Shown piece after piece: positions 1 to 57,741 of a DNA stretch of 57,741 bases. Position 1 is the first letter of the stretch; each line of letters starts with the position of its first letter. The DNA lies in IMG/VR virus record IMGVR_UViG_3300042516_002128, positions 1-57,741 of that record, one strand, 5' to 3'. Source of the DNA: a virus (Duplodnaviria; Caudoviricetes). A model generated the notes under the pieces. The model did not search any database and was not told the DNA's origin. It saw only the letters and a program-made list of their open reading frames with translations. Position numbers and translations under genes: made by a program.

Positions 1-462
1 ACTTGCATTACCCGCACCAACCATTGTGTGTAACTCATCAATGAATATAATAACATTTGGTTCGTTTTGTAACTCATTTAAAATTGCTTTGATTCTCTCC
101 TCAAATTGTCCTCTATACTTTGTACCAGCAACTAATGAAGTTAAATCAAGTGACATTATTCGTTTATCTAAAAGATTAGTTGGACAATCACCTTTTACTA
201 TCATTAACGCAAGTTTTTCAACTAATGCGGATTTACCCACACCAGCATCACCAACAATAACTGCGTTGTTTTTCTTCTTTCTTGAAAGAATTTGTGCTAT
301 TCGTTTAACTTCTTTATCTCTCCCAATAACAGGGTCAATTTTACCTTCCTCAGCTAACTTATTGAGGTCTCTTGAAAAATTGTCAAGAATGGGTGTAGTT
401 GAACCTTTTTTGGTTCTTTTAGGGTTTGAAACCGGTCCCTCTTCGAAAAAATCTACTGACAT
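1..462 (-). CDS. ClpB/ClpC-family AAA+ ATPase, N-terminal part (runs off the window); lacks the Clp-N domain
   Basis: My translation from ATG at 462: MSVDFFEEG...[29 protein letters not shown]...[18 protein letters not shown] (Walker A)...[13 protein letters not shown]...IIFIDELH (Walker B). Absent from the ORF track because it has no stop in the window. Confidence 0.93.
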
Positions 463-599
463 ATTATTTATAATTTTTGGTAAAGATACTAAAAATTTGT
501 TTCAAAAACAAGTTATGGGTAATTTTTCGTTCACAAGTAGTCAACATTATTGGTTTTTTATTTGATATTTATTGTGTATATTATCACAAAAATTATATT

Positions 600-845
600 A
601 TGGGTATTATTTCAGAAAAAATTGAGGGTAAGATGATTGAGGTAACTATCTCATCATCAAATCTTAAATCAGCAAAGTTCAATACAGAGGATGAAACTCT
701 ATTGATGGAATTTAATAACGGCTCTATTTATGAGTATGAAAAAGTTCCGTGGGAAATTTTTACTAAATTCAGAATGGCCGAATCACAGGGAAAATACTTT
801 AACGGAAACATTTCGAGAACATTTAAATATAAAAAGGTACAATGA
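600..845 (+). CDS. KTSC-domain protein
   Basis: SSSNLKSAKFN...LLMEFNNGSIYEYEKVP...AESQGKYFNGNI matches the KTSC pattern; ATG 600 preferred over the longer ORF-track start. Confidence 0.85.
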   Translation: MGIISEKIEGKMIEVTISSSNLKSAKFNTEDETLLMEFNNGSIYEYEKVPWEIFTKFRMAESQGKYFNGNISRTFKYKKVQ

Positions 846-1621
846 GTTTATTTGAAGAACTAATAGAAGATAAAGATGTTGACAAAGAGATTATTAAATC
901 TTTTAGGTCAAAAGATTCTTTGCCCGATACTATTTTTTCAAATGATAATGGTAACCACAAACTAAAAGATGAAATAAGAGAAAAATTATTAGAAATATCT
1001 AATGAATTTTTAGAATTTATCGGTATTGATTTTTTTGTATTTGACATTGTTTTAACCGGTTCATTAGCAAACTATAATTGGTCAAAATATTCGGATGTTG
1101 ATATACACATATTAATAGATTTTGATGAATTTAGTTCAGGAAAAGTAAGTTCCGAGGTTTATATGACAATTGTAAAAGAGTTTTTTGATTTAAAAAGACG
1201 ACTTTGGAATACCTCAACTGATATCTCAATTAAAAATTATGAAGTTGAATTGTATGTACAGGATGTTGATGATAAACATCTATCATCTGGTGTTTATTCA
1301 ATATTAAATAATGAATGGGTTGTTGAACCTCAGAAATCAAATCCAAAAATTGATGATGAAATAATACTTGAAAAAGGTGAGGAATACGCAAAACTAATTG
1401 ACGACCTTTCTGAAAAATCAGAACAGGATAATGACATCACAAAAGATTTAAACGAATTAAAATCAAAAATAAAAAAGTTCAGACAGAGTGGACTTGAAAG
1501 TGGTGGGGAGTATTCATATGAGAACCTAACATTTAAATTACTAAGAAGAAACGGGTATATTGAGAAATTGATGAAAATCAAAACTTCTATTAGAAATAAT
1601 AAATTGTCCCTCCCACAATAG
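842..1621 (+). CDS. Pol-beta-superfamily nucleotidyltransferase-like protein
   Basis: LTGSLANYNWSKYSDVDIH = hGS...DxD signature; candidate third acidic residue in VELYVQD. Confidence 0.7.
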   Translation: MSLFEELIEDKDVDKEIIKSFRSKDSLPDTIFSNDNGNHKLKDEIREKLLEISNEFLEFIGIDFFVFDIVLTGSLANYNWSKYSDVDIHILIDFDEFSSGKVSSEVYMTIVKEFFDLKRRLWNTSTDISIKNYEVELYVQDVDDKHLSSGVYSILNNEWVVEPQKSNPKIDDEIILEKGEEYAKLIDDLSEKSEQDNDITKDLNELKSKIKKFRQSGLESGGEYSYENLTFKLLRRNGYIEKLMKIKTSIRNNKLSLPQ

Positions 1622-1650
1622 AAAACTTAAATTTTTTACCTATATGCATG

Positions 1651-1657
1651 TATTTAT
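1651..1657 (+). promoter_or_regulatory. TATTTAT putative late promoter
   Basis: Motif recurs upstream of nearly all structural operon starts (see findings). Confidence 0.55.
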
Positions 1658-1695
1658 AGGATAACGAAGAATAATATATTTAACAATTAACAAAA

Positions 1696-2694
1696 ATGGC
1701 AGACTTAAAACCACTAGGAAGTGAGAAACTTAACGGAGACGATAAACTTAAACGTATCCTTGAGTTGACTTATTACGGTAATAAACAAAATACCAAGTCA
1801 TCACATTCATCTACATCTAAAGTTGAACGTATAACAGAATCATCAAATGGTGTTTTTGGTATCGTTAAAGAAAAAGACGGTTACTATGTAAAAAAAGGTT
1901 TGAATGAAAATTCACTTGATTATATCGGTGGTCTTTTCATGAAAAACAAAAACCGATTTAATTCATATGCGGATGCTGATAAAAGAATGAACTTATTAAG
2001 TGGCTCGGAATTAAACGAAGCTACAAAATATGTTTTAAAACAAAATAAACCAGAATCTGAATCAATGCCACCTTCAGATGATATGGGTACAGAAATGCCA
2101 CCTATGGATTCAGAACAACCTATGGGTGCACCATTACCTTCAGATGAAATGGGTACAGAAATGCCACCTTCAGATGATATGGGAACAGAAATGTCACCTT
2201 CAGATGAAATGGGTGGAGAATCTAAACCTTCAGATTATATGGCTGAAGTTCAAAAATTCTCAGGTAAGTTAGGTCAAGAATTGAGAGACCAAAAATCTAA
2301 AATGGAAAGTGATGATATTAAATACGTACTTAACATGATTATTTCAGCTGTTGATTTAAATAAACTTGAAGATGAGGATATTGAAGAAATAGGTAAGAAA
2401 TTTGATAGAGAAGCGGAAGAAGATGCCGATTCTAACGTTGAAACTCCTGATGTTCCATCGGATGATGAAGAAGCACCATCAGAACCAACAGGCGATGAAG
2501 AATTAGGTGAGACAATGGATAAATTACAAAAATTCTTAAATACGCCAGCAGTACAAGATGAAGAAATTGACCTATCAAAATATGCTGACTTAGGTACTCC
2601 AAATGAAGAAGAAATTAAAGAATTAGATTTGGATGAAATTAAAAGTGAAATTAATAAAAGTATTTCTGAAACTTTAGGAAAATATTTCAAGTAA
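1696..2694 (+). CDS. Acidic hypothetical protein with MPPSDxMG repeats; candidate head internal/core protein
   Basis: 332-aa ORF, D/E-rich, preceded by TATTTAT, LNEA-type sites. Confidence 0.6.
   Translation: MADLKPLGSEKLNGDDKLKRILELTYYGNKQNTKSSHSSTSKVERITESSNGVFGIVKEKDGYYVKKGLNENSLDYIGGLFMKNKNRFNSYADADKRMNLLSGSELNEATKYVLKQNKPESESMPPSDDMGTEMPPMDSEQPMGAPLPSDEMGTEMPPSDDMGTEMSPSDEMGGESKPSDYMAEVQKFSGKLGQELRDQKSKMESDDIKYVLNMIISAVDLNKLEDEDIEEIGKKFDREAEEDADSNVETPDVPSDDEEAPSEPTGDEELGETMDKLQKFLNTPAVQDEEIDLSKYADLGTPNEEEIKELDLDEIKSEINKSISETLGKYFK
2065..2217 (+). repeat. Imperfect in-frame 30-bp tandem repeats (MPPSDDMGTE)
   Basis: atgccaccttcagatgatatgggtacagaa-like units recur about 4-5 times. Confidence 0.8.
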
Positions 2695-2695
2695 G

Positions 2696-3097
2696 ATGCG
2701 TTTAATATATGTTAATGAGATTGGTTCCGATTATAAAGGTCAAAAACAGTACGAATTCATTTTTAGTGAAAGTACTGAAATTGACATGGAAGAATGGTTT
2801 GATATACCAGCCTCATCAACAGTAAGTCCTAAATCTCCGGATGTAAAATATATAGACCAAGTTGGTCTTTTACGTGACACCGACGTAGTTTTTGAATTGA
2901 TACAAAATTCTGACTATTTCGGTGTTATTGATGCTGTAGATGGTATAATCGCTATGGCTTGGGAAAAATCAAACTTCGATATGGAGGATGATAGATTATT
3001 TTTCCGTTTTGGTGAATCATACGAAAAGGTAACAGATAAACTAAAATCGAGAGATTTAAAATTAGAAAAACAAGATTTAAAATTTAAAATATCATGA
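2696..3097 (+). CDS. Hypothetical protein
   Basis: 133-aa ORF tightly coupled to both neighbours. Confidence 0.75.
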   Translation: MRLIYVNEIGSDYKGQKQYEFIFSESTEIDMEEWFDIPASSTVSPKSPDVKYIDQVGLLRDTDVVFELIQNSDYFGVIDAVDGIIAMAWEKSNFDMEDDRLFFRFGESYEKVTDKLKSRDLKLEKQDLKFKIS

Positions 3098-3735
3098 CAA
3101 CAAGAAAAGAATTTGTAAGAAAATTATTATCGGAAGGGTTTAATAGAAGTACCATCATTATGATGAGTGACAATGAACTTAAAACCCTATGTAAAACACT
3201 ATTTAATGAAAGTGTTATGGTTAAAAAGGGTGGTGCAACCGAAAAAACAGATATTGCAAACGCAATGAAACAAGGTAAAACTATTGAAACTTACGAAGGT
3301 AAAGAAGATGTTTGTCCTATTTGTGGAATGAAAGAATGTACATGTAAAGATAAAAAACATGGAAAGAAAACAAAAAACATAAAAGGAAAAAAAGAAAATA
3401 CGGAATTATCAGAATGGGTGTTATCTTTGGCGGAAAGTAAATTTACAAAATTCACATCTAAAAAAGATATTATGAGTATTATTAATGAAAAGGTAATGAC
3501 AACATCAAACCCAATGCCGGGTAAAGCTAAAATTGGACACAACGGTGTTCCCGAATTTATGACTTATGATTCGATTGTTGGTAATCAACCATCAACCGCT
3601 CCGTCACCAAATCAACCTGAAGTTTTACCTGACGCACCACCAAGAGAAAAACCGAATAAACCTAAAACTCCATATGAACCAGGACCTGGAACAAATCCAA
3701 AACCTAAAGCATTATCAGAAAAGAAAAATAAATAA
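3094..3735 (+). CDS. Hypothetical protein with CPIC-x4-CTC motif and Pro-rich tail
   Basis: 213-aa ORF with ATGA overlap. Confidence 0.7.
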   Translation: MTTRKEFVRKLLSEGFNRSTIIMMSDNELKTLCKTLFNESVMVKKGGATEKTDIANAMKQGKTIETYEGKEDVCPICGMKECTCKDKKHGKKTKNIKGKKENTELSEWVLSLAESKFTKFTSKKDIMSIINEKVMTTSNPMPGKAKIGHNGVPEFMTYDSIVGNQPSTAPSPNQPEVLPDAPPREKPNKPKTPYEPGPGTNPKPKALSEKKNK

Positions 3736-3741
3736 TTTAAA

Positions 3742-5073
3742 ATGGAATTTACTAAAAAAATTTTGTTATCTTTACTCAAAGAAAATATTGAAGAGATGGC
3801 AATGAGTTTTGACACACCAGATAGACCCGACCAAGGGGTACAAAATAAATTATCGCAAGGTGACACCCCACTTAAAAAAATCCCATTACCAAATGCGGAA
3901 CAACCAAATAATAACTTTCAGGAACTATTAGCGTCTGAAAGATACAAACAAGTAATCGCAAGAGTTAGGGAATATACCGGTATTAATACACCACTAACAG
4001 GGGGTTCTAATATTATGCCATTAGCTCAAATGATGATGACGGCTCACAATCAAATAATCCAAACTGAAAGAGCACATAGAGAACAATTAGAACAATTAGC
4101 CGTTGAATTGGTAATGAAAGAAATGGGTATACCAGAAGGAGCGTTACAATTTAACGCTAAAATTGTCGGTATGGGTGAAATTGGGACTAATGATTTCAAT
4201 AGAGAAATGGAGCAACAACCAAATATTGAGCCTGTTGATATTGAAACAGATTTGATGGATGATTTGGAAAAAATTGATTTGGAAAAAGCCAAAAGAAGAT
4301 TAATTAATAATATGATACAAGGTGCATCAAAAAAGGGTCACTATATGTATCATTATGTTGCAGATAAAATCGAAGAAATAACTGGTTCAGAGGATTTAAT
4401 TAACCAATATGGTGTGTTGATGTCAATAAATGATACTCTTTATTGGCAATTAAGTGACGATATGATGAAACAAATGATGGGTGGTGCCGGTGGTGGCGGT
4501 TCTGTTGGTGGTAAAGAAGAAGTCGATAGAAACACAAACCCACCAACTATCATTGCAAGAGGTATTAATTTCCCAATATTGGTTCACGAATTAATTAAAG
4601 GAACACTTGAATTGTTCGCAATCCAAGGAAGACCAACGGACGAGGAGGGTAACGAATCTGAGAATTGGGGTGAAATTGAGGGTTCTGAAGATACATTAGA
4701 AAAAGAAGTATGGGATTTAAGATTAGGACCAGCAATATGGGATAGAATAAGAAACCAATTTCCTGAAAGTATTTTAACTGATGAGAATAAAGCAGAATTA
4801 CAGAACTATCTTTTAGTTGAAATATTTAAATTACCAGCAAAACAATTTTTAGTTTTCATGAAAGAAGTCGTTTCGGGTTCTGAAAATGGTAAAAGATTGA
4901 TGAATGAATTAATGTCAGGTGTCGACCAAATGTTTAGAGACCAAGATTATCAAAACGCAATTGCATCATTTAATGACGATTTAAATGATGTTACCGATGA
5001 TACTGATGATGACGACTTAGATGACTTTTTAAGTCAAATGGGAATTCGAAGAGCGGATGACGATGATGAATAA
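3742..5073 (+). CDS. Hypothetical protein upstream of TerL
   Basis: 443-aa ORF, acidic C-terminus, HELIKG motif; function unknown. Confidence 0.75.
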   Translation: MEFTKKILLSLLKENIEEMAMSFDTPDRPDQGVQNKLSQGDTPLKKIPLPNAEQPNNNFQELLASERYKQVIARVREYTGINTPLTGGSNIMPLAQMMMTAHNQIIQTERAHREQLEQLAVELVMKEMGIPEGALQFNAKIVGMGEIGTNDFNREMEQQPNIEPVDIETDLMDDLEKIDLEKAKRRLINNMIQGASKKGHYMYHYVADKIEEITGSEDLINQYGVLMSINDTLYWQLSDDMMKQMMGGAGGGGSVGGKEEVDRNTNPPTIIARGINFPILVHELIKGTLELFAIQGRPTDEEGNESENWGEIEGSEDTLEKEVWDLRLGPAIWDRIRNQFPESILTDENKAELQNYLLVEIFKLPAKQFLVFMKEVVSGSENGKRLMNELMSGVDQMFRDQDYQNAIASFNDDLNDVTDDTDDDDLDDFLSQMGIRRADDDDE

Positions 5074-5094
5074 ATTATGAATGAATAAATAGTT

Positions 5095-5119
5095 AAGGGG
5101 GTTTTTACCCCCTTTTTTT
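5095..5119 (+). terminator. Intrinsic terminator
   Basis: AAGGGGG-TTTTTA-CCCCC followed by T7. Confidence 0.8.
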
Positions 5120-5131
5120 ATATTTATATAT

Positions 5132-6901
5132 ATGAATAGTAAAATAGAGCAATTAAAAGAGTATGCTCGTATTATGAAAGACGCTCCATATGCATTAAAG
5201 ACATATTTGACGACTTATGATAATACACAAAAGAAATATGTTCCTTTAGAACTTTTTGATGACCAAATTCAACTAATAAAGGACTATGAAACATACAACG
5301 AAAATATCACAAGAAAATACAGACAGGCCGGTGTTTCTACCGTAACTGCTGCATGGATATCAAAAAAATTACAAACAGCAAAACATGATGAACCTGAAAG
5401 GGTTTTGATTATTGCAAACAAAAGAGATACCGCTATTGAGATGGCTAATAAAGTTAGACATTTCTTAGACCAATGGCCGGATTGGATTAATGTTGGGTTC
5501 TCCCCCGATAAAAACTCAGAAAGTAGATTTAGATTAAATAATGGATGTGAGGTTAAAGCCGTTGCAACATCTGCGGATGCGTTACGTGGTTACACCCCAA
5601 CTATCTTAGTATTTGACGAGGCCGCATACATTGAAGCTGGTGATGATTTTTGGGCGGCATCTATGGCATCCCTATCAACGGGTGGTAAGATTATTCTTAT
5701 TTCAACACCTAATGGTTATGACCCAATTTATTATGGTGTATATGACCAAGCAATTCGAGGTATGAATGATTTTCATATAACGGATTTAAGGTGGTTTAAA
5801 GACCCTCGTTACACTAAAGACCTAAGATGGGTTAAATGTAGTGATATCGTTCATTATATGTTAAATAGAGAACAATACAATGATGATGATGTTGTTCTAC
5901 ATGACTTTGACCTTGAAAAATATGTGGAACTACATGAATTGGGATATAAACCCTTTTCATCATGGTTTGAATCCATGTCTAAAAAATTCAAATATGATAG
6001 AAGAAAAATTGCACAAGAATTAGAGTGTGACTTTTTAGGTTCAGGGGATGGTGTTATTCCGGGTGAAATACAGGAAAATATTGCAAAGAATATGATTCGT
6101 GTACCAAAAGAAAAATACATGCAGGGTACATTCTGGCATTGGAAAGAACCTGTTCAAGGACATAGATATATTATGGGAGTGGATGTAAGTAGAGGAGATA
6201 GTGAGGATTTTTCTTCAATTAATATAGTTGATTTCGATGAAAGAGAACAAGTTGCTGAATATATTGGTAAAATACCACCTGATGATTTAGCATCCGTTGC
6301 TTATAAATGGGGAATCCTATATGACGCATTTATTGTAATTGATATCACCGGAGGTATGGGTGTTGCAACATCAAGGAAATTACAAGAATTAAATTACAAG
6401 AATCTTTATATTGATGGGGTTAACACTAAAAATATATGGGAATACAATTCAAAAGCCATGGAGAAAATTCCGGGATTGAATTTTAACAATAAAAGAACAC
6501 AAATCGTTGCAGCATTTGAGGAACAACTTAGAAAAGGTTTCTTAGTAAGGTCAAGTCGTTTATTAAATGAATTGAACACCTTTGTTTATATGAATGGTAG
6601 ACCCGACCATATGAAAGGAGCTCATGATGACTCAATAATGAGTTTATCTATGGCACTATACGCCGGAGATATGTGTTTTAATCAATTACAAAGAAGTGAT
6701 TCGGCTAATAAAGCAATGTTAGAATCATGGACAGTTACCGAAAGAACATACGAACCAAACAAATCATTTTATTCATATGGTACCGCTTTTGACCAAATTG
6801 GTTCTATGGGTATGGATAATAATCCGGCGTTCCCTCAACAAGGTACGGCAACAAAGGAACAATATAAAGAATATTCATGGTTGTTTGGTAAAAAACGATA
6901 A
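5132..6901 (+). CDS. terL: Terminase large subunit (T4 gp17-like)
   Basis: KYRQAGVST Walker-A-like, LVFDEAA Walker B, ISTPNG, QELECDFLGS, GVDVSRG nuclease motif, HDDSIMS. Confidence 0.95.
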   Translation: MNSKIEQLKEYARIMKDAPYALKTYLTTYDNTQKKYVPLELFDDQIQLIKDYETYNENITRKYRQAGVSTVTAAWISKKLQTAKHDEPERVLIIANKRDTAIEMANKVRHFLDQWPDWINVGFSPDKNSESRFRLNNGCEVKAVATSADALRGYTPTILVFDEAAYIEAGDDFWAASMASLSTGGKIILISTPNGYDPIYYGVYDQAIRGMNDFHITDLRWFKDPRYTKDLRWVKCSDIVHYMLNREQYNDDDVVLHDFDLEKYVELHELGYKPFSSWFESMSKKFKYDRRKIAQELECDFLGSGDGVIPGEIQENIAKNMIRVPKEKYMQGTFWHWKEPVQGHRYIMGVDVSRGDSEDFSSINIVDFDEREQVAEYIGKIPPDDLASVAYKWGILYDAFIVIDITGGMGVATSRKLQELNYKNLYIDGVNTKNIWEYNSKAMEKIPGLNFNNKRTQIVAAFEEQLRKGFLVRSSRLLNELNTFVYMNGRPDHMKGAHDDSIMSLSMALYAGDMCFNQLQRSDSANKAMLESWTVTERTYEPNKSFYSYGTAFDQIGSMGMDNNPAFPQQGTATKEQYKEYSWLFGKKR

Positions 6902-6956
6902 TCCTTTATTATGACAATTAAAATACTTATATTCTAAATCAAAACTATTTATATAC

Positions 6957-8771
6957 ATGGCTACAACAGATAATAAAACAGTATTTCAGAGACTCACACA
7001 AATGTTTGGTTACCCAAATAAGGTGAAACCTGAAGACGCTCCGTCCTATAATTTCAATAAAGACGAAATATTAAAAACAAGTAGTAGAGAAGAATACGAA
7101 AAAAGTTTATTACAATTACAACAGTCAAATTATATTGCAGACAAATGGACTAAATTAGACCAATCTCTATATAACCAATCGGTTTATTACGAACCAACAA
7201 GAATATCCGCATATTATGATTATGAATCTATGGAGTTTACTCCTGAGATATCTGCCGCACTTGACATTTACGCTGAGGAATCAACAACTTTATCTGAAAA
7301 AGGTGAACTTATTACTATATTTTCGGAGTCAACAAGAGTTAAAGAAATTTTAGAAGATTTATTTAAAAATAGATTAGACTTGAATACTAATTTACAGATG
7401 TGGACAAGAGGTATGTGTAAGTATGGTGATGATTTTGTTTATTTAAAGATAGACCCAGAAAAGGGTATTGTTGGATGTCAACAATTACCAAATGTTGAGG
7501 TTGAAAGACTTGAAGGAAAAGAATCAAAAACACCGGGTCAACAAAGTTCAATGAACCTACCATCACGAGAATTAAGATTTAATTGGAAAAATAAAGATAT
7601 TGAATTTCAAGCTTGGGAAATCGCTCATTTTAGATTATTGGGTGATGATAGAAAATTACCTTACGGTACATCTATGTTGGATAAGATTAGAAGAATTTGG
7701 AAACAATTACTTCTTGCTGAAGATGCGATGTTAATTTATAGAACAACGAGAGCACCCGAAAGACGTGTGTTTAAAGTGTTCGTTGGTAACATGGACGATA
7801 AAGATATCGAAGCTTACGTACAACGTGTGGCAAATAAATTTAAAAGAGACCAAGTAGTTGATTCAAGAAATGGACAGGTGGATATGAGATACAATCAGAT
7901 GGCGGTAGACCAAGATTTCTTTATTCCTGTTCGTGATGCGGCACAAACCAGTCCAATTGAAACATTACCGGGAGCACAGAACTTAGGTGAAATAGCAGAT
8001 ATTGAATATATTCAAAAGAAAATGTTAGCAGCACTTCGTATCCCTAAAGCGTTTTTAGGTTTTGAGGAAGTTGTTGGTGATGGTAAGACTTTAGCATTAA
8101 TGGATATTCGTTTTGCTAGAACAATTAACCGTATTCAAAAATCGTTAGTTCAAGAATTAAATAAAATTGCATTAATTCACCTTTACCTTCTTGGTTTGGA
8201 AGATGAATTAAATAATTTTTCATTGTCGTTAACTAATCCATCGGCTCAATCTGATTTATTAAGAATTGAACAATGGAAAGAAAAAGTACAATTATATAAG
8301 GACGCAACATCAGACCAATCTCAAGTTGGTATTCTTCCGGTGTCACATACTTGGGCTAAGAAAAATATCCTTGGTATGAGTGATTCTGAAGTTATGTTAG
8401 ATTTACAACAACAAAGACTTGAAAGAGCAATTGGATTTGAGTTAACAAATACTCAAAATGTAATTAAGCGTTCTGGTGTATTTGATGATGTGGATAGTAA
8501 ATACGGTGTACCCGAAAGTGAAAGAACTCAGGGAGGTGAAACACCTGAAGGAGGAGTAATGGGTGGTGATATGGGTGGTGATATGGGTGGAGCACCACCG
8601 CCGCCACCATCGGGAGGTGAAGTACCATTGAGTGAAAATGAAACAAAAAAGAACAATATTCTAAGTTTATTGGGTGATGATAATAAATTAAATGATTTAT
8701 TTGATTACGATAAAGCACAACAGAATATTTATGAAATAGAAAATAAATTAAAAGATATATTAAATCAATAA
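6957..8771 (+). CDS. Portal protein (T4 gp20-like)
   Basis: LLAEDAMLIYRTTRAPERRVFKVFVGNM, IETLPGAQNLGEIADIEY, ALRIPKAFL are gp20 hallmarks. Confidence 0.95.
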   Translation: MATTDNKTVFQRLTQMFGYPNKVKPEDAPSYNFNKDEILKTSSREEYEKSLLQLQQSNYIADKWTKLDQSLYNQSVYYEPTRISAYYDYESMEFTPEISAALDIYAEESTTLSEKGELITIFSESTRVKEILEDLFKNRLDLNTNLQMWTRGMCKYGDDFVYLKIDPEKGIVGCQQLPNVEVERLEGKESKTPGQQSSMNLPSRELRFNWKNKDIEFQAWEIAHFRLLGDDRKLPYGTSMLDKIRRIWKQLLLAEDAMLIYRTTRAPERRVFKVFVGNMDDKDIEAYVQRVANKFKRDQVVDSRNGQVDMRYNQMAVDQDFFIPVRDAAQTSPIETLPGAQNLGEIADIEYIQKKMLAALRIPKAFLGFEEVVGDGKTLALMDIRFARTINRIQKSLVQELNKIALIHLYLLGLEDELNNFSLSLTNPSAQSDLLRIEQWKEKVQLYKDATSDQSQVGILPVSHTWAKKNILGMSDSEVMLDLQQQRLERAIGFELTNTQNVIKRSGVFDDVDSKYGVPESERTQGGETPEGGVMGGDMGGDMGGAPPPPPSGGEVPLSENETKKNNILSLLGDDNKLNDLFDYDKAQQNIYEIENKLKDILNQ

Positions 8772-8775
8772 AAAG

Positions 8776-9519
8776 ATGTCAAACTTCGGTGAAATAAAAT
8801 CAAAACTGTTAACTAAGTTAACTGAATCTTATAACTCAGGAAATAAAAATGAGTTAAAAGACCTAATTAAAAAATTAAAATCAAACAAAAATTTGGTTGA
8901 GATGCATAATTTCTATGAAGAAATGGAAAGTATGTACTTCCCAAATAAAGATGCCGCAAAATTATACGTTGAAACTTTAGAACCTCACTTTATTGAAAAA
9001 ATGAAAACTCTATCTTCCGATTTAAAGGACATGGGTAAATCATTAAAAGATGTGGTATCAGAGAGTAATGAAGTATATGAATTTTTAGATGTATTGTCAG
9101 AAGACAATAATATTCACAATATTTCTAAGAAGATTAATGCAAGAGAAAATTTTATTAAATTTCTAACAACAAAAAAATCTGTTAAGAAAGAAGAAGAACC
9201 AACTGTTCAATTTGAAAACCACACTTTATTAAACACAGTATTGGTGGGTAACTTTAATACTAAATTTACAGATTTTTTAAATGACGAGCAAAAAGAAACG
9301 TTTACAAAAATTGTTTCAATGACAGAATCGGAATTAGAAACCGAAACGCAAAAAATTAAATCTGAAATTAATCAGAAAATAGAATCTATATTGAAAGAAT
9401 CTACGGATAGTATAATGGATGAAAAATTAAATAAAGTAAAAGAGGATTTAAACGAATCTGAATTAACCAAATACAATTATTTTAAAATGACCGAACTAAA
9501 AAAAGGTCTTATTAGTTAA
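8776..9519 (+). CDS. Hypothetical helical protein in the head module
   Basis: 247-aa ORF directly after portal. Confidence 0.75.
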   Translation: MSNFGEIKSKLLTKLTESYNSGNKNELKDLIKKLKSNKNLVEMHNFYEEMESMYFPNKDAAKLYVETLEPHFIEKMKTLSSDLKDMGKSLKDVVSESNEVYEFLDVLSEDNNIHNISKKINARENFIKFLTTKKSVKKEEEPTVQFENHTLLNTVLVGNFNTKFTDFLNDEQKETFTKIVSMTESELETETQKIKSEINQKIESILKESTDSIMDEKLNKVKEDLNESELTKYNYFKMTELKKGLIS

Positions 9520-9709
9520 TTAATTCTTGGTCGATTAATTGTTGTTTATAAACCGCTTTTAATTTTTGACTTCTTCTAACAACTGAAGGTTTAGTAAACG
9601 ATTGACGTTCTCTTAATTTTTCAGTTTGTTTAGTCTTTTGAACCTTGTATTTGTACTTTTTAAGTGCAGATTCAAGGTTTTTTTCTTTGATTACGTCTAT
9701 TATTATCAT
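9512..9709 (-). CDS. rpsU: Phage-encoded 30S ribosomal protein bS21
   Basis: From ATG 9709: MIIIDVIKEKNLESALKKYKYKVQKTKQTEKLRERQSFTKPSVVRRSQKLKAVYKQ (65 aa). ALK+YK, LRER-F-KPS-RR pattern of bS21, with Bacteroidota-like KAxY tail. Confidence 0.92.
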   Translation of the reverse strand: MIIIDVIKEKNLESALKKYKYKVQKTKQTEKLRERQSFTKPSVVRRSQKLKAVYKQQLIDQELIN

Positions 9710-9803
9710 ATTTTTTTTAAAGATAAGAAAATTATTTTGATTTTCTAAGTTAATTGTGTATATTTTAAATACACCATAAATTATGTAAGTATGAAAACAG
9801 CAA

Positions 9804-10229
9804 ATGAAAAAAGGGAAATTTATAACGATTGGTGTCCACAACAATGTTAAATTGGGATACGGTACGGTCGATTTTAAAAATTTAAAAACAATCTATGTCC
9901 AATTAAATTCGTGGACACAACCGTTAGAGGAGAGTTGTAACTTTGATAAAATAATTTCAAAGACAAGAAGACAAATAAAAGAAAACATCTATAACTTAAA
10001 TTCTGAATTTTTTAAACCAGAATCAATAGTTGATTTAGATATAAAAACCAACGGAATAAAATCCGATAAAAGGTCATTTATGGACTTGGAGATAACATTA
10101 TATGTCACCAAGCAATTTGATATTAGGTCAAACGAAGTAAAAGAAACAATATTAAATCTATCAAAAAATGTAATAGATACCGCTCTTGTTGAGAAAACTT
10201 TATTTAATTTCTTCGAAAAGAAGAATTAA
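9804..10229 (+). CDS. Hypothetical protein
   Basis: 141-aa ORF divergent from bS21; upstream TTTG-N19-TATATTTT. Confidence 0.75.
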   Translation: MKKGKFITIGVHNNVKLGYGTVDFKNLKTIYVQLNSWTQPLEESCNFDKIISKTRRQIKENIYNLNSEFFKPESIVDLDIKTNGIKSDKRSFMDLEITLYVTKQFDIRSNEVKETILNLSKNVIDTALVEKTLFNFFEKKN

Positions 10230-10264
10230 TTAAGGTTTCGGGGTATTTATTATAAAAAAGTTAG

Positions 10265-10948
10265 ATGAAAGTATTAGGACCTAACGAGACCGGAAAAGGT
10301 ATTTTAATAGAATACGATGCCGGTTACATATCCCCAAAAGATAATCAAAAGATTATATCCGAGATGAAAGATTTAGATTTCTCTCAGGATTTAATTCTTT
10401 TTGCTGTTTTGCAAAAATATAATACCCCAAATAAAAACGGTAGAATTTATCCGGAAGCTATCTTAAAAAGAGAGAATGAAAAATATCAAACTCTTATTAA
10501 GAAAGGTAGTGCTCTTAATGAATTAAATCACCCCACATCATCACTTATAGATTTAGATAGAGTCTCACATTCAATCCTTGAAACATGGTGGGATGGTGAA
10601 ATGTTGATGGGTAAGATAAAACTATTTACATCTCCAGGTTGGAAAAAAATGGGTATTGTCAGTACCAAAGGTGACCAAGCGGCAATGTTATTGATGAATG
10701 GTGCTACTCTTGGTATATCATCAAGAGGTGTTGGTTCATTAAAAAATGTCAAAGGACAAAATATCGTACAAGAAGATTACGAGATTGTATGTTTTGATTT
10801 GGTTTCATCTCCATCAACCCCCGGAGCCTACATATTTAGTGACTTGAAGGATAGAGAACAATATCAAGAATCTATTCAAGACCAACCTAAAGATATGGAT
10901 AAAATGAAGAATCTAATGACAAAATTAGACTCATTCCTTAGTAAATAA
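10265..10948 (+). CDS. Prohead protease (T4 gp21-like)
   Basis: NKNGRIYP, ELNHP (catalytic His), GISSRGVGS (catalytic Ser), FDLVSSPSTPGAY. Confidence 0.93.
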   Translation: MKVLGPNETGKGILIEYDAGYISPKDNQKIISEMKDLDFSQDLILFAVLQKYNTPNKNGRIYPEAILKRENEKYQTLIKKGSALNELNHPTSSLIDLDRVSHSILETWWDGEMLMGKIKLFTSPGWKKMGIVSTKGDQAAMLLMNGATLGISSRGVGSLKNVKGQNIVQEDYEIVCFDLVSSPSTPGAYIFSDLKDREQYQESIQDQPKDMDKMKNLMTKLDSFLSK

Positions 10949-11028
10949 TCATTTTTTTTCAGATTATAACACTATAAAGTGTATTTTTTTCTATTTACCT
11001 AATATTTATAATAAAATAAATTTTCAAA

Positions 11029-12225
11029 ATGAACGAAAAATCAATTTTAGAACAAGCGTTACTTCAAGTGCAAACTCTTGAAGAGGCAGTAAAAGCGAAT
11101 GCAAAAGGTATACTTGCTTCAACCATGAAACAAGAACTAAACGATTTGCTAAAAGAATCAATTGAAGAAGAGGAGAAGGTTGATGAACAACCCGATTCTG
11201 ATGAAGAGACAACAGACGATTTACCAGTTGCTACTGGAGATGAAGACGGTCTTGATAACGATGAGTCAGATGATTCTGACGATGATACATCGAATGACGA
11301 ACCAGCTAAAGACATCGATTCTTTGGATTCTGACGAAACCGATTTTGACACCATGAATAACATGGGAGATTTTGGTGATGATTTTTCAGATGACAATAAT
11401 GAAGATGATGACGTTGTTGATATGTCAAACGCAGGTGATGACGAAGTTTTAAAAGTATTTAAAGCTATGAAACCTGAAGATGGTATCATTGTTAAGAAAG
11501 ACGGTGACGACATCGAATTTTCAGATGGTGATGACGAATACATCATTAAGTTAGATGATGAAATGGGCGATGAAATGATTGACGAAATGGGTTACGAAAT
11601 GGGTGATGAAACAATTGACGAAATGGGTAACGAAATGAGTGACGAAGAAATTTCAGAAGAATTTTCAGATGATGATAACGAAGAAGTCGTTTACGAAATC
11701 GAACTTGATGAGGATGACTCAAATGATGAAGAAGCTAAAGAGGAAGAAATGGGAGAATCGGCACGTACAATAGGTAACGGTTACCATGCTGGAATCAAAA
11801 GCAAAACCAAATACATGGCGGGAAATAAACGTGATGAAATTAACGAAGAAGTTAGTAAACTTAGAAAACAAAACGGAGAATACAAGAAAGCTCTTGTTCT
11901 ATTCAAAGATAAGTTAAACGAAGTTGCTGTATTCAACGCTAATTTAGCATACGCTACTCGTTTGTTTACGGAATCATCAACAACCAGACAAGAAAAGTTA
12001 AATATCCTAAAAAGATTCGATTCAATATCAACCTTGAAAGAATCTAAAAATTTGTATAGTACAATTAAATCCGAATTAGAAACTAAAAAACCAATTTCTG
12101 AATCGGTGGTTGATAAAATCACTTCGGCACCAAGTACAAGTTCTACTCAGGTTCTTTCAGAGTCAAAAGCTTACGAAAATCCTCAGTTCAAAAGAATGAA
12201 AGATTTGATGTCAAAAATAAAATAA
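11029..12225 (+). CDS. Prohead scaffolding/core protein (gp22-like position)
   Basis: Very acidic, coiled-coil C-terminal half, lies between protease and major capsid gene. Confidence 0.8.
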   Translation: MNEKSILEQALLQVQTLEEAVKANAKGILASTMKQELNDLLKESIEEEEKVDEQPDSDEETTDDLPVATGDEDGLDNDESDDSDDDTSNDEPAKDIDSLDSDETDFDTMNNMGDFGDDFSDDNNEDDDVVDMSNAGDDEVLKVFKAMKPEDGIIVKKDGDDIEFSDGDDEYIIKLDDEMGDEMIDEMGYEMGDETIDEMGNEMSDEEISEEFSDDDNEEVVYEIELDEDDSNDEEAKEEEMGESARTIGNGYHAGIKSKTKYMAGNKRDEINEEVSKLRKQNGEYKKALVLFKDKLNEVAVFNANLAYATRLFTESSTTRQEKLNILKRFDSISTLKESKNLYSTIKSELETKKPISESVVDKITSAPSTSSTQVLSESKAYENPQFKRMKDLMSKIK

Positions 12226-12256
12226 TAAACAAAAATTAAAAAAAACAATAAAAAAA

Positions 12257-13996
12257 ATGGGAGCATTATTAGAATCAGGTATGGTTGGTAACATTGGGTT
12301 AAAACACCTTAGAGTTATCAAAGAAGATACCATTAGAAAATGGGATGACCTAGGATTCCTAGAGGGTCTTGGAGGACATCAAAAAGATAATATCGCGCAG
12401 TTATACGAAAACCAAGCGTCATATTTGATAAACGAAGCGGCTGTAGCAGATGCATCAGGTTCATTTGAAACTGTTGTATTCCCTATCATCAGACGTGTAT
12501 TCTCTAAATTATTAGCGAATGACATCGTATCAGTACAAGCAATGAACTTACCTATCGGTAAATTGTTCTTCTTCGTACCTAAAATCCAAGAAAGAAAAGC
12601 CGATAATTCACACTTCTCTCCTTACGGATACCCAAGTACACAAGCTGACCCAAATAGTGGTTACACAGGTAATAACTTGTACGACCGTTTCTACGAAGAA
12701 AGCGATGCTAACGACCAAGGATTGTTCGATTACTCAAAAGGTAAATTCACATCTACATCATTAACACCAGCGGCAATATTCACAGCATTTAGTGCAGGTG
12801 TTGCTGGAGCTGACGCTACAATTGCAACAGGTACATCATTAGCAAGTGTTATCGTAAAACTTTCAGGTTTTACTTCAGCTGGTGCTGGTAAATTAAAAGG
12901 TATCAATGGTAACGAAATGGATACTGAAGAATTTTTAGCTTCATTAAACATTGCATCTAACCAACTTAGTGGTCATACTTCAAGTTTCGCAACATTACCT
13001 TTTCATGTGGTAACACAGAAATACGGTAAAGGACTTGTTGAGTATGGTGTTAAAGCTGGTTCAGCAACTGCACAATACTACGATGTATGTGACCAAGATG
13101 GTTTCATCTATGTTGAGGTTGACTTACAAGCTTACAGTCCAACTTCAGGTTTCACAAATTACACAGTAGCTGGTTCTACACTTATTAAGACTGATTTCAC
13201 TGCATCATATCGTTTATATGATACGTTAGAGTTTGAAGAAGAAATCGGTGAAGTATCTTTCGATTTACAATCAGTAACAGTTTCTGTAACTGAAAGAAAA
13301 TTAAGAGCTAGCTGGTCTCCTGAATTGGCTCAAGACGTTTCTGCATTCCACAACATCGATGCTGAAGCTGAATTAACAGCTTTATTATCTGAGCAAGTTG
13401 CAGCAGAAATTGACCGTGAAATTTTACGTGACTTACGTAAAGGTGCGGCTTGGAAAACTAAATGGGATTACAACGAATGGAAATACGGTGGAACAGGTGG
13501 AGCTACATTACAAGGTTACACTCAAAAAGACTGGAACCAAACATTGGTAACTAAAGTTAACCAATTGTCAGCACAAATCCATAAAACTACTTTAAGAGGT
13601 GGAGCTAACTGGATTGTTGTTTCTTCTGAAGTTTCTGCAGTATTTGATGACTTGGAGTACTTCCACGTATCATCTGCTAATCCTGAAGCTGATTCATACA
13701 ACATGGGTATCGAGAAAATCGGTTCATTAGCTGGACGTTATCAAGTTTACCGTGACCCTTATTTACCAGCAGGTAAAATCATCATCGGTCACAAAGGTAA
13801 ATCATTGTTAGACGCTGGTTATATCTACGCACCATACGTTCCGTTACAATTGACACCTACAATGTATAATCCATTCAACTTTACCCCAATTAAGGGTATT
13901 ATGACAAGATACGCTAAGAAAATGGTTAACAACCGTTACTTCGGTGTAATTGACGTAAGTGGTTTGGCTACATTTGGTATCGAAACTTTAAGATAA
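12257..13996 (+). CDS. Major capsid protein (T4 gp23-like)
   Basis: IVSVQAMNLPIG, RKLRASWSPELAQD, DAEAELTALLSEQVAAEIDREI, YAPYVPL, GIMTRYA. Confidence 0.96.
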   Translation: MGALLESGMVGNIGLKHLRVIKEDTIRKWDDLGFLEGLGGHQKDNIAQLYENQASYLINEAAVADASGSFETVVFPIIRRVFSKLLANDIVSVQAMNLPIGKLFFFVPKIQERKADNSHFSPYGYPSTQADPNSGYTGNNLYDRFYEESDANDQGLFDYSKGKFTSTSLTPAAIFTAFSAGVAGADATIATGTSLASVIVKLSGFTSAGAGKLKGINGNEMDTEEFLASLNIASNQLSGHTSSFATLPFHVVTQKYGKGLVEYGVKAGSATAQYYDVCDQDGFIYVEVDLQAYSPTSGFTNYTVAGSTLIKTDFTASYRLYDTLEFEEEIGEVSFDLQSVTVSVTERKLRASWSPELAQDVSAFHNIDAEAELTALLSEQVAAEIDREILRDLRKGAAWKTKWDYNEWKYGGTGGATLQGYTQKDWNQTLVTKVNQLSAQIHKTTLRGGANWIVVSSEVSAVFDDLEYFHVSSANPEADSYNMGIEKIGSLAGRYQVYRDPYLPAGKIIIGHKGKSLLDAGYIYAPYVPLQLTPTMYNPFNFTPIKGIMTRYAKKMVNNRYFGVIDVSGLATFGIETLR

Positions 13997-14018
13997 TCTT
14001 AATCTTAAAATATCTAAT

Positions 14019-14046
14019 AAAAGGGGGGACATTGTCCCCCTTTTTT
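14019..14046 (+). terminator. Intrinsic terminator after the capsid gene
   Basis: GGGGGAC-ATT-GTCCCCC followed by T6. Confidence 0.88.
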
Positions 14047-14073
14047 GTTTTTAAAGGATTTTACATATATTTG
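14044..14073 (+). promoter_or_regulatory. Bacteroidota-type sigma-A promoter candidate
   Basis: TTTG (14044-47)-N18-TATATTTG (14066-73), close to the TTTG...TAnnTTTG consensus. Confidence 0.5.
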
Positions 14074-14077
14074 TGCC

Positions 14078-14431
14078 ATGGCAAAAACAACTAAAAAGGA
14101 TATTGACATTATAAATAAATCATCAGAACCTATCGATTATGATAAATTAAGATTAGATGTATTAAAAGGTTTAATAGATGGTAGAGACATCGAATGTAAA
14201 CAAACAAAAGAAGAAATTGTCAAACATCTTCGTATGGATGACGAGGGTAAATACATACGACCCATTACTTATGAAAAACAACCGGAAAATAAATTTATGG
14301 TTGGTATTGATATTAGAGACCACGTACACTTAGTGGAGATGGGAAAATTAGTAGAAAAAGGTCAATCACAAAGAATGGGACTTTACTGTAATAATAGAAT
14401 TCATTATATTTCAAATCAAAAACTAATATGA
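14078..14431 (+). CDS. Hypothetical protein, possible SAP/HeH-like helix pair
   Basis: ATG 14078; YDKLRLDVLKGLIDGRDI...KEEIVKHL pattern. Confidence 0.6.
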   Translation: MAKTTKKDIDIINKSSEPIDYDKLRLDVLKGLIDGRDIECKQTKEEIVKHLRMDDEGKYIRPITYEKQPENKFMVGIDIRDHVHLVEMGKLVEKGQSQRMGLYCNNRIHYISNQKLI

Positions 14432-14868
14432 AGTGGACAGAATATTTCCTTAACATCGCCGAACAAGTAAAATTAAAATCTAAAGATGAATCCACACAAA
14501 TTGGTGCGGTAATAGTTGGTAATGATAATGAAATATTATCTACCGGGTATAATTCGTTTCCAAGAGGACTAAACGATAAAAAACCTGAACGTCAGGAAAG
14601 ACCAGAAAAGTATTTTTGGTTTGAACATGCGGAACGTAACGCTATTTATAATGCCGCAAGGGTAGGTACTCCTTTGGTTAACTCAACAATATATTTAACA
14701 TCAGGACTTCCTTGTTGTGATTGTGCAAGAGGTATAATCAATGCGGGTATTAAAACTGTTTATTGTAAAAGAGAATGTACAACTAAAAATAAGGAATTGT
14801 GGGAAGAATCCCAAAAAAGAAGTTTAAGTATGTTGGGTGAGTGTGGTATTGATATAATTTACTACTAA
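14428..14868 (+). CDS. dCMP deaminase
   Basis: SKD..TQIGAVIV, STGYN, HAERNAI, PCCDC zinc motifs. Confidence 0.93.
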   Translation: MKWTEYFLNIAEQVKLKSKDESTQIGAVIVGNDNEILSTGYNSFPRGLNDKKPERQERPEKYFWFEHAERNAIYNAARVGTPLVNSTIYLTSGLPCCDCARGIINAGIKTVYCKRECTTKNKELWEESQKRSLSMLGECGIDIIYY

Positions 14869-16329
14869 TTACCAAGTTCTACAAGCCCAATAACGAGGTT
14901 TCCAACGTGGACCCGGACTATCACAATTCATACGAGCCCTAAATGATTTACGTCTTTTAGGGTTATTTTTTTTAATAACCATTCTTTTACCTTTAGCTGA
15001 TTTACCACCAAAACCAAAATTCACTTTAACTACTTTACCTTTATCGTTTTTAACGTACACTTTGAATTTCTTAATGTCTCCTTGCATGATTTTACCGAGT
15101 TGAACTTTACGTCCTTGGTATTCCGCCTCATTTAACATATCACCAACGGTATAGTTAGTATTTTCAATTGGTCCATATTCGTTTTCCATTATGAATGATA
15201 AATCGTCATCTGAAAGTTCTAAATCACCGTTCATATATAAATCACGAGACTCCTCAAGTAAGTTATTAAAACTTTCTGAACCTATTTTGTATACATTTTC
15301 AATTAATGGTTTTTTGGTTACGATATGGTATTTTAAACCTTCACTAATATCGATTTTAGACTCATTAAGAGACGTTAGTCTTGGGTACGATACTTCTACC
15401 GTCTCGTTCATATTAAGAGATATATTTTGTGGTTCTTTGTTCATATTGTCAACTTTATTATAATATTCATTGTATGCATTCATTATTTGATTATGTAAAT
15501 CGGATAAATCATGTCTTTTCATTAACATTTTGAACCATTTCATTGAATGCTCTTCGTTTAAATCGGTATAAACTAAACCAGATTCATTACTTTCATTTCC
15601 CTTTGCTCTATATAACCCAAATTTACCTGAATTAAGTTTATTTTGGTATTCGGGATTTTTAATTATGAGGTAAACTAAAACGCCAGATATGATGTGGTCA
15701 AAAAAGTCATCATCGTCATCTCTTTTTGTTGTACACCATTTTGTGTTTGACCCATACTTACAAGATGCATTGTGTGTTAATGGTGCAACTAATAAAAAAT
15801 CTTCAGTATTTAAAATTTTACTATACTCACTTGGTGATACTTTGAATGATTCATTTATAGATTCGTCATATCTTGTAAATGTTGGTTTATTACCTTTACC
15901 GGGTTTGGGGTCTTTCTTTTCCGCTCTTCTTTTTTGTGCGGTCATTGATTTTTTTTCTTTTTTACTGTACGAGGAAACGGTTTTAGGTGTTTCTTTAGAA
16001 ACTTTTTTTTGTGGTCTACATTTTGGATAACCTTTTCTACCTTTCTCACCGTCAGCGGATTTTCTACCACAAGGGGGGTGTTTACCATCAATTTTTTTTG
16101 ATACGTCAACCCATTTTTCTTTAAACCATCTAGCAAGGTCTTCAGTTATCACTTCACCACTTTCTATTGATTCCTTAACGTATAATAAATCTTCCTTACT
16201 AATGTGTATTTCATTTATATATTTGTCACTATTATCTTCTCCACATTTATGGCACACGTATGGGTCTTTACCTCCTTTAGATAAATTCCACTTATGTGGA
16301 CAATGTTGACATTTGATTACTTTTTCCAT
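14869..16329 (-). CDS. Multi-module basic/Cys-containing protein
   Basis: N-terminal CxxC...CxxC, LARWFKEKWVD..PCGR..YPKCRP module, ASCKYG..TKWCT module, C-terminal KVNFG..RKSFRARMNC..RYWAC module. Confidence 0.75.
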   Translation of the reverse strand: MEKVIKCQHCPHKWNLSKGGKDPYVCHKCGEDNSDKYINEIHISKEDLLYVKESIESGEVITEDLARWFKEKWVDVSKKIDGKHPPCGRKSADGEKGRKGYPKCRPQKKVSKETPKTVSSYSKKEKKSMTAQKRRAEKKDPKPGKGNKPTFTRYDESINESFKVSPSEYSKILNTEDFLLVAPLTHNASCKYGSNTKWCTTKRDDDDDFFDHIISGVLVYLIIKNPEYQNKLNSGKFGLYRAKGNESNESGLVYTDLNEEHSMKWFKMLMKRHDLSDLHNQIMNAYNEYYNKVDNMNKEPQNISLNMNETVEVSYPRLTSLNESKIDISEGLKYHIVTKKPLIENVYKIGSESFNNLLEESRDLYMNGDLELSDDDLSFIMENEYGPIENTNYTVGDMLNEAEYQGRKVQLGKIMQGDIKKFKVYVKNDKGKVVKVNFGFGGKSAKGKRMVIKKNNPKRRKSFRARMNCDSPGPRWKPRYWACRTW

Positions 16330-16760
16330 TATTTTTTACCCGAGCAATAAGAGCCCGAACATTTTTTCTTTCCGTCCAATCCTTTTATTTTTCCTTTACA
16401 TACTTGAACCGCATAACCATTTGCATAAGCCGAAGGGTAAACTTTAAATTTAGATTTCGCCGCGGAAATTCCACGAGAACAAAGTTTATTTGATTTTGAT
16501 TCATTAATTGATTCTTTGGTTGTATTCATTAAAAAATCAAACACTTGGTCCATATTTTCTTTGGCCACAGTAACATGGTCGTCAGCCCAATCATGACCAT
16601 CTTTTAAAATTGATTCCACGACCGATGGGTCTAGTTCTAACAATACTTCACATTGTCTATGTATTTGTTTTAAATTACTAAAAAACATATAGTTTTCGGT
16701 CATTTGTTCTTCTTTCAAAGAACTAAGGTGTTTTTTAATAACACTATCTAAATTTTTCAT
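16329..16760 (-). CDS. Hypothetical protein with C-terminal KFKVYPSAYANG-Cys module
   Basis: 143-aa ORF preceded by TATTTAT-N4-ATG. Confidence 0.75.
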   Translation of the reverse strand: MKNLDSVIKKHLSSLKEEQMTENYMFFSNLKQIHRQCEVLLELDPSVVESILKDGHDWADDHVTVAKENMDQVFDFLMNTTKESINESKSNKLCSRGISAAKSKFKVYPSAYANGYAVQVCKGKIKGLDGKKKCSGSYCSGKK

Positions 16761-16788
16761 AATTATAAATATCTTACCTTTTTAAATA

Positions 16789-16914
16789 CTAATTGAGTCT
16801 ATCCCAAGGAAAGGTATCATTTTCCTCTTCTTTTATTTCTTTTATTGCTCTATAGAAAATATAACCAACGAATAAGACCATTTCAATTCCTATCGTCCAT
16901 AATACATATTTCAT
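16789..16914 (-). CDS. Small single-pass membrane protein (41 aa; below ORF-track cutoff)
   Basis: MKYVLWTIGIEMVLFVGYIFYRAIKEIKEEENDTFPWDRLN*; A-rich upstream; fills the gap in the operon. Confidence 0.6.
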   Translation of the reverse strand: MKYVLWTIGIEMVLFVGYIFYRAIKEIKEEENDTFPWDRLN

Positions 16915-16922
16915 GTTTTTTT

Positions 16923-18215
16923 TTAAAACCAATTTTTTGGATTCCATTTGGATTTTTTAGCTTCTCGACCAATTCTATCAAGTTCATCTTGTGCTGCTCT
17001 TGCTTGTCTGTCGAGTTCATCTTGTGCCGCTCTCGCTTGCCTATTAAGTTCGTCTTGTGCTGCTCTTGCTTGTCTTTCTAATTCTTCTTGTGCAATTCTT
17101 GCTAATCTTTCAGTTTCCTCTTGTGCTAATTTTGTTTGTCTGTCAAGTTCTTCTTGTGCTAATTTTGCAAGTCTTTCAGATTCCTCTTGAGCCAATCTAG
17201 CTTGTCTTTCTAATTCTTCCTGAGCCACTCTTGTTTGTCTATCAAGTTCTTCTTGAGCCAATCTAGCAAGTCTTTCAGTTTCCTCTTGTGCTAATTTTGC
17301 AAGTCTTTCAGTTTCTTTTTGTGATTCCTCCGCCGCTTCTTTTGATAATCTTTCAGATTCTTCAAATGCCTCTTTTGCTAATCTTTCCGCTTCTCCGTTT
17401 GCAATTGATTCACCTAAATCAATAACTGGATTTAAGTTTACATCAACATCAACGTCAGCTTCAACACCAACTAATACCGCTAATTCTCCTGAAATACCGA
17501 CACTTACAGTACCATCATCATAAGTTGCATGTCCTTCACCTTCAACACCCACTTGTACACCCACACTTACACCAACTTCACCACTAACTTCATTTCCATT
17601 AACACCGGCACTTCCACCCGCTTCAACACCCGCACCAGCACCCGCCATAGCACCACCAGAAACAGATGCTCCATGTTCTCCAACAGATACTTCCGCTTCA
17701 ACACCTGCGTGAGCCTCAGCATACGCACCAGCATGACCTTCAGCATTACCTTCAATCGTTATTTCACCAATTGGTGTGTCGATACCAACTTCACCATTAA
17801 CTTCTCCACTCGCTTCAATTTCAACTCTTGCTTCAACACTTGCACCAACCTCAACTTTTGCATCAGAACCATCCCATCCGGCTTCTGTATGTGCTTCGGC
17901 GGTAACCTCAGCACTTGCATGTGCTTCCGTATGTACATCCACTTCAGCCCCAACACTAATACCCCCACCTAAATCTTGATTTGCATGAGCCTCAGCATTC
18001 GCTTCAACACTCACTTCAACACTTACACTTGCATCAATTGATGCGTGTACCATTGTTCCATCAATACCGGCTTCAGCATTAATTTCAGACTCAGAGTTAA
18101 TGTCATATGAAGCGTCGGCACTTGCACCTACTTCTTCATTACCTATTTGAGTTGATATCTCATCATTTAATTCAACCGAAATTTCGGCACCTGTTTTTAC
18201 TTCTTCGTTTTCCAT
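16923..18215 (-). CDS. Ala/Glu/Gly/Val beta-repeat protein with 11-residue coiled-coil tail
   Basis: Alternating ASVEAxVE strands followed by AQEELERQARL-type repeats. Confidence 0.8.
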   Translation of the reverse strand: MENEEVKTGAEISVELNDEISTQIGNEEVGASADASYDINSESEINAEAGIDGTMVHASIDASVSVEVSVEANAEAHANQDLGGGISVGAEVDVHTEAHASAEVTAEAHTEAGWDGSDAKVEVGASVEARVEIEASGEVNGEVGIDTPIGEITIEGNAEGHAGAYAEAHAGVEAEVSVGEHGASVSGGAMAGAGAGVEAGGSAGVNGNEVSGEVGVSVGVQVGVEGEGHATYDDGTVSVGISGELAVLVGVEADVDVDVNLNPVIDLGESIANGEAERLAKEAFEESERLSKEAAEESQKETERLAKLAQEETERLARLAQEELDRQTRVAQEELERQARLAQEESERLAKLAQEELDRQTKLAQEETERLARIAQEELERQARAAQDELNRQARAAQDELDRQARAAQDELDRIGREAKKSKWNPKNWF

Positions 18216-18223
18216 AGTTTATT

Positions 18224-18502
18224 TTATTTGGTTTTTAATTTATTTATTGCATCTTCAATGTATTTGTCTCTTTGGTCTTGAAGATATTTTATTCTTTCTA
18301 ATAGGATTGTTTTATCCTCCTTGGTTGTTGTTACAATATAAGATTCTTTTTCTTCATATAATTTTTGCCAGTATGCAACCCTTTCTTCCATCATTCTACC
18401 TTGATACCAAATAACACCAACCATAATTAAAATGGTAAAAGATTGCTCTTTTAATTTACTAAAAAAAACATCCATAAATCCATTTTGATTTTCGTTTGAC
18501 AT
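18224..18502 (-). CDS. Small membrane protein (one TM helix plus coiled coil; holin-like size)
   Basis: SFTILIMVGVIWYQ hydrophobic segment. Confidence 0.6.
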   Translation of the reverse strand: MSNENQNGFMDVFFSKLKEQSFTILIMVGVIWYQGRMMEERVAYWQKLYEEKESYIVTTTKEDKTILLERIKYLQDQRDKYIEDAINKLKTK

Positions 18503-18507
18503 ATTAT

Positions 18508-19875
18508 TTATTTTTCTGATAAAATTTCAAATTTTACATATTCGTCATAGAATATTTCTTCGGTGTATGTTTTAGCCTTAAATTCCATGAAATATTCTCT
18601 TGGGATTAAATAAGACGTATCTAAGAAGAATGAGTTTTCGTTTGTTACATCAGTTTTTGTCCAATCATAAACAATCACATTGGTTTTACCTTCTTTAACG
18701 AATATTCTATATGAAACCTCATCAAATAATTCAGTTCTTGGTTGTTCTATTGATTTTAGATTTAAAACTATTTTTTTAAGTTCACCTCTAATAATCTTTT
18801 CATTTTGTTTTATCCCTGAGAACTGCATTATATATTTTTGAGTTTTAGTGGGGTTTGACCCGATTGTATAGTTTGCAGTATATGGTTTGGGTACAAATTT
18901 TTGGATAACGTCTGAGATATCTATATTGTCAATTGTTAAACCCTTCCATTTATCATAAAAGAATCTTTTACCGTCACATAATACGCCAGTAATACCAAAA
19001 CTAACTTTATAAACTCCCTTTCTTATTTTTGTTGTTGTTAGTCCGGTTAATCCTGTTATTGGTGTTTGTAAAGAATCTAGAATATCTACAGTTGGTAAAT
19101 CGTCCAAGTCGTAATAATTTGTTCCTTTGGTAACATATAGGTAGAGATTATTTTGTCTTTCCCCTATAAAACTTTCTCTATTATCGTATATTCTATCATC
19201 AAATATTGTCTCAACAAACGGTTCAAAAAATGTCTGTGTGTACTTTGAGAAAAACGAAACCGCTTGGTCGTTATCTGGACTCATGGTTAAGTACGGGTAA
19301 TCGAAAGAAATACCTAAACCATAATCGGTGTTTCCTGATAAAACAATACCATTAACATAATTTGTAATGTCCAAATTAATGTTTTCATTACCGTTATCAA
19401 AAGGAATAGTACCAACAACTGTAGTACCCGAATAGATACCCTCTGTTGTCCACCCACTAATCGATGTTCTATTGAACCAATTTGACGCATCCGTATTGTA
19501 GGTTTTATTACCTGTAATGTCGTTATTACTATATTCATAATCAAATCCAACACCTTCATCCCAATATTCGGGAATTTCAAAAACTATTAAATCAAAAGAT
19601 GATGCACGATTTTTACCTGAACCGGTACTTTGTCCGATTAATTTACTGTCACCAATGACAGTATTACTCATTTTTAGGTAATGTTTTGTATCGGGACCAA
19701 CAACAAGGTCACCATTATCGATTTTATCTTGTAAGTTGGTAAAATCAACTTTGAAGATAAATTTAGAATACAAAGAACCGTAAAAAATCTCCGTAGTGGG
19801 GTTTTTAGCCGTATTTACATATGATTTTTTAAGTACTGTATTGTTTTTTTCAAAATATGAACGGAAGTATGACAT
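18508..19875 (-). CDS. Putative virion structural protein (beta-rich)
   Basis: 455 aa; WDEGVGFDY, ASNW motifs; preceded by late motif. Confidence 0.6.
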   Translation of the reverse strand: MSYFRSYFEKNNTVLKKSYVNTAKNPTTEIFYGSLYSKFIFKVDFTNLQDKIDNGDLVVGPDTKHYLKMSNTVIGDSKLIGQSTGSGKNRASSFDLIVFEIPEYWDEGVGFDYEYSNNDITGNKTYNTDASNWFNRTSISGWTTEGIYSGTTVVGTIPFDNGNENINLDITNYVNGIVLSGNTDYGLGISFDYPYLTMSPDNDQAVSFFSKYTQTFFEPFVETIFDDRIYDNRESFIGERQNNLYLYVTKGTNYYDLDDLPTVDILDSLQTPITGLTGLTTTKIRKGVYKVSFGITGVLCDGKRFFYDKWKGLTIDNIDISDVIQKFVPKPYTANYTIGSNPTKTQKYIMQFSGIKQNEKIIRGELKKIVLNLKSIEQPRTELFDEVSYRIFVKEGKTNVIVYDWTKTDVTNENSFFLDTSYLIPREYFMEFKAKTYTEEIFYDEYVKFEILSEK

Positions 19876-19899
19876 TCTTTTTTATTAATAAATATCGAA

Positions 19900-21465
19900 T
19901 TAGTTAGTTCTAATCGATTTATTTAATAAGTCATTTTCTAATTTGTTAAATAATTCCTGCATTATGTTATGAGCATCGTAATCACCACGAGCGTATGGTT
20001 TGTTTATATTGTGAACATGACTAGTTAAGACATTGTACATCGCTCTTAAAAATTCCAATAAAACCTCACCTCTAACTAATGCATATGTATTTGGGTCTAT
20101 TTTGTTTAGGTAATCTTCTTGGGTATATTCATACGAATCTAACTTTGTAAAATCTATAGGTACTCCCGTGAAATTTGTATCCATGGATAAAAGATACAAT
20201 CTATCACCCACTAAACTACCAAATGTTTGTTCTCGTGTTCCTGTGTCTGTTTTTAATTTTGTAATTTCGTCTGTAACAGTATTACTTGGGGCACTAAATT
20301 GTGTTTGAGACCAAACTAAACCCGATTCTATTGGACCAATTCCACTTAATTTAACACCACTTAAAATACTTTGTTTTCTTGTTTTCTCAGTATTGTTCGA
20401 TGTAACTCTATTTCTAAATTCAGAAGTCGGTCTAAAAAAGAATGGGTATATGTCCTTCAAGTCGTTTTCTGGATTAGAAAATTTTTGTTCAACCTTAATT
20501 GGCATGATATCTTTTAATCCTTTTGATTGAATTTCCAATAATTTTGTTGTTATTTCAGAACGAATATCGCTTATCTTTTCAGAAATTGATGAGGATGTGA
20601 AATCAGTTATTTGGGTTAAATCTTTACTAAATGTTGGAGTTGTTGTTGTGTCGTCAATATTTAAAAGACTTGTTGTACCTAAAGGTATTACCGTAAACTC
20701 AGTAAATGAATTTGATTTTAAAAGATATTCATATTGAGTTGTGACCTGTCTTACATAAAAATTAACCGTGGTTGGGTTATTAATACTATCAACACTATAT
20801 TCTATAATAAATTTGAGATTTGCGTTCTCAAATACCTCTCTATTGGTCTTTTCGTTTTTTGGAACTTTTTTCTGTGGAAATTTTTTAAGTTGGAGTTTTG
20901 CCACTTTTTGGCTCACAACTGGAAAATCAGCTATTTTCTTTCTTTCTTGTTGGTTTGCACTTTCTTTAGTTAATAATTTTCCGCCTCTTAGAACTACACC
21001 ATTATCGGTAAAAATAACATCAGAACCATATTTTCCATCAATACCAAAATGTTTGTTTTTTGCAAACGCACTTTTAGAATCAGGAGGTAATTCACCATCT
21101 TTATTTAATATATCCTTTTTTTGTTTTGTTGCCTGACCGTATGTTGTTGATGAAATTTGTTGTGAAAATGTTTGAGATTGAAAATCATAATTTGTACTAA
21201 AGGGGCCGGCAATGTATTCAGCGTTTACTGTTGTTTTTTCAGTATTATATCTTATAATTCTAACCGCTTGATTTATTTCAGGCACATGATTAATATTGGT
21301 TGGTAGAAACGGTCCCGCAACAAACGGGTCGTTATCGTCCCAATCCTCATATTTTCTATGACTTTCCTTAGCACCAACATCACCGGGATAATTAATATAC
21401 CTAATTCTATTTAACCCTTTTGGGTCATTATTATTAATACATATGGCTAATTTAATTAATTGCAT
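19900..21465 (-). CDS. Baseplate hub/spike-like protein (gp5/gpV-like)
   Basis: N-terminal NDPKGLNRIR OB-fold-like start; C-terminal LVRGE..L..HVH metal-binding tip motif. Confidence 0.6.
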   Translation of the reverse strand: MQLIKLAICINNNDPKGLNRIRYINYPGDVGAKESHRKYEDWDDNDPFVAGPFLPTNINHVPEINQAVRIIRYNTEKTTVNAEYIAGPFSTNYDFQSQTFSQQISSTTYGQATKQKKDILNKDGELPPDSKSAFAKNKHFGIDGKYGSDVIFTDNGVVLRGGKLLTKESANQQERKKIADFPVVSQKVAKLQLKKFPQKKVPKNEKTNREVFENANLKFIIEYSVDSINNPTTVNFYVRQVTTQYEYLLKSNSFTEFTVIPLGTTSLLNIDDTTTTPTFSKDLTQITDFTSSSISEKISDIRSEITTKLLEIQSKGLKDIMPIKVEQKFSNPENDLKDIYPFFFRPTSEFRNRVTSNNTEKTRKQSILSGVKLSGIGPIESGLVWSQTQFSAPSNTVTDEITKLKTDTGTREQTFGSLVGDRLYLLSMDTNFTGVPIDFTKLDSYEYTQEDYLNKIDPNTYALVRGEVLLEFLRAMYNVLTSHVHNINKPYARGDYDAHNIMQELFNKLENDLLNKSIRTN

Positions 21466-21662
21466 TATACTTTCCTTTTTTCAATTTCCTTAGTTACCTT
21501 TATGTAAATTTCCTCAATTGCATCCATATGTTTTGTTAAATCGAGTGCAATTTTTTTTGCGTTCTCAAATTCTTGAAATAATAGAACTTCAACGTCTAAT
21601 AAATCTTTATTTGATTTATTTTCTATGTCACTAATAATACTTAAAAATTTATCTTTTTCCAT
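21465..21662 (-). CDS. Small hypothetical protein
   Basis: ATG 21662, coupled to both neighbours. Confidence 0.65.
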   Translation of the reverse strand: MEKDKFLSIISDIENKSNKDLLDVEVLLFQEFENAKKIALDLTKHMDAIEEIYIKVTKEIEKRKV

Positions 21663-21663
21663 A

Positions 21664-23571
21664 TTAAAAACTTTTACCCACAATATTAAGCATTCCCGGA
21701 GGAATTACTATTGGCCCGCCTGCATTTCCTGATATAATTGGTAGAGAATTTGTTGTTTTAATAAATGAATTTGTATCGTGTTCTTCGGTATGTCCATCAA
21801 TAACAGATTTAACCAAATTACCAATATCGTTTGATTCTCCGTATAAAGGTCCTGTGGGTATTCCCGACGCTTCCAATCTTTCCATAATATTCATATATGC
21901 CCTGTCTTGACTAAATCCAGGTAATCCCTCTGATAATGTTAACAAAATAGAAGGTACATTCATTGGTACTTTCATTGATAACGACGAATTTAAAGTATTT
22001 AAAACTGTTTGAAACAATTCATAACAGTTATCAATACTCCCTTCCAATATCTTTTTAAGTAATGAAATTAATGCGGTAATAATTGTAAGGTATCTTTTGT
22101 ATTTATTTTTTATTATTTGTTGTACTAATCTAGAAACGAACGCCAGTAAATCACTTTTTACTAATTTCCAAAATTCTCTAATGAATAACCAAAATAATTC
22201 TTTTACTGTTTTAGTTATTGCTTTATAAAATTTCTTTGCTAATTCTTTTATATCAATAGTACCGATAATTGATTTAAACATTTTATATAAAATAACTAAC
22301 GGTAAAAACAGTTTACCCGATAATATTGTTATCATTAATGCTTTTGGTAAACTTAAAATAAAATTATTTAAAAGATTATTTAAAAAATCAAGAAGTGACA
22401 ATCCGGTATCAGATTGTTGTGAGGCATCTAATGCTACTTTATTTAAAATTTCATCAACAGCAAGTTTCGGGTTTTTGTTTTTTGTTAAATAAATAAAATC
22501 CTCAATGTGTATAGTGTCGGTTGGTATCTCAAAATTGTAACAATCTTTAAATCTTAAAACTCTACGATATCTTGCATCTTCATCATCTAAATCAATACCT
22601 TCCACATCGTCAAAATCAAAATAAAATTCAATATCTTCGTCTGTTTCATCAAACATATCAATAGCATTTACTTGATTTGTATTTTGAGGTGCGTTACAAA
22701 TTGCCATTAATTTTTTAAGTAATCTCATTAGTTTATCTAATGAAAGATTAAACTTCTTTGAATCTCCACATTGTGACCCACCTTGTATTGTGAGTAGCAT
22801 TGCGGTTTTAATAACATGATTTATGTCTGGAAATTCCATTGAAGAATAATAATCAGATATAAAATCTTGAACTTTTGTAACTCCGGGTAACCCTTGTGTT
22901 AGTCCCGTTATGTTAAATCTTTGATTTCCGGTATCCCATGTTGCAGTAAACAAATCTTTACCATTATTTGAAGTAAACGTGTATGGTGTTCCAGCAAAAG
23001 CATTATAAAGATTTCTATTAACTTTTTCTTTGTTAATATCGGGTTTTTTGGGTTCGTATATTATCTTACCGCAACTACTTTCTGGGTCAATTGTTAGTGA
23101 GTCTAATAAATCAAACTCTTCTGGTCTCAATGTCATTGTGTCACCCGAAAAAACAGATTCAGTTCCACAAATACCTTCACCCATAAAAAGGGATTCGGAT
23201 ATATTTTTAACTGCAATTTCTTTCGCCGATTTCAATGTGGTTTCCATTGCGGTTATTGCGTGTTTCTTAATCTTTTGTTTTGGACTGTTATCGGATTGTT
23301 TTATATTGTTTTTAGAATTTTTTTCCGACCCCATAAATTGGTCAACAATATCGAGCATATCGGAAAAAATATCTTTTGAATTTTGTTTCTTTTTGTTTAT
23401 CCTCTTGTTAAGAGCATCAATTTTTTTACCAACAATGCTGTTTATGTCAGGTACATTATTGAGGTATTTATCTGAAACATCATCAAAACTTTCTTGAGGT
23501 TTATCATTAATTTTTTTAATAGCCTCAATTTTGGATTGTAACCTTCTTTTAGTTTTTTTTAAATTCGCCAT
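21664..23571 (-). CDS. Hypothetical protein with amphipathic helical C-terminal half
   Basis: 635-aa ORF in a late operon. Confidence 0.75.
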   Translation of the reverse strand: MANLKKTKRRLQSKIEAIKKINDKPQESFDDVSDKYLNNVPDINSIVGKKIDALNKRINKKKQNSKDIFSDMLDIVDQFMGSEKNSKNNIKQSDNSPKQKIKKHAITAMETTLKSAKEIAVKNISESLFMGEGICGTESVFSGDTMTLRPEEFDLLDSLTIDPESSCGKIIYEPKKPDINKEKVNRNLYNAFAGTPYTFTSNNGKDLFTATWDTGNQRFNITGLTQGLPGVTKVQDFISDYYSSMEFPDINHVIKTAMLLTIQGGSQCGDSKKFNLSLDKLMRLLKKLMAICNAPQNTNQVNAIDMFDETDEDIEFYFDFDDVEGIDLDDEDARYRRVLRFKDCYNFEIPTDTIHIEDFIYLTKNKNPKLAVDEILNKVALDASQQSDTGLSLLDFLNNLLNNFILSLPKALMITILSGKLFLPLVILYKMFKSIIGTIDIKELAKKFYKAITKTVKELFWLFIREFWKLVKSDLLAFVSRLVQQIIKNKYKRYLTIITALISLLKKILEGSIDNCYELFQTVLNTLNSSLSMKVPMNVPSILLTLSEGLPGFSQDRAYMNIMERLEASGIPTGPLYGESNDIGNLVKSVIDGHTEEHDTNSFIKTTNSLPIISGNAGGPIVIPPGMLNIVGKSF

Positions 23572-23948
23572 TAGACTTTATATATACCTTTTTTTGATTC
23601 CACATCGGGTTCATCCATTAGTTTTGCTAATATACTCCTATCCTCATCTGTTAATTGAAGTTTACCACCTGAATTACTGTTTCCAGTTCCTTGGGTTTGT
23701 TTTAATAAGGCGTTTTGAAGTTTAACTAATGATATTTTCTTTTCAGTACAATCATTTAGAATTTTTTGTTGTTCTTTAATGACAGGTCCAATAACACTCA
23801 TATCCTCAGCGTCCTTCATAAAGGTCAACATTTTCTTGGTAATCATAGATGCGGTATTTTTTTGTTCTACAATGTCATTGTAGATTTCCTGCATCAATGC
23901 TAACGCTGAATCTGTATCGAGTGATATTAAGTTTTTTCTTTCTCTCAT
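23571..23948 (-). CDS. Hypothetical coiled-coil protein
   Basis: 125 aa; TATTTAT-N4-ATG upstream. Confidence 0.75.
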   Translation of the reverse strand: MRERKNLISLDTDSALALMQEIYNDIVEQKNTASMITKKMLTFMKDAEDMSVIGPVIKEQQKILNDCTEKKISLVKLQNALLKQTQGTGNSNSGGKLQLTDEDRSILAKLMDEPDVESKKGIYKV

Positions 23949-23968
23949 ATCTATAAATAGGTATATTT

Positions 23969-24667
23969 TTAATTTATGAACCCTACCATGATACTTTCAT
24001 AAACTTTTTTGAATTTTTTCAACGATATTCTTATTTCTTTAGTTGATAACGCTGTCATTTCACGTAAAGACAATAGAATCAGGTTCTTATTGAATTTGTT
24101 ACCATCTCCAACTTGAAATATTTTTTCAAAATTACTGAAGACTTCAATTAATGCATATCCTAGTTTTTGTTCATTTTCGGTTAATTCATTTTTTTCCATG
24201 AATTCTTCCATTTGCATTATGAATTTGATAATAACATCTTTATAATCAACATGAACTTCGTCAATAATATATGAATGTTCCAAACTTTCCTCTAAGTCTG
24301 AGGAAATATCATCATACGAAACACTTCTATTTGTTTCTTTAGTATCCTTCTGGATTGCTCCCATTAGATAATTTTTACAAATTGTACCAAAATATGAATA
24401 TGCTTTAGTATTTTTTGTATGGTCAAACTTACTAATTTTAGTCATTAAAAATGACATAGTATCAGTATGGACTTCGTTAAAATCAAAATCCTTCCTGTAA
24501 AGTTTGTAACGTCGAATTATACTTTCGACCATTATTATGAGAGGTTCTCTTAAATATTCATTGAATATCTTATTCTTTTCTGTTTCGGATTCGGATTCTA
24601 AGTATCGTACAACCGCTTGTTCTTGTTCCTCCCCAAAATAAATTTTTTGGGTTCTCTTACGCGGCAT
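23969..24667 (-). CDS. Phage sigma factor (T4 gp55-like, putative late sigma)
   Basis: Region-2-like MSFLMTKISKFD..KAYSYFGTICKNYL; C-terminal HTH-like LREMTALSTKEIR. Confidence 0.7.
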   Translation of the reverse strand: MPRKRTQKIYFGEEQEQAVVRYLESESETEKNKIFNEYLREPLIIMVESIIRRYKLYRKDFDFNEVHTDTMSFLMTKISKFDHTKNTKAYSYFGTICKNYLMGAIQKDTKETNRSVSYDDISSDLEESLEHSYIIDEVHVDYKDVIIKFIMQMEEFMEKNELTENEQKLGYALIEVFSNFEKIFQVGDGNKFNKNLILLSLREMTALSTKEIRISLKKFKKVYESIMVGFIN

Positions 24668-24670
24668 GTT

Positions 24671-25450
24671 TTAGTTCTCTACATAGTTTATGTCTCTTTT
24701 ATTTTTGAAGAAAAATTCTTTTTTTGCTGTTTCTAACCAAAATTTAACCTCATCAGGTGACATCTTGGTTTTCTCTGAGTTTTTATATGACCAAAACAAA
24801 GAGTCTTCTCTGAAATTAACATGTTGATACCCAATTTTAGGTACAGTCATAATAGTGACATTATTATGTGTTAATCTAAGTAAAAATTCATATCCAAATG
24901 TTAATTTGATATTTTCTTTTAGTGAGCCATATTCCTTAATTGTTGATGTTTTATATAAACCACCACTAATTTGAAAATTTTGATATTCTAAAAGTGCTTC
25001 ATTATCTAATAATCCTTGTTTCTCGGTGAACCCATAAGCCCATGTAGCTTCGTTTGTAAAACTTAAAAACTTACCCTCAACATTGATGTCTCTAACAATT
25101 GGTAAGAAAACGTCAACATTTGGGTTTTCATTTTTATGTGTGTTTATTGAGTTTAACCATCCTTTCTTATACTCATCGTCAACCTCTAATATTGAGAACC
25201 ATTCAGTATCGCAATTTTCGATACCTAAGTTAACTTGACTACAGAAGTCAGTTAAAGATTCGTTAGGGATGATTTTATACTCCAATTTATCAGTTTCAAT
25301 TTGTATATCTGATGAAATTTGTTTTGGTGCAACTACTATTAATTTAACGTCATTATAAAATTCTTCAACAGATGATACTGCGTTTTTGAACATCATTTTA
25401 TAATCTTCATCCCATAAATGGATTGGTAATATTACTGTTATGTTTTTCAT
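24671..25450 (-). CDS. GT-A fold (GT2-like) glycosyltransferase
   Basis: ITVILPIH, VNLGIENCDTEWFSILEVDD (DxD-like), EFLLRL. Confidence 0.8.
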   Translation of the reverse strand: MKNITVILPIHLWDEDYKMMFKNAVSSVEEFYNDVKLIVVAPKQISSDIQIETDKLEYKIIPNESLTDFCSQVNLGIENCDTEWFSILEVDDEYKKGWLNSINTHKNENPNVDVFLPIVRDINVEGKFLSFTNEATWAYGFTEKQGLLDNEALLEYQNFQISGGLYKTSTIKEYGSLKENIKLTFGYEFLLRLTHNNVTIMTVPKIGYQHVNFREDSLFWSYKNSEKTKMSPDEVKFWLETAKKEFFFKNKRDINYVEN

Positions 25451-26520
25451 TATATTTGTTCTTCTTGTTTAACTTTTTCTAAAGCCTTTTGAATTGCTTC
25501 AATACGTTTATTTTTAAATGAATTAAAGATATTCACTATGTTTGTTTTAGTGATTTCACTATCATAAGGTAATAGTGTGTCTTTCATTTTTTGTTTAACC
25601 TCATCGGTTAACTCAATACCATCTAACCAAGCTAAAACATATGTTCCAAGTATTTCAACTATTTTAGATTCGTCATATGTCCACATTCCATTTTCAGTTA
25701 ACCAATCTGGTTCATTCTTTGGAATTTTACCAATAACGGGAACATTACATTTAATTGATTCCAATGGGAATGTTCCAAATGTTGAATCATCATCAATCCA
25801 AATAGATACCATACATTCTTTTAGATTTGTTGCAAACTCATCATATGACATTTGAACCATATCTCTAAACGTAATCCATCTTAAATGTGGGTTTCTAATA
25901 TAAAACTCAGAAATTATTTTTTTATTTATTGACCTATCTTTACATGAAATCGCAACAATTGGTTTTTGTGATTTTTCGGATGGTGAAAATTGTTCACCAA
26001 TCATAGGTGGGATAATATGTACCAATGTTTCATTGAATAATTCATTGACATATTTTTTAGATGTTTCTGTGGTTGTGATTACTCTATCAAAACCAAAATC
26101 CGACCATCTACTACCAATTGGTAAGGTTTCAAAGATATATTCTTTTTGTTGTACCAACATTACTTTTACACATCTAATGTTAGCTAAGTTTTCTAATACA
26201 TTTGAATAATACTCAGGTACAACAATAACGTCCTCAATTTTTATCTCAACTCTATCGTCTTTAATCGTGACAACTTCTAAGGAGTCGTATTTGTCACCCA
26301 ACCAACCTGAGACACCACCATATGTTTTATCTTCCACCAATAACTTGGTTTGGAATCCTGATTCTTTTAATGTTAATGCCATATCATAGATATGTTTAAC
26401 AGATGCTCTAGCATTGTTACGAGTATCGTATACCAAAAAGTAAATTACATTTTTGTTCGTATTTAAATTACTTAATGCCGTTTCTAGCTTTTCTATGTTT
26501 TCGTTGTTTTTATTCATCAT
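25450..26520 (-). CDS. GT-B fold glycosyltransferase-like protein
   Basis: DVIVVPE, STFGTFPLESIKCNVPVIG (ExFG..P.E-like motif). Confidence 0.72.
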   Translation of the reverse strand: MMNKNNENIEKLETALSNLNTNKNVIYFLVYDTRNNARASVKHIYDMALTLKESGFQTKLLVEDKTYGGVSGWLGDKYDSLEVVTIKDDRVEIKIEDVIVVPEYYSNVLENLANIRCVKVMLVQQKEYIFETLPIGSRWSDFGFDRVITTTETSKKYVNELFNETLVHIIPPMIGEQFSPSEKSQKPIVAISCKDRSINKKIISEFYIRNPHLRWITFRDMVQMSYDEFATNLKECMVSIWIDDDSTFGTFPLESIKCNVPVIGKIPKNEPDWLTENGMWTYDESKIVEILGTYVLAWLDGIELTDEVKQKMKDTLLPYDSEITKTNIVNIFNSFKNKRIEAIQKALEKVKQEEQI

Positions 26521-26791
26521 CTTCGATTAATATTTCATATTTTATTAGTGTATTGAATGCAATTTTAAAAGATATTGATAATCCTTCTTCCGCTAATGGT
26601 CCTAATTCCTCATCAACCTCTTCATATTCGTTTAGAACTCTTTCTAAACAAACTTTTATTATTTCATATTTAAAAATGTTTATTTCTAAACTTTTAGTTC
26701 CGTCTTCGTTTTCAAGGGTATCCCCTGTCTGACATTTTTTGGTAATTCCATCTACATCTATGTAGTAGCTTTTTCCGAACAATTCAACCAT
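26510..26791 (-). CDS. Hypothetical protein
   Basis: 93-aa ORF in operon. Confidence 0.65.
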   Translation of the reverse strand: MVELFGKSYYIDVDGITKKCQTGDTLENEDGTKSLEINIFKYEIIKVCLERVLNEYEEVDEELGPLAEEGLSISFKIAFNTLIKYEILIEDDE

Positions 26792-27363
26792 GTTTTTTCT
26801 ATTTCAGATAATTTATTTATTTCTAAAGTATTTGTAAAGTGCTTATTGTAAAAGGTGTTAAATTTAATGACCGATTTATCTTTTGGACACGACTCAACAA
26901 CTCTTTTATCATCGGTAACCCATAGGTCACATTTTGACCATAATTCATCAATATTTTCGGGCGATGAAAATTTTATGGTATCACAGATAACACCATTCCT
27001 AGAAAGGAAAAAAAGACTTGAGGGTTTAGCTTTACCTTTTTCATTTAAACCAATTAGAGTGAAATTAATATCTTTGTTTTCAAAAACTAAAGTATTAAAA
27101 TCTGTTACAGCCTGACTATAACTTAAACCGGCGTGACCAAAAATCTCTATTGGAAAATCAAAATATAAAAATTTAAGGTATTCATCCATAGATTGGAATT
27201 TATATGTTTCCATAATATCCTCAATCTTAGCGATTCCGTCTATCCCATACTCGAAAGTTTCTAGAGCGTCAGGTTCAGTATTTAAAAAATAATCCTTATA
27301 GTGATAATCAAATTTTTGTAGTGTATTTCTTAGTACACCATCAATGTTTACGAATATTTCCAT
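26758..27363 (-). CDS. HAD-superfamily 5'(3')-nucleotidase-like protein
   Basis: IFVNIDGVLRN (motif I with D to N), LWVTDD, TFYN. Confidence 0.6.
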   Translation of the reverse strand: MEIFVNIDGVLRNTLQKFDYHYKDYFLNTEPDALETFEYGIDGIAKIEDIMETYKFQSMDEYLKFLYFDFPIEIFGHAGLSYSQAVTDFNTLVFENKDINFTLIGLNEKGKAKPSSLFFLSRNGVICDTIKFSSPENIDELWSKCDLWVTDDKRVVESCPKDKSVIKFNTFYNKHFTNTLEINKLSEIEKTWLNCSEKATT

Positions 27364-27401
27364 AATAGAAATATAAAATTAAAAATATTATAAGTAAAGA
27401 C

Positions 27402-28136
27402 TTAATCGTATCTCTTTAGAATTTCTCCAATGATTGGGTTTCTTACAATATCTTTATTATCAAATTCGAATACCCCAACATTACGTAAATCTTGAAGCTT
27501 CATTTTTGCATCATAAAGACCTGTTTTTGTTTTATCTTTAAATTTATCAGATTGTTCCAAATCCCCCGATATAAAAAATTTAGAATTAAACCCGATTCTT
27601 GTTAGTAACAATTTCATTTGTGACGGGGTCGTATTTTGAGCTTCTTCAAACACAAGAATTGTATTATCAACATTCCATCCTCTCATATAAGCTAATGCCG
27701 CAATTTCAATGAATTCTTCTTCTTTTAACTTCTCTCTCGCCTCTTTACCGATTATTTTATTTAAAAGATAATATGAAGGGTAGATATATGGGTCTAATTT
27801 CTCCTCAATACCACCGGGTAATGAACCTAATTTCTCCTCCGCTTCAACTGCGGGTCTAACGATAATTATTTTTTCATATTTATTCGTATCATCCCACAAT
27901 AAATCTACCGCTTTCTTCATTGCGATATATGATTTACCTACACCAGCTGGCCCGAAACAAAGAGTGATTTCATTTTCACCTAATATTTTCCAATATTGTT
28001 CTTGGTTCTTTGTAAGAAATTTTTCTTTAGGTTGTTTAATGATTTCTCTGATTCTTTCTTTTTTAGATGTTTTTCTATCCACTAAAGGAGTTACAACATT
28101 TTTTTTATTTTTAGGTCTCGATGATTTTTGTTCCAT
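27402..28136 (-). CDS. phoH: PhoH-family ATPase
   Basis: GPAGVGKS, RPAVEAEEKLGSLPG, LAYMRG, EEAQN, LLTRIG, GDLEQSD, IVRNP. Confidence 0.95.
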   Translation of the reverse strand: MEQKSSRPKNKKNVVTPLVDRKTSKKERIREIIKQPKEKFLTKNQEQYWKILGENEITLCFGPAGVGKSYIAMKKAVDLLWDDTNKYEKIIIVRPAVEAEEKLGSLPGGIEEKLDPYIYPSYYLLNKIIGKEAREKLKEEEFIEIAALAYMRGWNVDNTILVFEEAQNTTPSQMKLLLTRIGFNSKFFISGDLEQSDKFKDKTKTGLYDAKMKLQDLRNVGVFEFDNKDIVRNPIIGEILKRYD

Positions 28137-28186
28137 TATTTTTTTTCTTGTTTTATTGTTGGTTTCCTTTTAGTTATTATAGTTTT

Positions 28187-28786
28187 TTATTTTCCGGTTG
28201 AACCAAATCCCCCATCTCCTCTATCTGTTGATGATAATTCATTAACTTCAACAAATTTTATTTTAGGATATGGTATGATGATTATTTGAGCACCTCTCTC
28301 ACCAACTTTATATTTTATCGAATCTAAACCTTGTGTTTTTTTGAATGTTGCTTGTATTTCACCTCGATATCCACTATCGATTACACCAACGCAATTTGAT
28401 AGATTTAAATCCATATTACGTACAGATGAACGAGGGAACACTAACCCAACATAACCCATTGGGATTTCCATTGCAATACCAAATCCATATGTAACATCAA
28501 ATGTTGTGTTGGATATTACTGAAGTGATTGTTAAGTCCATACCAGCATCCCCGTCTTTTGAATAAGTCGGAGTAACTGCATCACTATGTAATTTTTTAAT
28601 TCTTACATCAATTTGATTGCTGAATTTATTAACTTCTTTCTCCACTTCACCACCTAATATTGATAAAAGGTTATCTAATTCACTAAACATCCCTAAATCA
28701 ACCCCTTCTTCTGAATCCGATTCGGAAAGTCCTTTTTCAAATTCTTTTAGTTTTTCAATGTAGTCTTTAATTTCGTTTTTGTCCAT
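28187..28786 (-). CDS. dut: Trimeric dUTPase with acidic N-terminal extension
   Basis: AGMDL, PRSS, GVIDSGYRGEI, RGAQ, RGDGGFGSTG (motifs I-V). Confidence 0.95.
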   Translation of the reverse strand: MDKNEIKDYIEKLKEFEKGLSESDSEEGVDLGMFSELDNLLSILGGEVEKEVNKFSNQIDVRIKKLHSDAVTPTYSKDGDAGMDLTITSVISNTTFDVTYGFGIAMEIPMGYVGLVFPRSSVRNMDLNLSNCVGVIDSGYRGEIQATFKKTQGLDSIKYKVGERGAQIIIIPYPKIKFVEVNELSSTDRGDGGFGSTGK

Positions 28787-29339
28787 TTTTTTCTTCTAAA
28801 ATTGCTAACTCAAATCCGAGTTTTATTACATTTGATAAATTTGAAGAATGGTATTTTACCATTTTATCATCAGATTCTTTATCAGTATTTAAAACGGTTT
28901 GGAATTCTTCTTCATTAAGTTCCACACCATTCTTAGTTGCATAATGTACTGACCTTTCACCTACCCTTAATGACACCAAATCATTGCAGAACTCATACAT
29001 TTTTCCTAATGTTTTTCTCTGCCATTCATTTTGATTCGGACAAAAAAGAAACACCTTACCAATTTGAGATAAAAAGACACATTTAAGAATTGTTGGTACT
29101 TCTTCTCTCATATTTTCAGGTAACAACTCATTAATTTTAATTGCGTACTTACACGCTTTTAATGAGGTATTCAATAGACCACCCGGATAGCAACCATACA
29201 TATCTATTGTTGTTGTTGCTGGTGCAGTATAAAAATCGTCACCTAAGAAATTTTCAAGTTCCTTTGTAAAAATTTTATACTTGGAATTTGTTTCTAAGAA
29301 CTTTTTTTTATTAGATTCTAATTGTTCTACGGTTATCAT
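28767..29339 (-). CDS. Degenerate HD-domain protein
   Basis: FYTAPA...YPGGLL..SL...LSQIGK...GERS scaffold of YhaM-like HD proteins, but metal ligands replaced. Confidence 0.6.
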   Translation of the reverse strand: MITVEQLESNKKKFLETNSKYKIFTKELENFLGDDFYTAPATTTIDMYGCYPGGLLNTSLKACKYAIKINELLPENMREEVPTILKCVFLSQIGKVFLFCPNQNEWQRKTLGKMYEFCNDLVSLRVGERSVHYATKNGVELNEEEFQTVLNTDKESDDKMVKYHSSNLSNVIKLGFELAILEEKNGQKRN

Positions 29340-29341
29340 AG

Positions 29342-29578
29342 TTATTTGGTTTTATAGTAGTCCGGTGTGTTTTTTGGGTCAATAATACATTCAATCGGCA
29401 TCTTTACGATTGATAAACTTTCACTACCTCTCATATCACCTGCTCGGTATTTTGATGTAATGATTGTTGCTTCCTCTACGGTTTCAGCTTCAACGATGTA
29501 CTTAACTTTTTGTAATCTTGGATTACCATTTCTGTCTAATTGTTCGGTTTCATAACCTACTGTTACTAAATAATGCAT
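29342..29578 (-). CDS. Small hypothetical protein
   Basis: 78 aa; KYIVEAETVEEA motif. Confidence 0.7.
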   Translation of the reverse strand: MHYLVTVGYETEQLDRNGNPRLQKVKYIVEAETVEEATIITSKYRAGDMRGSESLSIVKMPIECIIDPKNTPDYYKTK

Positions 29579-29595
29579 AAATTTTGATTTTTTTT

Positions 29596-30813
29596 TTAAA
29601 TTATTGATTTGAAAAATTGTGTTCTATTTTCTGATACTGTTACTAATGAATACTTGTCTTTTACTGTTTCATATAAACGATTACCAAGGTCTTCAATCAT
29701 ATTTGGATTGTCAACTAATCTTTTCATATGTTGAGCCCATTGTTTGTGGTTTTTATTTGGTGACACCAATAGTGCATTACCCTTATCGTTAAACTTACCT
29801 TCATTATATGCTGAAGTTAAATCTATTGTGTATGGTAATGTTTCACTTGCAATGATTGGTTTTTTGTGAAAACCAGCTTCAATTATTTTTAATTGTGATT
29901 TATTTCCATTGAACTCACTTGGATGTAACGGTGCCAAAGATACGTCAAATAAATTATAATTCGATGCGTATTTTCCAACAGGTTGTGTCCATACTCTCAC
30001 ATATTTTTTATTGGATGCATCAAAACTCGATTCTGTAAAGTTATGTAAATTTAATCTATATAAATCATCTACCGATTTATAATTGTCGGTGAATATTTGT
30101 TCGTATTTGTACCAAACAGTTTCCATTGGTTTAATCGGTCTAACCCTTCTTTCTTTGGTTTCCTGATTAATTTCAGTAACATTACCTCTTAAATCAAATC
30201 CACACAATACAAATTGTACATTGTCATAATTTGAGTTCATTACTGAAATACCACTTTTTAGTAATTCAATATCGTGTAAATGGGTTGAACCACCTAACCA
30301 TCCAAATCTTATTTTGTCCGACTTAGTTGGTTTTGGTTGGAATTGAGATTCATTAGGATTTACTGCGTTTGGAAAAACAAGAACGTTTTTAATACCCGCT
30401 TTTGTTTTAATTGTGTTGGCAAAATGTTCTGTGGTACACGTAACATAATCGGAAGACCTCATTAACTCAACCTTTTTACGAGGTAATTCATTATCCTTGA
30501 TTTGTTGATACAATGGATGTCTTTGGTCTGCCGCCCAATAATCATCAATATCCATGATGACTTTAATCCCTTGAGATTTTAGTTTTTTAATTCTTTCGAT
30601 ATTATCTTCGTGACTGGATTGGTGAATAAAACTGTGGAAAACTACAATATCGTAGTTTTTAAAGAACTCATCGTTTTGTTCGACATTTGTAATTATATCT
30701 ACATGGAATTCATCCGAGTAATTATCCCCGATGTATTTAAACGGGTCTAAGATTCTGTACTTTCCAACACCATAGGTATCGGGAGGAATTGCTAATATTC
30801 TAATTTTTGACAT
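29596..30813 (-). CDS. GT-B fold (GT4-like) glycosyltransferase
   Basis: DIDDYW, RFGWLGGSTHLHD, DVSLAPL..FN..KSQLKIIEAG, PIIAS. Confidence 0.85.
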   Translation of the reverse strand: MSKIRILAIPPDTYGVGKYRILDPFKYIGDNYSDEFHVDIITNVEQNDEFFKNYDIVVFHSFIHQSSHEDNIERIKKLKSQGIKVIMDIDDYWAADQRHPLYQQIKDNELPRKKVELMRSSDYVTCTTEHFANTIKTKAGIKNVLVFPNAVNPNESQFQPKPTKSDKIRFGWLGGSTHLHDIELLKSGISVMNSNYDNVQFVLCGFDLRGNVTEINQETKERRVRPIKPMETVWYKYEQIFTDNYKSVDDLYRLNLHNFTESSFDASNKKYVRVWTQPVGKYASNYNLFDVSLAPLHPSEFNGNKSQLKIIEAGFHKKPIIASETLPYTIDLTSAYNEGKFNDKGNALLVSPNKNHKQWAQHMKRLVDNPNMIEDLGNRLYETVKDKYSLVTVSENRTQFFKSII

Positions 30814-30866
30814 CAAATTATATTTGTATGTCTAAATAATAAGAAAAAAAAATGAGAAATCAAACT

Positions 30867-31448
30867 TTACTTGGATTTATTTACTCCAGTAATTTTACCT
30901 TTGAATATAGAATCCCCTACTTTTAGTACTAAATTTTCATTAATTGATAGTGTTTGTTGTGCCGTAAGTATCTGATTTAACTTAGCGTCAAGAATTTCAG
31001 TTACCGTTTTTCTTACAATATTCTCAATAATTGGAACCAAATCACTACTATTGTATGACGGTGAACTACTTTGTTGTTTGTTTGTTGATTTTTTTGTTGA
31101 AACACCCTCACTCTCCATTAGTCTTTTTGTTTTTTCAACAAAATTTATATCTAACGAATCCGTTAAACTAATTTGTGGAATTGGGTTATCAATCATTGCC
31201 TTTTTAATTGCGTCAGGTAATTTAGACTCCATTATTCTACTAACATTAGTTTGTTGAGGTTGTGATGACCTAGATTGAGGTTGTTGATTATATTGTGCAG
31301 ATAATTCTTCTGGGTCAGCTCTTAATACTGATTCATCCACATTTCCTCTTTCGAAACTACCCGTTTCTACTTTATTCATGACTTTCTTGGCCTGTACCAA
31401 TTTCATCATTAAGTCATTTTGTGATATTACTCCTTGTCCTGTTTCCAT
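30867..31448 (-). CDS. Hypothetical protein
   Basis: 193 aa; SKLPDAIKKAMIDNPI. Confidence 0.75.
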   Translation of the reverse strand: METGQGVISQNDLMMKLVQAKKVMNKVETGSFERGNVDESVLRADPEELSAQYNQQPQSRSSQPQQTNVSRIMESKLPDAIKKAMIDNPIPQISLTDSLDINFVEKTKRLMESEGVSTKKSTNKQQSSSPSYNSSDLVPIIENIVRKTVTEILDAKLNQILTAQQTLSINENLVLKVGDSIFKGKITGVNKSK

Positions 31449-31475
31449 GATATTTTTTATATATAATAAGTATTT

Positions 31476-32366
31476 TTAAAAGAAAATTAAAGTCTTCATC
31501 CTTTTTATCGATTCCTGTAATGGGGTTTCGTTATTTTCAATGTCGGTTTTTGGTTGTGGTTCAGTATTACCAACTTTTACATTGTCATTCCTTAACAATC
31601 TAAACAGTTCGGTCTCTGAGTCTTTTTCCAATTTTCTTCTAGTTCCTTCTCCCGGTTTTATATTACCACCAACTTCAGACTGTGATTTAACCCAATCATC
31701 TAATTTTTTCTTATAAAGTGTATCAATACCTAATTTAACATTTTCAGGTGATATTTCTTTATTGTTGTTTATGTTAGTTATTTTGTTTTTTAAATCATTG
31801 TAAACCTCAACGTCCCTTTTAACTTCCGGTTGAGGTAAAGGTGAAGGTTTTTCTTTTGGTTTAGGTTGCGGTAATTCTGTTTTAGGTTTTTCGGGTTCTT
31901 TTGTAGGTGTGACGGTCGGTTTTGGTATTTCTTTTTTAGGTGTTGGTAACGTTCCCCAATTACTTTTTACCTCAATACTAGTTAAACTTTTATCTCCGTT
32001 TTCATTATAACCCGGTCTTTTTTGGTCGAATGTTTCGTCTTCATAAATGTTAATACCTGACATTCTTGATATAATAAACATTCTCCAACCATATTCGGCG
32101 GTTCCTAATTTATTACTATCAAAACCTTTTTTAGATGTTGACGGTGGTTGTACCCATCCCCTAACAACTAAATTACCTTTTTTTGTTAACCCCATTACAA
32201 CCAATTCGGCTCTAATTCTTCTTCCCGGTAAAACCTCACCTTTTGGTCCGTTATAATAGAAGGAAACGGGATTTCGGTTTATAATTGCATCCTTTAATCT
32301 TTTATTTATAGAACCATTTGGTGCCTCTAATAAAATTTGGGATAATATGTTATTTAAATTTATCAT
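31476..32366 (-). CDS. WYL-like domain protein with Pro-rich linker
   Basis: DAI..R.PVSFYY...R..E...MG...N.VVRGW...WRMFIISRM fits the WYL pattern. Confidence 0.6.
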   Translation of the reverse strand: MINLNNILSQILLEAPNGSINKRLKDAIINRNPVSFYYNGPKGEVLPGRRIRAELVVMGLTKKGNLVVRGWVQPPSTSKKGFDSNKLGTAEYGWRMFIISRMSGINIYEDETFDQKRPGYNENGDKSLTSIEVKSNWGTLPTPKKEIPKPTVTPTKEPEKPKTELPQPKPKEKPSPLPQPEVKRDVEVYNDLKNKITNINNNKEISPENVKLGIDTLYKKKLDDWVKSQSEVGGNIKPGEGTRRKLEKDSETELFRLLRNDNVKVGNTEPQPKTDIENNETPLQESIKRMKTLIFF

Positions 32367-34555
32367 TAAAAATCGGGATATGCTTTAATTGTTGAGTATT
32401 TATTTTTTGCTAATTGGTCGATTCTTCCTGGTCCTATTGCGTTACCAAAAATATCGGTTCTAGTACCAATCTGACCACTATTATTTTCTCCTCTACCTTT
32501 CTCGTCACCGTCTGATATCGCATTTGGGTTAGTTGTATTATACTGAAAACTATCAGAATAAATGTTAATAGCCTTTAAACCCAATCTACCGGGACCAATT
32601 GCATTACCAAAAATATCAGTTTTGGTTCCGATTTGTCCGCTGGTATTTTCACCTCTACCTTTTTCATCACCATCGGATACCGCATTTGGATTATTGACAT
32701 TATATTCAAAACTATCAGAATAGATATTAATAGCTTTTAAACCCAACCTGCCGGGACCAATTGCGTTACCAAAAATATCCGTTCTTGTACCGATTTGTCC
32801 ACTACTATTTTCTCCCCTACCTTTTTCATCTCCGTCAGATACCGCATTTGGATTATTGACATTGTATTGAAAAAAATCAGAGTAGATATTCATCGCCTTT
32901 AAACCTAATCTACCAGGACCAAGTGCGTTACCAAAAATATCAGTCTTTGTTCCAATATCACCGGTAATATTTTCTCCTCTACCTTTTTCATCTCCGTCAG
33001 ATAAAGCATTTGGGTTATTAACATTGTATTCGAAATTATCAGAATAGATATTAATAGCTTTTAAACCTAACCTGCCCGGACCAAGTGCGTTACCAAAAAT
33101 ATCAGTCTTTGTTCCAATATCACCGCTTGTATTTTCTCCTCTACCTTTTTCATCACCATCGGATATTGCATTTTTATTAACTGAACTATAGTTATTGGTG
33201 TAATTATAACCATTAATTGCTAGTAATGTATTCCTTTCGTTAATATCTGTTTTAGTTCCAATTTGACCACTATTATTTTCTCCTCTACCTTTTTCATCAC
33301 CATCGGATATGGCATTCTGATTAACTGAACTATAGTTATTGGTATAATTGTAACCGTTTTTTGCTAAAAGAGTATTTCTTTCATTAATATCAGTTTTGGT
33401 TCCGATTTGTCCGCTGGTATTTTCTCCTCTACCTTTCTCATCACCATCGGATATTGCGTCCCTATTGGTTAATCCGTAGTTGTTGGTATAGTTATAATCG
33501 TTTTTAGCTAAAAGAGTATTTCTTTCATTAATGTCCGTTCTCGTACCAATTTGTCCACTTGGATTTTCCCCTCTACCTTTTTCGTCTCCGTCAGATAAAG
33601 CGTCTTTATTTAATAGACCGTAATTATTGGTATAGTTATAACCATTAATTGATAATAATTTTATCCTTTCATTAATATCGGTTCTAGTACCAATCTGACC
33701 ACTATTGTTTTCTCCTCTACCTTTTTCATCACCATCGGATATGGCATTAGGATTAGTTAATCCATAACCATTTGTTGGTCCGTAATTATTTTTTGATAAA
33801 AGAGCATTTCTTTCATTAATATCTGTTTTTGAACCAATACTACCATTTAACTCACCTTTACCTCTTTCGTCTCCGTCAGATATTGCATTTTGATTAGTTG
33901 AATTATAGTTGTTGGCGTAATTGTAATCGTTTTTAGCTAATAATTTTGTTCTTTCATTAATATCTGTTTTTGAACCAACATTACCATTTAATTCTCCCTT
34001 ACCTCTTTCATCACCATCAGATATAGCGTTTTGATTTGTTAACCCATATCCATTTGATGAATTGTAATTATTTTTAGATAGTAAAACATTTCTTTCGTTA
34101 ATATCTGTTCTGGTTCCAATTTGTCCATTTGAGTTCTCACCCCTACCTTTCTCGTCTCCGTCAGATAAAGCATTTTTATTTGATATCCCATAACCGTTTG
34201 TTGGTCCGTAATTATTCTTGGAAAGTAGAGTATTTCTTTCGTTAATGTCTGTTTTAGAACCAATATTACCGTTTAATTCACCTTTACCCTTATCATCACC
34301 ATCAGATAAAGAATCTAAATTAACTGAACTATAGTTGTTTGATGAATTGTAATTATTTTTAGATAGTAAAACGTTTCTTTCGTTAATGTCAGTTCTAGTA
34401 CCGACATTACCGTTTAATTCACCTTTACCCTTATTGTCACCATCAGATAACGCATTTAAACTTGTTGAGTTGTAACTATTTGGGAGGTTGTATCCATTCG
34501 CCGCCAACAATAAAGCTCTTTGTTGAATTGCTATAATTTCTAATTCCGTCGGCAT
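32366..34555 (-). CDS. Tandem-repeat protein: 14 units of 47-54 aa with SDGDEKGRGE core
   Basis: 14 SDGD motifs counted; nine DINER-type units then five DIFGNA(L/I)GPGR-type units. Confidence 0.85.
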   Translation of the reverse strand: MPTELEIIAIQQRALLLAANGYNLPNSYNSTSLNALSDGDNKGKGELNGNVGTRTDINERNVLLSKNNYNSSNNYSSVNLDSLSDGDDKGKGELNGNIGSKTDINERNTLLSKNNYGPTNGYGISNKNALSDGDEKGRGENSNGQIGTRTDINERNVLLSKNNYNSSNGYGLTNQNAISDGDERGKGELNGNVGSKTDINERTKLLAKNDYNYANNYNSTNQNAISDGDERGKGELNGSIGSKTDINERNALLSKNNYGPTNGYGLTNPNAISDGDEKGRGENNSGQIGTRTDINERIKLLSINGYNYTNNYGLLNKDALSDGDEKGRGENPSGQIGTRTDINERNTLLAKNDYNYTNNYGLTNRDAISDGDEKGRGENTSGQIGTKTDINERNTLLAKNGYNYTNNYSSVNQNAISDGDEKGRGENNSGQIGTKTDINERNTLLAINGYNYTNNYSSVNKNAISDGDEKGRGENTSGDIGTKTDIFGNALGPGRLGLKAINIYSDNFEYNVNNPNALSDGDEKGRGENITGDIGTKTDIFGNALGPGRLGLKAMNIYSDFFQYNVNNPNAVSDGDEKGRGENSSGQIGTRTDIFGNAIGPGRLGLKAINIYSDSFEYNVNNPNAVSDGDEKGRGENTSGQIGTKTDIFGNAIGPGRLGLKAINIYSDSFQYNTTNPNAISDGDEKGRGENNSGQIGTRTDIFGNAIGPGRIDQLAKNKYSTIKAYPDF

Positions 34556-34556
34556 C

Positions 34557-35054
34557 TTAGTATTTAATTAATTTTTTTATTTTATCAACCTCTTCAAATA
34601 AACCAAGTGATGTGATTGGAGAAATTGAGCTTTTATGTGAATTACTTTTAATAAGATTAGTCGGTATTTTAAAACTGAATTTTTTTGTATGTTTTTTTAG
34701 GTGACTGTTTTTTCTCTCACCTGTCATACTTGACATCTCATCCGCGTTTTTCTTAGAATCTTTACGATTACTAATTAAATCTCTTTCACCTTGTAAATGT
34801 TGATTAGCCCATCTTTCCATCAAATCACCACCACATAAATCATATTTCAATCTATCTTTTATTTTATCTATGTTTTGAATGTCGTGGATAATTCTTTTCA
34901 ATTGACCATATTTTACTGATTTATCTTGTAAAATTTTTTTTGCTCTTTGTATTCCACGCACATTTTGACCATTTAAACCAACAATAGTATGATTTATTTT
35001 ATCCAATATGTCCTGTGGAACATTAAAAACTCTACCTTTTAAATCTTTATTCAT
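34557..35054 (-). CDS. Basic hypothetical protein
   Basis: 165 aa; C-terminal LFEEVDKIKKLIKY. Confidence 0.75.
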   Translation of the reverse strand: MNKDLKGRVFNVPQDILDKINHTIVGLNGQNVRGIQRAKKILQDKSVKYGQLKRIIHDIQNIDKIKDRLKYDLCGGDLMERWANQHLQGERDLISNRKDSKKNADEMSSMTGERKNSHLKKHTKKFSFKIPTNLIKSNSHKSSISPITSLGLFEEVDKIKKLIKY

Positions 35055-35799
35055 TATCTTCTTTATTCAAAAGTTTAATTACATCTTTTACAGATACGTT
35101 ATTTTTAGTTAATGTATTTTTTAACGCTAAAATTTGTTTTTTAATAATAGGTTCAATATCTTTTTCAATATCCTCATCAAATTCTTTGTTAACTAAATCA
35201 GAGGATTTTGATTTTTTAGAAATTACACTTTCTACATAATCTCTAATATATTCTTTTGGATTTTCAATTAATCTAACTTTATCTCCTTTTAAATTTTTAT
35301 CATATCCCATTTGAGCCAATCTTTCATCGGCTTCAGGTTCTTTAATACCCAATTCGTCTTTAAAATAATCTTCAGCATCGTCCTTATCAACATCTTTTCC
35401 TAATGTTTTTTCATATCCAAGAGTTTTACTCATATCCGCTTCCATCCAATATCTTAATGATGTGAAAGCACTACGAGCTACGGTACTACCCATCATTCCT
35501 CGTCCCATACTTACAGATTGGTCTGTTGTTTTTTTACTTGCACTTCCCGATTCTTTTGTATTTGGTACTTTACTCATACCAAAGTTACCCTTTCCATCCA
35601 CAATTTCATCAACTTCTTTTTCAACCTCATCTGGTAATTTTTTATAATTGGTATCGTCAGAAAATTCCTTAGCCATATTTTCCCACTTTAATCTTTCTTT
35701 TTTGGATAAAGACTTATCATTCGCCTTGGCAAAAAATAATCTTTGTTGTTTTTTAGACTTAAAAGTCTCTTCAATTATGTTTTTTATGTATTTATCCAT
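35047..35799 (-). CDS. Hypothetical protein, candidate head-internal
   Basis: 250 aa; IIEE.FKSKKQQR.FFA start; late motif upstream. Confidence 0.75.
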   Translation of the reverse strand: MDKYIKNIIEETFKSKKQQRLFFAKANDKSLSKKERLKWENMAKEFSDDTNYKKLPDEVEKEVDEIVDGKGNFGMSKVPNTKESGSASKKTTDQSVSMGRGMMGSTVARSAFTSLRYWMEADMSKTLGYEKTLGKDVDKDDAEDYFKDELGIKEPEADERLAQMGYDKNLKGDKVRLIENPKEYIRDYVESVISKKSKSSDLVNKEFDEDIEKDIEPIIKKQILALKNTLTKNNVSVKDVIKLLNKEDNE

Positions 35800-35855
35800 T
35801 ATAACAAGTTTATTATATAAATATCAAAAGAAACGAAAGATATTTATTATAGAAT

Positions 35856-38288
35856 ATGAATAGTCAAAATATATTGAAATTTTGGGGTACACGCATGGAT
35901 TTGAAGATTGACTCTTCAGAATATCATGATTATGAGATATCTAAAACAGAATCGGATTATAATTCTGATGTGTTAGATTTTAACACCCCAATTAATTATT
36001 CGGGGTTAAGTGTAAACACCACGGGATTAACAAATGCGGATTGTGTTAGAAATACAATATCTTTAAATGAATTTGACAATACGGTTAATGACCCATCATA
36101 TCCATATTCGGCTTATACTTGGACATTATCATATAGTGCGTTTACCAACCAATTAAACAATTCTGATATTATTTTAAAAAATGATGTTTATGAATTTATT
36201 AATAGTAGTGGAGAAACTCATTATTTTATTGAAAATGGGTATAATAATTCACTATCAAATCCATTTTCTTTAAATGTTACAGGATTTACAACAGGTTCTA
36301 CTGTTGATTGCACTTTACAATTTTCAGGAACAGGAATAACAACAACCATTTGTTGTCCAAGAGACCCAATTCCATCAGCAAAACCGTGGGCGTATCAAAT
36401 TAACCATGGTGCTGGTGTTAATAATTGTGATTATTCAGTTAAAAGAAGGACAGAAAAAGGATGGACAATTGATTTTGTTTTAAATAAAGATTCTCTTCCA
36501 TGGTCTGACGGTAATGTCATATACTATCTTGGGGTTAGAAATGAATCTGATATAGTAGATTACGCAGATAATAACCTATCTTTCTCATTTACAGATGACG
36601 GTCGACTTAAATGGACATCAATTCGTTATTCGGGTATCTGTGATAGTTCTTCGGGGTATACAGAATCATTTTATATTTCGTCAGGACAAACATTACCATT
36701 ATGTAATAATGGAACAAGTAATGATTTTAATATTACAATAACATTTGATAGATACAGTAGATATACTGATTGTAATCTTGAAAATGATGGGGGTTGGAAT
36801 GATTTAATTCCAGGAGTAAAGGTTATTCCATATGTACCAGAATCTGGTAGTTCGGTAACATCAACCCAAACTACAATTTATACCGAAGTTGAAGAACTAA
36901 ATAAAAAATGGGCGTTTGAAAGAGAAAGACGACTTGGTATTTTAAAAATTTATTTAAACGGTAGACCAATATATAAATTAAAAGATTGGGAGGAAATAAT
37001 TCCATCTGATAGGGGTGAACAACCTTTTATACAATCATGGGGTTCAGGTACTCAATACGCCGGTGGTGTACACAATATGGGTACGTCTTGTTTTAATTTT
37101 AAACAAATACAATTTTATGAACAACCATTAGATTTTGTTAACGTCAGACATCATTATTTAACGGAAATAAAACCAAACTTTAATATTGTTGAATGTAATG
37201 AAGATTGTTATGAGGATGTTGTGGGTTTTACAGGTTGTGAAAAAAACTGTTATTATTGGAACGTCTTTATTAATCAAAATGATTTAAATTCCGCAACGGG
37301 AAATACGATAAATGATGATAATAGTGTTTATGTAGATAGAATTAATTGTCAATTAGACTCCGAAACAAAACAATATTCAACTTCAGGTTTAACTTATTGG
37401 AATGTATGTATGCCTAAATTGGCTGATTATGAATTTTACTATTATGTTAATGATGTAAAAACTTTAGTTACCGGTAATACAAGTAACATGACGATAACCT
37501 CAGATTGTTGTGATTTAGATAAAAAATATAAATTAACTGTCACGGGTGACTTACATCCAAACGCTTTAGGGTCTAGCGAAGCTGATTTATATGTGAATGG
37601 TGAATTAATTTTTCATTGGGATAAAGATATTTTTTGGGTAATTAATCCTGATGTTTGGGAATATGGTTTAAACAAAGGAGATAAAGTTTATCTCGATTTT
37701 AAACCCGATTTATGTGCACCCGAAGTTGGACAAAAAGACTTATACGTATATTCGGGACTAACAAATATTGATTCATATTCTTGGTACAGTCCATCATTAA
37801 GTTGTACAGGTAGTCCTATATTATCAGGTTACACAACTCCTGTTTATACTGTAAATGACGATTTATCAATCGAAATATATTGTCCGGCGTGTGTTCCGGT
37901 AACTCCCACTCCTACTCCTACACCAACTCCTACATCAAGTGGGGTAGCCGTAACTCCAAGTATAACACCAACTAGAACAATCACACCAACCAATACCCCA
38001 ACCAATACTCCAACACCATCAATAACACCAAGTACAGTTGTATCGTTTACATATTCATTATTAGGTGCAAACCCAAGTGCCAGTGCCACTGCATGTTTTA
38101 TTTACCCAGCTAGTGGGGTACCAAACGTTTATGGAGTAAAGGTATTTGGTAGTTTAGTAACTTCAGATATTTTATATTCAGATGTAAGTTTAACCACACC
38201 ACTAACAAATGGTTTTTATTATTCAAATGGTACAAATTGGGTTAAAATAAATAACTCAGGGGTAATAACTAGTACTGGAACTTGTTAA
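35856..38288 (+). CDS. Large Cys-containing virion protein, LamG/concanavalin-like segment plus Pro-Thr linker
   Basis: LKIYLNGR..., FKQIQFYEQPL (LamG-like), TPTPTPTPTPT linker. Confidence 0.65.
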   Translation: MNSQNILKFWGTRMDLKIDSSEYHDYEISKTESDYNSDVLDFNTPINYSGLSVNTTGLTNADCVRNTISLNEFDNTVNDPSYPYSAYTWTLSYSAFTNQLNNSDIILKNDVYEFINSSGETHYFIENGYNNSLSNPFSLNVTGFTTGSTVDCTLQFSGTGITTTICCPRDPIPSAKPWAYQINHGAGVNNCDYSVKRRTEKGWTIDFVLNKDSLPWSDGNVIYYLGVRNESDIVDYADNNLSFSFTDDGRLKWTSIRYSGICDSSSGYTESFYISSGQTLPLCNNGTSNDFNITITFDRYSRYTDCNLENDGGWNDLIPGVKVIPYVPESGSSVTSTQTTIYTEVEELNKKWAFERERRLGILKIYLNGRPIYKLKDWEEIIPSDRGEQPFIQSWGSGTQYAGGVHNMGTSCFNFKQIQFYEQPLDFVNVRHHYLTEIKPNFNIVECNEDCYEDVVGFTGCEKNCYYWNVFINQNDLNSATGNTINDDNSVYVDRINCQLDSETKQYSTSGLTYWNVCMPKLADYEFYYYVNDVKTLVTGNTSNMTITSDCCDLDKKYKLTVTGDLHPNALGSSEADLYVNGELIFHWDKDIFWVINPDVWEYGLNKGDKVYLDFKPDLCAPEVGQKDLYVYSGLTNIDSYSWYSPSLSCTGSPILSGYTTPVYTVNDDLSIEIYCPACVPVTPTPTPTPTPTSSGVAVTPSITPTRTITPTNTPTNTPTPSITPSTVVSFTYSLLGANPSASATACFIYPASGVPNVYGVKVFGSLVTSDILYSDVSLTTPLTNGFYYSNGTNWVKINNSGVITSTGTC

Positions 38289-38311
38289 AAAAAAACATAA
38301 TATTTATAGTT

Positions 38312-38359
38312 AAACCAACAAGAACCATCACACCAACCTCAACACCAAGTACTTCGTAA
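38312..38359 (+). pseudogene. Orphan Pro-Thr linker fragment
   Basis: Reads KPTRTITPTSTPSTS* with no ATG, directly after a TATTTAT motif. Confidence 0.5.
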
Positions 38360-38466
38360 AAAATAACTTCAAGTTTCACAAAACTTTAATTATACCTTCT
38401 TTTTATGTATCATTTACTAATTCATGTATTTTAACTATTTATCTTTAAAGAGTCGAATAATCAATA

Positions 38467-39297
38467 ATGACAACCATAATATTAACATCAAACAACTATA
38501 GTGGACAAACTGCGAACATTACTTATTATCCTGATACAGGTGGTACGATTAGCCTTGGCTCTGTCGTTGTCCCTTATTATTATAGTACTGACTATTTTTA
38601 TGGTACTTATGAGTTATATTTTCCAATATTTAACAAAACATGTACATTATACATTGAGACTCCTATACCTACCCCTACGGTTACACCTACTTTAACCCCA
38701 ACCAACACAATTACCCCAACAAGAACCCTTACACCCACTCTAACACCAACTAATACTATCACGCCAACTCCAACAGTAACACCAACTCCAACAAGTTCAT
38801 TTAGTGCTGGTTTATATAAAACAACATATTCGGGTTATCATAACGAAAATCCTGCGTTTTTTGCAACAGCAACCCCAACAACATTTGGAACAAACCCAGC
38901 CACCTCGGTTCAAACAACTTCTATCTCCGAATCCGGATTAAGTGATGATGGCTCTAACTTTAGTTGTCAATGGTTAGGATATTTCAAACCAACAACAACA
39001 GAAACATATACATTCTTCTTATCAAGTGATGATGGTTCTTATCTTTGGATTGGTGCCAATGCTCAGTCAGGATTTACCACCGCTAACTCTAACGTAAACA
39101 ATGGTGGGGCTCATGGAAATCAGGAGGTATCAGGTTCAATTTCATTAACCGCCGGTGTCCTTTACCCAATAAGAATACAATTTGGTGAAATTGGTGGTGG
39201 TGATGTTATGACATTTAGTTACTCATCGCCGACCATAACAAAAACAACAAATGTAACAGGTTTAGTTTTTTATAATCCTTCAACAAATGGATTTTAA
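38467..39297 (+). CDS. PA14/GLEYA-like carbohydrate-binding domain protein with Pro-Thr linker
   Basis: FSCQWLGYFKP...YTFFLSSDDGSYLWIG...YPIRIQFGE is the PA14 signature. Confidence 0.85.
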   Translation: MTTIILTSNNYSGQTANITYYPDTGGTISLGSVVVPYYYSTDYFYGTYELYFPIFNKTCTLYIETPIPTPTVTPTLTPTNTITPTRTLTPTLTPTNTITPTPTVTPTPTSSFSAGLYKTTYSGYHNENPAFFATATPTTFGTNPATSVQTTSISESGLSDDGSNFSCQWLGYFKPTTTETYTFFLSSDDGSYLWIGANAQSGFTTANSNVNNGGAHGNQEVSGSISLTAGVLYPIRIQFGEIGGGDVMTFSYSSPTITKTTNVTGLVFYNPSTNGF

Positions 39298-39327
39298 TTA
39301 AAATAAAAAGAACAATATTTATAGAAT

Positions 39328-39696
39328 ATGGAATTTTTTATTAGACAAGGAGCATCAGAACCAATATTAAAATTAAGATTAATAGACGACGGTAAAAACG
39401 ATAAGTCGGGATTTAACGATGCACTTGAAAATTGTGATATTACATTTGAAATGTTTAATATTGAAAATGGTGAGTATGAAATTTTAAATTCAGGATGTCA
39501 AATCACAACAAGAGATAAGAAATACGACCAAACAACTGATGAATATTATATTGTCCATAGATTTACTGAATCTCAAACCGCAAACATAGGAAAATACGAA
39601 GGTAAGGTTACGGTTCAGTTCTTAGATACTTCTCTAAATCCAACAACAAAATTGATTTTACCCGTTAAAGAAAAATTATTTATCACCATATTTTGA
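39328..39696 (+). CDS. BppU-like Ig-fold virion protein
   Basis: FFIRQG..P.L...T...G.YEG...V.F...LILP pattern. Confidence 0.55.
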   Translation: MEFFIRQGASEPILKLRLIDDGKNDKSGFNDALENCDITFEMFNIENGEYEILNSGCQITTRDKKYDQTTDEYYIVHRFTESQTANIGKYEGKVTVQFLDTSLNPTTKLILPVKEKLFITIF

Positions 39697-39722
39697 TAAT
39701 CAAATTTTTTTCTGTATATTTT

Positions 39723-39763
39723 TGACAAGACTAATTACGGATGTTCCGTAAGATAATGTGTCA
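39723..39763 (+). promoter_or_regulatory. Stem-loop in the DNA polymerase leader
   Basis: TTACGGA-TGT-TCCGTAA (39735-51) nested in TGACA...TGTCA. Confidence 0.55.
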
Positions 39764-39780
39764 CTTAAAAAATATACATA

Positions 39781-42678
39781 ATGAAAGAAATTATTTCGCA
39801 AGAAGTTATTGAAAACTTCTTAAATGGTTGGGACCCTGAAGAATATATAGTAGGGGTTGAGTATGATTACCGAACCAACAAAATCTACAAAGTCATTCAA
39901 GACCCTGATAGGGGTAAAATCGTTAAACCTGACACCTTTACACCATTTTTATGGGTTGGTGACCTAACTGAATTTAATTTTTACCAAAGTAATAAAACAC
40001 TCCAAAAGAAAAAAATGGGTGAATATGGTATCATAATTGAAAAATTAAGAACAGAAGGAAATACTCGATTAGAAAATGGACAAACCTTTTTGGTTAAAAG
40101 TTTAAAAGGTTATACAGAACTTATTAACTTTTTTAAAGAGGGTGGAATTGACCCATGGGGTGATAAATTTAAATCATCTTTTACAATATTAAACCCTGTT
40201 GAACAGTATCTTATACAAAAAAAGAAAAGACTTTTTAAAGGTATTGAAGATTATTCCGGTGTTAATCGATTTGTATTTGATATCGAGACCACGGGTTTAG
40301 ACCCATTAACCTGTAATATTATATTGATTGGGGTTAAGGATAACCGTGGTTTAGAAAAGACAATCCCCGCATTTGGTGAGGACGGTGAAAAGAAATGTAT
40401 CGAGGAATTCTTCAACATAATAAAAGAAAAGAAACCAACAATTATTGGTGGTTATAACTCCGCATTTTTTGATTGGCCGTTTATCTTAAAGCGAGCAGAA
40501 ATATTGGGTGTTAATACTAAGGAATTAACTCAAATATTTACAAAACAAGGAATTAGAGAGAAGAAAGGTATGTTGAAACTTGCAAACGAGCAAGAAGAAT
40601 ACATTCAACACAATATATGGGGATTCAATATTATAGATATTGCCCATTCTGTTCGTAGAGCTCAAGCAATTAATTCCGAAATTAAATCTTGGGGTTTGAA
40701 ATATATCACCAAGTACTTAGAAAAAGAAAAACCTAATCGTGTTTATGTGGACGGTGCATGGATTTCAAAAATATATTTGGATAATGAATTATATTATGTA
40801 AACCCAAAAACAGGTAACTACAAGAAGATTGGTGAACCGGGAACTGATAATTTATTAGAGAAATATCCTGGTAAATTTGAAATATGGTCGGGTAGTAAAA
40901 TTGTTGAACAATATCTTGATGATGACTTGTATGAAACTATGATTGTTGATGATTCTTTTAGTCAATCGACATTTTTGATTTCAAAACTTGTACCAACAAC
41001 ATATGAGAGAATTGCAACAATGGGTACGGCTACTTTATGGAAAATTATCATGTTAGCTTGGTCATATGAAAACAATTTAGCCGTTCCCGCAAAAGACTCT
41101 AAACGACCATTCACAGGTGGTTTATCTCGTTTATTAACTGTGGGTTATGCTAAGAACATTGTTAAGTTTGACTATTCGTCACTTTATCCATCGATACAGT
41201 TAGTGTATGATATTTTCCCCGATTGTGATATCATGGGTGTACAGAAATCGATGTTGAAGTATTTCCGTAACATTCGTATAAAATATAAACATTTGGCTGG
41301 TGAACTAAAAGATAGTGACCCAGTTCAGGCGGAAATGTACGACCGTAAACAATTACCAATTAAAATCTTTATCAACGCTTATTTTGGTTCATTGTCTGCA
41401 CCACACGTATTTCCGTGGGGTGAAATGGATTCAGGTGAAACCATTACATGTATTGGTCGTCAATGTCTTCGTATGATGATTATGTTCTTTGAAAAGAAAG
41501 GTTATAAACCACTTGTAATGGATACGGACGGTGTGAATTTTGAGACTCCTGATAATATAAACGATACTGTTTATGTTGGTAAGGGGTACAATGAATTGGT
41601 TATAACAGGTAAAGAATATAGAGGAATTGAAGCGGATACCGCAGAATTCAATGACATATTCATGAGAAATGAAATGGGTCTTGATATTGATTATACCGCA
41701 CCGGCTTGTATTAATGTATCAAGAAAAAACTACATCATTAAATTGATGAAGAAAGGAAAAGAAAAAATCAAATTAACGGGTAATACTATTAAGTCTAAAA
41801 AACTACAACAATATATTGTTGAATTCTTGGACGAAGGATTTAAATACCTATTAAATGGTGACGGTATATCATTTGTTGAATTGTATTTCCAATATGTTGA
41901 GAAGATTTATAATAAACAGATTCCATTATCGAAAATTGCAAACAAATCTCGTGTTAAACAATCTGTTGAGGATTATAAGAAACATATACAGAAAGTAACG
42001 AAAGCTGGGTCATTAATGTCAAGACAAGCCCACATGGAATTGATTTTACAAAATAACTATAATGCAGGTCTTGGTGAAACAATCTATTATATTAATAACG
42101 GAACTAAGAAGTCTTCAGGGGATGTTCAGAAAATAAGTAAACCAACAAAAAAACAACAAGAGGAATATTATAATACACATGGTAAATCAATGCCAAACAA
42201 TTATTTAGAGATTAGTTGTTATATGATTTCTGAAAAAGAATTAAATGAAAATCCCAATATGACTGGTGATTATAACGTACCAAGATATTTGAGTAATTTT
42301 AATAAACGTATTGAACCTTTATTGGTTGTGTTTAGTCCCGAAATTCGTAATGATATTTTAGTTGAAAAACCAGAAGATAGACAGTACTTTACAAGTAAAC
42401 AATGTGAATTAGTTAATGGGTTTCCAATAAGTGAAGATGGTCAGGATAAATATGATGAGGTAATGACACTATCGGATAGTGAAGTTATATTTTGGAATAA
42501 AATTAAAAGAGACCCATTCTTTATGTACGTTGATAATAGTATCGAATTAGTTGATAAAAATTGGGTTGATTACAACCGTAAAGTATTGTTATCACAAGAA
42601 AAAAGTACTATCAGTAATGAAGATGAAATAATCAAAACAGATAATGTCGATTACGCTTATCACGCGATTGAAATGTAA
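39781..42678 (+). CDS. Family B DNA polymerase
   Basis: ExoI FDIETT, ExoII YNSAFFDW, DYSSLYPS, KIFINAYFG, MDTDG, RKNY. Confidence 0.95.
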   Translation: MKEIISQEVIENFLNGWDPEEYIVGVEYDYRTNKIYKVIQDPDRGKIVKPDTFTPFLWVGDLTEFNFYQSNKTLQKKKMGEYGIIIEKLRTEGNTRLENGQTFLVKSLKGYTELINFFKEGGIDPWGDKFKSSFTILNPVEQYLIQKKKRLFKGIEDYSGVNRFVFDIETTGLDPLTCNIILIGVKDNRGLEKTIPAFGEDGEKKCIEEFFNIIKEKKPTIIGGYNSAFFDWPFILKRAEILGVNTKELTQIFTKQGIREKKGMLKLANEQEEYIQHNIWGFNIIDIAHSVRRAQAINSEIKSWGLKYITKYLEKEKPNRVYVDGAWISKIYLDNELYYVNPKTGNYKKIGEPGTDNLLEKYPGKFEIWSGSKIVEQYLDDDLYETMIVDDSFSQSTFLISKLVPTTYERIATMGTATLWKIIMLAWSYENNLAVPAKDSKRPFTGGLSRLLTVGYAKNIVKFDYSSLYPSIQLVYDIFPDCDIMGVQKSMLKYFRNIRIKYKHLAGELKDSDPVQAEMYDRKQLPIKIFINAYFGSLSAPHVFPWGEMDSGETITCIGRQCLRMMIMFFEKKGYKPLVMDTDGVNFETPDNINDTVYVGKGYNELVITGKEYRGIEADTAEFNDIFMRNEMGLDIDYTAPACINVSRKNYIIKLMKKGKEKIKLTGNTIKSKKLQQYIVEFLDEGFKYLLNGDGISFVELYFQYVEKIYNKQIPLSKIANKSRVKQSVEDYKKHIQKVTKAGSLMSRQAHMELILQNNYNAGLGETIYYINNGTKKSSGDVQKISKPTKKQQEEYYNTHGKSMPNNYLEISCYMISEKELNENPNMTGDYNVPRYLSNFNKRIEPLLVVFSPEIRNDILVEKPEDRQYFTSKQCELVNGFPISEDGQDKYDEVMTLSDSEVIFWNKIKRDPFFMYVDNSIELVDKNWVDYNRKVLLSQEKSTISNEDEIIKTDNVDYAYHAIEM

Positions 42679-43797
42679 TTAGATTACATTATACGGTGAT
42701 TGCATCGGTCTGTACTTTAAAGCTTTATTGAGATTCTCCGCCTCCATACCTTTTCTTTCGAGAACTTTATCGGGGCGGAGTCTTTCTAATCTTAACATTA
42801 ATTCTTCAACCAATTTTAATTTTTCATCTTTACCTTCTGTAAGTAATGATGAGTAATCCAATTTAACTTGACTATCGGGAACTTGTAAATCACCCGAGAA
42901 TTTACCCCAAATTCTTCCTAAACCTTCTTTAGAATATGCAATGAGATATTTTCTAACCCAGTTTTGTGCTGGTTTATTTAGGTCATCCCAAACTAATTGT
43001 TCGGTTTCAACATCTGAAGGTAATTTAATTATATCTTTATTTTTATCTAAACATGTATCTCTATCCATGGTATCATAATACCAATACCAAACCTGACTTC
43101 TATTATTTCGTATTGAACCAAAATCAAATTTACCGCCCGGTACATTATATAAGTGAATTACCTTAGTACTATTTGGTCCTGCGGTAATTCTATATGTTAA
43201 ATCACCACCAATTAACCTATTCTTCATATTTCTATCACCCATCCTTAATAAAAGGTCAAAAGCCGGCATCATAAAAAATGAACCCGCCGTTCCTTGTTGA
43301 GCGAATCCACCCACACCACCAAACGCAACACCACCCAATCCTCCAAAACCACCCAAAAATGGGTCAACTATTGAATCGGTTAACTCGGCTCTTGAAAACC
43401 ATAGAAGTTCATTTATTTCTCTACCAGCCGGTATAACGTAAGTTTGTGTATTTGCCGATAATTCAAAATAATCCTTTTTTAGTTCACTATTACCGCCCGT
43501 TTGTAAACCAACTATTTTTGAATATGCATGTGAGTATTGTGTTTCATAATCCAAACTTCTTGTTGTAAACGCTCTTGTTAATGACTGAGTATCAACATCA
43601 ATACCAATTAACGATGACCATTGTGATTCAATTAACCAATCACTCACATATTGTTCATACTCCGATAAAGACAATTCCAAAAATGTATCCATCTGTTCTT
43701 CAGTTAATTCAATACCTCTAACGGGTAGTCCTAATAAATGAAAAACCTGAGTATATAATTTTTGTTTTTGTGGGTTTGTTATAATAGTAGCTGACAT
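42679..43797 (-). CDS. Neck protein (T4 gp13-like)
   Basis: LGLPVRGIELTEEQ start; WVRKY..A.SKE.LGRIWGKF C-terminal motif. Confidence 0.75.
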   Translation of the reverse strand: MSATIITNPQKQKLYTQVFHLLGLPVRGIELTEEQMDTFLELSLSEYEQYVSDWLIESQWSSLIGIDVDTQSLTRAFTTRSLDYETQYSHAYSKIVGLQTGGNSELKKDYFELSANTQTYVIPAGREINELLWFSRAELTDSIVDPFLGGFGGLGGVAFGGVGGFAQQGTAGSFFMMPAFDLLLRMGDRNMKNRLIGGDLTYRITAGPNSTKVIHLYNVPGGKFDFGSIRNNRSQVWYWYYDTMDRDTCLDKNKDIIKLPSDVETEQLVWDDLNKPAQNWVRKYLIAYSKEGLGRIWGKFSGDLQVPDSQVKLDYSSLLTEGKDEKLKLVEELMLRLERLRPDKVLERKGMEAENLNKALKYRPMQSPYNVI

Positions 43798-43835
43798 ATT
43801 TGTTTTTATAAATAAATATCTGTATATTTTAGTTT

Positions 43836-44753
43836 ATGATGGATATTAAAGTAGACATAAGAGAAAGACTAAAAAATATTACCATAGACCCATTGTGTAA
43901 AACATCAGTAACAAGGGAGATTATGATGCAAATACAAAGAAATAATACTTTAAAATTAAGGATTTCAAGGGAAATTAATAGGATGTTAGAGGAATTATAT
44001 ACTCCATTAGGTTTGTGGGGTCAAAACCCACAATCATCAGATGAGGATTTTGGTGTGTTAGATAAAGATGGTAATTGGGGAATTCAAAATGTATTTGATA
44101 CAAACTATTCTTGCCAAGAGGTATTGTTTAATAGATGTAATTTATCAATTTTAAGATTATATAGAAAAAAAGGTATTGAAGATATTGAAATATCGGGTGA
44201 AACTTTTTCATATAGAAACCCAATAATTATTGATGATGAGACATTAAAAGATGAAAAAGAAACACTACGTAGAATAAATAAATTATTAATTTTAATTGAT
44301 AACTATAAAAATAAAATATTTTTACCCGGTAGTGAGATATTTGACATTTTAATTAATATGTGTTCAAATACAATGTCAAGAGGAGACGAAACCCAAAAAT
44401 TCTATGTTGATAACATATATGATTTCTTTGATGATATTGTTGAGGTTAAAGCATTAGGTGGTCTTGGTAATTATGATGATAGAAAAAAGGGTATTGATGT
44501 TTGGACAAAACATGGTGATGATAAAGTACTAAAACACCAAATAAAAGGTACGTGTGACTTAACATCAGTTAATGGTGGTTATTTGGTTAATTCAGCACTA
44601 AGTCAAACATCTAAATGTGATTTATACGTTTTTGTTTGTGAAGATTATAGAATTCTTATATTAAAGAATAATAAATATGAAATGGAATGGACTAAAGATG
44701 GAGTGTTCTTTCCAATAACCTTAAAAGTTAATGAAAAATTTTATACCCAATAA
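43836..44753 (+). CDS. Hypothetical protein with C-terminal PD-(D/E)XK nuclease-like motif
   Basis: RGDETQ...DDRKKGIDVW...HQIK. Confidence 0.5.
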   Translation: MMDIKVDIRERLKNITIDPLCKTSVTREIMMQIQRNNTLKLRISREINRMLEELYTPLGLWGQNPQSSDEDFGVLDKDGNWGIQNVFDTNYSCQEVLFNRCNLSILRLYRKKGIEDIEISGETFSYRNPIIIDDETLKDEKETLRRINKLLILIDNYKNKIFLPGSEIFDILINMCSNTMSRGDETQKFYVDNIYDFFDDIVEVKALGGLGNYDDRKKGIDVWTKHGDDKVLKHQIKGTCDLTSVNGGYLVNSALSQTSKCDLYVFVCEDYRILILKNNKYEMEWTKDGVFFPITLKVNEKFYTQ

Positions 44754-44949
44754 ATTAAACGAAATTTTAATATTGTCTTCAAAAAACAATATGGAATTTG
44801 TATATCAAAAAGAAGGTGAAGAAAACTTTATTAAATTTTCAATAGAACCTGAAAGAAAAATAACGGTTAATATTGTAAATGAAAAAGATAAAAATTTAAA
44901 AAAGTTAATTAACCAAAAACTTGAGGAATTAAACCAACTCTTTAAGTAG
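44731..44949 (+). CDS. Small hypothetical protein
   Basis: 72 aa, overlaps the upstream gene. Confidence 0.55.
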   Translation: MKNFIPNKLNEILILSSKNNMEFVYQKEGEENFIKFSIEPERKITVNIVNEKDKNLKKLINQKLEELNQLFK

Positions 44950-46683
44950 TGACGTTGCGAAACTCTCTGAAAAATCACCGTCACCCATTACTTGGTCAAT
45001 AATATTCTTCTTCTTATTTAAGATGTTATATACAATTTTCTCCATTGTGTTTTCAAATATCGGATAGTAAACTATTACATTTTTCTTTTGTCCATATCTA
45101 AACGCTCTATCTTCTGCTTGACTATGATGAGCAGGAACAAACGATAAGTCGTTCATAATTACAACTTCAGCTGCGGTTAATGTAATCCCAACACCACCAG
45201 CAATAATGTTTGAAATAAAAATCTTTATTTTATCTTCATTCTGAAATCTATCAACACTCTGTTGTCTTTTTTCTTTTGACATTCTACCGTCAAGAACAAC
45301 CGAATTCTTTTTGTATTTTTCATGTAACATATCAAGGGTCATTGTGAAGTTTGTAAATACAATAACCTTTTTACCTTGTTCTAAACATCTATCAATAATT
45401 TCTGAAGTGTACTCCACTTTTTCATATGCGATAACCTGTCTAACCTTCATTAGACGATTAATGGTTATACTTATTGATTCTTTATTTTTATTGTCATTAG
45501 TAATCCTCATGAAGTCTTCCAATTCTTCATCATAGAAGGTACTTTTTAAATCTAAAAATATTGGAGTAATGATTTTATCAGGTAAATCTAATATGTCCGT
45601 TTTCATTCTTCTAAGAACAAGGTTTTTAGTTCTGTCTCTTAGTTCATCTAAATTAGTGGCTCCACCCGTATTCCAAATCTTTTTACCATTAACAGTAAAT
45701 TGATATCCTCCACAGTATCTTTTTACATATGTCTGCCAATTTAACGCAATAGGTGATTGAACAATTTTAAGAATGTTGTAATAGTTTATCGGTCTCGATG
45801 TCATCGGTGTCCCCGTTAATAACCAAACCTTGGGTATTTTATCAACAATATCATTAATTAATTTAGTTCTTTGTGCGGTTGGGTTTGAAATATAATGAGC
45901 CTCATCAATAATAACTAAATCAAATTTTTCTTTAAGTATCGGTTGACGGATTTCTTCACCCAATGCAACTGATTCCATTGAATGGTAATTTTTAATTATA
46001 TCGTAATTTATAATGTAATAATCAAAAGTCGAACCCCATTTTTTACCTTCAACTATTAATGTTTTTTTATCAGAATAGTTTTCAATCTCTCTTTGCCAGT
46101 TAATCTTTAAAGAAGCGGGACAAATAATAAGAACCTTCTTTGCTCCACTTTCCATGGATGCAATGATTGCGGATGTTGTTTTACCAAGACCCATATCATC
46201 AGCAAGGATATATCTATCGTTCGCTAATAATTTTTCAATGGCCACTTTTTGGTGTTCCATTGGTGGTCTCTTTGAATATGGAGAATAATCAACTTCTCTA
46301 TTTAATTTTTTTTCTTCTTGAATTATGGATGATTTGGGTATCCACATTGTGTAATTTTTTTCACTATCGGTTACTCTACCCCAAATATGATATGCCTTAT
46401 CACTCTCACATAATAATTTTTCACACCATACTTTTTCCGGTACTTTTGGAAGATGTTTATCCTCCATTAATTTTTCACCAAAATTTGATGCAACGTTGAT
46501 ATACTTTTTTGCAACACGAGGTATTACCTCATGGTACTTAATCACGTATTCAGCTTGTGGACGAGTTAACTTAAAATTCTTAACTTCTAAAAACTTTTTT
46601 TTGAATTCTAATAACTGATTATTAAAACCCTCATAGTTTGCTAATATGTCCCTCGCCTCTATTTCAGGTATGGTACTTTGCAT
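44929..46683 (-). CDS. SNF2-family (SMARCAL1/HARP-like) helicase
   Basis: LADDMGLGKT, IIDEAH, LTGTP, GVGITLT, QAEDRAFRYGQ. Confidence 0.93.
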   Translation of the reverse strand: MQSTIPEIEARDILANYEGFNNQLLEFKKKFLEVKNFKLTRPQAEYVIKYHEVIPRVAKKYINVASNFGEKLMEDKHLPKVPEKVWCEKLLCESDKAYHIWGRVTDSEKNYTMWIPKSSIIQEEKKLNREVDYSPYSKRPPMEHQKVAIEKLLANDRYILADDMGLGKTTSAIIASMESGAKKVLIICPASLKINWQREIENYSDKKTLIVEGKKWGSTFDYYIINYDIIKNYHSMESVALGEEIRQPILKEKFDLVIIDEAHYISNPTAQRTKLINDIVDKIPKVWLLTGTPMTSRPINYYNILKIVQSPIALNWQTYVKRYCGGYQFTVNGKKIWNTGGATNLDELRDRTKNLVLRRMKTDILDLPDKIITPIFLDLKSTFYDEELEDFMRITNDNKNKESISITINRLMKVRQVIAYEKVEYTSEIIDRCLEQGKKVIVFTNFTMTLDMLHEKYKKNSVVLDGRMSKEKRQQSVDRFQNEDKIKIFISNIIAGGVGITLTAAEVVIMNDLSFVPAHHSQAEDRAFRYGQKKNVIVYYPIFENTMEKIVYNILNKKKNIIDQVMGDGDFSESFATSLLKELV

Positions 46684-46733
46684 ATATTCCTAAATATAAC
46701 GAAATAGAATCAAAAATGGAACTATTTATTGGT

Positions 46734-47246
46734 ATGAATAATAAATTACCAATTACGAGAATAAGTAAATTTTTCTCCCAAGACGACTTTGATTTAAATG
46801 TTAGAATGGGTGAGGAATACTTACACGGTGATTTAGGTATGAAATTGGTATTATTTAGGGTTGATAGACAAAAAACCGATACCGATGAAGTCTATGGTGA
46901 AGTGGGTAAAGATGATATTAAATTTTTACCTCCTGTTGAATTTTTCGGATTGGTTAAAGTTGAGGAATCAAAAAATAACAGTTATACCAAAGGTTTAAAT
47001 AGATATTTGGAACCTGGTAATATGACAATATCGGTTTACCTAAACCATTTAGAAGAATTAAAAATAGATATTAGATATGGTGATTACATTGGTTATCCTG
47101 AATCTGAAGAGAAAATAAGATATTATACAGTTTCAAATGATGGTAAACTAACCGCAGATAATAAACACAATATGTTTGGTTATAAACCATTCTATAGAAC
47201 AATACTTTGTGTTCCGGCACAAGAAACAGAATTTAGAGGAATTTAA
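46734..47246 (+). CDS. Head-closure/neck protein (gp14-like)
   Basis: ATG 46734; D.VYGE motif; position before the gp15-like gene. Confidence 0.6.
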   Translation: MNNKLPITRISKFFSQDDFDLNVRMGEEYLHGDLGMKLVLFRVDRQKTDTDEVYGEVGKDDIKFLPPVEFFGLVKVEESKNNSYTKGLNRYLEPGNMTISVYLNHLEELKIDIRYGDYIGYPESEEKIRYYTVSNDGKLTADNKHNMFGYKPFYRTILCVPAQETEFRGI

Positions 47247-47248
47247 TT

Positions 47249-48436
47249 ATGGGATTACCTAAAAGAAAAAATAATATACAAGTTTACGGTAAAATCGAAA
47301 ATGAGGAGGGTTCTATCATTGGTAGAAGAAAAGAGTTATTGGAAAGAATAACAAAATCTGACACCTATTTACCCGATTCTGTTTTGCACGATGACCTTGA
47401 TTTGGGTATGCTTGATTTTGTTAAAGAAAACTTCAAAGTTGTATCTGACGGTAATCAAATCCCTATTATCCCTAAAATATTAACAATACAAAGATGGGGT
47501 GAATTTACAAATAATTGGACATTTTCGGATGATGATGGTAATATTAAATTACCATTTGTTGCCATAGTTAGAAAACCCGATGTTCAATTTGGAACAAATC
47601 CCGCAGTACAAAGAACAATTCCTGATAGAAGAGAATTTTTTTACGCTAGTGTTCCAACATGGGACGGTAATCAACTCGGTGCTGACATTTACAAAATACC
47701 ACAACCAATTGCAGTAGACATCACTTTTGATGTAACAATTGTTTGTACAAAATTTAGAGACATAAACAAATTTAATAAGGTTGTTTTACAAAAATTCTCA
47801 TCTCGCCAATCATATACGTCCGTAAAAGGTCATTACATACCCATAGTATTGGATAGAATCGAAGATAATACTCCAATGGATACTTTGGATGGTAGAAGGT
47901 TTTACATCCAAAATTACACCTTTACAATGTTAGGATTCCTAATTGATGAAGAGGAGTTTGAAGTTAAACCGGCAATCAATAGAATTTTAACTATGGTGGA
48001 GACTGATTTAAGGTCAAGTAGTACCCCAAGACCCGAAATTAATTTATCAATAACAAGTTCATATTCGAGGGGTTCAATTGTTTCACAATATTCTGTAGTA
48101 GCATCACGTAAAGTTGATAAAACAGTTGAGATTACATTTGACGATATATTAGGTCTCACAACCGGTGGTACAGTAACAATACCGGTTAAATTATTTATAG
48201 AACCTAAACAAATTTCAGGAACTACTGAATATACGGTTGATGGTGTTTATTCAAATTTAAATCTAACAAATACTTTTAGTGGATTAACGGTCAACACAAT
48301 AGGTAGAAGTAATTTTGATTTTAACACGACTAACACATCTATATTTCAACATATTCCAACCCCAACACCAACTATTACCCCAACACTAACTATTACCCCA
48401 ACTCCAACTATTACCCCAACTCCAAGTAGTCCTTAA
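47249..48436 (+). CDS. Tail terminator/sheath stabiliser (gp15-like) with C-terminal extension and Pro-Thr tail
   Basis: LPFVAIVR, PIAVDITFDVTI, YTFTMLG; ends PTPTPTITPTLTITPTPTITPTPSSP. Confidence 0.65.
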   Translation: MGLPKRKNNIQVYGKIENEEGSIIGRRKELLERITKSDTYLPDSVLHDDLDLGMLDFVKENFKVVSDGNQIPIIPKILTIQRWGEFTNNWTFSDDDGNIKLPFVAIVRKPDVQFGTNPAVQRTIPDRREFFYASVPTWDGNQLGADIYKIPQPIAVDITFDVTIVCTKFRDINKFNKVVLQKFSSRQSYTSVKGHYIPIVLDRIEDNTPMDTLDGRRFYIQNYTFTMLGFLIDEEEFEVKPAINRILTMVETDLRSSSTPRPEINLSITSSYSRGSIVSQYSVVASRKVDKTVEITFDDILGLTTGGTVTIPVKLFIEPKQISGTTEYTVDGVYSNLNLTNTFSGLTVNTIGRSNFDFNTTNTSIFQHIPTPTPTITPTLTITPTPTITPTPSSP

Positions 48437-48439
48437 AAA

Positions 48440-48616
48440 TTAATCTCCGTAGATATCTTTTTTCTTTGGTATTTCAATGGATTTATCTTCTTTACAAGTT
48501 TCATCAATCCACTTCTGAACAATTTTATAAATTTTTAATCCTTTTTTATCGCAATATTCTTTTAACATCTTGTGATGTTTCTCACTAACCTTGATGTTTT
48601 TGGTGGTATTTTCCAT
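48440..48616 (-). CDS. Small ribbon-helix-helix-like DNA-binding protein
   Basis: KNIKVSEKHHKMLKEYCDKKGLKIYKIVQKWI. Confidence 0.65.
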   Translation of the reverse strand: MENTTKNIKVSEKHHKMLKEYCDKKGLKIYKIVQKWIDETCKEDKSIEIPKKKDIYGD

Positions 48617-48752
48617 GATAAAGATAAATATTGACACTAAAAGATAAATTAGTGTCTATAAGTATATTTTTTCAAAAAATCAAGTAAATCTTTGCTAAAA
48701 ACAAAGATATTTATAGAAAAGTAATAAAATAAATTAACCAAACAAGAAAAAA

Positions 48753-51596
48753 ATGGCAAATTCAAATAGAGTATTTGTGTCTCCAGGTGTGTACACATCG
48801 GAAAAAGATTTATCATTCGTAGCACAAAGTGTTGGGGTGAGTACATTGGGGTTAGTGGGTGAAACTTTAAGAGGTCCCGCTTTCGAACCAATTTTAATAA
48901 CAGATTTCGATGCGTTCAAATTATATTTTGGAGGTACATCACCTGAAAAAGATGGTAATAACAATCCAAAATATGAACTACCTTATGTTGCAAAAGCATA
49001 CCTTCAAGAATCTAATCAATTATTCGTAACAAGAATTCTTGGTTTAACAGGATATAAACCAGTTAAAACATTCGCGATTCAAACAATCGGTGGTGTTGAG
49101 GTTGGTTCATTAAGTGGAACCACATCAGGAACAACAATTCCATCAACAACAGGTATTACAGGTAGTACTTTCTACACTTTCTTATCAGATAAGAAAGCTT
49201 ATGATGGTAACACAATTACTGACTACATTGTTACAAACTTTAGTGGTAACACTTCAAGTAATAATAACGATTGGTTTGTTTTGGGTAATGTACCGTTTTC
49301 AGGAACATCAGGTTTAACTGGTACTGAGGTTATCTCACCATTGACAGGTTTGGACAATGCAAATAATTACAACTCAAAAGAGTGGTACAATACATTAGTT
49401 AATACGGCGGGTGATGAAGTTTACTCATACCTATTCGTTTATAATAGTGGAACAAGTAGATTCAATGTTACAGAATACACATATAATGCAACTACATATA
49501 GTGATTATGATGGTCAAGTTGTTGTTGCTTTCAGGTCAAGAGGTTCATACGCTGGTCAAACTTTAAATTTGGAAGTTACTGCGAACTCTAACTTTAATAT
49601 TTCTGGTTCAGATTTAGTGGTTAATCCATTAGCTGAATTTACACTTAATGTAACAGGTTCAACAAGTGGAGCTAAAACATTTACTTGTAGTTTAGATACG
49701 TCATCATCAAAATATGTTACAAAAGTTTTAGGTAATAGTGTGTATGATAAATCAAAAACTGATATTCCGATTTATGTTTATGAATCTTACCCAAATTATT
49801 TATTAAAAGCGTTTCAACAAGGTTATATTAGAGGTATCAGTTTAACTGAGGTATATAATACAGAAAACAATAACTTCTTAACAGAATGGGATACTCCAAT
49901 GTCACCGACTGTTGTTTCTGAAGTTAGAGGTGGTAACGTTGCAGATTTATTTGAAGTAATTACAATTTCTGACGGTGAGGGTGCTAACACACAACTTAAA
50001 ATTATGGTCATGAACATTGATATTGATACATATGAATTTGACCTTTTAGTTCGTGAATACTACGATACTGATGACAATATGGTTGTTCTTGAGAAATTTA
50101 CAAGATGTTCAATGAATCCGGATGTTCCGGGTTATATCGCTAAGAAAGTTGGTACATCAGATGGTGAATATGAATTGAATTCAAAATACATCATGTTGAA
50201 TATGGCTAGTAATCACCCAACAGATGCTTACCCTTCAGGATTCAAAGGTTTTGTGAATAACTCAAACTTTGGTGGTAGTACTGTAGGTTCTGTTATGTAC
50301 AAAACGGAGTACTATATTGCTGGTGATGTAACGGGATACAATTCTGATGGTTCACCAATTACAACTTCAGGTGACACAATTAGAAAAGTATGTTTAGGTT
50401 TCTCAACTCAATCAGGTTATGATGATGATTTGTTAAAATACAAAGGTAAGGCGGCAACAGATACAACTAAAGGTTTCCACTTATCAACAAACGCATCAAC
50501 AATTACAGGTACAACATATCTAACAACACCATACGATTTAGAAGGACAAACAGGAGCAGATAATTTCTTAACAAATATCAACAACCGTAAATTTACATTA
50601 GCATTATGTGGTGGATTTGATGGTTGGGATATCTATAGAAATGTAAGAACCTATGGAGATAGTTATATCTTCGGTAAGAAAACTTATGTTTCAGGTAACA
50701 CAGCTAATGGTGGTGTGTTCAGTACAGTAGCAACAAGTCCAAACTCTGACTACTATTCATACATTAAAGGTATTGATACTTTTGGTAACCCTGAAGCTGT
50801 TGATATCAACATATTCGCAACACCGGGTATTAATTTCTATGACCATAGTTCATTAACTTCTTACGCAATTGATATGGTTGAACAAGATAGAGCGGATTCA
50901 CTTTATGTAATTGGTTCACCAAACTACAGTACAGTTGATGAGGTGGTTGGAGCTTTAGATGGTGTGGCAATGGATACAAACTATTCGGCTACTTACTTCC
51001 CTTGGATTCAAATTAGAGATGTGGATAACGCAACTCAACTTTACATTCCACCAACAGGTGAGGTAGTAAGAAATATAGCGTTAACAGATAACGTATCATT
51101 CCCATGGTTCGCAGTCGCTGGTTATTCAAGAGGTTTGGTTAATTCAATTAAAGCAGTTAAGAAATTAACACTTGATGAAAGAGATGAACTTTATAAAAAC
51201 AGAATTAACCCAATTGCAACATTCTCTGATACTGGTACAATTATTTGGGGTAACAAAACACTTCAAGTAAGAGAATCAGCACTTGATAGAATTAACGTAA
51301 GAAGATTGTTATTAAGAGCAAGAAAATTAATTTCAGCAGTTGCAGTTAGATTGATATTTGAACAAAATGACGAACAAGTTCGTAATGAGTTCTTGAGATT
51401 AGTAAATCCAATATTAGACGCAATTAAGAGAGAAAGAGGATTATTTGATTTCCGTGTAACGGTTTCTAGTGACCCAGCTGATATAGATGCAAATACATTG
51501 AGAGGTAAAATCTTTATTAAACCTACTCGTTCACTTGAATTTATTGATGTTGAATTCATTATTACACCAACAGGGGCTTCGTTTGATAATATTTAA
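48753..51596 (+). CDS. Contractile tail sheath protein (gp18-like)
   Basis: VSPGVYTSEKD start; PWFAVAGYSRG, INPI, WGNKT, RINVRRLL, IKPTRSLEFI. Confidence 0.95.
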   Translation: MANSNRVFVSPGVYTSEKDLSFVAQSVGVSTLGLVGETLRGPAFEPILITDFDAFKLYFGGTSPEKDGNNNPKYELPYVAKAYLQESNQLFVTRILGLTGYKPVKTFAIQTIGGVEVGSLSGTTSGTTIPSTTGITGSTFYTFLSDKKAYDGNTITDYIVTNFSGNTSSNNNDWFVLGNVPFSGTSGLTGTEVISPLTGLDNANNYNSKEWYNTLVNTAGDEVYSYLFVYNSGTSRFNVTEYTYNATTYSDYDGQVVVAFRSRGSYAGQTLNLEVTANSNFNISGSDLVVNPLAEFTLNVTGSTSGAKTFTCSLDTSSSKYVTKVLGNSVYDKSKTDIPIYVYESYPNYLLKAFQQGYIRGISLTEVYNTENNNFLTEWDTPMSPTVVSEVRGGNVADLFEVITISDGEGANTQLKIMVMNIDIDTYEFDLLVREYYDTDDNMVVLEKFTRCSMNPDVPGYIAKKVGTSDGEYELNSKYIMLNMASNHPTDAYPSGFKGFVNNSNFGGSTVGSVMYKTEYYIAGDVTGYNSDGSPITTSGDTIRKVCLGFSTQSGYDDDLLKYKGKAATDTTKGFHLSTNASTITGTTYLTTPYDLEGQTGADNFLTNINNRKFTLALCGGFDGWDIYRNVRTYGDSYIFGKKTYVSGNTANGGVFSTVATSPNSDYYSYIKGIDTFGNPEAVDINIFATPGINFYDHSSLTSYAIDMVEQDRADSLYVIGSPNYSTVDEVVGALDGVAMDTNYSATYFPWIQIRDVDNATQLYIPPTGEVVRNIALTDNVSFPWFAVAGYSRGLVNSIKAVKKLTLDERDELYKNRINPIATFSDTGTIIWGNKTLQVRESALDRINVRRLLLRARKLISAVAVRLIFEQNDEQVRNEFLRLVNPILDAIKRERGLFDFRVTVSSDPADIDANTLRGKIFIKPTRSLEFIDVEFIITPTGASFDNI

Positions 51597-51605
51597 TAAA
51601 ATAAA

Positions 51606-51634
51606 ATAAAAAGGGAAGGTGTAAAAACCTTCCC
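51606..51634 (-). terminator. Hairpin with U-tract on the minus strand
   Basis: GGGAAGGT-GTAAAA-ACCTTCCC; the A-run lies on its left, so a U-tail exists only for leftward transcripts. Confidence 0.6.
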
Positions 51635-51642
51635 AACTTATA

Positions 51643-51658
51643 TGTTCCACAAGAAACA
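51643..51658. promoter_or_regulatory. parS-like 16-mer
   Basis: TGTTCCACAAGAAACA, 14/16 to the bacterial parS TGTTCCACGTGAAACA. Confidence 0.45.
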
Positions 51659-51703
51659 AAAAAAGTATAAAAAAAATAAAATTATATTACCCAGTATTTA
51701 TGC

Positions 51704-51797
51704 TCCAGTATACTAGAACTAGTATTTTATTATCTAGTAATCTTTTAACTAGTTTTAATAATCTAGTTAATTTATTTCTAGTACTGGATACTAGTAT
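51704..51797. repeat. Phased CTAG palindrome array / nested inverted repeats
   Basis: CTAG at 51713, 51719, 51734, 51749, 51763, 51778, 51791. Confidence 0.8.
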
Positions 51798-51916
51798 AGG
51801 AAAAAATACGAAATTTTTTTGACATAATCAAGTATTTCGTAAAAAAAAATTATTTTTCAATAGTTGTATATTTATAGGTAAGGTAAATAAAAAAAAATTA
51901 AAAACAAAATATAGAC

Positions 51917-52405
51917 ATGGCAGATTTATTAATGAAAATGCCGGTTCCATACGAACCGAAAAGAGTTAACCGTTTCATACTTAGATTCCCTTCTTCATTG
52001 GGTATCAACGAATGGTATGTGGCATCAACGGCTAGACCAAGTGCAAAAATCAATTCAGTAGCAATACCATTCATCAATACATCAACTTATGTTGCTGGTA
52101 GATTCGAATGGAATGAACTAAGAGTAACATTTAAAGACCCAATTGGACCTTCAGCGTCACAAGCGTTGATGGAATGGTTCCGTTTACATGCGGAGTCTGT
52201 AACAGGTCGTATGGGTTACGCTGCTGGTTATAAGAAAGACATTGAATTGGAAATGTTAGACCCAACGGGTGTTGTTGTTGAGAAATGGATTCTTCAAGGT
52301 ACATTCTTAACTGACTTGAACTTCAACGAACTTGATTATTCAAGAGATGATATTGCAACTATCACAGCGTCTTTACGTATGGATAGATGTATTCAAGTTT
52401 ACTAA
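51917..52405 (+). CDS. Tail tube protein (gp19-like)
   Basis: YEPKR.NRF, YVAGRFEW, LMEW, YKKDI.LEMLDPTG.VVEKW.L.G; follows the sheath gene. Confidence 0.9.
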   Translation: MADLLMKMPVPYEPKRVNRFILRFPSSLGINEWYVASTARPSAKINSVAIPFINTSTYVAGRFEWNELRVTFKDPIGPSASQALMEWFRLHAESVTGRMGYAAGYKKDIELEMLDPTGVVVEKWILQGTFLTDLNFNELDYSRDDIATITASLRMDRCIQVY

Positions 52406-52462
52406 TTTTATTATCAGTATTTTAAGTTTTTTACCAAAATACAAATGTCTATTTATATTATT

Positions 52463-52494
52463 AAGGGTCTTCCATATGGAAGACCTTTACTTTT
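52463..52494 (+). terminator. Hairpin after tail tube gene
   Basis: Perfect 20-bp palindrome GGTCTTCCATATGGAAGACC (52466-85) followed by TTTACTTTT. Confidence 0.65.
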
Positions 52495-52540
52495 ATATTG
52501 AAGTTTCGTAAATTGATATAGTTATAAATAAAACAAATTT

Positions 52541-53290
52541 ATGGAAGAATATAGAATTGACCCCACGATTGCATATGATGTCGTGGAATTACCTTCAAGA
52601 GGTATTTTTTACCCAAATAATAAAAAATCACTAAAGGTTTCTTATTTGACGGCTGCGGATGAAAATATTTTAGCGGCACCAAATTTAATTCAAACAAATT
52701 CAATTGTTACTGAACTATTAAAAAGAAAAATTTTGGACAGAGATTTTCCAATCGAAGATATGACTGAAGAAGATAAACAAACTGTTTTGATTTTTCTTAG
52801 AAATACCGCATTTGGTTCAGAATATAGTGTTACCTTAACCGACCCAAAAACTGATTTAGAATTTAAAGCTAATATTGATTTAAGTAGTTTAAATTTTAAA
52901 CCTTTTGATTTGGTTCCGGATAGTAATGGTGAATATCCATATTTTATGGAAAAATCTAAAATTGGTATTACTTTTAAATTTTTAACACCAAAACAAGAAA
53001 ATGAAATATCAGAAATTCAAAAAAGTTGGAATGGTAGTGGATATGCTCCAGTTATCACAAAACAATTAGAAATGATGATTAAATCTGTTGAGGGTAATAA
53101 AGACCAAATGAACATTAGAAACTTCATTGAAAAATTACCAATTAAAGATTCCCAAGACTTTAAAAAATATGTTTCAGAACATAGACCAGGTGTAGACCTT
53201 AAACAAACAACAAAAACCCCATCAGGAGAAGATATCCAATTTTATATTGGGTTTGGGGTTGAGTTTTTTCGCCCTTTCTACGGACTATAA
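52541..53290 (+). CDS. Tail assembly chaperone / T4 gp26-like hub protein
   Basis: VELPSRG..Y, LTAADENIL, C-terminal GVEFFRP; lies between tube and tape measure. Confidence 0.75.
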   Translation: MEEYRIDPTIAYDVVELPSRGIFYPNNKKSLKVSYLTAADENILAAPNLIQTNSIVTELLKRKILDRDFPIEDMTEEDKQTVLIFLRNTAFGSEYSVTLTDPKTDLEFKANIDLSSLNFKPFDLVPDSNGEYPYFMEKSKIGITFKFLTPKQENEISEIQKSWNGSGYAPVITKQLEMMIKSVEGNKDQMNIRNFIEKLPIKDSQDFKKYVSEHRPGVDLKQTTKTPSGEDIQFYIGFGVEFFRPFYGL

Positions 53291-53420
53291 GAAAAACCAA
53301 CTTTCAGAAATTTTATTCCTCGTTAAACGAGGATTCTCTTATGGGGACATAAATTCTATGCCAATTTATATAAGAAGATACTATATTGATTATATTTTGG
53401 AAATAGAAAACCAACAGTAA
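53268..53420 (+). CDS. Frameshift-accessed C-terminal extension of the chaperone (gp51/gpT-like)
   Basis: +1 frame reads FALSTDYKKNQLSEILFLVKRGFSYGDINSMPIYIRRYYIDYILEIENQQ*, with no ATG at its beginning. Confidence 0.65.
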   Translation, partial: FALSTDYKKNQLSEILFLVKRGFSYGDINSMPIYIRRYYIDYILEIENQQ

Positions 53421-53433
53421 TCTATTTATATGT

Positions 53434-55350
53434 ATGGCAAAAGATTTATCAAAATTAGCGAAAACCGCAAGTATTTCTGAATTTGAACAAGAATGGTGCG
53501 CACAACAAACCCCTCCTATAACATACGGGGCCATGACTTCTACTGACCATACGAATGCGGGTGCCGCTTACAATTACTATAAAACATTTAAAGATAATGG
53601 TAGTAATAATAAAGAAGGTAGTTTTATGGGTAAGTTGGTCGGAGTTGCTGCAGATTTAGCTAAAACACAAGAAGTGGATAACTCATATTCTGGTATACAG
53701 GATTCTTATATTAAAGCTAATGAAGCGATTAGTTCCTTAATTAATTCGGAAGGTAAACTTAACGATGTAAAGGTAATTGGTTCCAATTTAATAAAAGGTA
53801 CATACGAAAGATTTTTAGGATATTTAACAGAACAAACCGAACTACTACATCAAGTCAATGAGGGAACTAGTTTAACGGGAAAACTATCTGAGGGTGTTAG
53901 AGAAGAATTAACTAATAGTAGTGTTCCTCTAATGAAATATAAGATAGGGTTTCAAGAAATTGTTACAGCATCTTTAGATTTAACAAAAACAACAAGTAAA
54001 TTTAATTTAATTAATAGTGAAACATGGGACAAAGTTGGACAATCAGCTAAAGCATATGTTGGGACATTATCAGATTTAACAGCAATGTTACCTGCTTTTG
54101 AAAAAATTGGTTATGGTGCTAGTGATACTGCAAAACAAATTCAAATTTCAGGTCAAAGAATGATGAAACTTGGTTTAGATTCTAAATCAATGTTAAAAGA
54201 AGTTGGTGGAAGTTTAGATAAAATTAATCAATACGGATTTAAAGATGGTGTCCAAGGTTTGGCTAATATGGTGACCAAAGCAAAGGAATTTAGAATGTCA
54301 ATGGAAGAGACTTTCACAATTGCAAATAAAGTTATGGACCCAGAGGGTGCAATTGATATGGCGGCTAATTTACAGGCAATAGGTGGTGCGATTGGTGATT
54401 TGGGAGACCCATTAAAAATGATGTATATGGCCACAAATAATGTAGAGGGTATACAAGACGCATTGATTGGTGCTGCTCAATCTTTAGCGACATTTAATAA
54501 AGAAGGGGGTAAATTTGAAATAACCGGTATTAATATTAGGAAAGCCAAAGCAATGGCTGACCAAATGGGTATTTCATATAAGGAACTAACTCAAGGAGCG
54601 GTAGCTGCGGCTGAAAGGTCATCAGCGGCTATGTCAATGTTATCGAATGGATTAAAATTGGATAAAGACCAAACAGACTTAATTACTAACCTCGCCCATA
54701 TGAAAGATGGTAAAATGGTAATGGAAGTTCAAGGAGATAAAATGAGGGAAATACTTGGTCTTAAAAAGGATGTTAAAGAAGTTGCATTAGAGGAATTAAC
54801 ACAATCACAAGCGGAGTCTTTAGCTGAATATCAAAAAAGAGAATCTGAAAAAACACCTGAAGATATTATTAGGGGACAAGCAACCAACATTGAATTAGTA
54901 ACAAGGGATGTAAATTATATTTTAAGACTATTAACTGTTGAGTCCGGAAAAGCCGGAAAAAACACAATGAAAGCGTTGGGTGTTGATTTTGATGTTATTT
55001 CAGGTGAATCAAAAAAAATGAGAGAGTCAGCAAAAGGATATGTCCAAGCGGCATCCGATGACGTTAACTCAAAGTTAAACACAGTAATTACAGATAAAAA
55101 GGCAAAAGTAGATGGTGTCACATCAAAAGGTGCCGATGTTAATACCCCCCCTGATAAAAATAATGAAAACCTTACATCAAATAATAATCAGAATAAAGAT
55201 AGTACACTTAGTATTAACTTCAAGTCAGATGTTAACATGAATAAATTAGCGGGTGGATTATTAGAAATGCCAGGATGGAGTCAAAGTATAATGGATGCGT
55301 TGAACCCAAATGAATATAATGGACCGTTTACCACAATTAAAAGAGTATAA
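53434..55350 (+). CDS. Tape-measure-like protein
   Basis: Helical Ala/Gly/Met-rich; canonical position after the chaperone. Confidence 0.7.
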   Translation: MAKDLSKLAKTASISEFEQEWCAQQTPPITYGAMTSTDHTNAGAAYNYYKTFKDNGSNNKEGSFMGKLVGVAADLAKTQEVDNSYSGIQDSYIKANEAISSLINSEGKLNDVKVIGSNLIKGTYERFLGYLTEQTELLHQVNEGTSLTGKLSEGVREELTNSSVPLMKYKIGFQEIVTASLDLTKTTSKFNLINSETWDKVGQSAKAYVGTLSDLTAMLPAFEKIGYGASDTAKQIQISGQRMMKLGLDSKSMLKEVGGSLDKINQYGFKDGVQGLANMVTKAKEFRMSMEETFTIANKVMDPEGAIDMAANLQAIGGAIGDLGDPLKMMYMATNNVEGIQDALIGAAQSLATFNKEGGKFEITGINIRKAKAMADQMGISYKELTQGAVAAAERSSAAMSMLSNGLKLDKDQTDLITNLAHMKDGKMVMEVQGDKMREILGLKKDVKEVALEELTQSQAESLAEYQKRESEKTPEDIIRGQATNIELVTRDVNYILRLLTVESGKAGKNTMKALGVDFDVISGESKKMRESAKGYVQAASDDVNSKLNTVITDKKAKVDGVTSKGADVNTPPDKNNENLTSNNNQNKDSTLSINFKSDVNMNKLAGGLLEMPGWSQSIMDALNPNEYNGPFTTIKRV

Positions 55351-55397
55351 TAATAATATAGAAATTAAAAAACATCTATTTATAAAGTAAAACATAA

Positions 55398-57741
55398 ATG
55401 CCAACTTATTTAGATTTTGATACCAGTAGGAATAAATCGGGAATACCTGACTCCAAGGAAGGTTTTAGAGATTACTTAATCGCTAGAACTCTTAAAGTAC
55501 CTAATGGACCTCAGACTTTCACTAGTACGAACTATGAGGTACAAACACTAAGGGATATGCCAAACGTTGACCCGGGTGACGTAAAAACAAACTTTGCAAT
55601 TTATTATGGTAATTCTGCGGGTAATAATTTATACTTACCACCAAATAGTACAATAGAAGAATATATCGATACGTCTTTACCTGCTTTACAATCATTATAT
55701 AATGGTATGTTATTTGCTGGGTATGTTGATTCGTTTGAACCTCAAACAACTAATTTAATTAGTATAATGACGGGACAGAACTTTGATGAAGATTCAAAGT
55801 TAATGAAATTTGCTACAAGTAACATTAGAGATAATAGCCAAGGACCTGTTTTTGCAAGAATACAAAGGAATTTAGAGGCGGCAACCGTTGGTAGAGTTAG
55901 ACTTATTGATGCGTTGAATGGAAATACCTCAACTGCTTTAAATTTAATAACAGGTAGAGAACCATTAGTTGAATTTAATAATAGAATTACCGTATCATCA
56001 ACTTTATTAGGTAAAGGTATAGATTTTTTACAAACAGTAGCAGGTACACAATTACCTTTTAGTGAAATACCCGGTGATTATTTAACAAACCCAAGAAACC
56101 CAATACAAAATAGACCAGAAGCTAGAACACAAGCGGGAGCTATCTTACAAGATATCACAGGAGCAATTGGTTCAATGGTTGGAATACAAAGAAGACCAAA
56201 ACCGGGAAGAAAACCTTCCGATTTGTTTATTGAATATATGGGTCAAGGACCTAAACAAGTGTTATTTGATTTATTAACATATTCAAAATATGCACCTAAC
56301 TATACCACAACGGCTAGGTCACAACAATCATCTAAAATATTTCAATTTGCAGATAGAGTTGGGGAAGGCATCAAAAATTTATTAGGTCTCGAAGCGCCAA
56401 AAGGTGAGGCTTACATGGGTGATGATAGAAGTAACGACGTTAAATATACAATGTCAGACTTTAACGACAATATGGTTAAAAGTAGTTACTATCTTAGTTT
56501 AATGTTTGACCCCGTGGCTGCTGAATTATTTGAAAGAAAAAGAAACATTTCACAAGGTGGTCAGATTGGTGGTAAACTAACATGGATTAGCCGTAACTCA
56601 ATAAATAAATTAGGAGTAAATAATGCTGAATGGGGAGATGAATCTGGAAAATTAAACGATTCACTTTCTACCAAATTTACATTTAGACCCGATTCATTAT
56701 TAGATAAAACACAACAACTTTTGGATTCTATGCCAAAAGGTGGTGAAGGTTCACGTACTCACGTTGGTAACGTAATTGACCAAACAAGTAGAATATTCAA
56801 GGAAGGACAGACAGTAATGTCAAGAGGTTCTAATATTAAGTATGTAGATAAATTTTCAGGAGAAGAAACTGGAGTTGAATACTGTAGAGTATGGACAAAA
56901 GACAGGTCATATATGAACTATTCTGATACCATGAAAAGAACCGCAAATATTAGAAAATTTGACGATAGTGTTTTGGGAGGAGATAGTAGAGTTTGGAACA
57001 TAAATTACGCCCCAATGTCAGACGGTAAAGCAACTTTTCAAGGGGTATCTACAAACATAATTAAACAAGGTGATGGATTCTATGCTAAAAAATATATGTT
57101 CTCAATTGAGAATTTAGCTTGGAAAACATCAAATACACCGGGATTTACTTATAACGATTTACCATATTGTGAAAGAGGAAATAACGGAGGTAGAGTTATG
57201 TGGTTTCCACCATATGATTTAAAAATTAGTGAAAATAATAGTGCAAGATGGACGGATAACACCTTCTTAGGTAGACCCGAACCAATTTATACGTATCAAG
57301 ATACAAGTAGAACAGGTCAGTTATCATTTAAAGTGGTTGTTGACCACCCAAGTATTTTAAACTTATTAGTTAGAGAAGAGTTTAAAAACATGAGTGATGA
57401 TGAGGCTGAGAATTACATAAATGCGTTTTTCGCTGGTTGTATAGATTTAGATTTTTATGCGTTAATTAGAAAATATGCAAATTTAGATGCTAGTGATATT
57501 TCATTAATTAAATCATTTTTAAATAATAATAAAGAACCCGATACGATATTACAATATATGCCGGCGGTTGATAGTCCTGTTAATGTAGACCCATTACAAC
57601 AAATGTTCAACGCAACTGGTTCTGGTGATAATACGGGGGGAAAAGGAGGAGCAAAAGACATTATATTAAAATATGCAAATGATATACCAGGACCAAATTT
57701 ACAAACATTAGTATCACCGAAAAAATATAGTGATTTATTTC
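55398..57741 (+). CDS. Large baseplate/tail-tube-initiator-like protein (runs off the window)
   Basis: ATG 55398 MPTYLDFD...; contains MWFPPYDLKISE..ARW....FLGRPEPIYTY....R...LSF, a tube-initiator-like segment. Missing from the ORF track, consistent with no stop before the window end. Confidence 0.65.
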   Translation, partial: MPTYLDFDTSRNKSGIPDSKEGFRDYLIARTLKVPNGPQTFTSTNYEVQTLRDMPNVDPGDVKTNFAIYYGNSAGNNLYLPPNSTIEEYIDTSLPALQSLYNGMLFAGYVDSFEPQTTNLISIMTGQNFDEDSKLMKFATSNIRDNSQGPVFARIQRNLEAATVGRVRLIDALNGNTSTALNLITGREPLVEFNNRITVSSTLLGKGIDFLQTVAGTQLPFSEIPGDYLTNPRNPIQNRPEARTQAGAILQDITGAIGSMVGIQRRPKPGRKPSDLFIEYMGQGPKQVLFDLLTYSKYAPNYTTTARSQQSSKIFQFADRVGEGIKNLLGLEAPKGEAYMGDDRSNDVKYTMSDFNDNMVKSSYYLSLMFDPVAAELFERKRNISQGGQIGGKLTWISRNSINKLGVNNAEWGDESGKLNDSLSTKFTFRPDSLLDKTQQLLDSMPKGGEGSRTHVGNVIDQTSRIFKEGQTVMSRGSNIKYVDKFSGEETGVEYCRVWTKDRSYMNYSDTMKRTANIRKFDDSVLGGDSRVWNINYAPMSDGKATFQGVSTNIIKQGDGFYAKKYMFSIENLAWKTSNTPGFTYNDLPYCERGNNGGRVMWFPPYDLKISENNSARWTDNTFLGRPEPIYTYQDTSRTGQLSFKVVVDHPSILNLLVREEFKNMSDDEAENYINAFFAGCIDLDFYALIRKYANLDASDISLIKSFLNNNKEPDTILQYMPAVDSPVNVDPLQQMFNATGSGDNTGGKGGAKDIILKYANDIPGPNLQTLVSPKKYSDLF

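Follow-up and report, generated by a model that had tools for sequence, protein, structure and literature searches.

Here, we report that, in a large lake phage, the 320-nt gap separating the tail-sheath gene from the tail-tube gene (positions 51597-51916) holds a conserved, gene-free module, which we read, with a probability of roughly 40%, as a genome-level cis-acting DNA docking module, origin- or partition-like, and not as a structured RNA or as ordinary gene control. Coordinates refer to the window, i.e., the whole stretch of phage DNA that was analysed (57,741 nucleotides). The preliminary description of the window had proposed a real non-coding element in the gap, and the comparison of 85 distinct relatives bears this out. 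PHROGs agree with its assignment of the flanking genes as sheath and tube, and the gap is indeed the longest intergenic one of the window in an ORF-based gene list, those ranking second and third (316 and 284 nt) both containing a small gene.

Phages that encode bS21 are abundant in lakes and have genomes of up to about 300 kb. A unique, conserved, gene-free module bearing a host centromere word would be a natural first target for locating the origin of a bS21 phage, and it could show whether host ParB is used by lytic phages other than those of Bacillus. The CTAG array of the module is a rare instance of a motif retained at a single place and selected against in the rest of the genome, so that it offers a handle for pulling down a partner protein, and the worn parS of the window against the intact sites of its relatives makes a natural comparison. 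Literature searches returned no published description of the module, and in the main text of the paper that defines the bS21 group (PMC9723584) the words intergenic, promoter, non-coding, origin, and GC skew are absent.

A gene-free module kept across relatives

The comparison set consisted of 85 distinct sheath-tube intervals (some alignments used 55 distinct gaps), of which 78 are ORF-less and 253-379 nt long. The module is common to bS21-type freshwater jumbo phages, with one copy per genome of roughly 300 kb, and its parts run from left to right as minus-strand terminator, parS-type palindrome, AT-rich stretch, CTAG-box array, a block that we call M6, and tube promoter (Table 1). In the complete relative G002 (310,542 bp) the exact palindrome and M6 occur once each, and the only stretch with at least four CTAG per 120 nt is the sheath-tube gap, which has seven. 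Genomes of 288 and 310 kb have a CTAG cluster of such kind in the sheath-tube gap only, and the same holds for the phased CTAG triple in G001, G002, and G003. A nucleotide search of a phage collection with the region gave a cyanophage match in the sheath-coding part only, and in the isolates whose tube proteins are closest (36-41% identity) the corresponding gaps are 45 and 94 nt long and uninformative. A 40-aa ORF at 51700-51822 was rejected as coding, since the 14/16-nt spacings break it, as do length changes in relatives.

Table 1. Features of the sheath-tube gap, in window coordinates
Feature	Span	Strand	Sequence	Remark
Intrinsic terminator	51597-51634	-	stem GGGAAGGT 51613-20 / ACCTTCCC 51627-34, loop 51621-26	terminator scan
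Decayed parS-type palindrome	51643-51658		TGTTCCACAAGAAACA	2 central mismatches to TGTTNCACGTGNAACA (14/16)
AT-rich linker	51659-51689		TATAA and TTATA words, both conserved	alignment of 55 distinct gaps
Left arm, CYAGTAT boxes	51690-51711		CCCAGTAT 51690-97, CCAGTAT 51705-11	alignment
Seven CTAG-core boxes	51713-51797		flank consensus ATACTAGTAT	degenerate 15/29-nt tandem repeat
Array right end			right arm TACTGGA 51782-88, palindrome ATACTAGTAT 51788-97	
M6	51801-51834		AAAAAATACGAAA-N5-TTGACA-N2-ATCAAGTA	34 bp, best-conserved non-coding stretch
T-run and promoter word	51851-51876	+	TATTTATA 51869-76	tube gene's own promoter

The parS-type palindrome

The early guess of a partition site was apt, i.e., the palindrome next to the terminator, which the preliminary description had left unflagged, is positionally homologous to exact host-type parS sites in relatives. 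At this position the palindromes of the relatives match TGTTNCACGTGNAACA exactly in 7/85, with one mismatch in 15/85, and with two mismatches in 26/85, compared with 0/1700 shuffles that have two mismatches or fewer; 19/85 relatives have no parS-like site (at least four mismatches, or none at all). The window's own palindrome is not significant when taken alone, an equal match being found in 22/100 window shuffles; its left half, GTTCCAC, is an intact half-parS. Exact TGTTNCACGTGNAACA is present in 1-3 copies in 32/41 genomes of a Flavobacteriales-type order, with a control of 0; please note that this host-group order is that of a freshwater Flavobacteriales genome and may not be the phage's own host order. 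In the eight regions examined, most of these copies sit at an end of a gene of roughly 623 aa, which, from its N-terminus, we take to be gidA/mnmG. In the relatives with an exact match, the palindrome is identical, letter for letter, to the parS of Flavobacteriales chromosomes.

None of the domains ParB_N, AAA_31, and CbiA was found in G000, G001, and G002, nor AAA_31 and CbiA in G003, and since ParB_N is absent from G000, G001, and G002, host ParB would be needed. ParB may bind at the intact parS of relatives, and the window's own palindrome may no longer bind; both the chromosomal parS consensus TGTTNCACGTGAAACA and binding to half-parS are described in the part of PMC7022226 drawn on here. 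Relatives with fewer parS mismatches have more CTAG (means of 7.7, 5.6, 4.0, 3.2, and 2.7 for 0, 1, 2, 3, and at least 5 mismatches, with 7 CTAG in the single 4-mismatch interval). The Spearman rho between parS mismatches and CTAG number is -0.49, uncorrected for relatedness, and the correlation perhaps reflects just two or three clades.

The CTAG-box array

The seven CTAG in 82 bp that first drew attention to the gap were counted correctly: they start at 51713, 51719, 51734, 51749, 51763, 51778, and 51791, with spacings of 6, 15, 15, 14, 15, and 13 nt. The 57,741-base window has 46 CTAG, where base composition predicts 170 and a Markov estimate 84, and none of its other 100-base stretches has three or more. 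The pattern CTAG-N9-13-CTAG-N9-13-CTAG gives four matches, all in the gap, and none in 100 dinucleotide shuffles, and Tandem Repeats Finder reports a degenerate repeat at 51717-51783 with a period of 15 (4.4 copies) or 29 (2.3 copies). Genome-wide, G002 has 176 CTAG vs 291 expected.

ORF-less relatives carry between 0 and 11 CTAG (n=78), at least two in 69/78 and none in 8/78, where about 0.25 would be expected at the window's CTAG rate. The 15-nt phasing that the preliminary description emphasized is confined to one subgroup; across relatives the CTAG spacings peak at 6, 9-10, 15-16, and 30 nt, those of 6-7 nt making up 24/137. The boxes (CYAGTA / ACTRG) are present in both orientations, separated by AT-rich spacers, and in the L036/L039/L047 lineage the array is inverted with respect to the sequences on either side. 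Tandem duplication alters the arrays (31 nt three times in L037, 30 nt three times in L047), and one relative, L102, has kept M6 with neither array nor palindrome. Phased CTAGT arrays were also looked for in contigs of bacterial genomes, with at least 120 hits; eight Bacteroidota loci out of the 80 listed were examined and consist of coding 15-nt repeats or simple repeats, not AT-spaced arrays, and no host counterpart was found among them.

We also noticed that CT[AG]GAAC boxes in the arms resemble a parS half-site: there are 96 in the 78 intervals vs 2.0 expected, and they are almost absent from parS-less lineages. We did not build upon this likeness, because most CTAG boxes are without that flank and the pattern follows clades.

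A ribbon-helix-helix-like gene at 48443-48616 on the minus strand, with sub-threshold Pfam matches to RepB-RCR_reg and ParG, was considered as the box binder and rejected, as it is also present in relatives without arrays and its own upstream region consists of AAGATA repeats and ATCTTTG-N7-CAAAGAT, with no CTAG boxes.

M6 and the promoters of the gap

Most columns of M6 have a mean pairwise identity of at least 0.9 over 93 distinct loci, compared with 0.61 at the third codon positions of the tube gene, and judged from these identities M6 is under purifying selection. The core of M6 is found exactly once each in G000, G001, and G002, with 1-mismatch matches equal to the control. In viral contigs, 45/80 hits to the M6 pattern are followed by the tube gene at a distance of about 105-120 nt, and there is no hit in genomes of the host order (0/121). 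M6 is 8-17 nt from the right arm in 54/62 measured relatives, and its distance to the tube promoter clusters at ~50 and ~60 bp, i.e., one helical turn apart.

A minus-strand promoter, TTG-N20-TATTTTTT, had been proposed earlier at this place. The sequence is there, inside M6, but, read as a promoter, it does not have the G that is near-invariant in the -7 element of Bacteroidota (G-5 in the part of PMC6847099 used here), and in relatives M6 has a G at a position where, by the same part of that source, real Bacteroidota promoters almost never have one. The word TAHHTTTG is found on neither strand of the gap, ahead of G002 genes the TAnnTTTT variant shows no enrichment (5 sense vs 4 antisense), and the promoter-like word of M6 fits no promoter class of the phage. 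The 8-bp inverted repeat TACGAAAT (51807-14) / ATTTCGTA (51834-41), described as overlapping this promoter, is present but kept only in the nearest relatives.

The phage's own promoter word, TATTTATA, is placed 11-50 nt upstream of plus-strand genes, with its complement upstream of minus-strand genes. In the gap it lies 48 nt before the tube ATG at 51917, and it is found at most 80 nt from the tube ATG in 85/85 distinct relatives. The plus-strand TATTTAT at 51695-701, called a late motif in the preliminary description, is TATTTATG and not TATTTATA; relatives are without it and it looks like chance. On its minus strand the AT-rich linker reads TTTTTATA, a 7/8 match to TATTTATA, which may act as a leftward promoter.

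RNA structure and possible leftward transcription

The stems that were proposed to fold the array can all be found, i.e., the outer stem TCCAGTATACTAGAA (51704-18) with TTCTAGTACTGGA (51776-88), the inner stem TTAACTAG (51745-52) with CTAGTTAA (51763-70), and the palindrome ATACTAGTAT. The multibranch structure built from them is not conserved, and neither RNAalifold nor an analysis of these stems on close relatives gave covariation. Folding of the window's sequence beats shuffles on both strands (z = -4.6 on the minus strand, -4.0 on the plus strand). RNAalifold on 19 arrays of one subgroup gave -0.5 (plus) and -2.5 (minus) kcal/mol with zero compensatory pairs, and the two arms in that subgroup are direct repeats, TATACTGGAACTAGATA. 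With the proposed stems placed on 10 close relatives, 66.0% of the cells were paired vs 63.3% in shuffles, and both-side changes were seen at 4 pairs vs 3.3 in shuffles. Among the stems, a both-side change was seen in the 7-bp outer one only (1/8). Most relatives retain the outer pair CCCAGTA/TACTGGG; in L052 and L060 it is CCCGGTA/TACCGGG, with both sides changed, and in L124 the left side has CCGGT and the right side TACCGGG. In Rfam (E-value mode, 51400-52100) the best match reached 22.1 bits vs a gathering score of 49, with none near threshold. The choice of strand from G-U vs C-A mismatches was inconsistent: the palindrome wobbles both ways, the array folds more stably on the plus strand in 34/46 and on the minus strand in 12/46, and the mismatches of the L034 group favor the plus strand, yet its terminator is minus-only. 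The absence of covariation, the direct-repeat arms, and the two box orientations argue that a sequence motif, rather than pairing, is kept.

ToxI, a type III antitoxin RNA, consists of near-identical tandem repeats followed by a terminator and the toxin gene. A repeat RNA of the ToxI type was rejected, as the repeats here are degenerate (66-76% matches), no gene follows in 78/85 intervals, and the inserted genes of the others are lipase-, transpeptidase-, or endonuclease-like.

Transcription to the left is a separate matter. The hairpin had been described as having its U-tail on the minus strand only, and the terminator scan agrees: it returns 51634-51613 with the tail TTTTTATTTT, the A-run at 51597-51612 giving a U-tail for a leftward (minus-strand) transcript only. 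The terminator also closes the sheath gene. A hairpin is found at the terminator position in 46/55 distinct relatives, with differing stem sequences; 39/46 have at least six A in the 10 nt upstream and 17/46 at least six T downstream, and the tail is minus-strand-only in 11/46, the window's and those of 10 further distinct relatives. RNA-library contigs span 51576-51743 in 4/4 runs and one contig bridges 51752-52306, all of them strandless, with DNA carry-over possible; over 51744-51911, runs X4 and X5 have no cover and X2 next to none, which is no evidence in itself, and such contigs give neither a start nor a level. The leftward ORF-less transcription unit proposed in the preliminary description gains indirect comparative support from the terminator polarity and from leftward inserted genes; a discrete RNA made from it is putative. 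Leftward transcription, with a start site near M6 or in the linker, would be consistent with these data.

The reading in which this transcription is the point of the gap is a small non-coding RNA gene: a leftward RNA of ~190 nt (roughly 51797 to 51603) would start beside M6, and its CUAG boxes would form a 5' domain that binds or titrates a multimeric RNA-binding protein in the manner of a sponge RNA, without a fixed fold. The minus-only terminator tails fit it, as do the short distance between M6 and the right arm, which is where a start site would lie, the strandless RNA-library contigs, the leftward genes inserted in 6/85 relatives, and the repeat number, which varies as in sponge RNAs with 6-7 nt spacings being common. 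We nevertheless find it unlikely. There is no conserved structure, covariation, or Rfam family, and the promoter is non-canonical and belongs to no phage promoter class. The L036/L039/L047 lineage has the array and no terminator, which makes a discrete RNA impossible there. Boxes in both orientations, and arrays that are flipped in some lineages, would make a different RNA, whereas a DNA site stays the same; parS accounts for the palindrome within the unit, and L102 keeps M6 and has no array.

Inserted genes and other readings of the gap

Inserted genes occur in 7/85 intervals, and in six of these the insert is a minus-strand gene. The inserts resemble a GDSL lipase, a YkuD transpeptidase, and, in two cases, endonucleases of a sort that moves between phages. 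In L158 and L165 the inserted minus-strand gene starts 4-5 nt from the palindrome without its own promoter word, and the linker word TTTTTATA is about 35-45 nt ahead of its start codon. A late-gene junction turned insertion slot could explain this, with the terminator serving the sheath gene, M6 and the T-run controlling the tube promoter, a weak leftward linker promoter driving the inserted genes, and the CTAG repeats being slippage-prone filler. The helical-turn spacing between M6 and the promoter, the arrays made by tandem duplication, and the relatives without CTAG are all in agreement with such a slot. It is nonetheless improbable to us: CTAG, though avoided genome-wide, is concentrated in the gap in 69/78 relatives, which speaks for selection rather than for filler. 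The module is also unique, i.e., other equally strong late genes, the sheath gene included, are without such a region, the arms and boxes are conserved as sequence, and a host parS has no obvious role in controlling the tube gene.

In phage P1, the pac site has seven hexamers that are bound by the small terminase. A pac site, with short boxes flanking an AT-rich center bound by the small terminase, would suit the single copy per genome, the box clusters at both ends of the array, and CTAG as a possible methylation target; we consider it very unlikely, as no terminase gene is near the module in the stretches examined, G002 ends in a 99-nt overlap typical of circular assembly, so that no physical end is mapped, and T4-type phages are not, to our knowledge, in need of a unique pac site. 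Chance, i.e., an AT-rich spacer with fortuitous palindromes, is close to negligible, for AT-rich DNA does give many weak inverted repeats (29 pairs in the 320-nt gap), but phased CTAG did not arise in shuffles, the module is kept in 85 distinct relatives, and the cluster is the sole one of its kind in 310 kb.

A model of the proposed docking module

For the DNA docking module, we propose that a ParB-type docking site (parS), worn in the window, a variable CTAG-core array, and the abutting unique M6 would work together. Putative proteins that read the boxes and M6 would assemble on the AT-rich array, and leftward transcription over the array, halted at the minus-strand terminator, would help to open it. 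In relatives with an intact parS, host ParB would load next to the array, in the way that it loads next to origins in bacteria. The binding of proteins to the boxes and to M6 is inferred, and so is any role in replication or partition. Within the docking reading, a function as replication origin is, overall, doubtful, and a ParB-centred platform for partition or condensation without origin function is rather doubtful.

GC skew does not help an origin. The inflection expected at the site by the preliminary description is absent: in G002, the module's skew step comes only 185th to 456th among about 2,900 positions, and the large skew steps, at 263.5, 231.7, 53.8, and 41 kb, follow gene-strand switches. 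A strand switch or skew shift, a trait of three T4 origins though not of all, is not found at the module in G002, the nearest switch and local skew minimum being about 5 kb away. No initiator-type or centromere-binding gene is adjacent to the module. The array is also dispensable in some relatives (the 8/78 without CTAG, and L102), which speaks against the docking reading.

The most far-reaching form of the model, which we put forward as a quite improbable one, is a replication-and-organisation center of a widespread freshwater jumbo clade. It would be a transcription-activated origin whose CTAG boxes are iterons for a putative phage initiator, with a host parS adjacent; the phage would imitate the origin-proximal layout of its host and borrow host ParB, and via it condensin and ParA, to sort or compact replicating genomes, and the turnover of CTAG would balance origin strength against exposure to CTAG-cutting restriction enzymes of the host.

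Comparison with known systems

Iteron origins and centromeres of plasmids and phages, such as the lambda ori, P4 ori/crr, the omega heptads, and the ParG boxes, share with the module a varying number of short boxes, direct and inverted, with AT-rich DNA between them and an AT-rich region alongside. The module differs in being without an adjacent initiator or centromere-binding gene, and the only ribbon-helix-helix-like gene nearby is not over CTAG boxes. The promoter-stem-loop cassettes (PeSL/PmSL) of T4-type phages, scattered through a genome in many copies, are a different thing: all parts of the module are single copy in the complete 310-kb genome, there is no MotA-type box, and size and content differ.

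Among T4 origins, as far as the part of PMC3016281 used here describes them, oriE is an early promoter with evenly spaced direct repeats, and oriF and oriG are a promoter with an AT-rich unwinding element; R6K gamma is named there as an iteron-type origin. The analogy drawn in the preliminary description still suits the layout, a promoter plus an AT-rich or iteron region; there is no skew shift to go with it, and the promoter-like block is non-canonical. The module shares with the T4 origins so described a T4-type tail-gene neighborhood and a conserved promoter-like block followed directly by a variable AT-rich stretch, whose short repeats are evenly spaced in the window; the direction of transcription would be opposite to that of the late genes, and the T4 unwinding element tolerates replacement, as the array does in L102. 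It differs from oriE in that the repeats there are 12-nt direct ones, compared with 5-7 nt CTAG-core words in both orientations here. In addition, the promoter-like block of the module departs from the host consensus and belongs to no phage promoter class, and the module has a dedicated terminator and a parS alongside, without a strand-composition shift.

The virulent Bacillus phages phi29 and Nf bear host-type parS sites that are bound by host Spo0J (ParB), according to the part of PMC2731898 used here. By that account they have five sites; here there is one per genome, and it sits inside a larger module with a CTAG array and M6, the window's copy having 2 central mismatches. Since the Bacteroidota host group forms no spores, the spore-entrapment rationale given for phi29 would be inapplicable. 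What the two cases have in common is a lytic-type phage without its own ParB that bears the chromosomal parS word of its host group, exact copies of which are found in relatives of the window.

Genomic setting and layout of the module

The 320-nt interval between the tail sheath and tail tube genes, here called the module, lies in a window that also encodes the ribosomal protein bS21 and a family-B DNA polymerase, which places the phage among the bS21-encoding freshwater phages of PMC9723584. A word search of the main text of that paper found no "intergenic", "promoter", "non-coding", "origin" or "GC skew", and our literature searches found no published description of the module. The baseplate hub gene comes after the tail tube gene. 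The bS21 gene (9520-9803 region) is on the minus strand within a run of plus-strand genes, and its upstream gap has TATTTAAA on its own strand, by eye one base from the phage promoter word TATTTATA.

A protein-guided scan of IMG/VR returned 594 loci encoding the tube protein, of which the best 80 (88-100% identity) were kept, and a pattern scan added more. The comparison set comprises 85 distinct sheath-stop-to-tube-start intervals, 78 ORF-less (253-379 nt) and seven with inserted genes. In the closest cultured phages (tube identity 36-41%) no more than 45 and 94 nt separate sheath and tube, which makes the module specific to this clade. Its parts follow a fixed order in the alignments of relatives (parts 1-6 in the table).

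Features of the module and its surroundings
Feature	Position	Strand	Remarks
bS21 gene	9542-9700	minus
RHH-like gene	48443-48616	minus	58 aa, conserved
Host-type -7 word	48709-48702	minus	TATCTTTG
Sheath promoter (predicted)	48708		TATTTATA
Tail sheath gene	48753-51596		PHROG 23, E = 9e-56
Module	51597-51916
Part 1, hairpin terminator	51634-51613	minus	tail TTTTTATTTT; stem sequence differs among relatives
Part 2, palindrome	51643-51658		consensus ATGTTCCACGTGGAACAT; window copy TGTTCCACAAGAAACA
Part 3, AT-rich linker			TATAA and TTATA words
Part 4			CCCAGTAT, variable AT-rich centre, ATACTGGG
CTAG-core array	51713-51797
Degenerate tandem repeat	51717-51783		period 15 (4.4 copies) or 29 (2.3 copies), Tandem Repeats Finder
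Part 5, M6 block	51801-51834		AAAAAAnTACGAAA-N5-TTGACA-N3-TCAAGTA
Part 6			T-run + ATATTTATA
Tube promoter (predicted)	51869-51876		TATTTATA
Tail tube gene	51917-52405		PHROG 4542, E = 4e-23
Second terminator-like hairpin	51941-51959	minus	TCGGTTCGTATGGAACCGG + CATTTTCATT; within first 45 nt of tube gene

Mean pairwise identity over 93 distinct loci is 0.61 at third and 0.88 at first codon positions of the tube gene, and at least 0.9 in most M6 columns and the promoter, which puts M6 under purifying selection. The module is also unique. In the complete relative G002 (310,542 bp) this gap, with seven CTAG, is the sole stretch with at least four CTAG in 120 nt, and the exact palindrome and M6 occur once each; in G001 (288 kb), G002 and G003 a phased CTAG triple is found nowhere but in this gap. 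The M6 core word is exact once each in G000, G001 and G002, its one-mismatch matches being at the control level. Among the 80 viral contigs listed for the M6 pattern, the tube gene follows at a distance of 105-120 nt in 45; the remaining 35 are unrelated, with 0-2 CTAG nearby.

The CTAG array

The preliminary description counted seven CTAG in 82 bp, and reading the sequence 51300-52200 confirmed this (starts 51713, 51719, 51734, 51749, 51763, 51778 and 51791; spacings 6, 15, 15, 14, 15 and 13 nt), as well as the position of every stem, palindrome and motif it listed. The window (G+C 31.9%) holds 46 CTAG versus 170 expected from base composition and 84 from a Markov estimate, and only in this gap do at least three fall within 100 bases. 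Triples spaced by 13-17 nt occur four times, all in the gap, and in none of 100 dinucleotide shuffles. CTAG is strongly under-represented in G002 as well (176 versus 291); scarcity in both would fit selection by host restriction enzymes that cut at CTAG, and a Bacteroides restriction enzyme of CTAG specificity exists.

The 78 ORF-less intervals hold 0-11 CTAG (none in eight, one in 1, two in 13, three in 17, four in nine, five in four, six in three, seven in 13, eight in five, nine in one, ten in two and 11 in two). Neighbouring CTAG are spaced with peaks at 6, 9-10, 15-16 and 30 nt, with flank consensus ATACTAGTAT; the 15-nt phasing holds for the window's subgroup and not for the module as a whole. 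Near-perfect tandem triplications are seen in locus L037 (31-nt) and locus L047 (30-nt), the L036/L039/L047 lineage has the array flipped with respect to the flanking sequence, both arm copies of L080 change CTAG to CTAT simultaneously, and L102 has M6 with array and palindrome absent. Tandem CCAGTAC/CTAGTAC heptamers, akin to the phage CYAGTA box, are also present in a Bacteroidales genome contig (L290, 6880-7100), probably as an unrelated simple repeat.

A host-type parS word

Against the parS consensus TGTTNCACGTGNAACA, as given in PMC7022226, the 85 intervals show 0 mismatches in seven, 1 in 15, 2 in 26, 3 in 18, and four or more or no match in 19, while 0 of 1,700 shuffles reach two mismatches or fewer. 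The window copy has two central mismatches and alone is not significant, since 22 of 100 shuffles match as well. By comparison of the relatives, and as far as sequence can tell, the palindrome is a host-type parS, the ParB loading site of chromosomes. Of 41 genomes from the order to which a freshwater Flavobacteriales genome belongs, 32 carry the exact word in one to three copies, with 0 control matches. In eight regions read from that order, most copies are found at the ends of a ~623-aa gene, which we take to be gidA/mnmG. No ParB_N domain was found in G000-G002, and no AAA_31 or CbiA domain in G000-G003. A lytic phage with host parS has precedent in phi29, with five sites and host Spo0J (PMC2731898).

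Mean CTAG number falls from 7.7 at 0 parS mismatches to 5.6 at one, 4.0 at two, 3.2 at three and 2.7 at five or more, the single four-mismatch interval having 7 (Spearman rho -0.49, kinship ignored). The arm repeats contain CT[AG]GAAC (e.g., L012, L076; window 51713-51719), one base from the parS half-site GTGGAAC; outside parS there are 96 such boxes in 78 intervals versus 2.0 expected, nearly absent from parS-less lineages, a distribution that may follow clades alone.

Promoters and possible leftward transcription

Plus-strand genes are preceded by the word TATTTATA at 11-50 nt (11 of 15 matches intergenic), and minus-strand genes have its complement upstream; this placement gives the tube and sheath genes their own predicted promoters. 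On the coding strand it is the reverse complement of T4 late TATAAATA. At several genes (5121, 6946, 39316, 53423) it stands only 3-4 nt before ATG, suggesting late mRNAs with little or no leader. Host-type Bacteroidota promoters are also seen in a complete relative (TTG-N17-21-TAnnTTTG, 23 sense versus 5 antisense in upstream gaps), and TAnnTTTG serves other genes, e.g., at 39717 before the DNA polymerase.

The RHH-like (ribbon-helix-helix-like) gene runs divergently from the sheath gene and matches RepB-RCR_reg (17.1 bits) and ParG (16.0 bits) in Pfam, both sub-cut-off. The gap between the two (48617-48752) holds two to three AAGATA repeats, inverted TATCTT, and ATCTTTG-N7-CAAAGAT overlapping the sheath promoter, to which the host-type -7 word is back to back. 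The gene looks like an early autoregulator also gating the sheath late promoter.

Within the module, putative leftward transcription has indirect support from terminator polarity and from minus-strand genes inserted in relatives. A terminator scan bore out the hairpin whose U-tail was described as minus-strand only. Such a hairpin occurs in 46 of 55 distinct gaps, 39 of them preceded by at least six A within 10 nt and just 17 followed by at least six T; the tail is minus-strand only in 11, the window's included, the finder absorbing some A/T runs into stems. The minus-strand promoter placed in M6 is non-canonical: in the Bacteroidota -7 element G-5 is nearly invariant and a G hardly ever stands at -10/-9 (PMC6847099), and M6 has T in place of G-5 in all relatives, many with G at -10. 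TAHHTTTG is absent from the gap on both strands, and gene upstream regions show no enrichment of the TAnnTTTT variant. The linker reads TTTTTATA on the minus strand and is a candidate alternative leftward start.

The interval is an insertion hotspot for genes (L158, L165, L141, L217, L150, L070, L036). Six of the seven insert-bearing intervals carry a minus-strand gene within the gap: GDSL lipase/acylhydrolase-like (L158, L165), YkuD L,D-transpeptidase-like (L141, L217, L150; one locus carries a tandem pair of ~230 aa each, with a Pfam score for the first family only) or endonuclease-like (L070). The two endonuclease-like inserts have zinc fingers and REase_MTES_1575, and L047 apparently retains vestiges of the L070 gene's 5' end. 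The L158/L165 insert lies between terminator and palindrome, starting 4-5 nt from the latter, and has no promoter word of its own. With a tube promoter and these inserts, the module could be a tube-control region with an insertion slot; we regard this as unlikely for a stretch that also holds the array and a host centromere word.

RNA structure

Also on the side of transcription, RNA-library contigs cover 51576-51743 in all four runs and one bridges 51752-52306, both unstranded and with DNA carry-over possible. The region 51600-51800 folds beyond shuffles on both strands (minus -47.1 kcal/mol, z = -4.6; plus -42.1, z = -4.0), as palindromic words in an array would lead one to expect. Folded singly, 46 distinct arrays average z = -2.7 (plus) and -2.6 (minus). 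For the largest subgroup (19 arrays), whose arms are direct repeats TATACTGGAACTAGATA, RNAalifold gave -0.5 (plus) and -2.5 kcal/mol (minus) with 0 compensatory pairs. A second subgroup (eight sequences) is predicted to form an outer stem of 7 bp, CCCAGTA/TACTGGG, together with an inner stem (plus -16.8, minus -11.0), and one sequence is changed on both stem sides (CCCGGTA/TACCGGG). The stems first drawn are paired in 66.0% of cells across 10 close relatives versus 63.3% in shuffles, with 4 both-side changes versus 3.3, and an Rfam search of the region gave no match. The conserved feature is the word, not the pairing. Folds, covariation and Rfam leave the proposed structured phage RNA unsupported, and a non-coding RNA gene is improbable.

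A putative docking site

The module is a unique, conserved, gene-free stretch that retains a motif purged elsewhere in the genome and contains a host centromere word, and we therefore tentatively read it, as the best explanation, as a putative genome-level DNA docking site (probability roughly 40%); a pac site is very improbable. A replication origin, suggested by the preliminary description and one form of the docking-site reading, is unlikely overall. In G002 the step in skew at 59.3 kb, where the module lies, takes rank 185-456 among ~2,900 positions, and the top steps are at 263.5, 231.7, 53.8 and 41 kb; cumulative GC skew is lowest at ~40-54 kb, at a change of gene strand, and climbs to ~235 kb. 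Skew gives no support for an origin, though T4-type replication need not leave skew. The layout of the module resembles those of T4 oriE, an early promoter with evenly spaced direct repeats whose role is unproven, and of oriF/oriG, a promoter with a replaceable AT-rich unwinding element (PMC3016281).
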